Assembly: GCA_964573565.1 (NCBI GenBank) | Contig: CAZNJV010000001.1 | Coordinates: forward strand, 1-28,888 | Length of the DNA: 28,888 bases | Direction of reading: 5' to 3' | Origin: an uncultured Candidatus Saccharibacteria bacterium | GTDB taxonomy: Bacteria > Patescibacteriota > Dojkabacteria > SC72 | In this document: one piece after another, positions 1-28,888 of the stretch | Numbering within the stretch: position 1 is the first letter of the stretch | How the letters are laid out: every line of letters starts with the position of its first letter | Program-made: the position numbers and the translations under genes | The notes under the pieces: generated by a model | Database searches by the model: none | Seen by the model: only the letters and a program-made list of their open reading frames with translations | What the model was told of the DNA's origin: nothing

Positions 1-33
1 GTATTTTGATGCTAAGGGTTCATATATTGGCAT
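1..33 (-). CDS. 5' end of a gene running off the left edge (MPIYEPLASKY...), product unknown
   Basis: ATG at 33-31 with TATAAT (45-40, minus strand) 6 nt upstream, the same leaderless geometry as many other genes here. Only 11 codons are visible. Confidence 0.4.
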   Translation of the reverse strand, partial: MPIYEPLASKY

Positions 34-117
34 ATGTGTATTATATCGTGTTTTGAAGGAATATATTATAATTAGGTATATCACAATCCTGTGATGAGAT
101 CTTAAGAGGAGGCCCAT

Positions 118-270
118 ATGGGGTTTAGTAGTGTGGTACACGTAAGAGAGTTTGAAGAAAATTCGAGATTGAGACGCATCAAGCGCCGTCGCCGCGTAAG
201 GGCAATTATCCTTATTACAGCTGCTCTTGCTATCATTGCAGGAGATGTTGTATGTATTGTCCTTCTTTAG
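118..270 (+). CDS. 50-aa small membrane protein (MGFSSVVHVREFEENSRLRRIKRRRRVRAIILITAALAIIAGDVVCIVLL), not in the ORF track
   Basis: Hand translation. Strong SD AAGAGGAGG at 104-112, 5 nt before ATG. Arg-rich patch followed by a C-terminal hydrophobic helix. A hairpin follows the stop. Confidence 0.65.
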   Translation: MGFSSVVHVREFEENSRLRRIKRRRRVRAIILITAALAIIAGDVVCIVLL

Positions 271-319
271 ATCTCGGTGGGGGTCACATAATTTTTTGTA
301 CATGTGATCCCCATCTAGA
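266..319 (+). other. Stem-loop at the stop of the 50-aa ORF (possible terminator or RNA-stability element)
   Basis: GGTGGGGGTCACAT (276-289) pairs with ATGTGATCCCCATC (302-315) with two G-U pairs. Alternatively TTTAGAT (266-272) pairs with ATCTAGA (313-319). No U-tract. Confidence 0.55.
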
Positions 320-331
320 ACTTCCCCTAGG

Positions 332-360
332 TTGATTAGGAACAGGTCCTATAGTATAAT
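332..360 (+). promoter_or_regulatory. Sigma70-type promoter
   Basis: TTGATT (332-337), 17-nt spacer, TATAAT (355-360). Confidence 0.7.
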
Positions 361-540
361 ATATGTTGTATTCAAGATTTATATCTTAATACATACTGCT
401 CTTTAAAAGGATCTAGGTTTCTCCCTGTTAGCTTGCTTAATACAATATGCTTTTCATTTAGATATGGAAGTTAGGTTGTATTAAGTAAGACAAAAATCAA
501 TCCCAACTGGGAAAATATATTGAAAAAAGGAGAAATTGAA
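361..540 (+). promoter_or_regulatory. Long structured 5' leader with boxA-like element and anti-SD
   Basis: Hairpin 367-393; TGCTCTTTAAAA at 397-408; TTTCTCC (418-424) complementary to GGAGAAA (529-535); 14-bp stem 432-445/476-489. Confidence 0.5.
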
Positions 541-876
541 ATGACTATCGTAACCGCTATTTTAGCAATGGTGCTGAAGCCGCTTGCGGCAGTTCTTGGT
601 GCCCTCTTCCTCGTGGAGATAATAAAATTCCAGGAAAAGATGCATAAAGATCAGAAAGTTTTTGCATGGATTTCCATGCTCCTGATGTTGGTTTTTGTTG
701 CCGATATTCCTGTCCCTTTGTGGGCAAGATTAGCAATGGTCGGCATACCATTTGTTTTAAACTTGCTGGACATTAAGCACCTTGGAAATGATCGTGGATA
801 CGTTAACGTCAACTTTGTTGAGACTATATGGGCGTTATTCTTAATGTCTATTATCGTTTTCCTCTGGCTGGCCTAG
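541..876 (+). CDS. 111-aa polytopic membrane protein (about 4 TM), unknown function
   Basis: The ORF track starts at TTG 520, but AAAGGAGA (526-533) precedes ATG 541. Four hydrophobic segments. Confidence 0.75.
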   Translation: MTIVTAILAMVLKPLAAVLGALFLVEIIKFQEKMHKDQKVFAWISMLLMLVFVADIPVPLWARLAMVGIPFVLNLLDIKHLGNDRGYVNVNFVETIWALFLMSIIVFLWLA

Positions 877-937
877 ATCACCTTTATTTTGCAGTTCCGG
901 GAGGGTTATCCAAACAATAACCCTCCTGGTGATCTAG
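873..937. other. Bulged long hairpin at the stop of the 111-aa ORF, between convergent genes
   Basis: CTAGATCACC (873-882) pairs with GGTGATCTAG (928-937). Inner stem CCGGGAGGGTTAT (897-909) pairs with ATAACCCTCCTGG (917-929). No U-tract on either strand. Confidence 0.6.
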
Positions 938-961
938 TATCATTACAAATTGAAAAAATAT

Positions 962-1498
962 TTACTTACTGTAAATATATAACCCCTTTTTATTCCTTAA
1001 CACTACCCTCTTCTCTCCCTTCATATCCTTAATACCATTCTCATATGAATATACTACTCCCCCATCCTTTACAAATTTCTCTAACCTAGGTCTTAATATC
1101 CTCAAACTATTCTCATCCAAAAAGCAATATATCTTGTTAGCCTTAGAAATATCTACCTTGTAAATATTCTGTATCTCAAAAATAATATCTTTAACAAATG
1201 GGAATTTAATATCTCTCATCAAATTAGAAAATATTACTAACAGAGGGGAAATATCATATCCAAAACACTTACACTTGTATCTCTCATATACTTTAAATAC
1301 CAATCTACCATCACCACTACCTAGATCTAGGAATGTATCCTTCTTTTTTGCATCTATCAAATCTGCAATCTCATCTAGTACATCATTTGGTGTCTTTGAA
1401 AGAGGACCAATAATGGCAGTCACAAGTATTGAAAGGATAATACAGAGGAATAGTAAAACCAAAGTTATGATTATACCTAGGGTAATACCGTTTAACAT
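962..1498 (-). CDS. Membrane-anchored class I SAM-dependent methyltransferase (FAM173/ATPSCKMT-like)
   Basis: N-terminal TM helix, then P-x-x-x-T-P, motif I FLDLGSGDGRLV and motif II GYDISP. Confidence 0.8.
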   Translation of the reverse strand: MLNGITLGIIITLVLLFLCIILSILVTAIIGPLSKTPNDVLDEIADLIDAKKKDTFLDLGSGDGRLVFKVYERYKCKCFGYDISPLLVIFSNLMRDIKFPFVKDIIFEIQNIYKVDISKANKIYCFLDENSLRILRPRLEKFVKDGGVVYSYENGIKDMKGEKRVVLRNKKGLYIYSK

Positions 1499-1530
1499 TG
1501 TGATATCATTATCAATGTAAATTAATATAT

Positions 1531-2241
1531 ATGTACATGATAGACGGAATTTTACTAATAGACAAGGAGGAAAATATTACATCCTATACTGCTATTAGAA
1601 TGTTAAAGCGAATACTTCCCAAAGGTCAAAAGATCGGTCATGCGGGTACTTTAGATCCTTTTGCCACTGGACTTTTGATTGTACTTCTAGGCAAAGCTAC
1701 TAAGCTTATGGATACCATCCATAGTCTAGACAAGGAATATGAGGTAAAAGCAGAATTTGGATATGCTACTGATACCCAGGATTGTACTGGAGAGAAGATC
1801 AAAACCTCTCCTACTCTACAACAAGTCTCAAAGGAAGAGTTGGAAGAGAATATTAAGAGATATCTTCTTGGAAATATATCTCAGCTACCTCCGCAATATT
1901 CAGCCAAAAAGATTAACGGCCAGAAGGCATATGATCTTGCCAGAGAAGGCAAAGCGGTTGTTTTAAAACCAAAAGATATATCGATATATTCATTTGATAT
2001 TATTGAATACAACTGGCCACTTGTTACATTTAGAGTAAGATGCTCTACGGGGACATATATCAGAACATTGGTAAATGATCTGGGAGAGAAGGTCGGGACA
2101 TATGCTACGGCTATGGAACTTAGAAGAAACAATATTGGGGAATTCGATGTTGAGAGTGCTATATCAACAAAGGATATTAATGAACAGGTGGTAGAGAGTA
2201 TAATGGGGATAGATAAAGTTAAGGAAATATTGAAGATATGA
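1531..2241 (+). CDS. truB: tRNA pseudouridine(55) synthase TruB (short form, no obvious C-terminal PUA domain)
   Basis: GILLIDK, GHAGTLDPFATG (catalytic Asp), PPQYSAKKING, CSTGTYIRTL. Confidence 0.97.
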   Translation: MYMIDGILLIDKEENITSYTAIRMLKRILPKGQKIGHAGTLDPFATGLLIVLLGKATKLMDTIHSLDKEYEVKAEFGYATDTQDCTGEKIKTSPTLQQVSKEELEENIKRYLLGNISQLPPQYSAKKINGQKAYDLAREGKAVVLKPKDISIYSFDIIEYNWPLVTFRVRCSTGTYIRTLVNDLGEKVGTYATAMELRRNNIGEFDVESAISTKDINEQVVESIMGIDKVKEILKI

Positions 2242-2930
2242 ACAAAGGAAAACTGTATGTAGTGGCTACCCCTATTGGTAATCTAAATGATATGACTTTT
2301 AGAGCGGTTGATACTCTAAAAAGTGTTGCCTTCATTTTAGCAGAGGATACTAGAGAAACATCTAAGCTTCTACAAAGGTATGAGATACAAACGCAGTTGG
2401 TATCTTACAGAGACCAAAATCATGACAGAATGATTGGGAAGGTAGTAGAAAAGTTAGATATGGGTTTAGATTTAGCATTAGTCTCTGACTGTGGTACTCC
2501 ATTAATCTCTGATCCAGGATACAGATTGGTAAGGGATTTAAGAGAGAAAGGATACGATGTGTTGGCTATACCAGGTGCAAGTGCATTAACGTCTGCTTTG
2601 TCTGTTAGCGGTTTAGCTACAAATAGGTTTACATTCTTTGGATTTCTACCTAAATCTGATGTGAGGAGGGAAAAACTTCTATCTCAATACAAAGAGCTTG
2701 ATTCTACTTTGGTGCTCTATGAATCGCCTAATAGGTTATTAAAGTTATTAGAATTATTAGAAAAGATATTTGATGATTGTATTGTAACTGTTGCAAGAGA
2801 TATCTCGAAGATGAGAGAGCAATATTTCTTTGGAGATATTAATACTGTTAAGGCTAGTATAGATGTTAATGATTTTGAGAACAATCCGCATGGGGAATAT
2901 GTGGTTATGGTAGAAAACAAAAAGGATTAG
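2238..2930 (+). CDS. rsmI: 16S rRNA (cytidine1402-2'-O)-methyltransferase RsmI
   Basis: LYVVATPIGNL, AEDTRET, VSDCGTPLISDPG, IPGASA, YESPNR. ATGA overlap with truB. Confidence 0.96.
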   Translation: MNKGKLYVVATPIGNLNDMTFRAVDTLKSVAFILAEDTRETSKLLQRYEIQTQLVSYRDQNHDRMIGKVVEKLDMGLDLALVSDCGTPLISDPGYRLVRDLREKGYDVLAIPGASALTSALSVSGLATNRFTFFGFLPKSDVRREKLLSQYKELDSTLVLYESPNRLLKLLELLEKIFDDCIVTVARDISKMREQYFFGDINTVKASIDVNDFENNPHGEYVVMVENKKD

Positions 2931-3802
2931 TGAAATAGCTTCTCGTAATTCTCATCTGTAATTTTCTCCAACTCCTCCACGGATACCCCCTTTATATCTG
3001 CAGCTACCTCCATAATTTCTCTAACATCACTTGGTTGGGCAAACTTCTCCTTAATATTTTTATTCTTTCTCACAGACTGTGGAGGTAAAAATGGCCCATC
3101 TGTCTCAAACAATATTCTCTCTACTGGAACCTGTTTTAATATCTCTCTTACATTCTCACCACTCTTGTAGGTAATGATGGCATTGAAACCAACATAGAAA
3201 CCTAGATCCAAGATATCCTGAAGATACTTAATATCACCAGTATAGCTATGGAAACTACCACGAAGCTTCCCCTTTCCCTCTTGTGCTACCAATCTCAATG
3301 CATCACTTACAGATTCACTCTCTCCCTGCGTATCTCTGGCGTGTATACTCATTGGAAGGTTGTATTTAGTAGCAAGTGCAATATGTTTGCAAAATGAAAG
3401 CTTTTGGATCTCCTTAAGCTGAGATTTAATCTCTTTTGAAATATTTTGAGGGATATTGAATTGATAGTAATCCAGACCGGTCTCGCCTACTGCTTTAATT
3501 CTTTTCCTATTTCTCTCAAACAATTGCTCCCATTCCTGTAGATATGCCCGTGATATCTCATAGATATTCTCCTTAATTCCTTTTTGTAGTGTGATCTCTT
3601 CAAATATTGTTGGATGTAACCCTACTGCGACTTCAATTATATCTGGGTATCTCTCTGCAAGTGCCAATGTGATATCAATATCTACGTTATCTGTAGTCTG
3701 TGAAAGTATATGTTTTCCTCCCATCTTTCTGAAGTTTGAAATAACTTCATCAAGGTTTGTATCTAATGGACTGAGGTTCAAATGTATATGTGAGTCGTGC
3801 AT
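2927..3802 (-). CDS. tatD: TatD-family metal-dependent nuclease
   Basis: DSHIH, GLHP, GETGLDYY, IHARD, HSYTG and ETDGP motifs. Confidence 0.93.
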   Translation of the reverse strand: MHDSHIHLNLSPLDTNLDEVISNFRKMGGKHILSQTTDNVDIDITLALAERYPDIIEVAVGLHPTIFEEITLQKGIKENIYEISRAYLQEWEQLFERNRKRIKAVGETGLDYYQFNIPQNISKEIKSQLKEIQKLSFCKHIALATKYNLPMSIHARDTQGESESVSDALRLVAQEGKGKLRGSFHSYTGDIKYLQDILDLGFYVGFNAIITYKSGENVREILKQVPVERILFETDGPFLPPQSVRKNKNIKEKFAQPSDVREIMEVAADIKGVSVEELEKITDENYEKLFH

Positions 3803-3894
3803 AGTGGAATTTTAGCACAATTTGCAAAAGAGAATACTACAAGCCCTCTCATCTGTAACATTAGTCTTGTAATGTGGTAGAATATGATCCGATT

Positions 3895-4605
3895 ATGGGC
3901 AAGATCAAACAGAGAAATTGGTTGATAATTATCACCATTTTCTTGGTAATTGTATCTGGGGCAGGACTTTTTGTCTCAATACAACAAAAATTATCATTCA
4001 ACTCTTGTGCGTATGGAGAGAATGTATACAGAAGTGGTGAGCAGGTTCCAGAATTTAATGGAGAGCAGGAATGTACATGTAATTCTGATGGCTCCATAAA
4101 ATGTGGTACAGAATCCGATGGTGTCGTATATACTGGCTATTCTTCTTCCAATCTTAAGTTCTCCTACAGCTATATTAATCTCCTTGAGTCTAATACCATT
4201 CTAAATTCTGATGTAACACCTTTGGATGCTTCTTACAGTAATGGTATCTTAAAGGTATCTTTCGAACGAGACGTGTTATGCTCTTCAGATGAGATTGCAC
4301 CTGCACAATCAGGTTTTTACCAACTATCCTCTGATGCTTTGCGTCTTACAATAATGACAAATGTAGATACTTCAAAATATACCGCACCGTGCAAGATCGC
4401 CAACAGCTTTGAAATCTCTGACCCCAATATCTCTTTCTCTGATGATTTCCAGATATATTATGAATCTGAATCTGGAGAGTTCTTAAGCTTGGGTGCATGC
4501 GTTTACAAGGGTACTCTACACGGGGACCAAGATGTATTTAAAGACAAAGATACTACCTCTGTCTGCCTGTGCAATACAGGTACTGTTACCTGTAAGGATT
4601 TATAG
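3895..4605 (+). CDS. Membrane-anchored exported protein with two Cys-rich (Fn1/VWC-like) modules flanking a predicted beta-rich domain
   Basis: The ORF opens at GTG 3874; ATG 3895 is preferred because TG-G-TAGAAT lies just upstream. N-terminal TM. C-x21-C-x-C-x7-C and C-x21-C-x-C-x6-C modules. Confidence 0.75.
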   Translation: MGKIKQRNWLIIITIFLVIVSGAGLFVSIQQKLSFNSCAYGENVYRSGEQVPEFNGEQECTCNSDGSIKCGTESDGVVYTGYSSSNLKFSYSYINLLESNTILNSDVTPLDASYSNGILKVSFERDVLCSSDEIAPAQSGFYQLSSDALRLTIMTNVDTSKYTAPCKIANSFEISDPNISFSDDFQIYYESESGEFLSLGACVYKGTLHGDQDVFKDKDTTSVCLCNTGTVTCKDL

Positions 4606-5631
4606 TAATCCTAGATAGATTCCTAAGATACAGAAGACGAATGTAAATAGCCAGAATCTCATTGTTACTTTGTACTGTGGCCAACCTTTTGCTTGGAAGT
4701 GGTGATGGATTGGAGCTATGATGAAAACTCTTTTCTTAAGAAATCTCATACTTAATATCTGTATCGCACTAGACCCCATGATGATCCATGTCATTGCAGA
4801 CATTACGAGATATGGGATTAAGTTGTCTGTTACTATTCCAATGAAGAAAATTGCAAAACCAAGTGGCATTGCACCAGGGCCTCCATTCCAGAATCTTGCA
4901 GGAGGGATATTGAAATACAGGTCGATGATTTGTACCCCAAGTATTATGCACAGTATAGGGATAAATTGAGTTTGCCCTTGTATGAGAAGAAGTAGGATCA
5001 TTGAAAAATTTATAATTGCGAAGATACCCATCATTAATCCATCTAATCCATCGGTTAATTCTGCGGAATAGATAGCTAGCTGACTAATGAAACCAAGGAT
5101 TATTAAAACTAATGGTGTAATAGATATTGTTAAAATATTGAAGAAGGACAGAGATGTAAATTCCCCTGTATTGTAGAGCAAGAACATTATTCCAATATTC
5201 ATTAATGTTGCAAAGCCCAATTTCCCTAATCTCCATTCAAATCTCTCTTGGAAGGCTTTCATCTTCTCATTATTTTTAAAACCATTTGTGAAGATTACAA
5301 CATCTATGAATCCCCAGAGTCCATACAGTACAAATCCTAGCAAGAATACTTTGAGTACTGGTGTAAGGGGAACTGTTAATGCAATTATGATGGGCACTAC
5401 AATCCAGATTAAGATACCTCCCATATTAGGAGTCCCATTTGTTTCTGTTACTCTCATTATCCTTAAGAATAGGGAGTTATCTCCTTTCTCATCAGCACCG
5501 ATCTTGGATTTCTTAAGCCCACTGACTTGGTTAAATTTATACAGAATACTTATCATTATTGGGGCAAATACTGCGGAACAAACTACAGCAAGAAAGAGGT
5601 AGTTTAGAGAGGTTCTGAGAGTATCTATCAT
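4600..5631 (-). CDS. mraY: MraY-family phospho-MurNAc-pentapeptide transferase homologue with degenerate active site
   Basis: GTPNMGG, LTDGLDGL, FNxxPA and APIHHHF motifs, about 10 TM, located after ftsI. GxxDD is GFIDV and FMGDxG is WNGGPG. Confidence 0.85.
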   Translation of the reverse strand: MIDTLRTSLNYLFLAVVCSAVFAPIMISILYKFNQVSGLKKSKIGADEKGDNSLFLRIMRVTETNGTPNMGGILIWIVVPIIIALTVPLTPVLKVFLLGFVLYGLWGFIDVVIFTNGFKNNEKMKAFQERFEWRLGKLGFATLMNIGIMFLLYNTGEFTSLSFFNILTISITPLVLIILGFISQLAIYSAELTDGLDGLMMGIFAIINFSMILLLLIQGQTQFIPILCIILGVQIIDLYFNIPPARFWNGGPGAMPLGFAIFFIGIVTDNLIPYLVMSAMTWIIMGSSAIQILSMRFLKKRVFIIAPIHHHFQAKGWPQYKVTMRFWLFTFVFCILGIYLGLL

Positions 5632-5663
5632 TTTAGTACTTATTAATTAAGTTATATATTATC

Positions 5664-7493
5664 TCAATTTGCTTTCTGTATTTCCAGATCATCCTTGATA
5701 GCTAGGAAAATGCTTCTCCATACAGGTACGGATGTGTACGATGCATAAGTACTAACCTGTGGCTCTTCAAGCTTTACTAGCATTACGAATTTGGGGTCAT
5801 CGTATGGAGCGTAACCTATTACGGTAGCATTACTAATATCATCCTCATAACCGGTTCCATCTGTCTTCGCAATCTGTGCAGTTCCTGTTTTTGCGGCAAT
5901 TTTGTAACTCTTTAGATCAGATGCCAATCCTCCGAGTGCGTTGTCTATGACACCTTGTGCAAGGTCTTTGCTTATGATATCTGCAGTCGTTTTTGATACT
6001 GGTGTTGATATTGTTTGTGGTTGTATAGTTATTGTCTCATTGTTATCGGCTATTTGTGAGATGATGTATGGTCTCATTCTAACTCCACCATTAGCTAATG
6101 TGCTAAATGCGGAGATTACTTGAAGAGAAGTCGCGGAGATTCCTTGCCCATATGAAGCTGTAATTTGATCTAGCTTTGTCCATTGCTCTAGTGGCTTCAT
6201 GTAGCTAGTACTTTCATCCTGCAAGCCAATACCAATGAATTGGCCTATACCAAATGCCTCTAAATATGAGTAGAACTCTGGAAGGGCGACAGATAGTCCT
6301 GCTTTTGCGGCGCATGGGTTATTTGATTTGGCAAATATTCCTGAAATATCTATCAATCCACTAGGTCTTTTATTCCATGTGTAGATATATCGTCCTTTGA
6401 GGTCTTCGTATCCTGTTTCTGCGTAAAGATCGAGTTTACCTGTACTATCGTTACAAGTATAGTCTTCCTTGATAGCACCTGAATCTAGAGCTATGGCTAA
6501 AGTGATTGGTTTTTGTACAGATCCATACTCATATACATCTGCTACTGCCCTATTTTTCAATATCCATGGCTCAGAGATTCTCCAGTACTCTGATGGATTG
6601 TATGTAGGATAGTTGGCCATCGCTAAAATCGCTCCTGTATGTGGATCCATGATTATGACTGAACCGCTCTTTGATCTCGTATCCTTAACCCCCTGTTCTA
6701 GCTGCTCTTCCACCTTTGCTTGCAAATTAGGATCTATTGTCAATGTAAAATCTTTTCCCTCTCTTGGCAGTATAGGGTCGTATTCGGATGTAAGGATAAC
6801 ATTTCCTGCAGAATCCTTTTCTTCGTATGTATATCCTTCACTTCCAGTTAAATCTCCAAAATAGTAACCTTGGATACCATACTGACCAAGATCATCACCC
6901 TGTGCATCCTGCCCTATGAAGCCTAAAACATGGGCTGCTAAGGTTCCATTTGGATACAATCTCTGTTCTTTGTTCTCAAAATACATACCAAAGCCCGCAG
7001 TGCCATCTCCAAATATCTCTTCTTGTGCTAATGCATTCTTTATATCCGTAGATACTCCTTTTGCTAGATTAACATATACAAAATCGTCTGTTATCTTTTC
7101 TTCTATGGTTGATTTCTCTACCCCTAGGAGACTGGCTACTTCGGTGATGAACTTATCCTTTTGTGAAAAGAATTTTTCTCTCTCAACTGTATCTGTGCTT
7201 AAGGTTGCATATATATCCCAAACGGGTTGATCAACTGCAAGTATTGTCCCATCTGTAGCAGTAATCTTACCTCTAGTAGCGGTTTGTACACCACTAGATT
7301 GGTATTGCTCGTTCGCCATGGCCTTTAATTCGTCAGAATCAACAATTTGCCATCGGAAAATCTGCAATACAACGAGGAAAGCTACAACAGAAATGATATA
7401 TCCAACCAAGTAGATATTGTTGTGTGGTTTTGAACTGCCACTCTTACTTCGATGTCCTTTTTGAGAAGTGTAGAGATGGTTTAGCTTAGCCAT
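5664..7493 (-). CDS. ftsI: Class B penicillin-binding protein FtsI/PBP3
   Basis: N-terminal TM, RGKITATDG, RLYPNG, SVQK (SxxK), SNN (SxN), KTGTAQ. dcw position after ftsL. Confidence 0.9.
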   Translation of the reverse strand: MAKLNHLYTSQKGHRSKSGSSKPHNNIYLVGYIISVVAFLVVLQIFRWQIVDSDELKAMANEQYQSSGVQTATRGKITATDGTILAVDQPVWDIYATLSTDTVEREKFFSQKDKFITEVASLLGVEKSTIEEKITDDFVYVNLAKGVSTDIKNALAQEEIFGDGTAGFGMYFENKEQRLYPNGTLAAHVLGFIGQDAQGDDLGQYGIQGYYFGDLTGSEGYTYEEKDSAGNVILTSEYDPILPREGKDFTLTIDPNLQAKVEEQLEQGVKDTRSKSGSVIIMDPHTGAILAMANYPTYNPSEYWRISEPWILKNRAVADVYEYGSVQKPITLAIALDSGAIKEDYTCNDSTGKLDLYAETGYEDLKGRYIYTWNKRPSGLIDISGIFAKSNNPCAAKAGLSVALPEFYSYLEAFGIGQFIGIGLQDESTSYMKPLEQWTKLDQITASYGQGISATSLQVISAFSTLANGGVRMRPYIISQIADNNETITIQPQTISTPVSKTTADIISKDLAQGVIDNALGGLASDLKSYKIAAKTGTAQIAKTDGTGYEDDISNATVIGYAPYDDPKFVMLVKLEEPQVSTYASYTSVPVWRSIFLAIKDDLEIQKAN

Positions 7494-7494
7494 T

Positions 7495-7797
7495 TTATTT
7501 TTCTGCCAAGAGTGCAGATTGCTCTAAATATATGATAGATTTACCACTTTGGGATCTAATATCAAGCTGTTTGTCGGCTAATTTTTTAATTACTGTTATG
7601 GAGCTTGTTTTTGCAACTTGCTCTTCCATGAGTCTATTTTCTTCGACTAAGAAATTTTTCTCTTTGTTTAAACTTTGTAATTCTGTTCCTAAGGGATTTA
7701 ACACTGCGTTAATTACTAACTGAGAAAGCACAAATGCTACCATGGAGAATCCAAAGATCATGACTGGGAGGTTTTTTCTGGTTTTGTAGGTTTTCAT
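7495..7797 (-). CDS. ftsL: FtsL-like cell division protein
   Basis: 100 aa with a short basic N-terminus, one TM and a coiled coil. Syntenic between rsmH and ftsI. Confidence 0.7.
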   Translation of the reverse strand: MKTYKTRKNLPVMIFGFSMVAFVLSQLVINAVLNPLGTELQSLNKEKNFLVEENRLMEEQVAKTSSITVIKKLADKQLDIRSQSGKSIIYLEQSALLAEK

Positions 7798-7798
7798 G

Positions 7799-7807
7799 TT
7801 GGGCAGT
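7799..7807 (-). promoter_or_regulatory. ACTGCCCAA start-proximal motif (ftsL)
   Basis: 1 nt upstream of ATG 7797; TAAAAT lies 4 nt upstream of the motif. Confidence 0.55.
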
Positions 7808-7814
7808 AGTTATT

Positions 7815-8693
7815 TTATTTTTTAATCAAACATCTCAACTTGGCGGAAGCGGAGCGAGAATTTTGCTCTAACTCTATGTCGGTTGGGGCAATTGGACTTT
7901 TGAAGAGCAATTCTCCTTCCCCGCTTCTAGCCTTGTCGCTAAAGTAATTCTTAACAATTCGATCTTCTAAAGAATGGAAGGTTATCACTGATAGTCTTCC
8001 ATCGGATTGTAAGAGCTCAAAAGATTTATCTAATGCCTCTTTGAGGCTTTCTAATTCATCATTTACCACGATCCGCAGAGCCTGAAAGACCCTGCGGGAA
8101 GGGTTCTTAAAAGAATTATTCGCCGGCACGACTTTATAGATAAGTCTTGTAAGATCTCCAACTGTTTTAATATTGCTAAGCTCTTTTTTAATTGCTTTGG
8201 CAATTTTCATTGAATATCTTTCTTCTCCGTATTCCAAGAATAGTCTTGCTAACTGTCTCTCATCTAATACTGTGAGAATATCTAGTGCTGTGACTCCTAA
8301 GTTAGTATTCATTCTCATATCTAGTGGTTCTTGATCTTCTAGGTAACTGAAACCTCTGTTGTGAGATTCTTCTAGCTGTCTAGATGAGAGTCCTAGATCC
8401 ATAAGGATACCGTTTGGAGTTTTACCAATCTCTGCTACGAGTTTGTCGATGTCTCTAAAGTTGGATTGCTTGAGGATCCAATTCTCTTGGAAATTGTAAT
8501 AGCTTTTGACAAATTCAATAGCGAAACTGTCTTGGTCGATACTTAGTAGTAATCCATCAGGTGAGAGCTGCTTTAGAATTGATTGACTGTGACCACCATC
8601 TCCTAACGTGCAATCGATATAGAAACCATGTGGATCTATATTTAATGAATCTATTGATTCGTTTAAGAGTACTGGTACGTGTATTTTATCCAT
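7815..8693 (-). CDS. rsmH: 16S rRNA (cytosine1402-N4)-methyltransferase RsmH (MraW)
   Basis: HVPVLL, DCTLGDGGHS, DLGLSSRQL, PLDMRM, FQALRIVVNDEL, ITFHSLEDRIVK. Confidence 0.97.
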   Translation of the reverse strand: MDKIHVPVLLNESIDSLNIDPHGFYIDCTLGDGGHSQSILKQLSPDGLLLSIDQDSFAIEFVKSYYNFQENWILKQSNFRDIDKLVAEIGKTPNGILMDLGLSSRQLEESHNRGFSYLEDQEPLDMRMNTNLGVTALDILTVLDERQLARLFLEYGEERYSMKIAKAIKKELSNIKTVGDLTRLIYKVVPANNSFKNPSRRVFQALRIVVNDELESLKEALDKSFELLQSDGRLSVITFHSLEDRIVKNYFSDKARSGEGELLFKSPIAPTDIELEQNSRSASAKLRCLIKK

Positions 8694-9129
8694 TGTTCTT
8701 TTCTGTCATTTTAGTCAATTCTTGTGCGATATCTTCTCCATGTTGTTTTAGGTATTGGAGTCTCTCTTCCCATTTGGATTTCTCCCATATTTCGATCCAA
8801 TTTACTAAACCGATGAAAACGATATCTTCTTTGAGTTGTGCATGATCAAACAATGCTTGTGGTATTATGAATCTTCCTTGCTTGTCTGTTTGAACTTCTG
8901 TTGCACTCCCTACCAGGAATCTACTTGTATCACGGATGTTTTTATTTATAAAAGAGCCATCTATTACCTCTTTGGCTATTTTTTGCCACATATCCTGATT
9001 TACTAGGATAAGTGCATCTTCGTAGCCTCTGGTGAGTATTATGTTCTCACCTAGTTCATTTCTGAACTTTTTGGGAAGTGATGTTCTTTTCTTATTGCTA
9101 AGCTTTCCGTGGTACTCTCCTATGAGCAT
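8686..9129 (-). CDS. mraZ: Division/cell wall cluster transcriptional repressor MraZ
   Basis: MLIGEY...K.R..LPKKFR, TRGYEDAL, DKQGRFIIP, IEIW. First gene of the dcw operon. Confidence 0.96.
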   Translation of the reverse strand: MLIGEYHGKLSNKKRTSLPKKFRNELGENIILTRGYEDALILVNQDMWQKIAKEVIDGSFINKNIRDTSRFLVGSATEVQTDKQGRFIIPQALFDHAQLKEDIVFIGLVNWIEIWEKSKWEERLQYLKQHGEDIAQELTKMTEKNNG

Positions 9130-9135
9130 ATTTGG

Positions 9136-9195
9136 ATTTTACCACTTCTCACCACTTCATGCCACTAATTTAACATTATCTAAAATATGCGTCAA
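9136..9195 (-). promoter_or_regulatory. mraZ promoter(s) with three AGTGG MraZ-type boxes
   Basis: TTGACG (9195-9190), 17 nt, TAAATT (9172-9167). AGTGG at 9166-9162, 9156-9152 and 9146-9142 with 10-nt period. A second TG-G-TAAAAT (9141-9136) lies 6 nt from ATG. Confidence 0.8.
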
Positions 9196-9366
9196 GAAGA
9201 TTTAGTTATAGGATTGGATATAATATTCTAGGATATACAGATATATCGCTACTGAAATATATCTACCCTGTTGTGGGTGATATTGTGAACATGAACCGAT
9301 AGCAGAATTTATTGAAATATATATTTAAAGAAGTTAGTATAATTAAATAACTTGAGCCAAGTTTCT

Positions 9367-10737
9367 ATGAAAATCTATTTAAAAGATATAAAAGAGAGAT
9401 TCCCAGAGTTTGAGATTAGAAATTATGATGAGAATGCGTTTTTCACAGCCTTTAACCATGATTCGAGAACTATAAAGGATGGGGAGATCTTTATCCCTAT
9501 TGTTGGAGAAAAATTTGATGGCCATGATTTTATACTTCAGGCATTAAATGATGGTGCTGATATGGCCATATGTGAGGCGAAGAAATCTTTGTTAGTTAAA
9601 GATGCAATTAAGCCTGTGATTTTGGTTGATAGTGTTCGTGAGGGTCTACAGAAGATAATGTCTTTGTACACCTCCCATATCGATGCCAAGATTATGGGTA
9701 TAACAGGGAGTGCGGGTAAAACGACTACAAGAAAGATCCTTTCGACAATCTTGAGTTGCAATGGTTCTGTTTTGTCTGCAGAAGGTTCAAACATCAATAC
9801 TGTTTGGGGCAATGCGGTTTTACTTAGCAAATATACAGATGAAAAATATATAGTTTTGGAATGTGGTATGGATCATCCTGGTGAAATTGCTTGGCACATG
9901 AATTCAGAAGATCCTGATTTGGGGATATTGTTAAATGTAGGTTATGTACATGCCGAGGCTTTGGGTTCGATAGAGGGAGTGTATGAGGAGAAAAAGAACA
10001 TGGCCGATTATCTGGATCGTATGGGGAGACCTCTAATCCTGAATATAGATGATGAGAGGTTGCAAAGGATTGCCACTATATATAAATCGAAGCTTGTCAC
10101 CTATGGCTATAATGCGAATGCAGATTTTAGAATAGAATCATCTGTTTTGAGTCAGGATGGAATAGATTTTAAATTTGTGTATAAGGGAAATTCCTTTACT
10201 GGTCATTTGAAGGCCTATGGTGAGAAGCTTGTATATAATGTTGTAGCGGCCATAGCAGCAGCAGTGGAACTGGGAGTAAACATTGAAGATGCATTAGATG
10301 CACTAAAAGATTTCGAACCAGAAAGTGGTCGTTTTGAGATAATTCCACTTAGAAGTGGTAGCTTTATCATCAATGACGCATATAACGCGAATCCGGTTTC
10401 TATGGAAATGTCGCTTAATACATTCAACAAGTTGTATTCTAAGGAAGAATATAAGCGAATAGTAATATTGGGAGACATGAAAGAACTTGGAGATGTGTCT
10501 TCTAAACAGCATAAAGAGCTTGGAGAATTAGTAAACAAGATGGAATTTGATGATGTGTATTTCCTAGGAGAGTATTTTAAAGATTTCGGTATTGGCGAAG
10601 AGATCAGGTCGATTCCCGAAGCAGTAAGCATCATTAAGGAGAATTTAGAGAATGAGAAAAGAAAACTAGCTATTCTATGTAAGGGTAGTCACAGCACGGG
10701 TATATTTGAAATCCCAGATCTTGTGAAGAGTTTATAA
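9367..10737 (+). CDS. murF: MurF-type Mur ligase (UDP-MurNAc-tripeptide:D-Ala-D-Ala ligase family)
   Basis: DSR, GEKFDGHDF, GITGSAGKTTT, LECGMDHPGEI, NDAYNANPVSM, ILGDMKELG. The ORF opens at TTG 9352; ATG 9367 is preferred. Confidence 0.88.
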   Translation: MKIYLKDIKERFPEFEIRNYDENAFFTAFNHDSRTIKDGEIFIPIVGEKFDGHDFILQALNDGADMAICEAKKSLLVKDAIKPVILVDSVREGLQKIMSLYTSHIDAKIMGITGSAGKTTTRKILSTILSCNGSVLSAEGSNINTVWGNAVLLSKYTDEKYIVLECGMDHPGEIAWHMNSEDPDLGILLNVGYVHAEALGSIEGVYEEKKNMADYLDRMGRPLILNIDDERLQRIATIYKSKLVTYGYNANADFRIESSVLSQDGIDFKFVYKGNSFTGHLKAYGEKLVYNVVAAIAAAVELGVNIEDALDALKDFEPESGRFEIIPLRSGSFIINDAYNANPVSMEMSLNTFNKLYSKEEYKRIVILGDMKELGDVSSKQHKELGELVNKMEFDDVYFLGEYFKDFGIGEEIRSIPEAVSIIKENLENEKRKLAILCKGSHSTGIFEIPDLVKSL

Positions 10738-11898
10738 CTCAATTTCTTTTAATATTGTCTTAACAGCATCTGTTCTAAATATCTTTTCGATCTCCCTTTT
10801 ATCTACATCTTTTGTTTTCTGTAGGAATTTCTCTAACCTTAGCAACAAACAACTTGATGTGAGTTCTCCCTCCTGAATTATCTCTGCTAAACCTAAGTTA
10901 ACTAATACCGCTGCATTTTTGTATTGCTCATTATGTGTGACCCAAGGAATAGGTATAAATATGGAAGGTATCTGTAACACTCCCATCTCGTATACCGTAT
11001 TGGCTCCTGCTCTACCAACATATAGATCGATATTGTGTAAAAGATAGCCTAAATCCTTAGCTTGAATAAATGTAACAGGTAAGAATCTTGATCGAAGGTC
11101 TTTCTCTAAGTTCTCTTTGTACCCAATTAGAATTTTGTAATCATTGAAAACCTTGTTATCCCCTGTTTGAAGAATGATTTGGTATTTTTGTAACAACATC
11201 TTAAGAGATTCTTTTACAGTTTCGTTTATTAGGTGTGAACCTAGCCCTCCACCAGATATGTAGATAATGGGATATCTATCTCTGTTGCTTACCATCCCCT
11301 TTATACTCTCCGCGAAGTTCCCTTGTGCCTTGGTTTCAAATATCTCTGGTCTGACAAGATTTCCTGTTAATAGGGCTTTACCCTTCGGGAAATATTTAAA
11401 AGAAGAAGGGAAGGATATGAAAATTTTCTCTGCTAACTTCCCTACTATCTTGTTTGTTAAGCCAACTGTTGCAGTTTGCTCATGAAGATATATCTTAGAT
11501 TTAAAAAGTTTGGCAATCAAACAAACACTTACAGTTACATAACCACCCGTTGATATTATTATTTCAGGTTTGAATTTCTTAACAATTTTGTAGGAATCCA
11601 TAAGCCCGAGAATTGTTCTAAAAAGGAGTTTGATGGTATTGAAACTAAGAGATCGTTGTAGTTTTCCAGCACGTATGAATTTACATTCGAAGCCCTTTCC
11701 TTTCATCAACTTTTGCTCGAGAGAGTTTCCAGGTTTCTCACCTTCCATACCAAGATCACCACCGATATAGAGAAAATGGCTTTTATCTAACACATATCTC
11801 TCTTCAAGGCTTGATATGACAGAAAGTGCTGCAGAGATATGGCCTCCAGATCCACCTCCTGTTACGATTATTTTTTTACTTAACTGCTTTTTGCTCAT
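10732..11898 (-). CDS. murG: MurG GlcNAc transferase
   Basis: GGGSGGH, STGGYV, HEQ, GNLVR, GRAGANTVYE, EQYKNA. Downstream of ftsW. Confidence 0.9.
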   Translation of the reverse strand: MSKKQLSKKIIVTGGGSGGHISAALSVISSLEERYVLDKSHFLYIGGDLGMEGEKPGNSLEQKLMKGKGFECKFIRAGKLQRSLSFNTIKLLFRTILGLMDSYKIVKKFKPEIIISTGGYVTVSVCLIAKLFKSKIYLHEQTATVGLTNKIVGKLAEKIFISFPSSFKYFPKGKALLTGNLVRPEIFETKAQGNFAESIKGMVSNRDRYPIIYISGGGLGSHLINETVKESLKMLLQKYQIILQTGDNKVFNDYKILIGYKENLEKDLRSRFLPVTFIQAKDLGYLLHNIDLYVGRAGANTVYEMGVLQIPSIFIPIPWVTHNEQYKNAAVLVNLGLAEIIQEGELTSSCLLLRLEKFLQKTKDVDKREIEKIFRTDAVKTILKEIEL

Positions 11899-13090
11899 TC
11901 TGAGTGTTTGAGTATTTACTGATATTTAGTAGTATACCAATTCCTATGAGGGATACGATAGTGCTAGATCCACCATAGCTAACTAGAGGTATAGGCATTC
12001 CAGTGAGAGGAATGATACCAACATTTGCCCCTATATTTAAAAGTGTCTGAATAACAAGCCATACTGTAATGCCTGCTGCCAACAGTTTCCCTTGTTTATC
12101 CGGTGCTCCAAGTGCAACTTTGAGTCCTCTCCAAAGGAACCCTATCCATGCAATTATGATTAATGTACCTCCCAAGAATCCAAGCTCTTCAAGAATTACG
12201 GCAAATATTGAGTCTGTGAATGCAGTATTCTCTACCAGATATCCAAATCGTTGTCTTGATTGTCCAAATCCTGTACCAAAGAATCCTCCTGATCCTATTC
12301 CTATGAGAATTTGTTGCATCTGATACCCAGAGCCTTGTGGATCCGCCACTTTGCCGGTAAATAGCAAGCTTAAGAAGGTTGTGACCCTCTGCAATCTGTA
12401 TGGCTCTAGTATTGCCGCTATACCAGCTACTGGTATAAGTAATGAAAGTACGGAAAAAGAAGCGAGGGTATGGATTCTGTCCTCTCCAGCCATTAAGAAC
12501 ATGATGAAGCATGTAATACAAACGACCATTGTTGTACCGAGGTCTGGTTCTAGAAGTATAAGTAAGGCGACTACACCGAGAATGGCTATGAATCCCAAGA
12601 GATTCTTTATGAACCCTTCCCTAATTGCAGATTTGAAATCTTTGTATTTGTAATCTCGCTTTGCTAACCATTGTGCAAGGTACATGATCAATGTGAGTTT
12701 GGCAAACTCGGCGGGTTGTATTTTAGGCAATGACCCTAGAGAGAACCATCTTTTAGAACCGTTAGTTGCTTCTCCTAATATTAATACTGCAGCTAGGAGT
12801 AATACTGTGATTACCAGTGCTGGGAATGCTAATTTCAGTATCTTTCTGTAATCCCAGAAATATACTATTACTGCAGGAACTGCCCCTACTAGTAACCAAA
12901 CAATTTGGGATTTAAGGAAGTAGAATTGATCATTGAAGACTGTATTTGCTTGGTAAACACTGGCATCAAAGATCATAATAGCCCCGAATATCGCCATTAA
13001 TACGCAGAATATTAAAAGGAAAGAATCTGGTTTGTGTCCGGAGATTACTTTCTTGAGTTTTCTTTTTGGGGCATGGTTTTGATTGGACAT
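11876..13090 (-). CDS. ftsW: SEDS-family peptidoglycan glycosyltransferase FtsW
   Basis: KRWF...IQPAEFAKL, EPDLGT, GYQ..Q...GSGG, TDSIFAVILEELG (catalytic Asp), PLVSYGGSS. Upstream of murG. Confidence 0.93.
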   Translation of the reverse strand: MSNQNHAPKRKLKKVISGHKPDSFLLIFCVLMAIFGAIMIFDASVYQANTVFNDQFYFLKSQIVWLLVGAVPAVIVYFWDYRKILKLAFPALVITVLLLAAVLILGEATNGSKRWFSLGSLPKIQPAEFAKLTLIMYLAQWLAKRDYKYKDFKSAIREGFIKNLLGFIAILGVVALLILLEPDLGTTMVVCITCFIMFLMAGEDRIHTLASFSVLSLLIPVAGIAAILEPYRLQRVTTFLSLLFTGKVADPQGSGYQMQQILIGIGSGGFFGTGFGQSRQRFGYLVENTAFTDSIFAVILEELGFLGGTLIIIAWIGFLWRGLKVALGAPDKQGKLLAAGITVWLVIQTLLNIGANVGIIPLTGMPIPLVSYGGSSTIVSLIGIGILLNISKYSNTQNEQKAVK

Positions 13091-13121
13091 AGTCTGACTA
13101 TTAATATACTATAATTAATAT

Positions 13122-13733
13122 ATGAATCAAAAGGAAAGGTCAAAAAGTTTAGGATATCTTTTTGTGGTGGGTGGTCCTGGAGGTAGTGGAGCTTCCACTA
13201 TTGCGAGAATGCTTGCAGATAATTTTTCTCTTAAGCGTATATATGGTGGAAAGATGTTTAGATCTTTGTTAAGGAAGGCTGGGTATGAAGAGAGTGATGA
13301 TGCGTATTCTAAGAAGAATGAGAAGTTATTAAAGAAATTGGATAAGCAGGTAGATGCTTTGTTAATGTCTGAGATCCAGAATCCAAATGTTTTGATAGAG
13401 TCTAAAAATTTTGCAGCTTTAGCGACAAAGAAAAAACTTCCCTGCACAGTAAGAATCTGGATTACTGCTTCTCTGAATGTGAGAGCTCAGAGGACGCTTC
13501 TTAAGCAGGGTATAAAGCCAGGTTTTAAGAGTTTTCATAAATATCTGGAGGCTAGGAATAATTTAAAGAATAGGTATAGGATTGATGCGATGAGGTACTC
13601 TTCTTTGTATGGTATTAATTATGATAAACCAGAGGAGTATAATGACATTATCATAGATTCTTCTAATCTAAATGAGAAGGAGACCTTTGATTTAATTTTA
13701 AAAAATATTAAAGATGGCGGATATATTAAATAA
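13122..13733 (+). CDS. Archaeal-type (d)CMP kinase-family P-loop protein lacking the Walker A lysine
   Basis: GGPGGSGASTIA, GKMFR, DKQVD, RIWITASLNVRAQR, RY..LYGI, IIIDSSNL. Confidence 0.75.
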   Translation: MNQKERSKSLGYLFVVGGPGGSGASTIARMLADNFSLKRIYGGKMFRSLLRKAGYEESDDAYSKKNEKLLKKLDKQVDALLMSEIQNPNVLIESKNFAALATKKKLPCTVRIWITASLNVRAQRTLLKQGIKPGFKSFHKYLEARNNLKNRYRIDAMRYSSLYGINYDKPEEYNDIIIDSSNLNEKETFDLILKNIKDGGYIK

Positions 13734-13983
13734 TAATATCCCTGTTAATAATAGTACTCCTAATCCTGTTCCGACTCCTACTCCTGATGTTACGTCACAT
13801 GTTAATCCTGTCCCTCGTGATGAATTTCTAGTTAAAGAACCTCCTCCGCATGGTTTAGATAGTTCATGGAGAAGATGGAAGTGTTTAAACTGTGGTTATG
13901 TGTATGAGGGTATATTTAAAGGAGTTATGGTATGTCCTAAGTGTGGTAATGCTGATCCGGACAAGTTTGATGAATCTGAATAA
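13714..13983 (+). CDS. Stand-alone rubredoxin-like / zinc-ribbon protein with Pro-rich N-terminus
   Basis: WKCLNCGYVYEG...CPKCG resembles the rubrerythrin C-terminal metal knuckle. Confidence 0.75.
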   Translation: MADILNNNIPVNNSTPNPVPTPTPDVTSHVNPVPRDEFLVKEPPPHGLDSSWRRWKCLNCGYVYEGIFKGVMVCPKCGNADPDKFDESE

Positions 13984-13988
13984 TAATC

Positions 13989-14072
13989 TGCCGGGAGAGG
14001 GAATCGAACCCTCACTCTATTTCTAGAACGGGATTTTAAGTCCCGCGCGTCTGCCAATTCCGCCATCTCGGC
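13989..14072 (-). tRNA. tRNA-Leu(UAA), CCA not encoded
   Basis: Cloverleaf GCCGAGA...CGGGA-CTTAAAA-TCCCG, long variable arm, GAGGG-TTCGATT-CCCTC, discriminator A. Confidence 0.95.
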
Positions 14073-14089
14073 TTAATAGATGTACGATT

Positions 14090-14118
14090 ATTCTAATCTA
14101 AAAGGTCTTTTTATTCAA
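14090..14118 (-). promoter_or_regulatory. Sigma70-type promoter for tRNA-Leu(UAA)
   Basis: TTGAAT (14118-14113), 17 nt, TAGAAT (14095-14090). Confidence 0.7.
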
Positions 14119-14121
14119 TAA

Positions 14122-14197
14122 TGGAGGTGACGATGGGACTCGAACCCATGATAGCGGTTTTGCAGACCGCGGCCTTAACCATCTTGGCTACGTCACC
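14122..14197 (-). tRNA. tRNA-Cys(GCA), CCA encoded
   Basis: GGTGACG/CGTCACC acceptor stem, GCGGT-CTGCAAA-ACCGC anticodon arm, U73 discriminator, CCA. Confidence 0.96.
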
Positions 14198-14201
14198 GTG
14201 T

Positions 14202-15584
14202 CTATCTATTTATTACATCCTTAACAGTAACTATCTCTAAAATAGCATCTGTTTGGTTATGTCTTATAGAACTACCGCTAATAATAGCAATTTTATCATT
14301 TAAATCCAACTCCCCTTGGGCATAAACAAGATCAACAGCACGTTCTGTACATTCATCCCTATCTGTCGGAAGCGTATTTGAATACACACCTCTTACACCA
14401 TGCAAAATAGAACTCTGTTTGATAGTAGATACCTTTGTAGCAACCTCCCACACTTGTATATTAGGTCTATGCCTTATTAAACTCCTAATAGTATTTCCAG
14501 TATTAGAGATGACAATTACTCCCTTAAGCTTCATATTTGCTGATATATCACAAAGATTTCGGCATAACTCATCTACCTCCACAGGTGCACAGGTATGCTC
14601 ATATATAGGACTTTGCTGAAGAACAGATTCTGCTCTAAGTGCGATCTTTTGCATTGCTAACACTGCTTGCTCAGGATATCTTCCTGTAGAAGTCTCTGCA
14701 GAAAGCATAGTCGCATCAGTTCCATCCATCACAGCATTAGCAACATCTGAGACCTCTGCTCTTGTGGGAATAACAGAATTCTTCATAGATTCTAACATCT
14801 GGGTGGCTACAATAACCGGTTTGCCTGTTGCTCTGCATTTGTAAATCATCTGCTTTTGAAGAATAGGTACACTCTCATATGGAGTTTCTATTCCTAAGTC
14901 ACCACGTGCGATCATTATGCCATCTGCGGCTTTAAGAATCTCATCGAAATTCTCTACTCCATGTCTATTCTCAATCTTGGCAATTAATTGAATATCACTT
15001 CCAACGGTCAAACCACGGATGATTTCAAGATCTTTTGCACTCTTTATGAACGAAAGTGATATGAAATCAAATCCCAAAGATATTGCATTTGCAATGTCAG
15101 CTTTGTCTTTTTCCGTAATCGGCGGAAAGTTTAAATCTGCATCAGGGATATTAACAGTTTTGTTAGGTTTTAGGAGTCCTGGTTGCAAAACCTCACATAT
15201 GACCTCTTGATCCTTGATTTCCTTGACTGCTAATTGAATAGTACCATCATCTAGGAGAATCCTTGTACCCAAGGCTACTACCTCATGCAAGTTTGGGTAT
15301 GAGATTCTGAAAGTATTAGGAATTGAGATGGTGCCAGCTATCTGCATCTCTTGTGATAGGCCCTCTACTCTAATCTTGTGCCCCTGTGTGTCAAGCATGA
15401 GACCAATTCTTGGAGAGATGCTGCGAATCGTTTCTGCAACTCGTTTTAGCTCTTCAAAATCGGCAAAAGAAGCGTTGATTCTCGCAACACTCATACCATT
15501 CTCATACATCTTCTGTAAAACAGCTCTGTCCCAGGAAGATGGGCCAATTGTGGCAATAATTTTTGTCTTTGATTCGTTTCTCAT
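14202..15584 (-). CDS. pyk: Pyruvate kinase (likely K+-independent type)
   Basis: KIIATIGP, DTQGHKIR, AKIEN, DGIMIARGDLG, TQMLESM, PTRAEVSDV, MLSAETSTG. The ORF-track start 15626 lies inside the predicted promoter, so ATG 15584 is preferred. Confidence 0.96.
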   Translation of the reverse strand: MRNESKTKIIATIGPSSWDRAVLQKMYENGMSVARINASFADFEELKRVAETIRSISPRIGLMLDTQGHKIRVEGLSQEMQIAGTISIPNTFRISYPNLHEVVALGTRILLDDGTIQLAVKEIKDQEVICEVLQPGLLKPNKTVNIPDADLNFPPITEKDKADIANAISLGFDFISLSFIKSAKDLEIIRGLTVGSDIQLIAKIENRHGVENFDEILKAADGIMIARGDLGIETPYESVPILQKQMIYKCRATGKPVIVATQMLESMKNSVIPTRAEVSDVANAVMDGTDATMLSAETSTGRYPEQAVLAMQKIALRAESVLQQSPIYEHTCAPVEVDELCRNLCDISANMKLKGVIVISNTGNTIRSLIRHRPNIQVWEVATKVSTIKQSSILHGVRGVYSNTLPTDRDECTERAVDLVYAQGELDLNDKIAIISGSSIRHNQTDAILEIVTVKDVINR

Positions 15585-15592
15585 TGGGCAGT
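15584..15592 (-). promoter_or_regulatory. ACTGCCCAA start-proximal motif (pyk)
   Basis: The last A of the motif is the A of ATG 15584. Confidence 0.55.
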
Positions 15593-15602
15593 TAGATAGT
15601 TC

Positions 15603-15631
15603 AGTATACTGAATGTCACTATTCATGTCTA
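15603..15631 (-). promoter_or_regulatory. Sigma70-type promoter for pyk
   Basis: TAGACA (15631-15626), 17 nt, TATACT (15608-15603). Confidence 0.65.
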
Positions 15632-15667
15632 TGTCTGTGTGATATATTATTGGTGTTATAACATATG

Positions 15668-15676
15668 ACTGCCCAA
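15668..15676 (+). promoter_or_regulatory. ACTGCCCAA start-proximal motif (holin-like gene)
   Basis: 4 nt upstream of ATG 15681; extended -10 TG-T-TATAAC at 15654-15662. Confidence 0.55.
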
Positions 15677-15680
15677 AAAG

Positions 15681-16088
15681 ATGAAGAATTTCTTAAAATC
15701 TCTAATCGCTTATTTTGCATTGGTATTCCTAGCGGTTAGCCTTTTTGATAAAGGTATTGTTTTGCCAGAAAGTGGGTTATACTTCGCAGCTACATTATTG
15801 ATTCTTACACTTACTATCCTTATTGCAGAGCCATTACTAAAATTCCTTACAGTTAGAGTCAACTTCATCACAATGTTCTTAATGTCATCCCTTTTACTAA
15901 TTGGGGTCTTTTTTCTTCTGAAGATATTTATGACAGATTTCTACATTAATGAATATACATTTGAAGAGATGACTCTGGGGACACTTAAGGTTACAAGTTT
16001 TGTCGTAAAACCGACATTAACAATCATTTCTGCATCTCTAACGTCGGCACTCTTCTGTGCTACCTTCAGAGGATTGGATAGTGTATAA
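15681..16088 (+). CDS. Small 4-TM membrane protein, phage-holin-4/YvlD-like
   Basis: Four hydrophobic helices and an IAEPLLKFLTVRVNFITM segment resembling the family P-I-L-x-L-L-x-L-P pattern. TAATG overlap with secG. Confidence 0.6.
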   Translation: MKNFLKSLIAYFALVFLAVSLFDKGIVLPESGLYFAATLLILTLTILIAEPLLKFLTVRVNFITMFLMSSLLLIGVFFLLKIFMTDFYINEYTFEEMTLGTLKVTSFVVKPTLTIISASLTSALFCATFRGLDSV

Positions 16089-16327
16089 TGGTGGGCATGG
16101 ATAACACTCAAAAGATTCTTTTAATAGTTCAAGTTGTGATTTGCGCAGTATTAATAGTTTCTGTCTTATTACAAAATCGTGCAGAAGGCTTGGGCAAAAT
16201 GTTTGGTGGTGGTGGTGAGGTGTTTAGAACTAAACGAGGATTAGAAAAGGTCTTGTATTATGCAACTATTGTTTTAATTATTGCTCTCATCACTATTTCT
16301 TTGCTTATTCTTAAATACTCAGAATAA
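16088..16327 (+). CDS. secG: Preprotein translocase subunit SecG
   Basis: TM-LLQNRAEGLGKMFGGGG..FRTKRGLEKVL-TM pattern. Confidence 0.9.
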   Translation: MVGMDNTQKILLIVQVVICAVLIVSVLLQNRAEGLGKMFGGGGEVFRTKRGLEKVLYYATIVLIIALITISLLILKYSE

Positions 16328-16334
16328 AGATTTG

Positions 16335-18110
16335 ATGAAAAATTCCAAGGATCAGAAACAAAATGGGTCTCTTTCCATGAAAGATGCTTTAAGTGAGTTC
16401 AAACACATTAGAGTTATCGAAAATCATAATGAAAAGCGAGATTGGAGGAATTTCTTCTGGAATTATCCTACTTTCTTGGTTTCTTTATTTAAGAAAACAA
16501 TTCCTTTTAGCTATATTTTCCTTTCATTGGTTGCAGCTTTCTTGGTAGGTCTCTTTTTTCAATCTAATATCTTTGCGAAATTTCTAAGAAGTAATTCTAG
16601 TGCAAATGATACATATACAGAGGGTATGGTTGGTGCTATATCTTCCTTTAATCCTCTGTTTGTGTCTGCAAACTACGTAGATAAGGTGGTAGATAGTTTG
16701 GTTTTCGAGAAGTTTGTATATATTGATACTTCAGGAAAACCTACGCCTGGTGTGGCAAAGGAATGGAGTGTCTCAGAGGACAATTTGACCTACTCTTTCG
16801 TTTTGGATGAAGATCTGTATTGGCAAAATGGGGATCCAGTAACGATTGATGATGTGCTTTTTACTTTCAATACGGCAGTTTCATTGTATAGTGATTATCA
16901 TTTTGATTCTGTTGGTTCTGCTTTAGAGGGTATAACGATTTCTGCTATTGATGAGGAGACGATTCAGTTTACTCTGAAGTCTTCAAATCCTACATTCTTT
17001 GAAGCAATATCATTATATATTGTCCCAAAGAGTGTCTTAGAAGATGTATCAATGACAGAGATGCCTTTTGACTCTTTCGCTGTATCACCGGTAGGTTGTG
17101 GTAAGTATCGAGTGGAGAAGACAGAACAAAATGCAGTGTATTTAGTTGATAATGAATATGACGAATACTATCCATCATTAAAGAATATTGTATTTAGAAT
17201 CTATCCTGATTATGCCTCTTTGGAGACTGCAATGCGTGTTGGGGATATTGATGCTCTCGGTACATGGGATAGCGAGGCTTTGTCATTCATGAAGGATTAT
17301 CCTAACTATGGAGTACTAACCAAGGATGAAATCTACAGGAATAGGATATTGTTTTTTAATGTAAGAAAAGATGTGCTTAAGGACAAGAACTTGAGAATTG
17401 GTTTGAGTTATTTATTAAACAAAGAAGCATTGCTATCTGAAGCACCTCTTGAAGGTGATGTCATGCAGGGTCCTATTCCATCCACCTCTTGGGCGTTTAA
17501 TAGCCAGCTGGACTATTATGCATATAATGCGGAGAAAGCTGCTGCGTTTTTAAGTAATGCAGGCTATACAAAAAATGCAGAGACTGAATATTTCGAATCA
17601 AAGGAGGGGGATATTCTAAGTTTTACATTAAGCTATTTGGATAATGATCTGAATAAGCGTGTAGTGGCAACGATAGTGTCTTTGTTCGATAAAGAGGGTG
17701 TTGTCATAAAACCAAGAGCCCTTTCTTACAATGAGATTTCACAACAGGTTATTGCTACCAGAGATTTTGAAATTCTTTTGTACGAGGTCGAAACTACTGT
17801 AGATCCGGATCAGTACAATCTTTGGCATTCTTTGAAGGTAAACTATCCAGATCTAAATCTCTCAGGTTATGAGTATGAAAGGGTGGATATTTTACTTGAA
17901 GATGCTAGAAAAACAAATAATGTTACTACACGTCAGACGAAATACAATCAGTTCCAAAGGTACTTAATGGCAGATGCTCCAGCCATTTTCCTTTATCATC
18001 CGACATTTGTCTTCTACTTCAATAGCAAGTTAAGTGGTATTGATATGACAAATACCAATTTCTCGTATGAAAGGTATTGGAATATACAGGATTGGAAATG
18101 GAATCTCTAA
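16335..18110 (+). CDS. TM-anchored family 5 (peptide/nickel) ABC solute-binding protein, orphan
   Basis: SFNPLF, PGVAKEWSVSED, YWQNGDPVTIDDVLFTF, PVGCGKY, LRIGLSYLLNKE, DAPAIFLY. ATG 16335 is preferred over the 16281 start that overlaps secG. Confidence 0.88.
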   Translation: MKNSKDQKQNGSLSMKDALSEFKHIRVIENHNEKRDWRNFFWNYPTFLVSLFKKTIPFSYIFLSLVAAFLVGLFFQSNIFAKFLRSNSSANDTYTEGMVGAISSFNPLFVSANYVDKVVDSLVFEKFVYIDTSGKPTPGVAKEWSVSEDNLTYSFVLDEDLYWQNGDPVTIDDVLFTFNTAVSLYSDYHFDSVGSALEGITISAIDEETIQFTLKSSNPTFFEAISLYIVPKSVLEDVSMTEMPFDSFAVSPVGCGKYRVEKTEQNAVYLVDNEYDEYYPSLKNIVFRIYPDYASLETAMRVGDIDALGTWDSEALSFMKDYPNYGVLTKDEIYRNRILFFNVRKDVLKDKNLRIGLSYLLNKEALLSEAPLEGDVMQGPIPSTSWAFNSQLDYYAYNAEKAAAFLSNAGYTKNAETEYFESKEGDILSFTLSYLDNDLNKRVVATIVSLFDKEGVVIKPRALSYNEISQQVIATRDFEILLYEVETTVDPDQYNLWHSLKVNYPDLNLSGYEYERVDILLEDARKTNNVTTRQTKYNQFQRYLMADAPAIFLYHPTFVFYFNSKLSGIDMTNTNFSYERYWNIQDWKWNL

Positions 18111-18113
18111 ACA

Positions 18114-18197
18114 TGCCAAGAGGGGGATTTGAACCCCCATCCTATCGCTAGGACTACATCCTGAATGTAGCGCGTCTGCCAGTTTCGCCATCTTGGC
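18114..18197 (-). tRNA. tRNA-Leu(CAG), CCA not encoded
   Basis: GCCAAGA/TCTTGGC acceptor stem, CTACA-TTCAGGA-TGTAG anticodon arm, long variable arm, T-loop TTCAAAT. TG-G-TAAAAT lies upstream. Confidence 0.95.
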
Positions 18198-18223
18198 TTA
18201 CCCAGGATATTTTACCACGAAAG

Positions 18224-19309
18224 CTACTTTTTTGAAGTAAGTGTAACGTCTACAGCAGGTTTGGATTCTTTACCGTTCGCTTCATCAGGATCAAACTTCT
18301 TGTAGTCTTTTAGGAAGTCAATCTTATTTATTACAACTTTCTCTTCTTTTTGCTCAACTGGTTCTGCTTTTTCTTCTTTTTTACCCTCGGCCATTAGCTT
18401 CTCTCTGAGAGTGACCTCTTGCTTCTTTTCTGTATTCTTTTGGAACTGTTTAGCGATCTTCTCCTCTGCTCTATGTGTAACCTCTTTGATTCGTTGAGTC
18501 TTGCTAAAAATGCCAACCACAATACCTAGTACAAATGCACAGAAAGCGATGAGTATGTATGTCTGATTATTCACAATCCAGTCCTTCACTACAGTTAATG
18601 ATAGTTGGCTAAGATCAAGTAGATACTCTCCCTTATTATTAGTACTGCTATTAACATCTAAGGTAAATTTGGTTACTTCAGAAAAGTTACTAGCATAGCC
18701 ATACCTTCTGATATATCCTGTTATTGAATAGATGTCGTTAGGTAAAGTTGTACGACTGAAATTCATACTCCACTTACCATCCCCATCAATTAACCCTGTC
18801 TGTGAAGACACCTCCGTACCACTAGAAAGAAGCATTATGATCTCAGAATTTGCCAATCCAGTCCCAGAAATGGTGACTGTATCTGCAGTAATAGTTGGTG
18901 TATTAAGAATCGGAGGACGAGGAATTATAACGATGGAAGTACTGTAAATTTGTGTGGCTGCATTTGCATCTTGATATTTAAATTCAAGTGTATGCTTACC
19001 TATGCTTAGTGCAGGAAAACTGTATGGTGAAGTTATGTCTACAAATCCTTTACTATCTATCTCCAATTGGACGATTGCTCCACTTTGTGATGGATTTGTA
19101 AATGTAATTATTGTACTAGGGTTATCTGTTTGATCAGGAATATCCAATCCGAGAGGATTTTCCTTTGTCGAAGTTACGGGTGTTGATGTCGTAGTGGATT
19201 CTGTTGTCCCTACGAGTTGTTGCACGGTTGTGTCTTCTTGTGCAAAAGCATGACTTGCAAAAATTAATGGGATTACAGCTGTTGCTACTAGGATTTTGAG
19301 ATATTTCAT
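18224..19309 (-). CDS. Type I membrane surface protein with probable Ig-like domains and a charged cytoplasmic tail
   Basis: Signal peptide ending AFA, Thr-rich linker, SIGKHTLEF and TISGTG...DGDGKWS segments typical of bacterial Ig-like folds, TM YILIAFCAFVLGIVVGIF, K/E-rich tail. Confidence 0.75.
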   Translation of the reverse strand: MKYLKILVATAVIPLIFASHAFAQEDTTVQQLVGTTESTTTSTPVTSTKENPLGLDIPDQTDNPSTIITFTNPSQSGAIVQLEIDSKGFVDITSPYSFPALSIGKHTLEFKYQDANAATQIYSTSIVIIPRPPILNTPTITADTVTISGTGLANSEIIMLLSSGTEVSSQTGLIDGDGKWSMNFSRTTLPNDIYSITGYIRRYGYASNFSEVTKFTLDVNSSTNNKGEYLLDLSQLSLTVVKDWIVNNQTYILIAFCAFVLGIVVGIFSKTQRIKEVTHRAEEKIAKQFQKNTEKKQEVTLREKLMAEGKKEEKAEPVEQKEEKVVINKIDFLKDYKKFDPDEANGKESKPAVDVTLTSKK

Positions 19310-19311
19310 TG

Positions 19312-19320
19312 TTAGGCAGT
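19312..19320 (-). promoter_or_regulatory. ACTGCCTAA start-proximal motif (Ig-like gene)
   Basis: 2 nt upstream of ATG 19309; TATAAA lies 4 nt upstream of the motif. Confidence 0.55.
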
Positions 19321-19335
19321 TAAATTTATATTCGG

Positions 19336-19827
19336 TTATTTCTCCATTCTATCAATGAACAAGATTCCTTCCAAGTGGTCATGCTCATGTTGGATGCTCG
19401 TAGCGTTAATGTCCTTGTATCGTTTTGTAATCCATTTCCCATCCTTATCTTGGTACTTGATTTTGACTTTGTAATATCTTTCAACGTTACCGACTTTCTT
19501 CGGTACACTTAAACATCCCTCTTCTCCTTTGATTTTTAAAAATCCCTCTGGCTCTACACTAGGATTAATGAAAAGTTCCCATTCATTAGTATCATAGTTT
19601 AATGAATAGAAAACACAGTATGGTTTTCCAACCTGAATAGCGGCGATACCACCTGCGGGAACATTGCCTTGATCTTCACTGTGCTCTGCTGTATACAACA
19701 GGTCCTCAAGGAAGGTTGTAAATTCTTTGCTTTGAAGAATCTCAGGTGTTACCAATGAGCTCTTTCCTCTTAGTATCTGTTCTTCTTTTGCATCTTCGAT
19801 TGTTAGTATCTTTAAAGGCTTTGCCAT
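19336..19827 (-). CDS. def: Peptide deformylase
   Basis: GGIAAIQVG, EGCLS, QHEHDHLEG. Confidence 0.95.
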   Translation of the reverse strand: MAKPLKILTIEDAKEEQILRGKSSLVTPEILQSKEFTTFLEDLLYTAEHSEDQGNVPAGGIAAIQVGKPYCVFYSLNYDTNEWELFINPSVEPEGFLKIKGEEGCLSVPKKVGNVERYYKVKIKYQDKDGKWITKRYKDINATSIQHEHDHLEGILFIDRMEK

Positions 19828-19848
19828 AATGATAAGTATATCATAATG

Positions 19849-20562
19849 TCAGGCCTGCATCCTAAGACGAAGATTTTGCAAATAGTGATGGTTAATACCA
19901 TATCCAGCTTGATGTCGTGTCAGTATGAGCGGTTCTGGGATTTTATCTTTTAACTTTGATCTTATTCTACTTACTATCGTATGTATTGCAGATTCTGTAA
20001 TTTCTCCTTCGCCGCATGGTGAAAGACTCGTTATTCGTTTTGGGCTAAGAACTCTCCCTCCTGAACGGACAAGTAGCATAAGCAGGTTAAACTCTCTTGA
20101 TGTTAGCGGTATAAAATCAGATTCTAAGATTATGCCTTTAGAAGCAGTGTCTATCTTCAAGATACCAAGATCAATTAATATGCTGTGCTGGAATAATAAA
20201 GATAAGTGCTTTATCTGGGCTTTGAGTAGTTCACATCTAATAGGCTTTTCGTGATAAATATTTATTCCAAGTTGATAAGAAAGTATCTTATTCTCGAGTA
20301 AGTTCTCTCCTAATATAATAACTGGCGAAAGTAGACTCTTCTCTCTTATATATTTTATGCATGAAAGAGAATTTTTATCTTTTAAATCTAAGTCAGCGAT
20401 GATCAATGAGTATTTCGAAAGTGACTTGTCAGCTATATTTTTTATCTTATTTACACGCTCAATTTCGATGTCGGAGCTTCCGATACACGATATCAAAATA
20501 TCAAAAATCTGTTCATTCTTTTCAATTATCAGTATCTGGGGTACCAATATCTTCGAGAACAT
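19849..20562 (-). CDS. OmpR/PhoB-family response regulator with atypical receiver, orphan
   Basis: Receiver LIIADLDL...EKP. Winged-helix LTSREFNLL...RVLS...AIHTIVSRIRSKL...GY. Confidence 0.85.
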   Translation of the reverse strand: MFSKILVPQILIIEKNEQIFDILISCIGSSDIEIERVNKIKNIADKSLSKYSLIIADLDLKDKNSLSCIKYIREKSLLSPVIILGENLLENKILSYQLGINIYHEKPIRCELLKAQIKHLSLLFQHSILIDLGILKIDTASKGIILESDFIPLTSREFNLLMLLVRSGGRVLSPKRITSLSPCGEGEITESAIHTIVSRIRSKLKDKIPEPLILTRHQAGYGINHHYLQNLRLRMQA

Positions 20563-20604
20563 GGTTTATTGTACTATGAAGAACCTTTCAAAAACTTTGC
20601 AAAC

Positions 20605-20736
20605 CTATTCTTCACCATTCTCATCTTCTTCCTCATTCTCATCTTCAGAGGATGGGTGCAGCCATGTTAGTAGAAGAAGTATCAGTATTATTAAGGCTAG
20701 TGTGGCAATGAGTATGATAAAAAATAGGCTGTTCAT
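20605..20736 (-). CDS. 43-aa single-TM protein with acidic tail (MNSLFFIILIATLALIILILLLLTWLHPSSEDENEEEDENGEE)
   Basis: C-terminal part of the ORF-track 20605..20817 frame. ATG 20736 lies 7 nt after the stop of the upstream small ORF. Confidence 0.65.
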   Translation of the reverse strand: MNSLFFIILIATLALIILILLLLTWLHPSSEDENEEEDENGEE

Positions 20737-20743
20737 ATTTAGA

Positions 20744-20881
20744 TTATATATTGTTTCCAATATATTCTGTATATGATCCTTCGTTTGAATTTGAGATAAC
20801 AGCTTGAGTAAGTGCAATTACTCCAAGGAGGAAGCAGATGATTGCAATATATATTGCGAAAGTAGGCAGCTTTTGGTGCAT
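20744..20881 (-). CDS. 45-aa single-TM protein (MHQKLPTFAIYIAIICFLLGVIALTQAVISNSNEGSYTEYIGNNI), not in the ORF track
   Basis: Hand translation. Clear hydrophobic helix. Fills an otherwise empty gap, co-oriented with its neighbours. Confidence 0.55.
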   Translation of the reverse strand: MHQKLPTFAIYIAIICFLLGVIALTQAVISNSNEGSYTEYIGNNI

Positions 20882-20984
20882 GTTGTGTAGAGTATTAAGT
20901 TAGTTCCCGGAAAGCGAGAAAAGACCTCCACTCTATCAAAAATATTCAGTAATTGAAATTTGTAATTTGGCTTGTAATGGTTTT

Positions 20985-21530
20985 TTAATTTCTGTATTTC
21001 TCTAGCATTCGTTCTGTTAGAGAAAAGCAGCACCCACAGAAGTTTTGTTTGTAAAAACCTCCGGTCTTAATATGCTCGTGTTCTTGTTTTGGGTAAATGA
21101 GGCTGATATCTTTGGTTTCAAGCTTCTTCGCAATAGCTATTATTGTATCTGTGTCTTGATAATGGCTTGAGAGAAGTGTAGAAGATACATAGTTGAAATT
21201 ACGTTCTTGGGCATAATTAAAAAGATGTTGTATTCTGTTCTCCCAGCATCCGATACATCTTTTTTCTTTTCCTATTATACTTTCAAAGTATTCTTTGGGT
21301 TTGTATTCTGGAATTATCAACTCTACTTCCTGTTTTATCATCTTCCCCTCTATTATCTTTTTTAGTGCATTTAATCTCTCTAGATATTCAGTACGTGGAT
21401 GGATATTGGGATTGTAGTATAGCAGGGTTAATTTTGTTGAGGAAGAGATCTCTCCCTCTTCTTCCAATTCGTTAATGAGGTTTAAAAGACAGTCTGCACA
21501 ACATGTGTGAATTAGTAAATTATTAAGCAT
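20985..21530 (-). CDS. queH: Epoxyqueuosine reductase QueH (DUF208)
   Basis: IHTCCADC, YNPNIHP..EYLER, RCIGC, STLLSS, YKQNFCGCCFS. Confidence 0.85.
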   Translation of the reverse strand: MLNNLLIHTCCADCLLNLINELEEEGEISSSTKLTLLYYNPNIHPRTEYLERLNALKKIIEGKMIKQEVELIIPEYKPKEYFESIIGKEKRCIGCWENRIQHLFNYAQERNFNYVSSTLLSSHYQDTDTIIAIAKKLETKDISLIYPKQEHEHIKTGGFYKQNFCGCCFSLTERMLEKYRN

Positions 21531-22251
21531 TCTTTTTAATCTGTGTCCAATATATTTTAATTCGCTTTAGGAAGTGGAACAGTCCAACTGTGCCCATGAA
21601 GAGTGATAATTCAACATGCCAGTATAGAAAATTGAAGGAAGAATTTGCGAGTGCAGGTACTTGGTATTGCAATATCATTATAATTCCAAACCCTAGTGTA
21701 GGTATTAGGAATGAGAGAAGAAGCATTGTGTTCCAAAATGCATTGAAGAATTTTCCTTTTGGTGGATTGCTAATTTTGAATGCAAAGATATAGTGGCCCC
21801 AGTAGAGGATAGTTGCTATCAAGATTGGTATTAAGAGATTGTAAGGGTTGTTCTTCGTAGTTGTGATGGTTTCTGTGACTTGAGTAGGATCGGATGTTGT
21901 GTTATCTGTCGTTGTAACTGGTGTCTCAGTAGCGGTAGAAAGTGTACCTACTCTAAAAGTCTCCAAAAGATTTTGGGTAGTGGTTGTAAGATGTTTTCTC
22001 TCACTATCAAAAGCTTGTGCTATATCTGTACCACACCAGCTCGTTATATTGGAATATCGTTGATTGTGAATGTTCAGATACGTTGTGATGTCATAGACAT
22101 TACTATCATATATTACCCAGCAACTTGTGGAAGTATCATGTGTTGCTACTTCCTCTGACGTGTACTGTGTTGAGGCTATGACTTTGTGTAGTGTTAAGCC
22201 CAAGATCAATATCCCTAATATCGTTATACCTAGAGTTTTTCGATTTTTCAT
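21523..22251 (-). CDS. Cytochrome b5-like heme-binding domain fused to a His-bearing C-terminal membrane domain
   Basis: YTSEEVATH...CWVIYDSNVYDIT.Y...H...CGTDIAQAF...H, Thr-rich linker, 3 TM with YWHVE...LFHF. Alternative start at 22257. Confidence 0.75.
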   Translation of the reverse strand: MKNRKTLGITILGILILGLTLHKVIASTQYTSEEVATHDTSTSCWVIYDSNVYDITTYLNIHNQRYSNITSWCGTDIAQAFDSERKHLTTTTQNLLETFRVGTLSTATETPVTTTDNTTSDPTQVTETITTTKNNPYNLLIPILIATILYWGHYIFAFKISNPPKGKFFNAFWNTMLLLSFLIPTLGFGIIMILQYQVPALANSSFNFLYWHVELSLFMGTVGLFHFLKRIKIYWTQIKKNA

Positions 22252-22257
22252 AGTCAT

Positions 22258-22310
22258 AGAATACTAAAGATATGAAAAGAATTGCAAATACCACTTCACT
22301 TTGTTATTCT
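22258..22310. promoter_or_regulatory. Back-to-back promoters sharing one palindromic -35
   Basis: TTGCAA (22282-22287). Plus strand: 17 nt then TATTCT (22305-22310). Minus strand: 18 nt then TATTCT (22263-22258). Confidence 0.65.
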
Positions 22311-22315
22311 AAGGC

Positions 22316-23221
22316 ATGGCAAAATACTCTATTAGCATTAAGGATTTCTCAAAATCTTTTGGTGAAGTTAAAGCTGTACAGAATCTCTCTTTTGATGTTA
22401 ATGATGGTGAGGTATTCGCATTTTTGGGTACTAATGGATCTGGTAAGACTACAACTATTCGATGTTTGCTTAAGATCTATCAGGCTGATTCTGGGAAGCT
22501 ACTGATAAATGGGAAGGAATATTCAGAAGAGCTAAACAATATCATAGGATATCTTCCTGAAGAGCGAGGTCTGTATCGAGATGTTTCGGTTATAGATATC
22601 CTTACATATACTGCAAGATTGAGAGGAATAGAGAAAGCTGAAGCGTTGAAACGAAGTACAGAGTACTTGGAACTTGTAGGATTAATAGCACACAAAGACA
22701 AGGAGATCTCTCAGCTTAGTTCCGGTATGCAACAGAAGGTACAGCTTGGTACGGCGTTGATTCACAATCCAGAGATTTTGATATTGGATGAACCCTTTAA
22801 GGGCTTAGATCCTGTAAATAGGCAGATGTTTGTTGATCTGCTTACAGAAAGAGGTAAAAAAGGCACCACTATTCTTTATAGCACACATGTTATTGAAGAG
22901 GCACAAAAGATGGCAGATAGATTACTGATTATTAAAAATGGTTGCCAAATGGAGTATGGTTCGGTAAACGAGGTACGCGCAAGGCATGGTAGTAAGAATA
23001 TATATATGGAATTTGAGAAATGGAATCCAGAAGAAAAGAATGACCTTTATACAGCGATAGTATCAAATAAAACAGCAGAACTTATTCCAAATGCTGGTGT
23101 GACTGAGACAGAGATCTTGAAGAGTTTATTAGATCAAGGAGTCAAAATTATTAGTTTCAACCTAGATTACCCTAGCCTAAATCAGGTATTTATAGATATT
23201 ATGAAAGAGAATGAAAAGTAA
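22316..23221 (+). CDS. ABC-2 type exporter ATP-binding subunit (NatA/YhaQ-like)
   Basis: Walker A GTNGSGKT, Q-region GYLPEERGLY, signature LSSGMQQK, Walker B ILDEP, H-loop STH. Confidence 0.92.
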   Translation: MAKYSISIKDFSKSFGEVKAVQNLSFDVNDGEVFAFLGTNGSGKTTTIRCLLKIYQADSGKLLINGKEYSEELNNIIGYLPEERGLYRDVSVIDILTYTARLRGIEKAEALKRSTEYLELVGLIAHKDKEISQLSSGMQQKVQLGTALIHNPEILILDEPFKGLDPVNRQMFVDLLTERGKKGTTILYSTHVIEEAQKMADRLLIIKNGCQMEYGSVNEVRARHGSKNIYMEFEKWNPEEKNDLYTAIVSNKTAELIPNAGVTETEILKSLLDQGVKIISFNLDYPSLNQVFIDIMKENEK

Positions 23222-24440
23222 GTATTTTGAGGTAGCAAAATTTGAGTTTTTGAAAATAATCAAAAAGAAAAGCTTCTGGTTGGGTACACTATTCATGCCA
23301 TTACTTATTGGTGTGATTGCGTTGATCTCAGGACTTACTTCTGTAGATGCAGCTAAGAAATTGGAGCAACCAACAAGTTTCTCCAAGATTTATGTGTATG
23401 ATTCTCAAGGTGTTATTAGTACTTCTTTACTAGTTAGTCCCTTTGAACTTACACAAGATATATATGCTGCGGAAAATAGTGTTAAGCAAGATAAGACAGT
23501 TGCTTTTGTAAAATTATCAGATAATTTCTATCAAGATTTGAGCTACGAGCTATATTACAGGAAAGATTCAGACTTTATGGGGACTGCTAATCTTCCGACT
23601 ATTGTTAACGCTTTGGTGAAGCAGAGTGCATTTGCGAAGGTCTCGGATCCTAACTTAACGGTGGTATTAAATAGCACACCTACTAGTACTAGTTATACCT
23701 ATGATAAGGATGGGAACTTAGTAAAGGAAGGGTTTGAGAAATTTATTCTTCCAATCATGTCTTTGATTGTTTTCTTTATGGCAGTATTTATCTCTTCTGC
23801 GTTCTTGCTTCAGAGTGTGTCTGCAGAAAAAGAAAATCGTATGATAGAAACAATTCTTTCAATCGTTGACAAGAAATCTTTAATGTTTGGAAAAATGATA
23901 GGTTTAATGGGTGTTATGTTTGTTCAATTATTTACATGGGTGGTCTTTGGGTTCGTAATTTACAAAGTGGTTATGAGTGGCTTCAACCTACCTATTCCTA
24001 TTGATTTAACAAATATTGATCTTTCCGTCTTACCATTGAACATCTTCCTTATAATTGCTGGTTTCCTATTCTTTGCGGCTATTATGACGGGTACTGGCGC
24101 TATTGGTACGGGTGCTGAAGATAGCCGGAATCTATCTTCTATCTTTATCTTGCTTTCTATCTTCCCTATGTATTTGATGCAAGCTTTGATTACCAATCCT
24201 ATGGGACCATTGGCAGTGGTTTTAAGCTATTTCCCATTCACATCGTTTATGGTACTTCTGATTAGAAACTCCTTTGGAGCCTTGCCTACATTACAATTGG
24301 TGTTAGGAATTGTAAGCTCTATTGTTTATGTTATTGTAGCTATGTTTATAGCGTTGAAATTGTTTGAGTTGGGATGCCTTATGTACAACAGGAGACCATC
24401 TTTTAAGGAAATGCTTAGCTACTTTAGTCCTAAGCATTAG
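23211..24440 (+). CDS. ABC-2 type exporter permease (NatB/YhaP-like)
   Basis: N-terminal TM, large extracellular loop, SVSAEKENRMIETILS and GKMIG motifs, 5 further TM. Overlaps the ATPase gene. Confidence 0.9.
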   Translation: MKSKYFEVAKFEFLKIIKKKSFWLGTLFMPLLIGVIALISGLTSVDAAKKLEQPTSFSKIYVYDSQGVISTSLLVSPFELTQDIYAAENSVKQDKTVAFVKLSDNFYQDLSYELYYRKDSDFMGTANLPTIVNALVKQSAFAKVSDPNLTVVLNSTPTSTSYTYDKDGNLVKEGFEKFILPIMSLIVFFMAVFISSAFLLQSVSAEKENRMIETILSIVDKKSLMFGKMIGLMGVMFVQLFTWVVFGFVIYKVVMSGFNLPIPIDLTNIDLSVLPLNIFLIIAGFLFFAAIMTGTGAIGTGAEDSRNLSSIFILLSIFPMYLMQALITNPMGPLAVVLSYFPFTSFMVLLIRNSFGALPTLQLVLGIVSSIVYVIVAMFIALKLFELGCLMYNRRPSFKEMLSYFSPKH

Positions 24441-24572
24441 GTATATCTTTTGAATCTTGCACATGCTATAATACTCCTGCTATTGGAGCGTTGTTAAGAC
24501 TGCTTTGAGTAATTTATCTCCCAAGTGTGCAATTTGGTATAGCAATATAATTTATATTTTTATTACAAATAA

Positions 24573-24872
24573 ATGGGAAACAAATTATTTGTAGGAAACT
24601 TGAGCTGGAACGTCGATGATGCACAGCTTAATGATTTCTTCAGTTCCGTCGGTACTGTTGTTGAAGCAGTCGTTATTAAGGATAGAATCAAAAACAGATC
24701 CAAGGGATATGGTTTTGTAAAAATGTCTACCGAAGAGGAAGCTGCAAGAGCTATTGCTGAATTAAACAGCAAGGAGCTTGATGGCAGACCAGTAAATGTT
24801 TCTGAAGCTAGAGAAGAATCTGGTGAAAGAAGATCATTTGGTGGTGAAAGAAGAAGCTTCGATAGAAGATAA
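24573..24872 (+). CDS. Single-RRM RNA-binding protein
   Basis: RNP2 LFVGNL, RNP1 KGYGFVKM, LDGRPVNVSEA, and an Arg/Gly-rich tail (GERRSF twice). Confidence 0.93.
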   Translation: MGNKLFVGNLSWNVDDAQLNDFFSSVGTVVEAVVIKDRIKNRSKGYGFVKMSTEEEAARAIAELNSKELDGRPVNVSEAREESGERRSFGGERRSFDRR

Positions 24873-24893
24873 TTCTATTGAATACTATACTTT

Positions 24894-24928
24894 AGGAGGG
24901 AGTCGCAAGATTCCCTCTTTTTGTTTTT
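24894..24928 (+). terminator. Rho-independent terminator
   Basis: AGGAGGGAGTC-GCAA-GATTCCCTCTT stem with a GNRA loop, followed by a T-rich tract. Lies between convergent genes. Confidence 0.85.
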
Positions 24929-24937
24929 GAAGATTTT

Positions 24938-26845
24938 TTATTCTTGAATACCTTGCATCTGTTGCTGAGCGTAGACTGTAAGAGTTTTTCTCTTTGCCCA
25001 AGTCCTTTGAGTGTCTGTGAGGAGCTTTTTTCTCAATCTGATGCTTTTTGGTGTAACCTCGATTAGCTCGTCATCGCCGATAAATGATAGTGCATATTCT
25101 AAGGTTAGAGGAATGGTAGCTCGTAATGAAACAATTGTAACCTCAGCATGTGACATTCTGACATTTGTCTTGTGCCTTGCTTTACATGGGTTAACCAAGA
25201 TATCGTCTTCTGCATTATTTATACCAATGATCATTCCTTCATAGACATCTTCTGATGCTCCTATGAAGAGCTTTCCCCTATCCTGAATTGTAGTTAAAGA
25301 ATAGCCTAGTGCTAATCCAGTTTCAGAGGATATGAGGACACCTTTTCTAAATAGAGGTGGCTGTTGAACATAAGGTATATATCCAGAGATGTAGCTATTA
25401 ATTATAGATTCACCTTTGGTAGCATTCATGAGTGTTCTATGCAACCCGATAAGATTTCTAGTCAATATTTTGTATGTAAATCTATTTATTCCATCTTCAT
25501 TCTCAATATTTACCAACTCCCCTTTTCTATCACTGACCTCTTGTGTAATCACACTCATATACTCCTCTGGGGAATCAATTGTTAGTTCCTCGACAGGTTC
25601 GCTTAATACTCCATCAATAGTTTGCAAAATAACTTCAGGCTTACTTAATTGAAGTTCATACCCTTCTCTTCTTAACTGTTCTACTAAGATGGCAAGTTGT
25701 AGTTCTCCTCTTCCTGCAACGAAGTAGTTGTTGGATCCTTGGTTAGTTATTTCCAATCCAATATTAAGATTTCTCTCTTGATCTAATCTTTGTGCCAATT
25801 GCTTGTCAGTTACAAATTTACCCTCTTTGCCTACAAATGGAGATGTGTTGGCTTGAAATTTTACTCTAACTGCTGGAGGTGTAATTGTAATATCAGGTAA
25901 TGCTTCTTGTTTATTAATATCACATACTGTTGCTCCAATCGCTGTGGATTCTATTCCTGTAATAGCAACTATCTCTCCTGCACCTGCTGATGTGATAGGC
26001 TCCCATGCTAATCCCTCTTTAGTAAAGAGTCCTCTGACTCTACCTTGTACCTTTTCTTCTTTCCCTGGTTTGTTTGAAATCAATATGATTGGATCATCAA
26101 GCTTTACGCTTCCTCTGTTAATCTTTCCTATGAGATATCTTCCCGTATGAGAATCATATTCTAGAGAGGTTACTTGCATCTGGAATGGTTCACTAATTTC
26201 TCCCTTTGGTGCTGGCATATTTGCAATTATTTCATCCAATATGGGGGTTACATCTCCTGGAACAGAATTTGGGATAGTTAAATCTCCCGCCGGGATCTCT
26301 TTAAAAATCTTTCCTTCTCTTCCTATGGCGTAATATACAGGGAATTCTAGTTGCTCAGGATCTGTAGCTAGTGCTAAGAAGAGATCTTGTACCTTACTGA
26401 TGGTTTTAGATATATTGGCAAGCTTTTTGTCTATTTTGTTTACAACAACAACTGGTTTGAGACCCATTTCTAATGCCCTCTTCAAAACAAATTTGGTCTG
26501 AGGCATAGGGCCTTCTTTGGCGTCTACTAATAGTAGACAACCATCAGCCATATTGAGTGTTCTTTCAACTTCTCCACCAAAATCAGCGTGTCCTGGTGTA
26601 TCTATGATATTTATCTTGTATCCTTTGTATCTGATTGAAATGTTCTTAGCACTTATGGTGATACCCTTTTCTCTTTCAAGATCACTTGAGTCTAAAATCT
26701 GTGTTTCTTGCATCTCTTCTTGATTATCTCTGAAAAGATGTGTTTGCTTCATAAAGGCATCAACTAAGGTAGTCTTACCATGGTCGACGTGCGCTATGAT
26801 AGCAATGTTTCTTATATTGTTTTTATCTATTGGAGAATATTCCAT
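24938..26845 (-). CDS. typA: Translational GTPase TypA/BipA
   Basis: RNIAIIAHVDHGKTTLVD, DTPGHADFGGEVER, NKID, GRGELQL, EVTPKSIRLRK. ATG 26845 is preferred because TG-A-TAGAAT overlaps the longer start. Confidence 0.96.
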   Translation of the reverse strand: MEYSPIDKNNIRNIAIIAHVDHGKTTLVDAFMKQTHLFRDNQEEMQETQILDSSDLEREKGITISAKNISIRYKGYKINIIDTPGHADFGGEVERTLNMADGCLLLVDAKEGPMPQTKFVLKRALEMGLKPVVVVNKIDKKLANISKTISKVQDLFLALATDPEQLEFPVYYAIGREGKIFKEIPAGDLTIPNSVPGDVTPILDEIIANMPAPKGEISEPFQMQVTSLEYDSHTGRYLIGKINRGSVKLDDPIILISNKPGKEEKVQGRVRGLFTKEGLAWEPITSAGAGEIVAITGIESTAIGATVCDINKQEALPDITITPPAVRVKFQANTSPFVGKEGKFVTDKQLAQRLDQERNLNIGLEITNQGSNNYFVAGRGELQLAILVEQLRREGYELQLSKPEVILQTIDGVLSEPVEELTIDSPEEYMSVITQEVSDRKGELVNIENEDGINRFTYKILTRNLIGLHRTLMNATKGESIINSYISGYIPYVQQPPLFRKGVLISSETGLALGYSLTTIQDRGKLFIGASEDVYEGMIIGINNAEDDILVNPCKARHKTNVRMSHAEVTIVSLRATIPLTLEYALSFIGDDELIEVTPKSIRLRKKLLTDTQRTWAKRKTLTVYAQQQMQGIQE

Positions 26846-26889
26846 GACAAGGGAACATTCTATCACAAAACGAGGTAATTAGATACTCG

Positions 26890-27567
26890 TTATTCTTTGA
26901 TTTCTATTCCTCCAAAGATTGCAGTTCCAGTTATCTCTAACTTTGGACCTTTTGCCTCTCTTTGGTTGAATTTGTTATCCCATCCACCGAGTATTCCAAC
27001 TCCATCTGATACTACATTGCAATCTTTTGGAAGTAATACTTCGATTCCGCCAAATGCGGTATTTAATACCAATTTTGCTCCTCCTTTATCAATTATGGAG
27101 TCTCTTAAATCTAACTTCGCACCACCAAATGCCACGGTTATATCTCCGCCTTTAAATGCTTTAGAATCCATATTCTTATCTATCCCCCAGAAAACTACAG
27201 TCTCAGAGACTCTGTCTCCGCCGTAGTACTTCTTACCTTCTGTCATATGTGGTGCATCTTTTCTAAATATCATTGTTAAACCAATTACTATGATGATCAT
27301 TGGCCATAGCATTGCGAAGAAGCTGATATTGAAAAGATGTGTTAGAAGAAACAATGTTCCTAATGAAGTAAGTACAATCCCCAGTGAGATATTTTTATCT
27401 ACCAACATCTTAATACCTAAACCTAAAAGAAGTGCTGGCCAGAGGAGTCCAATTATATCCCCTGTTGTCATGTTTACCAGCGATAGTACACCGGTTGTAT
27501 CTAGCAAGAATATTATACCGAAGGTTATTAATATCCCTCCGATTATTAACTTCGCGTCTGTTTTCAT
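26890..27567 (-). CDS. LiaF-like membrane protein (DUF5668-type TM repeats plus DUF2154-type C-domain)
   Basis: G..LI..G..FLL...LWP twice. C-terminal VAFGGAKLDLR, TAFGGIEVLLP and AIFGGIEI repeats. Confidence 0.8.
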   Translation of the reverse strand: MKTDAKLIIGGILITFGIIFLLDTTGVLSLVNMTTGDIIGLLWPALLLGLGIKMLVDKNISLGIVLTSLGTLFLLTHLFNISFFAMLWPMIIIVIGLTMIFRKDAPHMTEGKKYYGGDRVSETVVFWGIDKNMDSKAFKGGDITVAFGGAKLDLRDSIIDKGGAKLVLNTAFGGIEVLLPKDCNVVSDGVGILGGWDNKFNQREAKGPKLEITGTAIFGGIEIKE

Positions 27568-27585
27568 TTTATATATTTATATAAT

Positions 27586-28566
27586 TTAAATACGTTCAAT
27601 TGTAAGAGAACCTACTCCCACTTTTGCTTCAATAGTTAGTTTCTTTGTAGCGGTATCATAATCAGTAGTTTGGTATGTTCCATTTTGCCCAACTCCTTCT
27701 ATTTTGTTTGTGTCGAGGCTAATTTCTCCGACTCCTAGGTTATACACCAAGTAAACACCAATATTTTGTGGCAAGGTCAATGTTACATCTCCTGCACCAA
27801 TTTCGAGATTGATACTTTCAGGTAAAGATTTCTCCCAGAGTGTCATATCTAGATCCCCTGCACCAACCTGTGCAAATACTGATTTAAGAACAGTCTCATC
27901 CAAATCTACAGTGGCCTTTCCTGCCCCTATCGTCATATCCAATGATGTTGGGAGTGTATTTTGTCCAAGGGTAAGGTCATATGTTGGGGTAACAAATCTC
28001 CAAAAACCAAGATTTCTAACCTCTCTGTTTCTAAAATCTATATTTAAAATTCCTTCGTTACTTTGTGCTTCTATTTGTGGGATATCACCGTCATACTGGT
28101 ATGTAGTTTTTGAAAGTAGGTGATATGCTTGGGCTTCGTCATTGAGTGTTAATTCTGATGCTCCAATGAATATGTCCACAGTTCTATTCGTAATGTCACT
28201 AAAATCTTCTGACAATACATATTCTTCTTGTGTTTGACTCTCTGTGTTCATAGCATAATTGCCAGAAAGGAAATTAGAAACACTTTCAGATATTAAAGGG
28301 ACCTTCTTCTCTACTGCAAAGTAATATGACATAACTCCTGCGGCAAGCATAAACAAGGTGTATACCACTGTCATTATGATATTCCCAATCTTTGTTTTGG
28401 GTAAGATCATCTTCAGACCAGCAAGGATTAAGATAATGGGCCAGAATCTAAGAAGATATAGCCAGATACTCCAAGGAACTACATTGGTGGTATTAAGCAA
28501 GAATAGCGTTCCTAGCAATACAAGAAAAATTGCTCCTGTATAGTCTCGTGTTTCTTTGTTTTCCAT
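27586..28566 (-). CDS. LiaF/LiaG-like protein (DUF5668-type TM plus toast-rack-like beta repeat domain)
   Basis: GAIFLVLLGTLFLL...FWPIILILAG. Repeated IGAG/VGAG/LGVG units in the exported domain. Confidence 0.75.
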   Translation of the reverse strand: MENKETRDYTGAIFLVLLGTLFLLNTTNVVPWSIWLYLLRFWPIILILAGLKMILPKTKIGNIIMTVVYTLFMLAAGVMSYYFAVEKKVPLISESVSNFLSGNYAMNTESQTQEEYVLSEDFSDITNRTVDIFIGASELTLNDEAQAYHLLSKTTYQYDGDIPQIEAQSNEGILNIDFRNREVRNLGFWRFVTPTYDLTLGQNTLPTSLDMTIGAGKATVDLDETVLKSVFAQVGAGDLDMTLWEKSLPESINLEIGAGDVTLTLPQNIGVYLVYNLGVGEISLDTNKIEGVGQNGTYQTTDYDTATKKLTIEAKVGVGSLTIERI

Positions 28567-28583
28567 ATGGGTTAAGTATTAAC

Positions 28584-28888
28584 TTAAATATTACTCTTTC
28601 TAAAGAGTTTGTACCCCATGAATAGTATGATAGCTACTACGGTAAAGATTCCGGTGACAGTAACAATGTTTGAAACTCCTTGGAATTTAATAATAATTCC
28701 GATTAATGCCCACAGTATTACTAATGTGTATGCAAGATTCTTCTTAATCAATGCGAAGATAGCAAGTCCTGTTGCTATGACGATCATAATTGCAGACCAT
28801 ACCTCAGGTGCAATTCCCCATCCACTCCAATTCGCGACATAGAGTGCTCCTGCTATGTTTGCAATTGATGCTACTGATATCCATCCAA
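28584..28888 (-). CDS. C-terminal part of a TspO/MBR-related tryptophan-rich membrane protein (5' end outside the window)
   Basis: The frame is open to the edge: GWISVASIANIAGALYVANWSGWGIAPEVWSAIMIVIA...AYTLVILWALIGI. Confidence 0.65.
   Translation of the reverse strand, partial: GWISVASIANIAGALYVANWSGWGIAPEVWSAIMIVIATGLAIFALIKKNLAYTLVILWALIGIIIKFQGVSNIVTVTGIFTVVAIILFMGYKLFRKSNI

Follow-up and report, generated by a model that had tools for sequence, protein, structure and literature searches.

The leader at positions 332-540 of the window is one copy of a conserved RNA leader family that is lacking from Rfam. The window, meaning the whole stretch of DNA analysed here, is 28,888 nt long and is the entire contig C1 of genome G000 (0.52 Mb, 81% complete). 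Behind a promoter and a 5' hairpin, the leader carries a box that agrees in sequence with the boxA of the lineage's own rRNA leaders, and the strand that follows this box is complementary to the stop-codon region of the same gene. Such pairing of the ends beside a boxA in an mRNA module is new here. We describe the architecture of the module and the covariation of its helices P1, P2 and the leader-trailer (LT) helix, and from this layout we infer Nus binding, the direction of regulation and cleavage by RNase III. In the reading that we favour, positions 332-936 would form an expression module complete in itself, with an mRNA that resembles a precursor rRNA in its layout and is Nus-dependent, clamped at its ends and masked at its Shine-Dalgarno (SD) sequence; we put the chance of this at about even.

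An earlier note on this DNA had described a structured leader with a boxA-like site, interchangeable repeats and an anti-SD. All the features that it named within 332-541 were found in place (Table 1), and its overall interpretation is supported in part. It had overlooked that the leader belongs to a multi-copy family ahead of envelope-protein genes, and that the strand after boxA is complementary to the stop-codon region of the same gene.

Table 1. Features of the leader, its gene and the trailer in the window
Feature	Positions	Strand	Details
Promoter	332..360	+	-35 TTGATT 332-337, 17-nt spacer, -10 TATAAT 355-360; 10/12 vs consensus (consensus scan)
P1, hairpin at the transcript 5' end	367..393	+	stems 367-372:388-393 and 374-378:383-387
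boxA-like box UGCUCUUUAAAA (= TGCTCTTTAAAA)	397..408	+	8-nt core UGCUCUUU at 397-404
LT leader strand GAUCUAGGU	410..418	+	weaker extensions 404-407, 395-399
Anti-SD UUUCUCC (TTTCTCC)	418..424	+	predicted helix P0 with the SD; complementary to GGAGAAA 529-535
P2, long nearly perfect hairpin	432..489	+	~24 bp; 432-446:475-489 and 451-457:464-470
P3, small G+C hairpin UCCC/GGGA	501..512	+	upstream of the SD
Shine-Dalgarno GGAGAAA	529..535	+	5 nt ahead of ATG 541
ORF P0001	541..876	+	111 aa, small four-helix membrane protein; stop UAG 874-876
LT trailer strand	871..895	+	GCCUAGAUC 871-879 holds UAG stop 874-876
3' terminal hairpin	897..929	+	13 bp; no U-run after

Distribution of the leader and the genes behind it

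In six of the eight genomes of the genus the noncoding stretch is kept upstream of the gene at 75-85% identity, far more than chance would give, although the protein behind it is only 35-60% identical or non-homologous. Orthologues of P0001 were found in two genus members (60% and 35% identity), and in others the same syntenic site is filled by non-homologous ORFs. The site is recognisable from a methyltransferase gene and truB downstream and from a conserved divergent gene start upstream, and the different small membrane ORFs that it holds lie between a kept leader and a kept trailer. A Pfam search with the 111-aa protein gave no match, its look-alikes in a protein atlas were generic membrane proteins only and uninformative, and a related-locus search seeded with it returned no locus.

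A search of 120 genomes of the order gave about 130 occurrences of the 13-mer CTGCTCWTTAAAA, compared with 2 of the reversed control. The module was present in 71 of 99 family genomes, with one to four copies in each, and was essentially absent in sister families. Among 121 non-redundant sites, 104 were followed within 400 nt by an SD-led ORF, in most cases at a distance of 105-150 nt; the sites without such an ORF are chance matches inside genes or are cut off at contig ends. A lipobox or a strongly hydrophobic segment was recognised in 96 of 103 downstream ORFs, and Pfam searches of ten of these ORFs gave no domain. As judged from the translated sequences, the module is confined to genes for small, apparently envelope-located proteins. 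The parts follow one another in the order -10 box, P1, invariant box, pyrimidine tract (often UCUCC or CCUCU), P2, often P3, a strong SD and the start codon. A stand-alone small RNA was considered and rejected, since an SD-led ORF always follows the element with no terminator between.

The TTGA and CC.ATAGTATAAT of the promoter are unchanged across seven genus members. In the family, a TAnAAT -10 box, often with TGn upstream, lies 15-75 nt 5' of the box in 105 of 115 copies. Both observations uphold the proposal of the earlier note that a long structured leader issues from the promoter at 332-360. From the promoter position, transcription would start near 366-367. GGAG is present in 70 of 79 family leaders. 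Three relatives in the family (G002, G009 and G110) have CCUCCUUU at the 3' end of their 16S, and a search for the 16S gene in the assembly of G000 itself found none.

At the gathering threshold, Rfam returned only tRNAs and chance microRNA matches for the whole window and 40 related loci, and a literature search found no paper on boxA leaders in Patescibacteria or Dojkabacteria. The leader adds a well-supported candidate family to the uncatalogued cis-regulatory RNAs.

The boxA-like element and the fold of the leader

The box is invariant in the family as CUGCUC(U/A)UUAAAA and lies between P1 and the next helix in all members. Its first eight nucleotides in the window equal UGCUCUUU, the core of the E. 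coli rrn boxA. NusB-NusE recognise eight nucleotides of boxA (PMC3177189), and the pattern GYTCTTTAANA has been used to find functional mRNA boxA elements (PMC5725501); GCTCTTTAAAA of the leader box fits this pattern. The rRNA-leader box of G000, GCUCCUUAAAAG on contig C31, is identical to the box at 397-408 at 11 of 12 positions, and positions 177-208 of that contig read GCTCCTTAAAAG, followed by the strand of the 16S processing stem. About 150 nt 5' of the 16S gene, a box of the form GC(U/A)C(C/U/A)UUAAAAG was found in 69 of 100 family genomes, G000 included, where it directly precedes the strand that pairs with the 16S trailer to form the 16S processing stem. The rRNA boxes of other family genomes, GCTCTTTAAAAG or GCTCATTAAAAG, are identical to variants of the mRNA box. 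One mRNA variant, GCUCAUU, deviates at core position 6, a position that is also C, U or A in the rRNA boxes of the family. In sequence, the leader box is thus the same as the rRNA boxA of its lineage, and the boxA reading of the earlier note is confirmed at this level by the core match, the fit to GYTCTTTAANA and the agreement with the genome's own rRNA leader.

Nus factors may bind at this box. nusB (PF01029) and rho (PF07497), the presence of which the earlier note had left to be checked, both scored above cut-off in G000 and four relatives. An rnc gene is also encoded, and nusB and rnc were adjacent and co-directional in five of five genomes examined; SuhB is patchy in the family. S10, NusA and NusG are presumably present in the lineage, as they are near-universal. 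In the predicted ensemble for G000, the unpaired probabilities of the core range from 0.23 to 0.99, and the full-length fold lets ACUGC and UAAA pair with the trailer.

The conservation of the box runs past the eight-nucleotide core, as ACUGCUC...AAAAGGNCUA, and the extra bases GGNCUA are absent from the rRNA box. This excess, the patchiness of SuhB and a set of regulated genes unrelated to ribosome synthesis would fit a box that binds another factor than NusB-S10, such as a lineage-specific RNA-binding protein, a small RNA or a nuclease; the leader would then be a translational mask and stability module, and its likeness to boxA convergent or partial. We consider this rather unlikely. The box is identical to variants of the family's rRNA-leader box and is sited as boxA is in other bacteria, and the LT helix described below explains the extra conserved GGNCUA, so that part of the box conservation would not be due to NusB. 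In addition, the module occurred only in genera with a UUAAAAG-type rRNA box and in none of five UUGAAAA-type genera, a weak comparison of effectively two groups. When a UUGAAAA-type boxA regulon was sought in the module-less genera, only rRNA leaders and chance intragenic matches were returned.

The predicted minimum free energy (MFE) of the leader is -43.3 kcal/mol (z = -3.85), and 0 of 200 shuffled sequences were as stable. In the ensemble of the leader-only fold, the pairs of P1 and of the anti-SD:SD helix have probabilities of 0.8-1.0, and the SD is unpaired with a probability of about 0. A hairpin at the position of P1 was present in 21 of 21 aligned members, where at least six unrelated sequences keep the pairing, and the P1 region has a mean MFE of -6.4 kcal/mol compared with -1.5 for shuffles (105 copies). 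For P2, 92.3% of the cells were paired and 18 of 18 pairs had compensatory changes in 77 distinct sequences; its covariation score was 0.862 versus 0.236 for shuffled and about 0.16 for slid partners, in an alignment that was fitted to the P2 model. The stem of P3 covaries within the genus (CCCA..UGGG, CCCC..GGGG and CCCUU..GAGGG), and the hairpin recurs in a second leader class. Covariation in homologous leaders, by which the earlier note had proposed to judge its leader, was thus found in both P1 and P2.

The same comparisons speak against the switch that the earlier note had built on this leader, in which the arms of P1 and P2 exchange partners and this exchange is coupled to antitermination at a leader terminator. 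Repeats are indeed present: CTTAATACA occurs at 385-393 and 436-444, and TTGTATTCAAG at 366-376 resembles TTGTATTAAG at 476-485. However, the arms of P1 and P2 share these 9-10 nt only in G000, G003 and G007, and in four of seven genus members and all other genera P1 is unrelated in sequence while P2 is kept. Forcing the swapped-arm pairings gave folds of -14.4 and -24.5 kcal/mol, 19-29 kcal/mol worse than the leader MFE. An intrinsic terminator (hairpin and U-run) was sought at 366-540 and none was found, nor did a U-run follow any leader hairpin in the family; in all members P2 is followed by A-rich sequence, so there would be no terminator to overcome in the leader. We regard the bistable switch as very improbable. 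The alternative in the earlier note that the palindromes are DNA operators is not supported either, because the pairing of P1 is kept by unrelated sequences, at least six of them, the sense strand of P2 has many G.U pairs and the distance to the promoter is variable. A leader peptide was also rejected: G000 has four A's where its relatives have five, and no frame is kept across the box.

Sequestration of the SD, also proposed in the earlier note, fared better locally than family-wide. Helix P0 (419-424:529-534) is part of the predicted full-length MFE structure and reached probabilities of 0.9-1.0 in the leader-only fold, and UCUCC is unchanged in the genus. Across the family, the SD is paired with the 5'-most 48 nt of the leader in the predicted MFE structures of 53 of 77 copies (69%), compared with 49% after these nucleotides were shuffled, and runs of at least six Watson-Crick pairs between anti-SD and SD occur in 48% of copies versus 21% of controls. 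Covariation of the anti-SD with its cognate SD was not significant (z = -1.4), and no cognate advantage is expected for the SD partners if every SD is GGAG. An anti-SD that is locally well conserved and statistically modest across the family is therefore plausible from these predicted folds, the invariance in the genus standing and the covariation not.

A conserved multi-helix leader with a sequestered SD ahead of varied genes could also sense a metabolite, as a riboswitch, or temperature, and open the anti-SD:SD helix in response. Even at E <= 10, Rfam searches of 250-950 returned only tRNAs and chance microRNA matches and no leader family. Moreover, the sole invariant sequence is the box, which is probably single-stranded, neither P1 nor P2 conserves its loop and bulge nucleotides, which leaves no evident ligand pocket, and the downstream genes are neither transporters nor enzymes. 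We judge a sensor of this kind to be quite improbable.

Complementarity between the leader and the stop-codon region

The strand that abuts the box has its complement about 460 nt downstream in the window, at the stop codon of P0001. In the leader of G000, the A-run of the box is followed by GGAUCUAGG. In the predicted full-length fold, 410-418 pairs with 871-879 with probabilities of 0.85-1.0, and the extensions 404-407:883-886 and 395-399:891-895 also form, as UUUA (883-886) and GCAGU (891-895) of the trailer face the A-run and the ACUGC of the boxA region. In this fold, the LT helix and the anti-SD:SD helix 419-424:529-534 are stacked directly on one another. A local outer stem, 873-882:927-936, could form only at the expense of the LT helix, and its probability in the full-length ensemble is 0. 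In only 5 of 50 copies, all of this genus, does the leader strand recur in the same sense in the 3' arm of the terminal hairpin.

The trailer word CUAGAUC also lies at the stop codon of the non-homologous ORFs in G003, G007, G008 and G002. In the family, a perfect 7-mer complement of the leader strand, the 7-9 nt behind the A-run of the box, was found in 60 of 88 complete sites, clustered at or just after the stop codon, versus 25 of 88 scattered matches for the reversed-word control. Leader and trailer strands change together between classes, as in GGAUCUAG/CUAGAUC, GGUUCUAC/GUAGAACC, GGUCUAAU/AUUAGACC, GGCCUAUU/AAUAGGCC and GAUCUAUUC/GAAUAGAUC, and there are at least ten distinct pairs in all. 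Predicted duplexes of cognate strands had a mean energy of -12.9 kcal/mol, compared with -9.4 kcal/mol for non-cognate strands (z = -12.8; 0 of 5000 permutations), and z was -9.2 when each of 39 leader 8-mer types was given one representative. An ungapped LT helix with a median of 11 bp, formed by complementary strands of 8-14 nt, was identified in 62 of 84 sites, the other 22 having no clear helix. Its leader strand begins -4 to +2 nt from the end of the box in 58 of the 62 helices, and it overlaps the stop codon in 38. The predicted MFE structure of the full-length transcript contained the helix in 52 of 80 cases. These sequence comparisons argue that the LT pairing is maintained by compensatory change. 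In some genera, though not in genus g1 or g15, GGUUCUAC could instead pair with the 5' arm of P2; the pairing with the trailer was preferred.

The same complements could act in DNA, as the inverted repeats of an invertible or mobile cassette that switches or swaps small surface-protein genes behind a fixed promoter. Inverted repeats of 8-14 bp do flank a segment, the ORFs between them are non-homologous at one syntenic site, their products are variable envelope proteins and every genome examined encodes two tyrosine recombinases. The mismatches in the LT strands favour G.U over A.C by 11 to 5, a weak bias that is only suggestive of RNA. However, among the assemblies none of about 108 genuine leaders was inverted, the neighbouring ORFs tested (962-7493) include no recombinase gene, and serine invertases are absent in G000, G002 and G110, all of which carry the module. 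The repeat is furthermore set by RNA landmarks, since it abuts boxA and overlaps the stop codon, and the LT helix is stacked on an RNA architecture that covaries. We hold the cassette to be improbable; the LT helix would act in RNA instead of DNA.

A pre-rRNA-like layout and its possible working

Textbooks treat boxA and the Nus factors as components of rRNA synthesis; on mRNAs, to our knowledge, they are documented for no more than a few genes of proteobacteria. The module suggests a complete pre-rRNA layout on a set of small, fast-evolving membrane protein and lipoprotein genes in a family of the candidate phyla radiation. We read it in this way from the succession of boxA, leader strand, looped-out product and trailer strand, from the long hairpin and from the position of rnc beside nusB. 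In an rRNA operon, the leader has boxB and boxC besides boxA, the LT helix flanks the 16S rRNA, and the Nus-factor antitermination complex (rrnTAC) and processing by RNase III act on the transcript. As in such a leader, boxA comes soon after the promoter, and the strand behind it pairs with a trailer that lies hundreds of nucleotides further on; the box has the sequence found in the family's own rRNA leaders, and NusB, Rho and RNase III are encoded. Unlike the rRNA operon, the module encloses a translated ORF of 40-230 codons, its helix has a median of only 11 bp and takes in the stop codon in most cases, and an anti-SD:SD helix and a long local hairpin are added. The leader strand of the module abuts boxA, whereas in Enterobacteriaceae the corresponding strand lies 18-19 nt downstream. 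The looping model proposes for pre-16S rRNA that NusB-bound boxA retains the leader strand at the RNA exit channel until the trailer has come out (PMC10250234).

If the module works in a similar way, the RNA would start near 366 with the protective 5' hairpin P1, followed by a single-stranded boxA. NusB-S10 on boxA, together with NusA and NusG, would modify RNA polymerase as on an rRNA operon, and the modified polymerase could then transcribe the untranslated, SD-masked leader of about 175 nt without Rho termination. The strand 410-418 would be kept at the RNA exit channel until its complement at 871-879 emerges, and the two would form the LT helix enclosing the whole ORF. The anti-SD at 418-424 would pair with the SD at 529-535 in a stack on the LT helix, with P2 and P3 as local hairpins between. 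The finished mRNA would thus be a panhandle, clamped at its ends, translationally masked and resistant to nucleases.

Translation would be freed when the mask opens, for which the most plausible route is an RNase III cut in the ~24-bp P2; the LT helix, with its median of 11 bp, is shorter than classic RNase III substrates. Cleavage in P2 would leave the SD on a different fragment from boxA and the anti-SD. In the phage lambda N leader, similarly, repression is relieved when RNase III cleaves the leader hairpin. Ribosomes arriving at the stop codon may also unzip the clamp. Activation would probably be due to RNase III or to the passage of ribosomes. A more far-reaching version, which we put forward tentatively and with well under an even chance, is that these bacteria, poor in ribosomes and with tiny genomes, have recruited the rRNA antitermination machinery as a co-transcriptional chaperone that zips the ends of the mRNA together; the mRNA would be stored as a closed ring resistant to nucleases, with the stop codon only a few nucleotides away from the masked SD. 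A terminating ribosome or RNase III would unmask the SD, and the outcome would be a bacterial 'closed-loop' mRNA in which re-initiation is coupled to termination.

If the favoured reading is true, the Nus looping or chaperone model could be tested on a short mRNA that is easy to mutate rather than on 16S rRNA. It would also explain how a few strongly SD-led genes are driven in a genome otherwise reported to be SD-poor, and would supply a sequence signature by which probable surface proteins, candidates for contact with a host or partner, could be recognised. A coupling of envelope-protein genes to Nus factors has no obvious rationale, which counts against this reading.

In gamma-proteobacteria, mRNA boxA elements are known for suhB, rpsJ, prsA and a ParE-like toxin gene (Baniulyte et al. 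2017, PMC5725501), where boxA represses translation, acts from up to 100 nt away, needs the full Nus complex and is coupled to Rho (PMC5725501). The module resembles them in having a box that matches GYTCTTTAANA upstream of a protein gene. The gamma-proteobacterial boxes lie at most 50 nt from the start codon, mostly at Nus or translation genes and in 0-7 copies per genome, and no 5'-3' pairing or conserved hairpins are reported for them, whereas the targets here are small envelope proteins. In the lambda N leader, Nus-dependent translational repression extends over about 200 nt (discussed in PMC5725501). Like that leader (nutL), the module has boxA and a hairpin, a long structured spacer and then the SD. 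Unlike lambda, no N-like protein is known here, the hairpin precedes boxA instead of following it, and a trailer strand is added.

Pairing of 5' and 3' UTRs is reported for B. subtilis hbs (PMC5737220) and S. aureus icaR (PMC3868564), the latter pairing creating an RNase III substrate (PMC3868564). As in our module, the two ends of one mRNA pair there over a long distance, with an effect on its stability or on access to the SD; hbs and icaR are single genes with no boxA. The pairing here, by contrast, is family-wide, spans dozens of unrelated genes, is compensatory and lies beside boxA. General 5'-3' complementarity across the genes of G000 gave no genome-wide signal. Two further genes of this genome combine a boxA core with complementary ends of 12-14 nt.

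ORFs between the conserved leader and trailer

Comparison of the ORF in the window (541-876) with related loci L006, L008, L011, L013, and L025 revealed one syntenic site at which the leader and the trailer were conserved but enclosed non-homologous small membrane ORFs. In genome G003, the flanks at this site were 85-100% identical and the ORF was unrelated. Judged from the sequences, unrelated ORFs inside conserved flanks suggest that a gene cassette was replaced behind a fixed expression module. Several genomes also carried whole-module copies with differing small ORFs on one contig, spaced by approximately 0.6-1.2 kb where measured.

Upstream of the leader promoter, window 60-320 contained a second SD-led micro-gene, encoding a tail-anchored protein of 50 aa. 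Two heptamers in this region, GAGATCT and AGATCTC, were complementary, which may be due to chance because AGATCT is palindromic. The micro-gene was missing from G003 and G007, in which the counterpart of window 1-53 directly abutted the leader promoter.

Coordinates of the features (G, genome, G000 being the source genome; C, contig; L, related locus)
Feature	Location	Strand	Remark
Micro-gene	window 118-270		
Micro-gene -10 box			own
Micro-gene 5' hairpin	window 81-94		small
Micro-gene 3' hairpin	window 266-320		embeds stop codon
GAGATCT	window 96-102		
AGATCTC	window 269-275		
Trailer octamer	window 872-879		
Leader strand	window 410-417		
boxA-core gene	G000 C23:1431-1650	-	outside window
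boxA-core gene	G000 C26:369-930	+	outside window
nusB and rnc	G000 C3:17999-18839		outside window
Tyrosine recombinase, ~445 aa	G000 C8:1165-1830		counterparts in four relatives
Same-contig module copies	L037 (G014 C4) 1501 and 2063		
Same-contig module copies	G030 C12		
Same-contig module copies	G098 C18		
Same-contig module copies	G118 C9		

Other boxA genes, nusB-rnc and the 16S trailer

Two further genes of the source genome, on C23 and C26, had a boxA core (UGCUCUUU or UGCUCUUA) and a strong SD. In both, a stretch of 12-14 nt in the 5' UTR had its perfect complement past the stop codon. They lacked the long leader hairpin P2 and encoded products that were not obviously membrane proteins.

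nusB and rnc (RNase III) were co-directional neighbors, separated by ~65 nt, in all five family genomes examined (G000, G002, G006, G009, and G110), which is compatible with joint action on boxA-plus-stem RNAs.

In the genus of G002, CCUAGAUC was found in the 16S trailer, directly past the 16S 3' end (L051). This octamer, a complement of the leader strand, is identical to that of the mRNA trailer; the identity could reflect coincidence, shared ancestry or cross-talk.

3' ends and tyrosine recombinases

Module genes of the family were followed by strong G+C hairpins and then by A/C-rich sequence (AAAACC...) without a U-run, as exemplified by window 897-940 and loci L088-L178. Termination in this lineage may do without classic intrinsic terminators.

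The conserved tyrosine recombinase of ~445 aa was kept in 5/5 genomes, G000 among them, and the four relatives additionally had a Xer-sized one.

Follow-up and report, generated by a model that had tools for sequence, protein, structure and literature searches.

A divergent MraY of Dojkabacteria with two of the three catalytic aspartates replaced, probably a lipid I synthase with a rewired active site

The stretch of DNA analyzed here (28,888 nucleotides; referred to below as the window) belongs to a member of the Dojkabacteria (candidate division WS6, Patescibacteria) and carries on its minus strand, at positions 4600-5631, a gene for a full-length MraY homologue. This gene lies in a dcw cluster whose features are the following:

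3874..4605, plus strand: conserved gene for a Cys-rich predicted membrane or secreted protein, convergently oriented to mraY, the two genes sharing 6 bp
4600..5631, minus strand: mraY variant, intact ORF from ATG to TAA, 343 amino acids, full ten-helix PNPT fold
5664..7493, minus strand: ftsI (class B PBP), directly upstream of mraY in the same operon; Pfam Transpeptidase (222 bits) and PBP_dimer
7495-7797, minus strand: ftsL-like gene, assigned by position and by homologues in other loci
7815-8693, minus strand: rsmH; Pfam MraW (306 bits)
8686-9129, minus strand: mraZ; Pfam MraZ (92 bits); together with rsmH and the ftsL-like gene (7495..9129) the head of the dcw operon
9352..10737, plus strand: murF; TIGR01143 at 315 bits, above the cutoff of 288.6; its product makes the MraY substrate UDP-MurNAc-pentapeptide
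10732-11898, minus strand: murG, the lipid I consumer; Pfam GT28 N- and C-terminal domains; TIGR01133 at 213 bits
11876-13090, minus strand: ftsW; Pfam FTSW_RODA_SPOVE (319 bits); TIGR02614 at 314 bits

The ORF list and the Pfam matches of the neighbors confirm an earlier statement, made from the DNA letters only, that the mraY ORF is intact and in its normal place after ftsI. The murF, murG, ftsW and ftsI genes are likewise intact and syntenic, the synteny of the dcw cluster is conserved in loci L001-L027, and the Cys-rich gene, which keeps its synteny in all close Dojkabacteria, bounds the mraY slot on its downstream side.

Judged by its sequence, the window protein is a divergent MraY. Membership in the PNPT superfamily is indicated by a match of residues 97-267 to PF00953 (Glycos_transf_4) with 34.5 bits (gathering cutoff 27), and phmmer comparisons with the structurally characterized MraY proteins of Escherichia coli, Clostridium bolteae and Aquifex aeolicus gave E-values from 8e-20 to 7e-12. 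With the NCBIfam equivalog model for MraY (TIGR00445), however, the protein scores 111.9 bits, well under the cutoff of 192.05; because this model misses the variant MraY proteins, their homologues, whose ORF length is conserved at 342-343 amino acids, are labeled 'hypothetical protein' at NCBI. The AF2 model (pLDDT 91.4, pTM 0.91) displays the ten-helix PNPT fold, and the best 23 Foldseek matches to it are all MraY chains (TM 0.68-0.84), followed by the human DPAGT1/GPT enzyme (6FM9, 5O5E, 6BW5; TM ~0.7) and by no other protein at E <0.1. Like the bacterial MraY enzymes of known structure (E. coli, 8G01; A. aeolicus, 4J72; C. bolteae, 5JNQ), the window protein has this fold (TM 0.75-0.84), a similar length and a dcw context, but it is only 22-24% identical to them. 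DPAGT1 shares the superfamily fold but differs from the window protein in its substrates (UDP-GlcNAc and dolichyl phosphate), its large CL9 domain, the absence of the HHH loop and the presence of the canonical Asn/Asp ligands. The variant is a new form of a known enzyme, MraY.

MraY, the phospho-MurNAc-pentapeptide translocase, provides lipid I to cell wall synthesis. It is essential and a major antibiotic target, and its textbook description is that of an enzyme with three invariant catalytic aspartates. The HHH motif in loop E sets it apart from WecA and GPT. The motifs in the window protein read GTPNMGG (residues 66-72), GFIDV (107-111), YSAELTDGLDG (188-198) and PIHHH (307-311), and the third of the Asp-containing motifs, FNIPPARFWNGGPGA (residues 240-254), aligns free of gaps. 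The residues in question (codons given as positions in the window) are:

5425..5442, minus strand: T64 to N69 of TNGTPNMGG; Aa K70 is T64 and Aa T75 is N69 here, both invariant (121/121)
5302..5304, minus strand: D110 (GAT), the first Asp of the DD pair, kept; always D or E in the variant-type sequences examined
5299..5301, minus strand: V111 (GTT), where the DD pair has its second Asp; 121/121 close homologues have Val here
5059..5061, minus strand: E191 (GAA), replacing the second Asn of NxxN (AaN190, DPAGT1 N185); a putative new metal carboxylate
5041..5052, minus strand: D194-G-L-D197, the DGxDG motif, kept (Aa D193/D196); invariant among the homologues compared
4879..4881, minus strand: G251 (GGC), replacing the Mg2+-binding Asp (EcD267/AaD265/DPAGT1 D252); Gly in 121/121
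4699..4707, minus strand: H309-H310-H311, the HHH motif of MraY in loop E, kept

HMMER alignments to the solved MraY structures place D110 at EcD115/AaD117, V111 at EcD116/AaD118, E191 at AaN190, D194 at AaD193, D197 at AaD196, G250 at AaG264 and G251 at EcD267/AaD265. The DD pair at the end of TM3 (Ec D115/D116) is thus reduced to its first Asp; in the NxxNxxDGxDG motif (Aa N187, N190, D193, D196) both Asp residues are kept while the Asn residues have become Y188 and E191; and the Mg2+-binding Asp of TM8 is a Gly, situated at the N-terminus of the predicted helix, which in the AF2 model spans residues 251-267. PIHHHF (307-312), in comparison, is conserved in 120/121 sequences. What the window protein has in common with bacterial MraY is therefore GTPxMGG, the first Asp of the DD pair, DGxDG, HHH and an FN.PPA..(F/W).G frame, whereas it differs in the Val for the second Asp, Y188/E191 for Asn, Gly for the TM8 Asp and T64/N69 for K70/T75. 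The residues equivalent to T64 and N69 belong to the uridine and uridine-adjacent pockets (PMC6606608).

No acidic residue lies within reach of the lost Asp positions in either region, and there is none at all between residues 240 and 268. A misalignment hiding an Asp was considered and rejected: motifs 2 and 3 keep one register whether the protein is aligned by HMMER to solved structures (three independent alignments), by MAFFT (two alignments) or through an HMM alignment with DPAGT1. Since MAFFT --auto shifted the DD pair by one position in the 407-sequence alignment, this column was read from ungapped strings. These results bear out what the sequence-only reading had reported: the motifs, the gap-free third motif, the retention of GTPxMGG, DGLDG and HHH, the Val and Gly at the second and third Asp positions, and the distance of a single nucleotide between the codons GTT (V111) and GGC (G251) and an Asp codon. 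It had also read the YSAE motif correctly, but it overlooked that the change of Asn to Glu is the counterpart of the change of Asp to Gly.

The D-V pair, E191 and G251 are invariant in the 120 nearest database homologues (120/120) as well as in L001-L027, and the codons have turned over beneath them: across 27 species-level genomes, V111 is encoded by GTT, GTA, GTC or GTG, G251 by all four Gly codons, and E191 by GAA or GAG. Position 111 is variable in deeper Dojkabacteria (G/D/A/E/S/N/K) and fixed as Val in this sub-clade, while Yxx[E/D] occurs together with G, A or S at the TM8 position in all 40 Dojkabacteria loci examined and in L096 and L165-L168. The other catalytic residues are invariant across the class-level radiation, down to 33% identity. 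The variant mraY is under strong purifying selection, with NG86 dN/dS values of 0.015-0.1; in the least saturated pair of sequences (L006/L008), dN is 0.020, dS 0.77 and omega 0.026. It could be argued, on the grounds that each Asp loss is one nucleotide away from an Asp codon, that the replacements stem from errors in sequencing or assembly, or that the gene is decaying into a pseudogene. The same residues are, however, present in more than 250 independent database sequences, synonymous codons have been exchanged at V111 and G251, dN/dS lies at ~0.02-0.1, and the intact ORF keeps its length across homologues; we therefore reject this explanation, whose probability we regard as negligible. The suggestion of the sequence-only reading that the V/G substitutions be examined for fixation and purifying selection has thus been answered in the affirmative, the neutral decay (dN/dS near 1) that it named as a counter-argument is not seen, and its reasoning against sequencing error was correct and is now much stronger.

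What happened at residue 191 is closely tied to what happened at residue 251. We collected 407 non-identical full-length relatives. An acidic residue at 191 (E or D in every case) with a non-acidic one at 251 is found in 261 sequences, and the reverse arrangement in about 139; two sequences from within the variant clade carry acids at both positions ('EE') and three relatives carry none. Exactly one acid is hence present at these two positions in 400 of about 405 relatives. One sequence, P0266, which sits beside a canonical Gracilibacteria sequence, displays an independent swap of N to D and D to T, and in the Paceibacteria both positions have again changed together, but in another way, Asp to Glu with Asn to Gly or Ser. 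The independent events behind the covariation are few: the swap arose once at the base of the Dojkabacteria and once in P0266, and the Paceibacteria add a single change of another kind. In a first neighbor-joining tree of MraY the variant type seemed polyphyletic, an impression caused by the P0266 lineage and the two embedded 'EE' sequences; when P0266 was left out, the variant formed a single clade of 63 sequences.

Structural work on relatives gives these two positions a shared meaning. In DPAGT1, the Mg2+ ion is ligated by the pyrophosphate, Asn185, Asp252 and two water molecules (PMC6218659), and in our DPAGT1 alignment Asn185 corresponds to E191 and Asp252 to G251. N190 and G264 of the A. 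aeolicus MraY belong to the lining of a single pocket, and one and the same inhibitor amine contacts both N190 and D265 (PMC6606608). Asp116 of DPAGT1 caps the N-terminus of TMH8 and stabilizes Asp252 (PMC6218659). Mutation of any of the three Asp residues inactivates bacterial MraY (PMC6606608; PMC4790310), but the D115 and D116 residues of DPAGT1 are structural, and their mutants retain at least 10% activity (PMC6218659), so that the sequence-only reading went too far, for the superfamily as a whole, in calling the DD pair essential. The D252N variant of DPAGT1 is even 5-fold more active, while N185D is almost dead with 0.7% activity (PMC6218659).

Taken together, we consider it probable that the variant is the active lipid I synthase of this Dojkabacteria genome, with an active site rewired such that the metal carboxylate has moved from TM8 to TM5. 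A canonical PNPT enzyme holds the catalytic Mg2+ between the Asn at the cytoplasmic end of TM5 (the second Asn of NxxNxxDGxDG) and the Asp at the N-terminus of TM8. With Asp replaced by Gly (G251) and Asn by Glu (E191), one carboxylate would still face the metal, now from the opposite wall of the same site, and by analogy with DPAGT1 we infer that E191 ligates Mg2+. If the second Asp of the DD pair serves to cap TM8 and to position the TM8 Asp, as in the DPAGT1 structure, the loss of the latter would have left it without a task and relaxed the constraint upon it; it would then have drifted in deep Dojkabacteria and become fixed as Val in this sub-clade. D110, D194/D197 of DGxDG and the HHH motif would remain available for handling the lipid phosphate and the UDP-MurNAc-peptide, and the product would be lipid I. 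Catalysis may nevertheless differ or be slow, because a Glu cannot mimic the amide of Asn185, for which a hydrogen bond to the lipid phosphate has been proposed, unless it is protonated, and because the N185D variant of DPAGT1 retains a mere 0.7% activity (PMC6218659). We count against this proposal the small number of independent events behind the covariation, the TIGR00445 score below the cutoff and the two sequences with both acids and three with neither.

Further evidence comes from genomes in which a canonical mraY has taken the place of the variant. Four Dojkabacteria species (L161-L164) carry a canonical mraY between murG and murF, and their slot after ftsI is empty, ftsI directly adjoining the Cys-rich gene. 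The window and about 30 other genomes show the opposite arrangement, with the variant mraY after ftsI, murG abutting murF and the canonical slot empty. Trees of FtsI, RsmH and MraZ combined nest L161-L164 inside the variant-bearing clade (bootstrap 1.0), and their sister, L166, has a D-V variant after ftsI. Variant and canonical mraY therefore replace each other and are mutually exclusive at the two slots in the fetched collinear loci, one mraY per genome over these loci, as functionally interchangeable genes would be. These canonical proteins are 30-34% identical to the window protein, less than the neighboring genes (46-64%), and differ from it in their canonical DD, NAFN and MGD motifs and their murG-murF slot; they stem from the same class (L161-L164; P0133 cluster), have a collinear neighborhood, are also below the TIGR00445 cutoff with 144.9 bits and presumably serve the same role.

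The second canonical mraY for which the sequence-only reading had proposed to search did not appear: when the ORFs of the window, and those within ±10 kb in 80 loci, were searched with an HMM, each locus yielded one MraY-like ORF. The canonical P0133 query brought up no variant-bearing assembly, and the variant query no canonical-bearing one. This bears on the view that the same genome also has a canonical mraY at some other place, the variant being a divergent paralogue in an accessory or regulatory role. In a rough MraY tree the canonical proteins of the four Dojkabacteria species (P0133 group) are the nearest canonical relatives of the variant clade, which could hint at an old duplication. 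Yet the slots are mutually exclusive in the window, ~30 variant loci and four canonical loci, neither scan brought up an assembly of the other type, a second MraY-like ORF is missing within ±10 kb, and to account for the nesting in the species tree the canonical copy would have to have been lost independently five or more times. We thus hold a coexisting paralogue to be highly improbable, and since L161-L164 nest within the variant clade, ancient duplication with differential loss is a less parsimonious origin of their canonical copy than xenologous replacement.

The same loci weigh on the idea that the variant is a dead pseudo-enzyme that acts as a divisome scaffold or binds the lipid carrier or precursor, so that lipid I would be scavenged or come from another protein. 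Two of the three Asp residues whose mutation inactivates bacterial MraY (PMC6606608; PMC4790310) are indeed absent, the TIGR00445 score is under the cutoff, and Patescibacteria are reduced and host-dependent. Against this stand a compensating carboxylate at the second metal-ligand position that covaries with the Asp loss, the invariance of all other active-site residues down to 33% identity, the need of MurF, MurG and FtsW for a lipid I source, and the loss of the variant exactly where a canonical mraY was gained, as expected of equivalent enzymes and not of a scaffold. Such a role is accordingly quite unlikely. Of the two interpretations offered in the sequence-only reading, a transferase with altered metal chemistry comes close to the evidence; a pseudo-enzyme or scaffold is not supported, given the strong purifying selection on the gene, the invariant residues, E191 and the mutual exclusivity.

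The changes of K70 to T and T75 to N in the uridine pockets of this sub-clade, as read from the alignments, leave room for an altered handling of substrate. An active enzyme of changed specificity, whose remodeled pocket (T64, N69, Y188, E191, G251, P252) suits another metal, another precursor (e.g., with an unusual peptide stem) or another polyprenyl phosphate, would explain why several uridine and uridine-adjacent residues were altered together and are invariant in the sub-clade. The MraY proteins of CPR bacteria as a group show unusual motif variation, and the canonical mraY of L161-L164 is accompanied by a murF whose product is only 26% identical to that of the window, as would fit a matched pair. 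However, the HHH loop, DGxDG and the GTPxMGG backbone are kept, the window MurF clears the cutoff of its model, and nothing is unusual about murG, ftsW and ftsI; these three genes stay when a canonical MraY swaps in, which argues for the same product. Moreover, deep Dojkabacteria keep K (K70) and T or S (T75) and yet carry the E/G swap, so that the swap is independent of the other pocket changes. Overall, a changed specificity appears unlikely, if less so than the loss of activity, and an active lipid I synthase with a relocated carboxylate remains our preferred reading.

Rewiring of the MraY active site appears from these comparisons to be widespread in Patescibacteria. The MraY proteins of the Paceibacteria/Parcubacteria type (L041-L079) resemble the window protein in their dcw context (mraY-ftsW-murG) and in having changed both ligand positions together, but the TM8 Asp is a Glu and the TM5 Asn a Gly or Ser (YxGG ... 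MGETG); K70 has become E, T75 has become R, and some have ND for DD. Our literature search found no relevant prior description of active-site variation in MraY from CPR bacteria or Dojkabacteria. The Dojkabacteria MraY may represent a second catalytic architecture of the PNPT superfamily, a suggestion we make tentatively, in which the metal carboxylate comes from a Glu in TM5, at the NxxN position, and not from TM8, and the 'DDD' set is cut to one Asp. In that case the model of invariant aspartates in MraY catalysis would apply to certain lineages only, two or more alternatives (Glu-TM5/Gly-TM8 and Gly-TM5/Glu-TM8) would exist among Patescibacteria, and an entire bacterial class would differ naturally at the site (N190/D265) that tunicamycin and mureidomycin contact. 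A class-wide natural variant with one Asp of three and a compensating Glu would offer a test for telling metal-holding residues from structural ones. As the NCBI equivalog model misses these variants, metabolic reconstructions can wrongly deny the Dojkabacteria the synthesis of lipid I.

The variant mraY gene and its neighbors are arranged in the window as follows:

4600-5631 (-): variant mraY, an intact ORF of 343 codons
5664-7493 (-): ftsI, upstream of mraY in the same orientation
7495-7797 (-): small ftsL-like ORF, upstream, same orientation
7815-8693 (-): rsmH, upstream, same orientation
8686-9129 (-): mraZ, upstream, same orientation
9352-10737 (+): murF, past mraZ (TIGR01143, 315 bits, above the cutoff)
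10732-11898 (-): murG, past mraZ
11876-13090 (-): ftsW, past mraZ

The Pfam Glycos_transf_4 match to the variant MraY (34.5 bits) lies barely above the threshold, and its NCBIfam mraY equivalog score (111.9 bits) is far below the 192-bit cutoff. Judged by the names of its close homologues, the source organism belongs to Candidatus Dojkabacteria (candidate division WS6, Patescibacteria). AlphaFold2, given an alignment of 89 sequences, modeled the protein with a pLDDT of 91.4 and a pTM of 0.91; the best 23 Foldseek matches were all MraY structures (TM 0.68-0.84), followed by DPAGT1, a human relative from the PNPT superfamily.

Convergent with mraY, and overlapping it by 6 bp, lies a gene (3874-4605, +) for a Cys-rich protein of 243 amino acids that has a hydrophobic helix at its N-terminus and gives weak VWC/TILa-like matches. 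Its synteny is kept in all close Dojkabacteria, including those without the variant mraY, and the protein is fast-evolving (23-38% identity vs. 50-70% for its neighbors). Two tandem LiaF-like membrane proteins (26890-28566, -; LiaF-TM and LiaF-like C-terminal domain) belong to a family of the cell-wall-active antibiotic response. The ORFs at 18224-19309 (-; 361 amino acids) and 15681-16088 (+; 135 amino acids) matched no Pfam or NCBIfam family apart from a weak Big_6 match on the former.

HMMER alignments with the sequences of three solved MraY structures (E. coli 8G01, C. bolteae 5JNQ, A. aeolicus 4J72) all agreed on the residue correspondences. D110 corresponds to E. coli D115 and A. aeolicus D117, V111 (codon GTT) to D116 and D118, and G251 (codon GGC) to D267 and D265, while E191 takes the place of A. 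aeolicus N190, D194 and D197 those of D193 and D196, G250 that of G264, and T64 and N69 those of K70 and T75; H309-311 form the HHH motif. In the model, the helix comprising residues 251-267 starts at G251. Both the GTT and the GGC codon are a single step away from an Asp codon. The sequence-only reading, which described an MraY lacking two of the three catalytic Asp residues, was thus accurate in every feature that it gave and listed the substitutions correctly, but it missed the covariation of two metal-ligand positions.

In an alignment with the human DPAGT1 sequence, which agreed with 15 of 15 residue numbers of PMC6218659, Asn185 (the second Asn of NAIN) aligned with E191 and Asp252 with G251. 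Mg2+ in the DPAGT1-UDP-GlcNAc complex is coordinated by Asn185, Asp252, two waters and two oxygens of the pyrophosphate (PMC6218659; also PMC10258461); the co-varying positions 191 and 251 are those through which the protein binds the catalytic metal. In A. aeolicus MraY, N190 and G264 line a uridine-adjacent pocket, and a single amine of mureidomycin touches both N190 and the Mg2+ ligand D265 (PMC6606608).

Among 407 non-identical full-length relatives, 261 carry an acidic residue at position 191 but not at 251, about 139 show the opposite pattern, two are acidic at both positions and three at neither, counts that stem from few independent events and hence are no statistical proof. Outside of the Dojkabacteria, a separate swap (KAVD...MGT; N to D with D to T) occurred in P0266, a cluster representative whose neighbor in the neighbor-joining tree is a canonical Gracilibacteria MraY (L080), and the Paceibacteria possess another coordinated change at both positions, Asp to Glu with Asn to Gly or Ser. 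Homology and covariation point to E191 as a putative metal ligand. The altered metal chemistry envisaged in the sequence-only reading can accordingly be narrowed to a candidate mechanism, in which the metal carboxylate would have been relocated from position 251 to 191.

The Paceibacteria-type loci (L041-L079; Paceibacteria, Parcubacteria and Kaiserbacteria; mraY at ~10001-11050 in each, gene order mraY-ftsW-murG) represent a second rewired type, with Glu for the TM8 Asp (MGETG, MTETG or MSETG), [YFW][SA][GS][GS] for NxxN, E..TPRMGG for the GTPxMGG loop (K70 to E, T75 to R) and, in Kaiserbacteria-like members, ND for DD. Three MraY relatives (P0164, P0193, P0249) have Asn at the TM8 Asp position (LGN, MGN, AGN) and lack an acidic residue at the NxxN position; they are naturally occurring equivalents of D252N, the hyperactive mutant of DPAGT1. 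Two relatives within the Dojkabacteria clade (P0304, P0329) carry an acid at both ligand positions.

A graded series emerged when 1.84 billion cluster representatives were searched and GTDB species genomes scanned. Variant MraY is fixed in nearly all sampled Dojkabacteria: Yxx(E/D) for NxxN together with G, A or S for the TM8 Asp was present at every one of the Dojkabacteria loci covered here (L001-L040, including the complete genome CP129470.1, L096 and L165-L168), and a distance tree calculated without the motif columns placed the variant type (63 representatives) in a single clade. The first DD position is D or E throughout this clade; at the second, the window's sub-clade (at least 54% identity) has Val, and deeper branches show G, D, A, E, S, N or K. 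This pattern suggests that the swap of Asn to Glu and of Asp to a small residue may have come first, and that the second Asp was relaxed later.

Taxon labels in these MAG series are unreliable: clear Dojkabacteria by gene content (L001, L003, L005 and others) are often titled "uncultured Candidatus Saccharibacteria bacterium," and other such contigs Starkeya, Micavibrio or Gammaproteobacteria. A single genome labeled Nomurabacteria (L168), Dojkabacteria-like by its neighbor genes, has the variant mraY (7061-8107) upstream of mraZ and not after ftsI.

The variant residues are neither sequencing errors nor signs of decay. D-V, E191 and G251 were present in 120 of 120 nearest database homologues (67-96% identity), and all four Val codons (V111) and all four Gly codons (G251) are in use among 27 species-level genomes, in keeping with the earlier argument against sequencing error. 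Nei-Gojobori dN/dS values of 0.015-0.1 speak for purifying selection and against neutral decay; the least saturated pair (L006/L008) gave a dN of 0.020, a dS of 0.77 and an omega of 0.026, and the window compared with L001 a pN of 0.031 and a pS of 0.70.

In DPAGT1, the DD pair contacts neither metal nor substrate; Asp116 N-caps TMH8 and stabilizes Asp252 (PMC6218659). D115 and D116 mutants retain at least 10% activity, D252A retains 7%, D252N is five-fold more active than the wild type, and N185D, with two carboxylates at the site, is almost dead (PMC6218659), activities that fit a site wanting one carboxylate. Once the TM8 Asp, which its DPAGT1 counterpart stabilizes, had been lost, the second Asp of the pair would no longer have been constrained and could vary.

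Among canonical relatives, P0133 lies closest to the variant clade; it led us to four WS6/Dojkabacteria-labeled species (L161-L164) whose loci and the window are collinear (pyk, cmk, ftsW, murG, murF, mraZ, rsmH, ftsL, ftsI, the Cys-rich gene, tatD, rsmI). They carry a canonical mraY (DD, NAFN, MGD) in the murG/murF gap, and mraY is absent between the end of ftsI (11800) and the start of the Cys-rich gene (11801-11805). The window has the reverse arrangement: murG and murF share an overlap of 6 bases, and the slot after ftsI contains the variant mraY. Neighbor proteins are 46-64% identical between these loci and the window, MraY only 30-34%. In a neighbor-joining species tree of concatenated FtsI, RsmH and MraZ, the four canonical species are nested within the variant-bearing clade; they group with L165, L025 and L166 (bootstrap 1.0) in a shallow clade separate from deep Dojkabacteria (bootstrap 1.0), and their sister L166 has the D-V variant after ftsI. 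The simplest reading would be a xenologous displacement, in which a canonical mraY was gained and the variant deleted.

Whichever the direction, each genome among the loci examined has one mraY form or the other. No second PNPT gene was found in the window or within 10 kb on either side of about 90 loci, and the scans for the variant and for P0133 gave zero cross-hits between assemblies, so that within this scope a second canonical mraY did not appear. Mutual exclusivity in collinear loci is expected for functionally equivalent enzymes and not for a scaffold, and the proposal that the variant is a pseudo-enzyme is therefore unlikely.

The murG-mraZ block of L161 (4165-8201; also in L162-L164) is not found in the window. 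Besides the canonical mraY, it contains a murF that is divergent (211 bits; 26% identity to that of the window), an EstV-like alpha/beta-hydrolase and a 23S rRNA methyltransferase of the Erm type (NF000499; its 187 bits fall short of the cutoff of 212). A murF homologue was not detected between murG and mraZ in several close relatives: L002, whose MraY is 86% identical to that of the window, L006, L012, L020 and L023-L026. The location of murF thus varies within the clade.

K70 to T and T75 to N are also changed in the sub-clade of the window, so that altered substrate or inhibitor handling by its members is conceivable. A literature search found no prior description of such MraY variation. 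The Dojkabacteria MraY is a newly described variant within a known enzyme family.

Follow-up and report, generated by a model that had tools for sequence, protein, structure and literature searches.

A rearranged dcw cluster is conserved across Dojkabacteria

The window analyzed here, the whole 28,888-nucleotide stretch of DNA, belongs to a genome of Candidatus Dojkabacteria (WS6, CPR/Patescibacteria), very small bacteria that are uncultured. Genes were checked with Pfam and NCBIfam profiles together with tblastn searches in which the E. coli dcw proteins served as queries, and the gene content and order given in an initial annotation were borne out. Reading along the minus strand, the cluster starts with ftsW (11876..13090; PF01098, 319 bits), encoding the SEDS peptidoglycan polymerase, and murG (10732..11898; PF03033 and PF04101), encoding the GT28 transferase that adds GlcNAc to lipid I to give lipid II. 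Further along the same strand are mraZ, the dcw-cluster transcriptional regulator (8686..9129; TIGR00242, 115 bits, above cutoff); rsmH, also called mraW, the 16S rRNA m4C1402 methyltransferase (7815..8693; TIGR00006, 298 bits, above cutoff); ftsL, a small bitopic division protein with a weak TIGR02209 match and a position conserved in all related loci (7495..7797); and ftsI, the class B penicillin-binding protein and transpeptidase (5664..7493; PF00905, 222 bits; PF03717, 65 bits). The last gene of this series (4600..5631, minus strand; PF00953, 34.5 bits) encodes a phospho-sugar transferase of the MraY family whose active site is remodelled, hereafter MraY*.

Between murG and mraZ lies murF (9367..10737), encoding the UDP-MurNAc-tripeptide--D-Ala-D-Ala ligase. 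It is on the plus strand and, as had been claimed, is inverted and divergent from mraZ, with which it shares an intergenic region. A mechanical reading frame opens at TTG 9352, and gene callers place the start of murF at ATG 9367 on identical contigs, giving a protein of 456 aa. Within the shared intergenic region, directly upstream of mraZ, we read from the sequence a putative MraZ operator consisting of three AGTGG repeats at 10-nt spacing (9142..9166, minus strand). The same pattern precedes mraZ in 41 related loci, including one outgroup CPR locus, and by analogy with known MraZ boxes MraZ may bind these repeats.

We compared this arrangement with the E. coli dcw cluster (mraZ-rsmH-ftsL-ftsI-murE-murF-mraY-murD-ftsW-murG-murC-ddlB-ftsQAZ; locus L085). 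The two have in common the gene families, the mraZ-rsmH-ftsL-ftsI core, the adjacency of ftsW and murG and the MraZ-box-like repeats upstream of mraZ. In contrast to E. coli, ftsW-murG is upstream of mraZ rather than downstream of mraY, and the locus is without murE, murD, murC, ddl and ftsQAZ. The annotation had correctly recorded the absence of murE and murF between ftsI and mraY, which directly follow one another, and that of murC, murD, ddl and ftsQ/A/Z from the window, where profiles and tblastn likewise detected no murA, murB or murE. The full collinear order from mraZ to ftsZ, with its murE-murF-mraY-murD and murC-ddl-ftsQAZ segments, is thus not present; what remains is the mraZ-rsmH-ftsL-ftsI-mraY core and the ftsW-murG pair, in rearranged order.

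The annotation had also described the locus as split and reduced. The order ftsW-murG-[slot]-mraZ-rsmH-ftsL-ftsI-mraY was found in ~55 species-level Dojkabacteria genomes, in which the slot between murG and mraZ is the sole variable part. In the window genome murF is its only occupant; in relatives it holds murA, murB, ddl, murF or ligX, which encodes a Mur-like ligase with a membrane anchor, differing by species, a variability that E. coli does not share. Moreover, basal Dojkabacteria have murE and murC adjoining the same cluster and, in one locus (L057), adjoining the variant mraY itself. Because slot contents vary among relatives, the "split, reduced" appearance is one permutation of a mobile slot and not evidence of loss. 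The window cluster is a dcw derivative that is conserved in this rearranged form across Dojkabacteria; it is the standard version for this group, and most of its genes are ordinary. murA, murB, ddl and other such genes would still be present in the lineage, moving in and out of the slot, and in the window genome they are presumably located elsewhere. The closest relatives of the MurA encoded in locus L006 (96%, 90% and 85% identical) all lie in slots of other species, and the murA of the window's own species was not found among them. A search for contigs reaching past the far end of the window gave short ones only.

FtsI, FtsW, MurF and MurG retain their characteristic motifs

In agreement with the annotation, the alignments show that FtsI keeps its SxxK, SxN and KTG motifs (SVQK, SNN, KTGT) and FtsW its catalytic TD (FTDSIF), so the catalytic residues expected of a SEDS-bPBP pair are all present. 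The changes claimed for MurF were not found. MurF has the three Mur-ligase domains, scores above the TIGR01143 cutoff (315 bits, cutoff 288.6), matches PDB MurF structures at E about 1e-43, and carries TGSAGKTT (the P-loop), ECGMDH, NVGYVHAE, GRFE, NDAYNANP (NDxYNANP) and DMKELG (GDMxELG).

MurG does contain the reported HEQT and GGG, but neither is unusual, and other CPR also vary at both sites. Every outgroup CPR MurG sampled has D as the last residue of the HEQN motif (HESD/HQQD), and GGS and GGG are polymorphic within Dojkabacteria, with GGG also occurring in other CPR. MurG otherwise has both GT28 domains (N and C), the G-loop with its His (GGGSGGH), HEQT, GGGLGS and the C-terminal RxGxxTxxE and Q..NA elements (NEQ..NA). 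Its TIGR01133 score of 213 bits is below the cutoff of 250, which is typical of divergent CPR proteins. Having compared both proteins with their counterparts in the clade and in other CPR, we reject the MurG HEQT/GGG variants and the supposed MurF changes as signs of altered substrates. The proposed correlated drift in three enzymes is not supported: MurF is canonical, the MurG variants are ordinary polymorphisms that do not track the change in MraY, and no co-occurrence of MraY, MurF and MurG substitutions was seen in the clade comparison.

The active site of MraY* is remodelled throughout the clade

The annotation noted changes in conserved MraY motifs, and alignments to E. coli, C. bolteae and the clade revealed that these are much stronger than had been claimed. 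In E. coli numbering, D116 is replaced by V, D267 by G (followed by Pro) and N192 by E, with further substitutions at K68 (T), T73 (N), F253 (D) and M265 (N). Of the DDD motif (A. aeolicus D117, D118, D265), every clade member keeps the first Asp, whereas the second is Val and the third Gly. In the window protein, D110-V111 replaces DD; E191 replaces the Asn at E. coli 192 (A. aeolicus N190); W248-N249-G250-G251-P252 stands in place of F-M-G-D-V, with G251 at the E. coli D267 site; and a new Asp, D237 (E. coli position 253), is invariant in the clade. All ~55 Dojkabacteria MraY have DV, E, D and GGPGAMP at these places; 22 of 22 outgroup CPR MraY have DD and D/E at 267. A literature search returned no account of such a variant.

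Other features of canonical MraY (PNPT; 4J72, 5CKR, 5JNQ, 8G01) are kept, namely the fold, the first DD Asp, Lys133, the D-G-L-D-G-L loop, Asn257, the aromatic residue at 264, the HHH loop and the position in the dcw cluster. MraY* retains K137, D194, D197, N241 and H309-311 (window numbering). The positions corresponding to the uridine pocket (G194-L195-D196, N255, F262) and the essential Lys133, that is D194-G-L-D197-G-L, N241, W248 and K137, vary little or not at all, and the MraY-specific loop E motif PxHHHxE/QxxG appears as APIHHHFQAKGW, in the same style as other CPR MraY. The TIGR00445 score of MraY* (112 bits, cutoff 192) is not decisive, since some canonical CPR MraY, such as that of L066 (134 bits), also fall below the equivalog cutoff.

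An AF2 model (pTM 0.76) has the ten-helix PNPT fold and matches MraY structures at TM 0.70-0.77. Its best 22 PDB matches are all MraY (TM 0.63-0.79), followed by the weaker matches to DPAGT1 (TM 0.58-0.69). The model has low confidence at the active-site loops (residues 160-196 and 242-250) and serves for fold assignment, not for active-site geometry.

MraY* is conserved and covaries at positions 192 and 267

The word drift, which the annotation had used, does not describe MraY*. With a median identity of 70% in the clade, it is more conserved than any other protein of the cluster (53-69%), and its dN against L006 (0.023) is the lowest. Its most invariant stretch is the active-site region itself (DGLDGL, FNIPPARFWNGGPGAMP, APIHHHFQ). 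Bit scores to E. coli were 89 vs 133 for MraY and 170 vs 177 for FtsW, making the loss of similarity specific to MraY. These values suggest that MraY* is under purifying selection.

We then analyzed covariation in 118 full-length representative MraYs, using E. coli numbering. Eleven of the 118 have D/E at 192, and all 11 have G/A/S/T at 267, although these 11 probably form one clade, so that the covariation may stem from few independent events. Among the representatives without D/E at 192 that could be scored at 267 (n=106), D/E is found at 267 in 103 and N in 3. An acidic residue at 192 therefore occurs only where 267 is non-acidic, and D253 occurs only alongside V116.

A predicted lipid II pathway and a proposed relocation of the metal site

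This 192/267 covariation leads us to read MraY* as an active MraY whose metal site has been relocated, and we propose that the region probably encodes a working lipid II pathway. In this model, MurF would complete UDP-MurNAc-pentapeptide, MraY* would transfer phospho-MurNAc-pentapeptide onto the polyprenyl phosphate carrier, MurG would add GlcNAc, FtsW would polymerize and FtsI would cross-link the product, with MraZ probably regulating the operon through the three AGTGG boxes. The Mg-binding carboxylate would have shifted from the loop preceding TM8 (E. coli D267, now Gly-Pro) to TM5 (Asn to Glu, window E191), and a new Asp where TM7 ends (window D237) would have taken over the role of the second DD Asp, now Val. 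Still in place are D110, which activates the lipid phosphate, the essential K137, the residues of the uridine pocket (D194-G-L-D197, N241 and the aromatic W248) and the HHH loop. The canonical MurF, MurG, FtsW and FtsI around MraY*, the presence of murA, murB and ddl in the slots of relatives, and murE and murC beside the variant mraY of L057 argue for a normal UDP-MurNAc-peptide substrate. MraY* is predicted from sequence to form lipid I from UDP-MurNAc-pentapeptide and C55-P, and E191 and D237 are candidates for the metal-binding and structural roles.

In MraY, D117, D118 and D265 are critical, D265 binds Mg and N190 lies beside it (PMC6606608, PMC5039524). Mutation of the D116 or D267 equivalents abolishes activity in the B. 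subtilis, E. coli and A. aeolicus enzymes (PMC5039524, PMC6606608), which counts against an active MraY*. A precedent for moving or dropping such carboxylates is provided by the paralogue, human DPAGT1/GPT (6FM9, 6BW5), where Mg is held by Asn185, at the window E191 site, and Asp252, at the window G251 site, while the DD motif is structural: its Asp116 only N-caps TMH8 and stabilizes Asp252, DD mutants keep at least 10% of activity, and activity rises 5-fold in D252N (PMC6218659). However, DPAGT1 uses UDP-GlcNAc and dolichyl phosphate and is without the HHH loop, and its Asn185Asp mutant is inactive, so an acidic residue at the E191 site is not automatically tolerated (PMC6218659).

Alternative explanations for the remodelled active site

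The annotation had proposed a non-standard precursor or salvage of host intermediates. The non-canonical MraY active site on which this partly rested stands; the correlated drift does not. Crown Dojkabacteria might have lost murC, murD and murE, salvaging host material (for example, through Mpl-like ligation of recycled tripeptide onto their own UDP-MurNAc) or using a different nucleotide-linked precursor, with the MraY* pocket remodelled to fit. We consider this unlikely, even though substitutions affect two of the four residues in the uridine-adjacent pocket (T75 to N and N190 to E, A. aeolicus numbering; pocket as in PMC6606608), along with the Mg site. The searches made here recovered none of the three genes, and no canonical mraY, for crown-group genomes. 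Within 10 kb of the cluster, none of ~55 crown genomes has murC, murD or murE, and a metagenome scan with ligX as query, for murE or murC beside it in crown genomes, gave four loci and no added Mur ligases. Near-complete crown contigs (760, 749, 734 and 725 kb) are absent from the best 120 relatives of the L057 MurE, but this list ends at 45% identity, and a crown MurE as diverged as MurA (only ~40% identical between crown and basal genomes) would fall below that floor. Passages in reviews citing Castelle et al. 2018 describe peptidoglycan synthesis in WS6 as incomplete (PMC10031880, PMC9698310). Against this explanation, murE and murC accompany the variant MraY in L057, so MraY could be remodelled without these genes being lost; the clade has intact, canonical MurF, Ddl, MurA and MurB; and MraY* still has the uridine pocket and the HHH loop that is specific to MraY. 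Somewhat less probable still is the full version, in which crown genomes (about 0.72-0.76 Mb) truly lost the three ligases while keeping murA, murB, ddl, murF, MraY*, murG, ftsW and ftsI, the stem peptide is host-scavenged or non-standard, and MraY* is the first natural MraY without the DDD triad, adapted to that precursor. Such a gene set, if real, would have known models in murein peptide recycling that depends on Mpl and in the reduced peptidoglycan pathways of obligate symbionts, but no Mpl-like gene was seen.

The loss of two of the three "DDD" residues could also mean that MraY* is a catalytically dead or regulatory paralogue, a divisome scaffold in the dcw cluster, with a canonical MraY elsewhere acting as the true transferase. 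A basal Dojkabacteria genome (CP129478.1, L108) does have a canonical-type paralogue (DD, NAVN, MGD), located at a distance from ftsI and next to ATP-grasp, FemAB and DegT genes; yet this protein has HLH for HHH and a 35-residue insert, and may itself be a specialized copy. A scaffold would not be expected to have its active site as its most invariant part, new invariant carboxylates appear exactly where the old ones vanished, and, of lesser weight, among the 80 matches listed of a genome scan that had 56 more, there was no second MraY-like locus from any crown genome. We regard this explanation as improbable. We give equally little weight to remodelling driven by escape from inhibitors of the Mg site and uridine-adjacent pocket (tunicamycin- or mureidomycin-type nucleoside antibiotics, phage lysis proteins), with the substrate unchanged. 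D265, N190 and T75, all changed in MraY*, contact mureidomycin, tunicamycin and 5-aminoribosyl inhibitors (PMC6606608), but the argument is purely inferential, and MraY* keeps the main anchors for inhibitors, D193 and the uridine pocket. Inhibitor escape would explain what drove the selection and does not conflict with a relocated metal site.

Implications and a conserved neighboring gene

MraY, which produces the first membrane-bound precursor of the cell wall, is both essential and a target of antibiotics, and three aspartates in it have been treated as indispensable. Here an entire bacterial class has a highly conserved MraY in which two of the three are missing, with an acidic residue reappearing at a site that binds Mg in human DPAGT1. 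MraY* therefore represents a natural experiment on metal binding and substrate activation in the PNPT superfamily, and we predict that its sensitivity to inhibitors docking on the Mg site is altered. Threshold-based annotation (TIGR00445, 112 vs 192; TIGR01133, below cutoff) may under-call Dojkabacteria peptidoglycan genes, which could contribute to published statements that WS6 is without the pathway.

Finally, a fast-evolving gene without a significant Pfam match (3874..4605, plus strand) is convergent with mraY* and adjoins it in nearly all crown-group loci. Its product, with a median identity of 33%, carries a membrane anchor at the N terminus and an extracytoplasmic domain that contains Cys.

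The MraY of Dojkabacteria is non-canonical

We aligned MraY*, the variant MraY encoded at 4600-5631 (-) in the window, to the E. coli and Clostridium bolteae proteins with HMMER, and 78 MraY sequences with MAFFT; the two approaches agreed. In every Dojkabacteria MraY aligned, GF-x-DD is replaced by GF-x-DV, N-x-x-N-LTDGLDGL by Y-x-x-E-LTDGLDGL, F-M-G-D-V-G-S by W-N-G-G-P-G-A, and F253 (E. coli numbering) by Asp. The outgroup CPR MraY proteins all keep the DD and an acidic residue at 267 (22/22). In A. aeolicus MraY, D117, D118 and D265 are the critical aspartates, and D265 binds Mg (PMC6606608). Eight residues are catalytically important in B. subtilis MraY (D98, D99, K116, N171, D174, D231, H289 and H290; PMC5039524); five of them are kept in MraY* (D110, K137, D194, H309 and H310), whereas three are changed (D99 to V111, N171 to E191 and D231 to G251). 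MraY is thus truly non-canonical, as the changes in conserved motifs reported by the initial annotation had implied. Our searches of the literature turned up no account of this MraY class.

The initial annotation had also described substrate-contact changes in MurF and MurG, and read all three enzymes as drifting together. We found no such change in MurF, which retains its P-loop, ECGMDH, NVGYVHAE, GRFE, NDAYNANP and DMKELG motifs and scores above the NCBIfam cutoff. MurG does carry HEQT and GGG, but neither is unusual, as both sites vary in other MurG proteins. Among 18 other CPR MurG, the HEQN site reads HESD or HQQD and the GGS site reads GGS or GGG, and GGS and GGG alternate among species inside the Dojkabacteria. 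Judged by this sequence comparison, the MurG changes are ordinary polymorphisms. FtsI keeps SVQK, SNN and KTGT, and FtsW its catalytic Asp within FTDSIF, both as first described.

Abrupt change followed by conservation

Of the proteins in the cluster, MraY is conserved best inside the clade: its median identity to the window is 70%, compared with 53% (MurF) to 69% (MraZ) for the other seven and 57% for TatD. Against the closest species, its dN (0.023) is the lowest among nine genes compared, with dN/dS about 0.01 at a saturated dS. In comparisons with E. coli, MraY scores a median of 89 bits in the clade versus 133 bits in other CPR, while the corresponding values are 170 versus 177 for FtsW and 104 versus 118 for MurG; the lowered similarity to E. 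coli is therefore specific to MraY. Conservation in the clade together with this specific loss points to an abrupt change on the stem of the group, which was then frozen. With MurF intact, MurG polymorphic and MraY the most conserved of all, correlated drift is not borne out.

We then examined how the changed sites covary in a representative set of 118 full-length relatives, E. coli and the window included, drawn from 1.84 billion proteins. Asp or Glu occupies position 192 (E. coli numbering) in 11 of the 118, and all 11 have Gly, Ala, Ser or Thr at 267. One of the other 107 has a gap at 267; the 106 left comprise 103 with Asp or Glu and three with Asn. The DD motif of the Glu-192 class reads DD, DG, EE or DV, and Asp253 is found only together with Val116. 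An intermediate MraY (DG / E / Y / A), 35% identical to that of the window, is encoded in a complete 889-kb genome labelled Dojkabacteria, also in the context mraZ-rsmH-ftsL-ftsI-mraY. A two-step history is likely, in which the carboxylate at 267 was first transferred to 192 and the one at 116 later to 253. The eleven acidic-192 sequences are probably one clade, which leaves few independent events.

A plausible relocated metal site

Human DPAGT1, of the same superfamily, coordinates Mg through Asn185 and Asp252 (PMC6218659), the equivalents of E191 and G251 in MraY*. The role of the second Asp of its DD is confined to N-capping TMH8 and stabilising Asp252; no less than 10% of the activity survives in DD mutants, and the Asp252Asn change raises activity five-fold (PMC6218659). 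The Asn185Asp mutant is inactive (PMC6218659), which calls for caution about an acidic residue at the Asn site. In MraY, N190 and D265 touch the same inhibitor amino group (PMC6606608), so they are spatial neighbours.

In MraY*, D267 is lost along with D116, its presumed helix-capping partner; a Pro stands at the start of TM8, and a Glu has been gained at the Asn site. Given the DPAGT1 roles and the proximity of N190 and D265, we infer that these changes form a coherent structural package, and by this analogy a relocated metal site is plausible. An AF2 model of MraY* (pLDDT 69, pTM 0.76) confirmed the MraY fold, with low confidence in the active-site loops.

A rearranged dcw cluster with one variable slot

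Pfam and NCBIfam recovered all eight cell-wall and division genes initially annotated, at their stated positions and in the order mraY-like, ftsI, ftsL, rsmH and mraZ (-), murF (+), and murG and ftsW (-). Using the fifteen E. coli dcw proteins as tblastn queries, we found no further dcw genes in the window, nor does it contain a class A PBP; its other ORFs are housekeeping (truB, tatD, cmk, pyk, def, bipA, an ABC transporter and LiaF-like proteins). In a basal Dojkabacteria genome, a class A PBP with transglycosylase and transpeptidase domains lies near the mraZ operon (L114 977-3616, -). The G+C content of the window is ~37%, and the closest relatives of its proteins, wherever named, are Candidatus Dojkabacteria or candidate division WS6, a class-level lineage within the CPR/Patescibacteria. 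Several wastewater and other metagenome assemblies contain identical copies of the region.

For synteny, we scanned a single genome from each GTDB species with the window MraY as query and obtained ~55 Dojkabacteria loci at 55-97% MraY identity among the matches listed, followed by a sharp drop to other CPR (<=32%). The order ftsW-murG-[slot]-mraZ-rsmH-ftsL-ftsI-mraY is common to all these Dojkabacteria loci, in which mraY is followed by the convergent gene of a small membrane protein and then tatD; the slot is the sole variable part. In a census of 40 loci, the slot held murA and murF in 14, murB and murA in 10, murF only (the window state) in five, all three genes in four and murA only in four. 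Two further loci carried ddl, a membrane-anchored Mur-like ligase (ligX) and an alpha/beta hydrolase, with or without murB-murA; the one left unclassified, L110, has a slot of the L008 type (abhydrolase, ligX, ddl, murA). In the closest species (L006, MraY 97% identical), murA takes the place of the window's murF, and another locus, L105, has both. Since all slot gene copies are intact and murF has repeatedly come to stand alone, the pattern fits relocation better than decay, and the "reduced" locus of the initial annotation is not demonstrated. We consider it rather probable, from sequence, that MraY* works as a MraY whose metal site has been relocated, in an otherwise ordinary, rearranged dcw cluster. 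The initial observation as a whole is partly confirmed and its interpretation partly supported, in that MraY is non-canonical but neither correlated drift nor reduction is borne out.

The ligX genes (L008 4091-5521, -; L009 4110-5534, -; L107 6727-8130, -; L057 2-1207, -; L110 10001-11425) encode Mur-ligase-like proteins of about 470 aa with several transmembrane segments instead of the usual N-terminal UDP-binding domain. Their top NCBIfam match is MurF, at 127-142 bits, far under the cutoff. The alpha/beta hydrolase always follows, and ddl is often adjacent. The substrate of ligX may be a precursor bound to the membrane instead of to a nucleotide.

Precursor genes and a second MraY in basal relatives

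In basal branches under the Dojkabacteria label, murE, an ATE_C/Fem-like gene and murC are present, adjoining murB, murA and mraZ in L057 and L108 and ddl in L107; the L057 genes are no more than 8 kb away from the variant mraY. The ATE_C gene (arginyl-tRNA-protein-transferase C-terminal, Fem/GNAT-like; L057 3377-4123, L107 11284-12021, L108 11276-11965) keeps its place between murE and murC throughout these basal Dojkabacteria, and its product is a candidate tRNA-dependent stem-peptide modifier. No genome of the crown, the window's own group, showed murC, murD or murE at a distance of up to 10 kb from the cluster. A basal MurE query did not recover the large crown contigs among its 120 best hits, at a 45% identity floor, which exceeds the identity expected of a crown orthologue, since the MurA proteins of crown and basal genomes share only ~40% identity.

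Two reviews citing Castelle et al. 2018 describe WS6 as without complete peptidoglycan synthesis (PMC10031880, PMC9698310). Both MraY* and MurG score under curated HMM cutoffs, which could contribute to such calls.

The basal genome CP129478.1 (L108 3421-9851) encodes a canonical-type MraY paralogue that keeps DD, NAVN and MGD but has HLH in place of HHH and an insert of 35 residues. Its gene is translationally coupled to that of a 739-aa ATP-grasp protein and flanked by FemAB, a DegT aminotransferase and a hydrolase; the region may represent a second lipid-linked glycopeptide pathway. Because of this paralogue, a second MraY is possible in the window's genome too.

Additional features of the locus

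Upstream of mraZ, at a distance of about 15-35 nt (9142-9166, -), are three AGTGG repeats spaced at exactly 10 nt, in an intergenic region that also serves the divergent murF. The triple pattern occurs in 41 loci (e.g. L006 4691-4715 and L062 5961-5995), across Dojkabacteria and in one outgroup CPR locus, and the repeats look like a putative MraZ operator.

The product of the gene at 3874-4605 (+) is 243 aa long and has a single membrane helix at its N-terminus as well as paired cysteines. The gene is always convergent with mraY*, with overlapping stop codons, and a counterpart adjoins mraY in nearly all crown loci. A median identity of 33% indicates very fast evolution, and the protein has no family match.

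Across 7815-9129, rsmH and mraZ have a dS of about 0.3-0.5 to L006 and L045, several-fold below the flanking genes (about 1.3-2.3, or too saturated to estimate). Recent between-species recombination of the segment or synonymous-site constraint could explain this.

About half of the species-representative MAGs with a Dojkabacteria-type cluster (L006-L060) are titled "uncultured Candidatus Saccharibacteria bacterium", and a single MAG each bears the name Starkeya, Microgenomates or Nomurabacteria; these titles appear to be labelling errors made at submission. MAG WOZL01 carries two different cluster copies (L018 and L047), which suggests a mixed bin.

Follow-up and report, generated by a model that had tools for sequence, protein, structure and literature searches.

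Start-anchored A-CTGCC motifs in Dojkabacteria and their possible role in translation initiation

Results

Four copies of a nine-nucleotide motif adjoin start codons

The window, the whole stretch of 28,888 nucleotides analysed here, comes from a Candidatus Dojkabacteria (WS6, CPR) genome. The sequence ACTGCCYAA occurs four times in it, and every copy ends 0–4 nt 5′ of the ATG of a real gene. Copy 1 (7799–7807, minus strand; ACTGCCCAA-c-ATG) sits in the 17-nt gap between the rsmH stop codon (7817–7815) and the ATG (7797–7795) of an ftsL-like gene. Copy 2 (15584–15592, minus strand; ACTGCCCA-ATG) lies in the short 5′ leader of pyk, encoding pyruvate kinase, and its ninth base is the A of the pyk ATG (15584–15582). 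The longest-ORF listing opens pyk at 15626; we place the true start at 15584 because the N terminus MRNESKTKIIATIGP is conserved in 20 relatives. Copy 3 (15668–15676, plus strand; ACTGCCCAA-aaag-ATG) is found 4 nt from the ATG (15681) of a gene that is divergent from pyk and encodes a 135-aa membrane protein. Copy 4 (19312–19320, minus strand; ACTGCCTAA-ca-ATG) falls within the 26-nt gap downstream of the def stop codon (19338–19336), 2 nt from the ATG (19309–19307) of a gene for a 361-aa secreted protein. Membrane or secreted proteins account for three of the four products. The labels "holin-like" and "Ig-like" in the initial annotation are backed only by sub-threshold Pfam matches (135-aa protein, Phage_holin_4_2, E = 0.32; 361-aa protein, Big_6, E = 0.0014).

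The four copies compare with 0.38 expected from dinucleotide shuffles, and none of 100 shuffles reached four. The initial annotation had put the chance expectation at about 0.3 copies, on an assumed GC content of about 34%; the window has 37%. Its statement that the motif occurs only at start codons holds for the 9-mer but not for the 6-mer core ACTGCC, which is present 13 times (6.7 expected). None of the other nine core copies adjoins a gene start; compared with the ORF list, they fall within coding sequence or on its opposite strand. Allowing one mismatch in the 9-mer reveals no enrichment in the window (13 variants versus 10.8 expected). The four genes do lack a Shine–Dalgarno (SD) sequence, with nothing resembling GGAGG upstream of them, yet the same is true of nearly all genes in this lineage.

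A promoter, TAGACA-17-TATACT (15603–15631, minus strand), is predicted for pyk with 10 of 12 consensus matches. Its −10 box (15608–15603) is separated from the motif by 10 nt, and the TATACT is conserved across lineages, 8–14 nt from the motif. Transcripts from this predicted promoter would carry the motif at about +4 to +12. Candidate promoters of the 135-aa gene, read from sequence alone, occupy 15640–15662 (plus strand). They comprise an extended −10 box, TGaTATATT (15640–15648), which is conserved together with the motif at a distance of 19 nt in distant lineages, and a second candidate, TGtTATAAC (15654–15662), 5 nt from the motif. The promoter-like element TTGGAA-17-TG-TAGAAT (19346–19374, minus strand) is contained in the 3′-terminal part of def, 25 nt 5′ of copy 4. 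The same stretch encodes the conserved C terminus of PDF (…FIDRMEK), and the element could be an internal promoter or could be conserved only as coding sequence. For ftsL, a consensus scan found no promoter. The −10-like boxes described earlier as lying 4–5 nt upstream of three copies are present as sequence, but the conserved pyk promoter is at 10 nt and the better conserved box of the 135-aa gene is at 19 nt. These promoter positions suggest that the motif is present in RNA.

The core of the motif is conserved ahead of orthologous genes

Inspection of orthologous upstream regions in about 40 related contigs revealed a near-invariant A-CTGCC core 2–5 nt 5′ of the ATG in the same four families, and in a fifth family in one lineage. 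The surrounding sequence has diverged in relatives, the flanks being merely AT-rich, and the YAA tail of the 9-mer is not kept beyond close relatives; what is conserved is A-CTGCC-Y. Across 34 curated instances from the four families, the successive positions are conserved as A in 31, C in 33, T in 34, G in 33, C in 30, C in 32 and Y in 29. The end of CTGCC is 2–5 nt from the ATG in 30 of these 34, and the motif is always on the sense strand of its gene. Conservation extends between orthologs down to about 35–55% protein identity. All eight departures from CTGCC in the curated set are transitions (CTGTC four times, CTGCT twice, TTGCC and CTACC). Transition-only variation of this kind (8 of 8) could reflect mutation bias.

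Ahead of ftsL, 14 non-redundant Dojkabacteria-like contigs have an orthologous A-CTGCC whose distance to the ATG is 2–4 nt. It is missing in loci L005 and L013, where the rsmH stop codon overlaps or abuts the ATG (TAATG, TAGATG), and in L015, where that stop is 7 nt from the ftsL ATG. Eleven pyk orthologs (55–78% protein identity) keep the motif, with CTGTC and CTGCT as variants; five motif-less orthologs have TATATT 6–7 nt before the ATG. The 135-aa gene keeps it in L001, L003, L007, L018, L019 and L023, and its orthologs in L005, L013 and L015 have TATATT 5–7 nt before the ATG instead. For the secreted protein, the motif is kept in 10 orthologs (variants CTGTC and CTACC) and gives way to a TANNNT −10 box 6–7 nt before the ATG in L009, L013 and L014, and to GATAAT at 7 nt in L022. 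The response-regulator family is of the leaderless type in seven lineages and has CTGTC in the L019/L023 lineage; the murF family likewise shows a lineage-specific variant copy (CTGTC).

The motif is enriched at Dojkabacteria gene starts

Chance origin of the motif is excluded. Among all 5-mers at −20 to −1 of ORF starts in Dojkabacteria loci, CTGCC ranks first, with 16 occurrences against 2.0 expected. It precedes the ATG of a long ORF at 25 of 264 sites, compared with 0–10 for 18 other permutations of the same letters. With crude gene calling, CTGCC precedes 22 of 377 Dojkabacteria starts (5.8%) and GGAGG, which is not enriched, precedes three of 377. GGAG or GAGG is found before 4% of Dojkabacteria starts versus 17.6% in other phyla under the same crude calling. 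When the search was confined to 13 nt upstream, CTGCC was found at 18 of 352 starts in Dojkabacteria, 22 of 2222 in other phyla and two of 141 in eight loci from other CPR.

Motif carriers amount to about 5% of starts, or 4–5 of the ~50 families in the sample. Its loci are syntenic and cover about 60 kb of each genome, and genome-wide behaviour is extrapolated from these families. A further ~10 kb beside truB, drawn from 20 metagenome contigs, contained no additional motif-bearing family. A contig scan with a pyk alignment returned mostly other phyla because the chosen peptides are universal, and those loci served as negative controls only. Scanning IMG/VR for motif-rich phages (TAACTGCCYAA-N0-3-ATGAA) gave 120 stretches with at most two start-proximal copies each, which is the chance level. 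Searches with the proteins at the window edges placed one only on Logan contigs of ≤3.7 kb and gave no match for the other.

Motif-bearing starts alternate with leaderless-type and coupled starts

A −10 box is common 5–7 nt before the ATG among Dojkabacteria genes, which suggests leaderless mRNAs. In 17 of 17 loci, exactly 7 nt separate TGnTATA(C/A)T from the def ATG, and window neighbors such as def, mraZ and cmk show the leaderless-type spacing. The four motif genes do not: their conserved −10 box is 19–35 nt from the ATG or, for ftsL, absent. Of 75 non-redundant orthologs from five families, 41 carry the motif. The remaining 34 include 19 whose ATG is preceded by a TANNNT box that ends 4–8 nt away, an exclusivity that is partly by construction because box and motif would overlap physically at that distance. 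Two others were scored as stop-coupled, in addition to ftsL of L005 and L013 with its overlapping or abutting stop, and 11 of the 34 could be assigned to neither category, leaderless or coupled, by the rules used. Several apparently leadered or gapped genes lack the motif: mraY, with a 25–28-nt gap after the PBP stop codon; the window murF, with TATAAT 23 nt upstream; and ftsW and typA, with a −10 box 11–12 nt upstream. The motif is therefore not a universal requirement for leadered mRNAs.

Searches for a complementary RNA or a structure

A 16S tail complementary to the motif was sought as GGCAGT 10–40 nt from the universal anchor GTCGTAACAAGGTA in 185,579 GTDB species genomes; none of the nine matches came from Dojkabacteria or other CPR. 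Many MAGs lack a 16S gene. Checks with k-mers of all sampled Dojkabacteria loci found no 16S gene. Rfam, applied at the gathering threshold to the window and five loci, reported tRNAs only. No consistent pairing of the motif was predicted, including hairpins with the coding sequence that follows; pairing with the WD codons is possible in some pyk leaders only, and the mean unpaired probability is 0.57 for the motif and 0.60 for coding sequence. No complementary sRNA candidate emerged from the intergenic parts of the Dojkabacteria loci, which total about 600 kb. Sites outside ORFs that read GGCAGT or GGGCAG (the antisense of start motifs excluded) include the typA terminator hairpin of close relatives, and none away from start motifs recurs across distant lineages.

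Other candidates were considered and set aside. The GGGCAGTC/GACTGCCC hairpin that follows typA in close relatives is an ordinary terminator stem, and the typA terminator of the window differs in sequence. The D-loop of tRNA-Leu contains UGGCAGA, the complement of CUGCCA; we regard the match as coincidental, since tertiary pairs normally occupy those G residues. Use of CUG as an alternative in-frame start was rejected because the spacings cover all three frames. A MraZ box, a sigma-54 promoter, a sigma-28 promoter and a uORF were each rejected on sequence.

Discussion

The motif is conserved, specific to strand and lineage, and tied in position to the ATG; where orthologs lack it, leaderless or coupled architectures often take its place. 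We propose, with about even confidence, that A-CUGCC-(Y) serves translation initiation in Dojkabacteria as a cis-acting element of the mRNA. The initial annotation had offered a non-canonical initiation signal as one of its two interpretations, and this is the one the comparative data support best, so that the interpretation as a whole is partly upheld. It is favored because the motif is conserved, strand-specific and ATG-anchored, is also intercistronic, and is replaced by leaderless promoters or stop/start overlap. Genes with a −10 box 5–7 nt from the ATG would probably be leaderless, and those overlapping an upstream stop codon probably coupled. A minority would have a real leader or an intercistronic gap, with A-CUGCC 2–5 nt 5′ of the AUG. 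There, the element would recruit or position the initiating ribosome as a functional counterpart of the SD sequence. Transition variants would retain G·U or A–U pairs with a partner containing G and U, and taken together the variants suggest a G-rich single-stranded RNA, about 5′-GGG(C/U)AGU-3′, as the pairing partner. The partner might be a 16S 3′ extension or another RNA; the reader might instead be a protein. Alternative 16S pairing, which the initial annotation had suggested, drew no support from the tail scan, nor does that scan refute it.

Like the SD sequence, the element is short, conserved and on the sense strand, stands at a fixed small distance 5′ of the start codon, is used both after promoters and between cistrons, and is dispensable in leaderless or coupled mRNAs. 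It differs in being pyrimidine-rich (ACUGCC rather than GGAGG), with no complementarity to CCUCC, and in standing at only about 5% of starts, whereas SD sequences serve a large share of genes. The SD core ends about 5–9 nt from the start codon, and CTGCC lies about 3 nt closer (2–5 nt in 30 of 34). YbeY is a maturation factor of the 16S 3′ end. A more specific version, which we put forward tentatively and regard as rather doubtful, is that Dojkabacteria ribosomes use ACUGCC(Y) as an SD replacement read by a remodelled mRNA-exit platform, for example through an unprocessed or altered 16S 3′ extension carrying GGG(C/U)AGU. This would fit the loss of YbeY reported for members of the class and the change of uS11 N119, which in E. 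coli anchors bS21 beside the SD helix, to G (2026 preprint, 10.64898/2026.08.26.747336). A tail duplex of standard geometry would be awkward, since the core is about 3 nt nearer to the AUG than a canonical SD.

A serious rival, possible although we lean against it, is that the motif is the site of a trans-acting post-transcriptional regulator. An sRNA with a GGG(C/U)AGU seed, or a sequence-specific RNA-binding protein, would occlude or expose the start codons of a small regulon made up of pyk, ftsL and two envelope proteins. The motif would then be a regulatory operator rather than a general means of recruiting ribosomes. It marks these four families throughout the class and few others, as expected of a small conserved regulon; three of the four genes encode membrane or secreted proteins; and other apparently leadered genes manage without it. 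Transition-only variation would suit an RNA seed. The motif abuts the AUG, as the target sites of CsrA-type proteins and sRNAs do, and like CsrA GGA sites and sRNA seed matches it is a short conserved sequence that overlaps the initiation regions of several mRNAs of unrelated function (four to five families). Unlike those sites, it is single-copy and unstructured, and its loss often goes with a change of architecture. A negative operator would more likely vanish from an unchanged leader than disappear with a switch to leaderless or coupled initiation. The lack of a complementary sRNA candidate in the intergenic regions searched also weighs against a regulator, and the lineage-specific CTGTC copies (response regulator, murF) are more suggestive of a generic solution than of a fixed regulon.

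The other interpretation in the initial annotation, an operator overlapping the transcription start site, is disfavored. As a DNA site for a transcription factor at or just downstream of the start site, the motif would act as a repressor roadblock, which we consider improbable. AT-rich −10-like hexamers 4–5 nt upstream of three window copies, the predicted position of the pyk motif at about +4 to +12, and an OmpR-family regulator encoded beside def and the secreted-protein gene are consistent with an operator. However, the motif is a single asymmetric 6–7-mer that lacks the repeats or dyads of OmpR/PhoB or MraZ sites (the MraZ-type GTGG ×3 was found only upstream of mraZ), and it is always on the sense strand. 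Depending on the gene and lineage, 8 to 25 nt separate the motif from the conserved −10 box, whereas its distance to the ATG holds at 2–7 nt. The ftsL copies, in a 17-nt gap inside the mraZ–rsmH–ftsL–ftsI operon, have no detectable promoter at all. It is very improbable that the motif is a promoter element, such as the −10 region of an alternative sigma factor for leaderless or near-leaderless transcripts: it lies roughly where leaderless orthologs have a −10 box and alternates with that box, but it ends 2–5 nt from the ATG, too close for a −10; it has no conserved −35 partner; sigma-54 needs GG at −24 with GC at −12 and GG is missing 10 nt 5′ of the TGC; likeness to the GCCGATAA of sigma-28 (TAAA-N15-GCCGATAA) is only loose and would put the start inside the gene; and pyk and the 135-aa gene retain conserved sigma-70-type −10 boxes further upstream.

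As a translation initiation element, the motif can be set beside other departures from SD-led initiation. Leaderless mRNA initiation is known in Actinobacteria, Deinococcus and archaea. It appears to be the commonest recognisable architecture in the genomes studied here, and the motif alternates with it among orthologs; the motif genes differ in having their conserved −10 box 19–35 nt from the ATG, or none. Bacteroidota reportedly initiate independently of SD sequences with a Kozak-like A-rich context. They resemble Dojkabacteria as a lineage that has largely abandoned the SD sequence and has sequence preferences near the AUG, but their A-enrichment is diffuse and affects nearly all genes, whereas here a discrete, near-invariant hexamer containing C and G marks a few. 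Non-SD enhancers complementary to rRNA include phage T7 epsilon and the calicivirus TURBS reinitiation motif. They have no sequence similarity to ACUGCC; the concept of mRNA pairing with small-subunit rRNA outside the anti-SD, here a possibility, is the same, as is use at stop–restart junctions (compare rsmH–ftsL and def–secreted protein).

To our knowledge, discrete sequence signals marking bacterial start codons are almost unknown besides the SD sequence. CPR bacteria have reduced, unusual ribosomes and are uncultured, and their initiation is known only from sequence. In the literature that we found on initiation in CPR, Patescibacteria or Dojkabacteria, no such motif is described. A start-anchored A-CTGCC in a class without SD enrichment thus seems to be a signal, so far undescribed, that acts as protein synthesis begins, and its presence across the class offers a testable handle on start-site selection by Dojkabacteria ribosomes. 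If the partner is rRNA, the motif would represent a second, independently evolved mRNA–rRNA docking code in bacteria; if the reader is a regulator, it would define the first post-transcriptional regulon proposed for the class. The motif would also improve gene-start prediction in Dojkabacteria MAGs; in the window, the longest ORF mis-sets the start of pyk by 14 codons.

Motif copies and the genes behind them

The 28,888-bp window has exactly four copies of the 9-mer ACTGCCYAA, which the initial annotation described as recurring at start codons, and each copy abuts an ATG. Dinucleotide-preserving shuffles gave a mean of 0.38 copies, and none of 100 contained four or more. Read from the sequence, the copies precede ftsL (7799-7807, minus strand; ACTGCCCAA-c-ATG), pyk (15584-15592, minus strand; ACTGCCCA-ATG), a gene for a 135-aa membrane protein (15668-15676, plus strand; ACTGCCCAA-aaag-ATG) and one for a 361-aa secreted protein (19312-19320, minus strand; ACTGCCTAA-ca-ATG). 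The 6-mer core ACTGCC was found 13 times against 6.7 expected; the nine additional copies adjoin no gene start and appear to lie within or antisense to coding sequence. One-mismatch variants of the 9-mer were not enriched in the window.

The open reading frames downstream of all four copies are real genes. The window holds a dcw cluster (mraZ, rsmH, ftsL, ftsI, mraY, murF, murG and ftsW) together with pyk, secG, def, typA and others. The 100-aa protein encoded between rsmH and the PBP/FtsI gene is FtsL by position, the pyk product is pyruvate kinase (PF00224, E=4e-102) and the 361-aa protein bears a signal peptide; a Pfam search with the 135-aa protein gave no significant match. A mechanical longest-ORF list opened pyk at 15626 (minus strand), which is too early by 14 codons: both the N-terminus conserved in 20 relatives and the motif itself put the start at 15584, immediately behind the motif. 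Wrong starts may be frequent among automatic gene calls in this lineage.

Start regions in the Dojkabacteria lineage

The closest relatives among GTDB species genomes are MAGs of Candidatus Dojkabacteria (WS6, CPR/Patescibacteria), with protein identities of up to 97% for TypA and 54-78% for pyk. Another 20 Dojkabacteria-like contigs came from scanning metagenomes with TruB. The lineage shows no enrichment of Shine-Dalgarno (SD) motifs; promoters of the leaderless type are common in it, as are overlaps of stop and start codons. This conclusion rests on several observations. Among 377 starts called crudely in 406 kb of Dojkabacteria loci, 3 are preceded by GGAGG and 4% by GGAG or GAGG, as against 17.6% in loci of other phyla treated identically. 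TANNNT hexamers accumulate 5-7 nt upstream of ATG, and numerous further genes have a start that overlaps the preceding stop codon. The def promoter, judged from its sequence, would be a textbook leaderless architecture of a kind common in the lineage: an extended -10 box, TGaTATACT (19835-19843), ends 7 nt before the def ATG (19827, minus strand), and TGnTATA(C/A)T lies exactly 7 nt upstream in 17 of 17 Dojkabacteria loci. The mraZ -10 box likewise lies 6-7 nt upstream of its ATG, with three GTGG repeats ahead of it.

In the window these direct repeats are spaced by 10 nt (GTGGcatgaaGTGGtgagaaGTGG; 9142-9165, minus strand) and are followed directly by a TAAAAT box ending 6 nt from the mraZ ATG (9129). 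The arrangement is kept in 14 Dojkabacteria loci and resembles an operator through which MraZ would regulate its own leaderless promoter.

Independently, a 2026 preprint reports that members of the class Dojkabacteria have lost YbeY and carry a change of uS11 N119, the platform residue that anchors bS21 beside the SD helix in E. coli, to G (bioRxiv 10.64898/2026.08.26.747336). These changes may be connected with non-SD initiation in the lineage.

Conservation of the core

In an unbiased count over positions -20 to -1 of first-ATG ORFs, CTGCC was the top 5-mer (16 against 2.0 expected), followed by TGCCC, ACTGC and then -10-like words; no SD word appeared in this ranking. Twenty-five of 264 CTGCC sites have the ATG of an ORF of at least 60 aa within 12 nt downstream, whereas each of 18 other permutations of the same letters precedes such an ATG at 0-10 sites. 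CTGCC falls within 13 nt of 18 of 352 Dojkabacteria starts, compared with 22 of 2222 in other phyla and 2 of 141 in eight loci of other CPR classes.

In relatives, the motif precedes members of the four ortholog families that carry it in the window: 11 non-redundant orthologs of pyk, 10 of the secreted-protein gene, 6-7 of the membrane-protein gene and 14 of ftsL, metagenome contigs included. A fifth family, an OmpR-like regulator, has CTGTC in one lineage only (loci L019 and L023). Among 34 curated instances, the consensus base was found at successive positions in 31 (A), 33 (C), 34 (T), 33 (G), 30 (C), 32 (C), 29 (Y) and 23 (A), and the upstream flank was AT-rich only. The conserved unit is therefore A-CTGCC-Y; the core of the originally described 9-mer stands, but its YAA tail is kept only among close relatives.

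Position relative to start and promoter

The motif is on the sense strand in every case. In 30 of 34 instances CTGCC ends 2, 3, 4 or 5 nt ahead of the ATG, a spacing that is family-specific; the distance from promoter to motif is much more variable. For pyk, a full promoter (TAGACA-17-TATACT) has its -10 box 8-14 nt from the motif, depending on lineage. Distant lineages retain TGaTATATT 19 nt ahead of the motif of the 135-aa protein gene. The best candidate for the secreted-protein gene is a TG-TAGAAT box that lies within def, 25 nt upstream. The ftsL motif sits within a 17-nt operon-internal gap, and a promoter scan there found no match. The mean unpaired probability of the motif is 0.57, against 0.60 for coding sequence; no consistent secondary structure involving it was predicted, and an Rfam search returned tRNAs only.

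Orthologs that lack the motif

Across five families, 41 of 75 non-redundant orthologs carry the motif and 34 do not. Nineteen of the latter have a leaderless-type -10 box, two were scored as translationally coupled, and in two more (ftsL of loci L005 and L013) the upstream stop overlaps or abuts the ATG (TAATG, TAGATG). The remaining 11 match neither class under the rules applied; they include several near-miss -10 boxes and an SD-like GGAGAAGGGAGAAG leader in locus L009. The replacements recur within families. TATATT lies 6-7 nt upstream of the ATG in pyk of five loci (L006, L008, L009, L010 and L014) and 5-7 nt upstream in the membrane-protein gene of L005, L013 and L015. The secreted-protein gene has TATACT, TATAAT or TAGAAT 6-7 nt upstream in L009, L013 and L014, and GATAAT 7 nt upstream in L022; the ftsL ATG of L015 is 7 nt from the rsmH stop. 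Since leaderless promoters or coupling so frequently take its place, this pattern suggests that a start codon can be brought into use by several interchangeable means, of which the motif is one; its role would then be positive and SD-like.

Two loci merit separate description. In L009 (minus strand, 11543), the ortholog of the 135-aa membrane protein has TATAAT followed by a 17-nt SD-like leader, GGAGAAGGGAGAAGACA; some lineages of Dojkabacteria may still be able to use an SD, and in these the anti-SD would be intact. In L022 (18215-18245), a pyk ATG arose upstream of the motif (TATACT-9 nt-ATG-ACTGCCCCAAAA), whereby ACTGCCCC persists as codons 2-4. The in-frame motif may have been left behind when pyk switched to a near-leaderless start.

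Proposed function

The anchoring to ATG, the strand specificity and the presence in both promoter-proximal leaders and intercistronic gaps point to a motif acting on the mRNA at initiation and not at the promoter. To this extent the translation-initiation signal proposed in the initial annotation is favoured; its suggested pairing with the 16S tail found no CPR match. GGCAGT 10-40 nt after GTCGTAACAAGGTA was sought in 185,579 species genomes and gave nine matches, none from CPR; the Dojkabacteria loci examined contained no rRNA, and MAGs may have no 16S gene. The absence of CPR from the nine matches argues against a simple anti-SD replacement. A longer unprocessed 3' extension, a partner without the final U and MAGs without a 16S gene are all compatible with the scan. 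Departures from CTGCC were transitions in eight of eight cases (C to T seven times, G to A once), as pairing with a G/U-containing RNA, 5'-GGG(C/U)AGU-3', could tolerate; alternatively, they could reflect mutation bias.

A serious rival is that the motif marks a regulon under the control of an sRNA or RNA-binding protein. It recurs in the same few families, and about 10 kb of newly covered sequence next to truB yielded no further motif-bearing family. It is also absent from some genes with an apparent leader or gap: mraY, the window's murF, and ftsW and typA, the last two with a -10 box 11-12 nt upstream. The interchangeability with other start solutions would instead fit a general role in initiation. 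A DNA operator, including the TSS-overlapping one offered in the initial annotation, or an alternative-sigma element is unlikely given the geometry, the absent symmetry and the absence of a -35 partner.

The motif shares position and context with the SD sequence but differs from it by every sequence-based criterion; it is neither a leaderless signal nor a Bacteroidota-type A-rich context, and it belongs to no Rfam family. Full-text literature searches found no account, for Dojkabacteria or Patescibacteria, of a start-proximal motif other than the SD, and a paper on CPR ribosomes notes anti-SD loss only for a Parcubacteria subgroup. From these comparisons we rate the motif as a putative start-codon-proximal initiation element; that it represents a genuinely new mRNA-ribosome docking code we consider doubtful.

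Complementary sequences and other conserved start regions

Two tRNA genes, tRNA-Leu(UAA) (13989-14072, minus strand) and tRNA-Leu(CAG) (18114-18197, minus strand), have D-loops that read (U/C)UGGCAGA, complementary to CUGCCA, and lie directly downstream of motif-bearing genes (pyk and the secreted-protein gene, respectively). D-loop G residues are normally engaged in tertiary pairs, and the complementarity was therefore judged coincidental. Close relatives have a hairpin, GGGCAGTC-N3-GACTGCCC, followed by a T-run (L016, 11984-12005; L003, 691-712; L017, 5525-5546). In L016 it lies just downstream of typA, and its stem contains the motif and its complement. This too was taken as coincidence; the window's typA terminator (about 24890-24925, minus strand) has another stem.

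The intergenic region between the divergent ftsW and cmk holds a strongly conserved block, TAGTATATTAATAG (13091-13121, minus strand), upstream of ftsW (ATG at 13090). In 12 loci, exactly 12 nt separate the end of the TATATT in this block from the ftsW ATG. The arrangement is suggestive of an invariant leader of about 5 nt, or of a bidirectional promoter common to both genes. An AT-rich gap of 25-28 nt, conserved in length across lineages, separates the PBP stop from mraY (5632-5663, minus strand). It contains no ACTGCC, SD or consistently placed -10 box; a -35 element for mraY could be provided by a conserved TTGAGA located at the PBP C-terminus.

Follow-up and report, generated by a model that had tools for sequence, protein, structure and literature searches.

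In cytochrome b561, MsrQ and FoxB (PepSY), two haems are stacked across the membrane on paired histidine residues and electrons are passed to an extracytoplasmic acceptor, all four histidines being located in one chain of four to six helices. The DUF4405 family (Pfam PF14358; arCOG04002) has been described as one half of a cytochrome b561, carrying two histidines that ligate haem, and a fusion of DUF4405 to a cytochrome b5 domain occurs in Thermococcus barophilus (Makarova et al., 2015, PMC5898192). Haem b spectra were obtained with both a purified DUF4405 protein and the ferrosome protein FezC, which is modelled as a homodimer with DUF4405-like sites (2024, bioRxiv 10.1101/2024.03.13.584918). 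Knowledge of the b5-DUF4405 architecture thus dates from 2015, and that of haem binding in these two proteins from 2024. In these proteins the two histidines lie on the last membrane helix with the spacing H-x13-H, and the number of helices varies from two in FezC and arCOG04002 to six modelled in the purified Oscillospiraceae DUF4405 protein. Because the module is so small, a dimer is needed to build the bis-His sites, as modelled for FezC. Soluble domains can be attached to it, as the metal-binding (HMA) domain of FezC. Prokaryotes also have an exported cytochrome b5, represented by b558 of Ectothiorhodospira vacuolata (PDB 1CXY), which is soluble and untethered and has an HPG-type turn.

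A protein that appears to combine these elements is encoded in the window, i.e., the whole stretch of 28,888 nucleotides analysed here, which belongs to a 0.52-Mb, 81% complete assembly of the Dojkabacteria class. Its gene is an ORF of 244 amino acids on the minus strand (21523..22257) and is followed on the same strand by queH (20985..21530; 181 amino acids), which encodes an epoxyqueuosine reductase (Pfam PF02677). An initial annotation of this DNA, made from the sequence letters, had reported two genes with an 8-nt overlap, and both ORFs were found exactly there, positions 21523..21530 (ATGCTTAA) being common to the end of the b5-membrane gene, with its stop, and to the start of queH. Divergently oriented upstream of this unit are the genes of an ABC ATPase and an ABC-2 permease, and 3' of it those of an OmpR-type response regulator and a peptide deformylase, all assigned by Pfam. 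The region between the ABC ATPase gene (plus strand) and the b5-queH unit (minus strand), 22258..22315, is a shared divergent promoter region in which alignment across congeners reveals the conserved blocks TTTGCAAT and TAGTAT[CT]CT; promoter and terminator scans remained at background level. From the overlap and the shared promoter it follows that the b5 gene and queH are co-transcribed in this genome. The 8-nt overlap is, by itself, not distinctive in the window, where crude longest-ORF calls give 20 pairs of neighbours on the same strand, nine of them overlapping and 14 either overlapping or separated by no more than 20 nt. It reflects genome compaction rather than function.

The protein starts with a signal peptide or signal anchor (residues 1-27; 22177..22257, minus strand) that contains three Lys/Arg residues and a hydrophobic helix, located at residues 4-22 in the AlphaFold2 model and ending in VIA|S, where the signal may be cleaved. 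It is followed by a cytochrome b5 domain (residues 33-106; 21940..22161, minus strand) that is recognised by Pfam as PF00173 with an E-value of 3.3e-13 and 49.9 bits against a cut-off of 23.7, covering positions 1-73 of the 74 of the profile. In a search of the whole genome the same coordinates score 52.8 bits and are the sole Cyt-b5 match. Both candidate haem histidines noted in this domain proved to be conserved: H64 in HNQR (codon 22066-22068) and H89 in RKH (codon 21991-21993), both on the minus strand, align with the axial histidines of bovine b5, those of HPGG and GHS respectively, and are invariant in 25 homologues. The AlphaFold2 model is well defined over the domain (block means of pLDDT ~84-96), and the best 50 Foldseek matches are all b5 folds, including 1x3x, 1cyo and 1cxy, with TM-scores of ~0.8 by target and rmsd values of 2.1-2.2 Å. 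The best PDB match by sequence is the Ectothiorhodospira b558 (1CXY; E 3.3e-8), which shares with the window's b5 domain the fold, the axial histidines and the cysteines (CW, WCG). These cysteines, C46 (codon 22120-22122) and C75 (codon 22033-22035, both minus strand), are invariant in the family, align with those of b558 and probably form a disulfide in what would be an extracytoplasmic domain. In contrast to the free b558 with its HPG-type turn, the window's domain has an HNQR turn and is tethered to a membrane module by a linker (residues 107-137; 21847..21939, minus strand). Described from the start as Thr-rich, this linker indeed contains 52% Ser plus Thr, mostly Thr, is modelled with a pLDDT below 50 and differs in length between homologues. 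The 244-residue protein would probably bind haem b at its b5 domain.

The remainder of the protein (residues 138-244; 21526..21846, minus strand) is the membrane domain, for which three transmembrane segments had been predicted and three C-terminal helices (residues 142-162, 165-199 and 210-243) are present in the AlphaFold2 model. The initial annotation had also drawn attention to three membrane histidines. Two of these, H214 of YWHVE (codon 21616-21618) and H228 of LFHF (codon 21574-21576), both on the minus strand, are invariant in 25 close homologues, 21 diverse sequences and 102 family representatives, whereas H155 of WGHY is not conserved and is replaced by Ser in most homologues. Further invariant residues are N172, W175, N176, E216, R232 and Y236. 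The H-x13-H pair on the last membrane helix is shared with DUF4405 and FezC, and as FezC carries its HMA domain on the module, the window protein carries a soluble b5 domain on it. In contrast, the window module has three helices and invariant motifs of its own (FNxFWN, YWHVE and R232), and no apbE, flavodoxin or fez genes adjoin its gene. Topology could be read from the Lys/Arg counts, which are three at the N-terminus, two in loop 163-171, five in the C-terminal tail and zero in loop 197-211. According to the positive-inside rule, this distribution places the b5 domain and the Thr-rich linker outside the cell, and would bring H214 close to the outer leaflet and H228 close to the inner one. 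Very little of the membrane module is exposed to the cytoplasm.

The initial annotation had named DUF4405 or a cytochrome b-like family as matches to look for with the membrane domain. Both histidines align with those of DUF4405 in profile comparisons, although the domain lies below Pfam detection. Searched alone, it produced no match in Pfam, even at E<=10, or in NCBIfam, and PF14358 matches weakly in only three of the 102 family representatives (best E 4.2e-4). Nevertheless, the H-x13-H spacing of H214/H228 recurs in canonical DUF4405 ORFs from Patescibacteria, and direct hhalign comparison of the membrane domain with canonical DUF4405 sets both histidines in register, with an E-value of 0.003 and a probability of 9.6%. 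A sister fusion from Patescibacteria (L072) provides a bridge between the two: it matches Cyt-b5 (8e-19) and DUF4405 (4e-4; 21.3 bits, below the cut-off of 26.7), and hhalign of its membrane part with the window family reaches 95% probability (E 3.6e-8). The link between the window's membrane domain and DUF4405 is transitive, and weak when made directly. In the ESM Atlas, the clusters closest in features and in structure bear the automatic name DUF4405, with TM-scores of 0.72-0.77 and scores below 0.9, and count as no more than a lead. In genome searches, canonical DUF4405 copies numbered three in 201 Patescibacteria genomes and two in 81 genomes of the Methanobacteria class. Folded alone, the membrane domain reaches a pLDDT of 86, and PDB structure searches with it returned generic helical matches (best Foldseek E-value 4.5; in wide VIA-align searches Z up to 7.7, with dynein and K2P channels as the top matches), while its profile found among PDB sequences only a chance match to Na/K-ATPase (E 1.3). 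For a three-helix monomer, such PDB structure searches are uninformative either way. No significant sequence or structure match to proteins of the b561, MsrQ or FoxB type was obtained, and the likeness to them is mechanistic, the window module differing in that its histidines are not gathered as four in one chain. The membrane domain would probably represent a divergent DUF4405-like "half cytochrome b", forming a subfamily below the Pfam threshold.

The b5-membrane fusion has 46 homologues of nearly the same length, and the membrane module is far more widespread: its profile finds 731 representatives of clusters at 50% identity, 484 of them at E<=1e-10. The module is C-terminal in every profile match. 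Among 102 sampled representatives, the N-terminal partner is Cyt-b5 in 15. Many members of the module family from Bacteroidota and Methanobacteria carry instead a Cys/Asp-rich N-terminal motif (CP..GxCGRxxDxDxDGxCD), and in the remaining representatives the partner has no recognisable domain. Methanobacteria are not known to have cytochromes.

To relate the fusion to queH, both genes were scored in 221 genomes of the Dojkabacteria class. The fusion profile matches in 97 of these, about 54 with a full-length copy at E<=1e-60; counted as fusion or pieces of it, the gene is present in 64 genomes and queH in 53, both occurring together in 25, the fusion only in 39 and queH only in 28. Adjacency, which would be of little weight if unique to the window's genome, is seen in five of the 25 genomes holding both genes, yet all five belong to the window's genus, and in the other 20 the genes are on different contigs or 26 kb apart. 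On reference contigs, with one genome per species, queH adjoins the fusion in four of 57 loci, and in all four the whole neighbourhood is syntenic. The two genes are also distributed differently between genera, since in one genus nine of 15 genomes carry the fusion and a single one carries queH, while in another queH is present in 22 of 23 genomes and the fusion in eight of them all. Most telling are three congeners (G133, G136 and G137) with the same locus, in which the divergent ABC-2 and ABC genes face queH, the regulator and the deformylase, and the b5 gene is cleanly absent: queH starts ~65-100 nt from the ABC gene, and no b5 gene is found elsewhere in these genomes at E<=1e-5. The divergent promoter blocks align among congeners whether the first gene is the b5 fusion or queH, which makes the b5 gene a cassette that may or may not precede queH. 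With 89% identity, the ABC ATPase of G136 is nearer to that of the window than are the ATPases of three relatives that have the fusion in this arrangement (85-87%), which suggests that the b5 gene was lost in the congeners without it rather than primarily absent. An odds ratio of ~3 in the class-wide two-by-two table was rejected as evidence of association between fusion and queH, as it represents phylogenetic signal from the concentration of both genes in one family. The functional pairing of the b5 protein with QueH that the initial annotation had proposed is hence not borne out by synteny or co-occurrence, and the adjacency is best regarded as a quirk of one genus and not as a working partnership.

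Biosynthesis and use of haem were also considered. Neither ferrochelatase nor ALAD was found in the window's genome, and ferrochelatase was absent from four congeners that are 96-99% complete and from one 100% complete member of the class. Of the genes the initial annotation had named as worth checking, tgt is present, and of those for haem synthesis ferrochelatase and ALAD were not found. No cytochrome bd was detected in the window's genome, three congeners and the 100% complete class member. ApbE was not found in the window's genome or in three congeners but is present in the 100% complete member, and a search of nine genomes of the genus gave no haem oxygenase. By the searches run, the fusion is the only evident haem protein in the genome. 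Without ferrochelatase and ALAD, haem would have to be scavenged, and with no other haem user or degrader found, import of haem is less likely as the primary function of the protein than the use of haem as its own cofactor. The fusion neighbourhoods revealed no conserved gene for a partner, whether cytoplasmic or extracellular. The recurrent neighbours (an ABC exporter, DUF5667, HIT, an alpha/beta hydrolase, a DsbA-like thioredoxin, LemA/DUF2207, a histidine kinase and a nitroreductase) differ between genera and are often on the opposite strand, and those of the module in Bacteroidales, Atribacteria and Methanobacteria are unrelated to those in Dojkabacteria.

The explanation we favour, with a probability of roughly 65%, is that the protein is a small haem wire that connects the cytoplasmic face with the cell surface, composed of an exported tethered b5 domain and a dimeric DUF4405-like di-haem module, and encoded by an optional cassette that is not linked to QueH. 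In this model, a membrane-tethered b5 domain of the bacterial periplasmic b558 type would be attached through the Thr-rich spacer to the three-helix module. Two copies of the module would pair their H214/H228 residues to ligate two b haems in a stack that spans the membrane, an arrangement already proposed for FezC and DUF4405, and the tethered b5 domain would act as a mobile outer haem. The likeliest use would be the export of fermentative reducing power, or the reduction of extracellular Fe(III) or another acceptor. The b5 gene is an optional cassette that, in a single genus of Dojkabacteria, lies behind the conserved promoter and ahead of queH. The transmembrane electron conduit envisaged by the initial annotation is retained as an architecture, by homology, but its feeding of QueH is not supported by phyletic pattern and topology. 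Domain identities, invariant residues, charge topology and the phyletic and synteny patterns are the observations on which this model is built, and from them we infer haem binding, dimerization and electron transfer, including its direction. Several observations weigh against it: the membrane domain has no Pfam match and a direct hhalign probability of only 9.6%; structure searches with it gave generic helical matches (Foldseek E>4, VIA Z<8); no haem synthesis was found, so that haem would need to be scavenged; the module also occurs with a Cys/Asp-rich domain that does not look redox-active, and in Methanobacteria; and no conserved partner gene was found, while the cytoplasmic surface of the module is tiny.

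Of the other explanations, that in which the b5-membrane protein is the physiological electron donor of the co-translated QueH, or part of the donor chain, appears highly improbable. It draws on the overlap and shared promoter, and hence co-transcription, in the window's genome, on the conservation of the arrangement in five genomes of the genus in spite of b5 proteins that are only ~47-53% identical, and on the lack of any Fer4 (PF00037) or flavodoxin match in the 81% complete genome. However, the three congeners keep queH at the same promoter with the fusion found nowhere, many class genomes hold one gene only (28 queH, 39 the fusion), and the 20 co-occurring genomes outside the genus have the two genes apart, so that the phyletic pattern already largely refutes this possibility. 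The contrast among congeners with and without the gene rules out a QueH dependence. Congeners moreover contain Fer4_7 proteins and a 74-residue ferredoxin-like ORF with a sub-threshold score, neither of which was found in the window's incomplete assembly. Redox considerations point in the same direction. b5 and other b-type haems have potentials near 0 mV and [4Fe-4S]2+/1+ clusters below about -300 mV, which makes electron transfer from haem to cluster strongly uphill; together with the location of the b5 domain outside the cell, and of QueH in the cytoplasm, this renders inward donation to QueH implausible.

The two other alternatives concern what the histidines bind or do, and both are unlikely, though less so than the QueH one. 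The protein might scavenge haem, its outer b5 domain capturing haem from the environment or a host and its di-His helix passing it inward, in functional analogy to the small His-bearing haem importers of haem auxotrophs. This would fit the lack of ferrochelatase and ALAD here and of ferrochelatase in near-complete congeners, the uniqueness of the Cyt-b5 match in the genome, and the surface exposure of the domain on a long tether; but imported haem would have no known destination, with neither cytochrome bd nor haem oxygenase in the genomes searched. Moreover, bis-His b5 domains hold haem tightly as a cofactor, H-x13-H on a single helix is how two stacked redox haems are classically spaced, and the relatives DUF4405 and FezC purify with haem b bound. 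Alternatively, the membrane His pair could bind a metal ion or another ligand and not haem, so that the module would be a metal transporter, a sensor or an anchor, with b5 as one of several interchangeable surface domains. The prevalence of other partners, Cys/Asp-rich (DxDxDG-like) or none, in most of the 102 representatives, against b5 in 15 only, would be explained in this way, as would the presence of the module in Methanobacteria and the lack of a significant direct Pfam or structural match. Against it stand the His spacing and register, which are identical to those of DUF4405, the demonstration of haem b binding for DUF4405 and FezC, and the recurrence of the fusion to a bona fide haem domain in independent lineages.

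A more specific version of the favoured haem wire is less likely than not: a self-contained homodimer with four haems (two in the membrane and two in the b5 domains), all scavenged, that passes electrons from fermentation to extracellular acceptors or to a host surface. It presupposes that Dojkabacteria are haem-auxotrophic, quinone-less and without respiration, with the fusion as the sole haem protein detected by the searches run. If true, ultra-small bacteria would possess extracellular electron transfer in a minimal form. Bacteria of the candidate phyla radiation are thought to be strict fermenters that lack electron transport chains and haem synthesis; a conserved surface haem protein joined to a membrane di-His module would open to them a route of electron exchange with a host or the environment, and would imply that they scavenge haem. 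A full-length copy is present in ~54 of 221 Dojkabacteria genomes, and the module has 731 cluster representatives. What is new in the present analysis is the divergent subfamily below the Pfam threshold and the contrast between congeners with and without the gene. Since the protein is small and easy to express, its haem content, dimerization and transmembrane electron transfer can be tested directly.

QueH itself (DUF208) is full-length and has its Cys clusters, with nothing unusual: it matches PF02677 with an E-value of 1.5e-35 over residues 5-172 (profile positions 1-174 of 175), with cysteines at positions 10, 11, 14, 92, 95, 165, 167 and 168. As tgt and queA are found elsewhere in the window's genome, it can be assigned its ordinary role, and for queuosine biology the result is negative, since the locus does not point to the physiological reductant of this enzyme. 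Rfam matches in the window are three tRNAs only, located elsewhere in it.

A 74-aa ORF with a sub-threshold match to Fer4_7 recurs in six congeners of the window's genome (genome:contig:coordinates, e.g., G136:C1:31082-31144, G135:C4:46961-47023 and G139:C1:167818-167880, among others), and was not found in the window's own assembly, which is 81% complete. Judged from its sequence, this ORF is a candidate small ferredoxin, and as a low-potential donor for the epoxyqueuosine reductase QueH it would be more plausible than the b5-membrane protein. In several class members, matches to the b5-membrane fusion are full of stop codons (G162:C7:48356-48853, G052:C1:425220-425756 and G076:C33:31760-32230). 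By sequence these look like decayed copies of the b5-membrane gene, which would fit with this gene being dispensable and often lost. Some Dojkabacteria have two tandem b5 domains ahead of the membrane module, or b5 and membrane parts that appear as separate matches (G150:C2:46071-46955, G145:C78:1257-2141, G180:C1:133531-134136 and G144:C4:5250-5871).

A second, distinct family of b5-membrane fusions occurs in another Patescibacteria lineage (reference loci L072:925-1722 and L075:1447-2238). Its membrane part nearly meets the threshold of DUF4405, a family of small transmembrane b-type cytochromes, and on sequence grounds this second family bridges the family of the window protein to DUF4405. 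In most relatives of the membrane module, found in Bacteroidota and Methanobacteria, the b5 domain is replaced by an exported, Cys/Asp-rich N-terminal motif, CP..GxCGRxxDxDxDGxCD (e.g., cluster representatives P0104, P0106, P0113, P0126 and P0139, and loci L054-L056), which resembles the calcium-binding DxDxDG loop. This motif may correspond to the Pfam family MJ0753_N, which is carried by an ESM Atlas neighbour cluster.

Downstream of queH, the gap of about 420 nt between its stop and the response-regulator start (20563-20984) contains only two ORFs of 70-71 aa, neither of which could be assigned to a family, and gave no Rfam match. Upstream, the b5/queH unit is separated from a divergent ABC ATPase gene by 58 nt (22258-22315), where a scan for generic sigma-70 sites flagged nothing promoter-like. 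Alignment of this intergenic region reveals the blocks TTTGCAAT and TAGTAT[CT]CT, which are kept in five genomes of the genus and are the same whether the first gene is b5 or queH.
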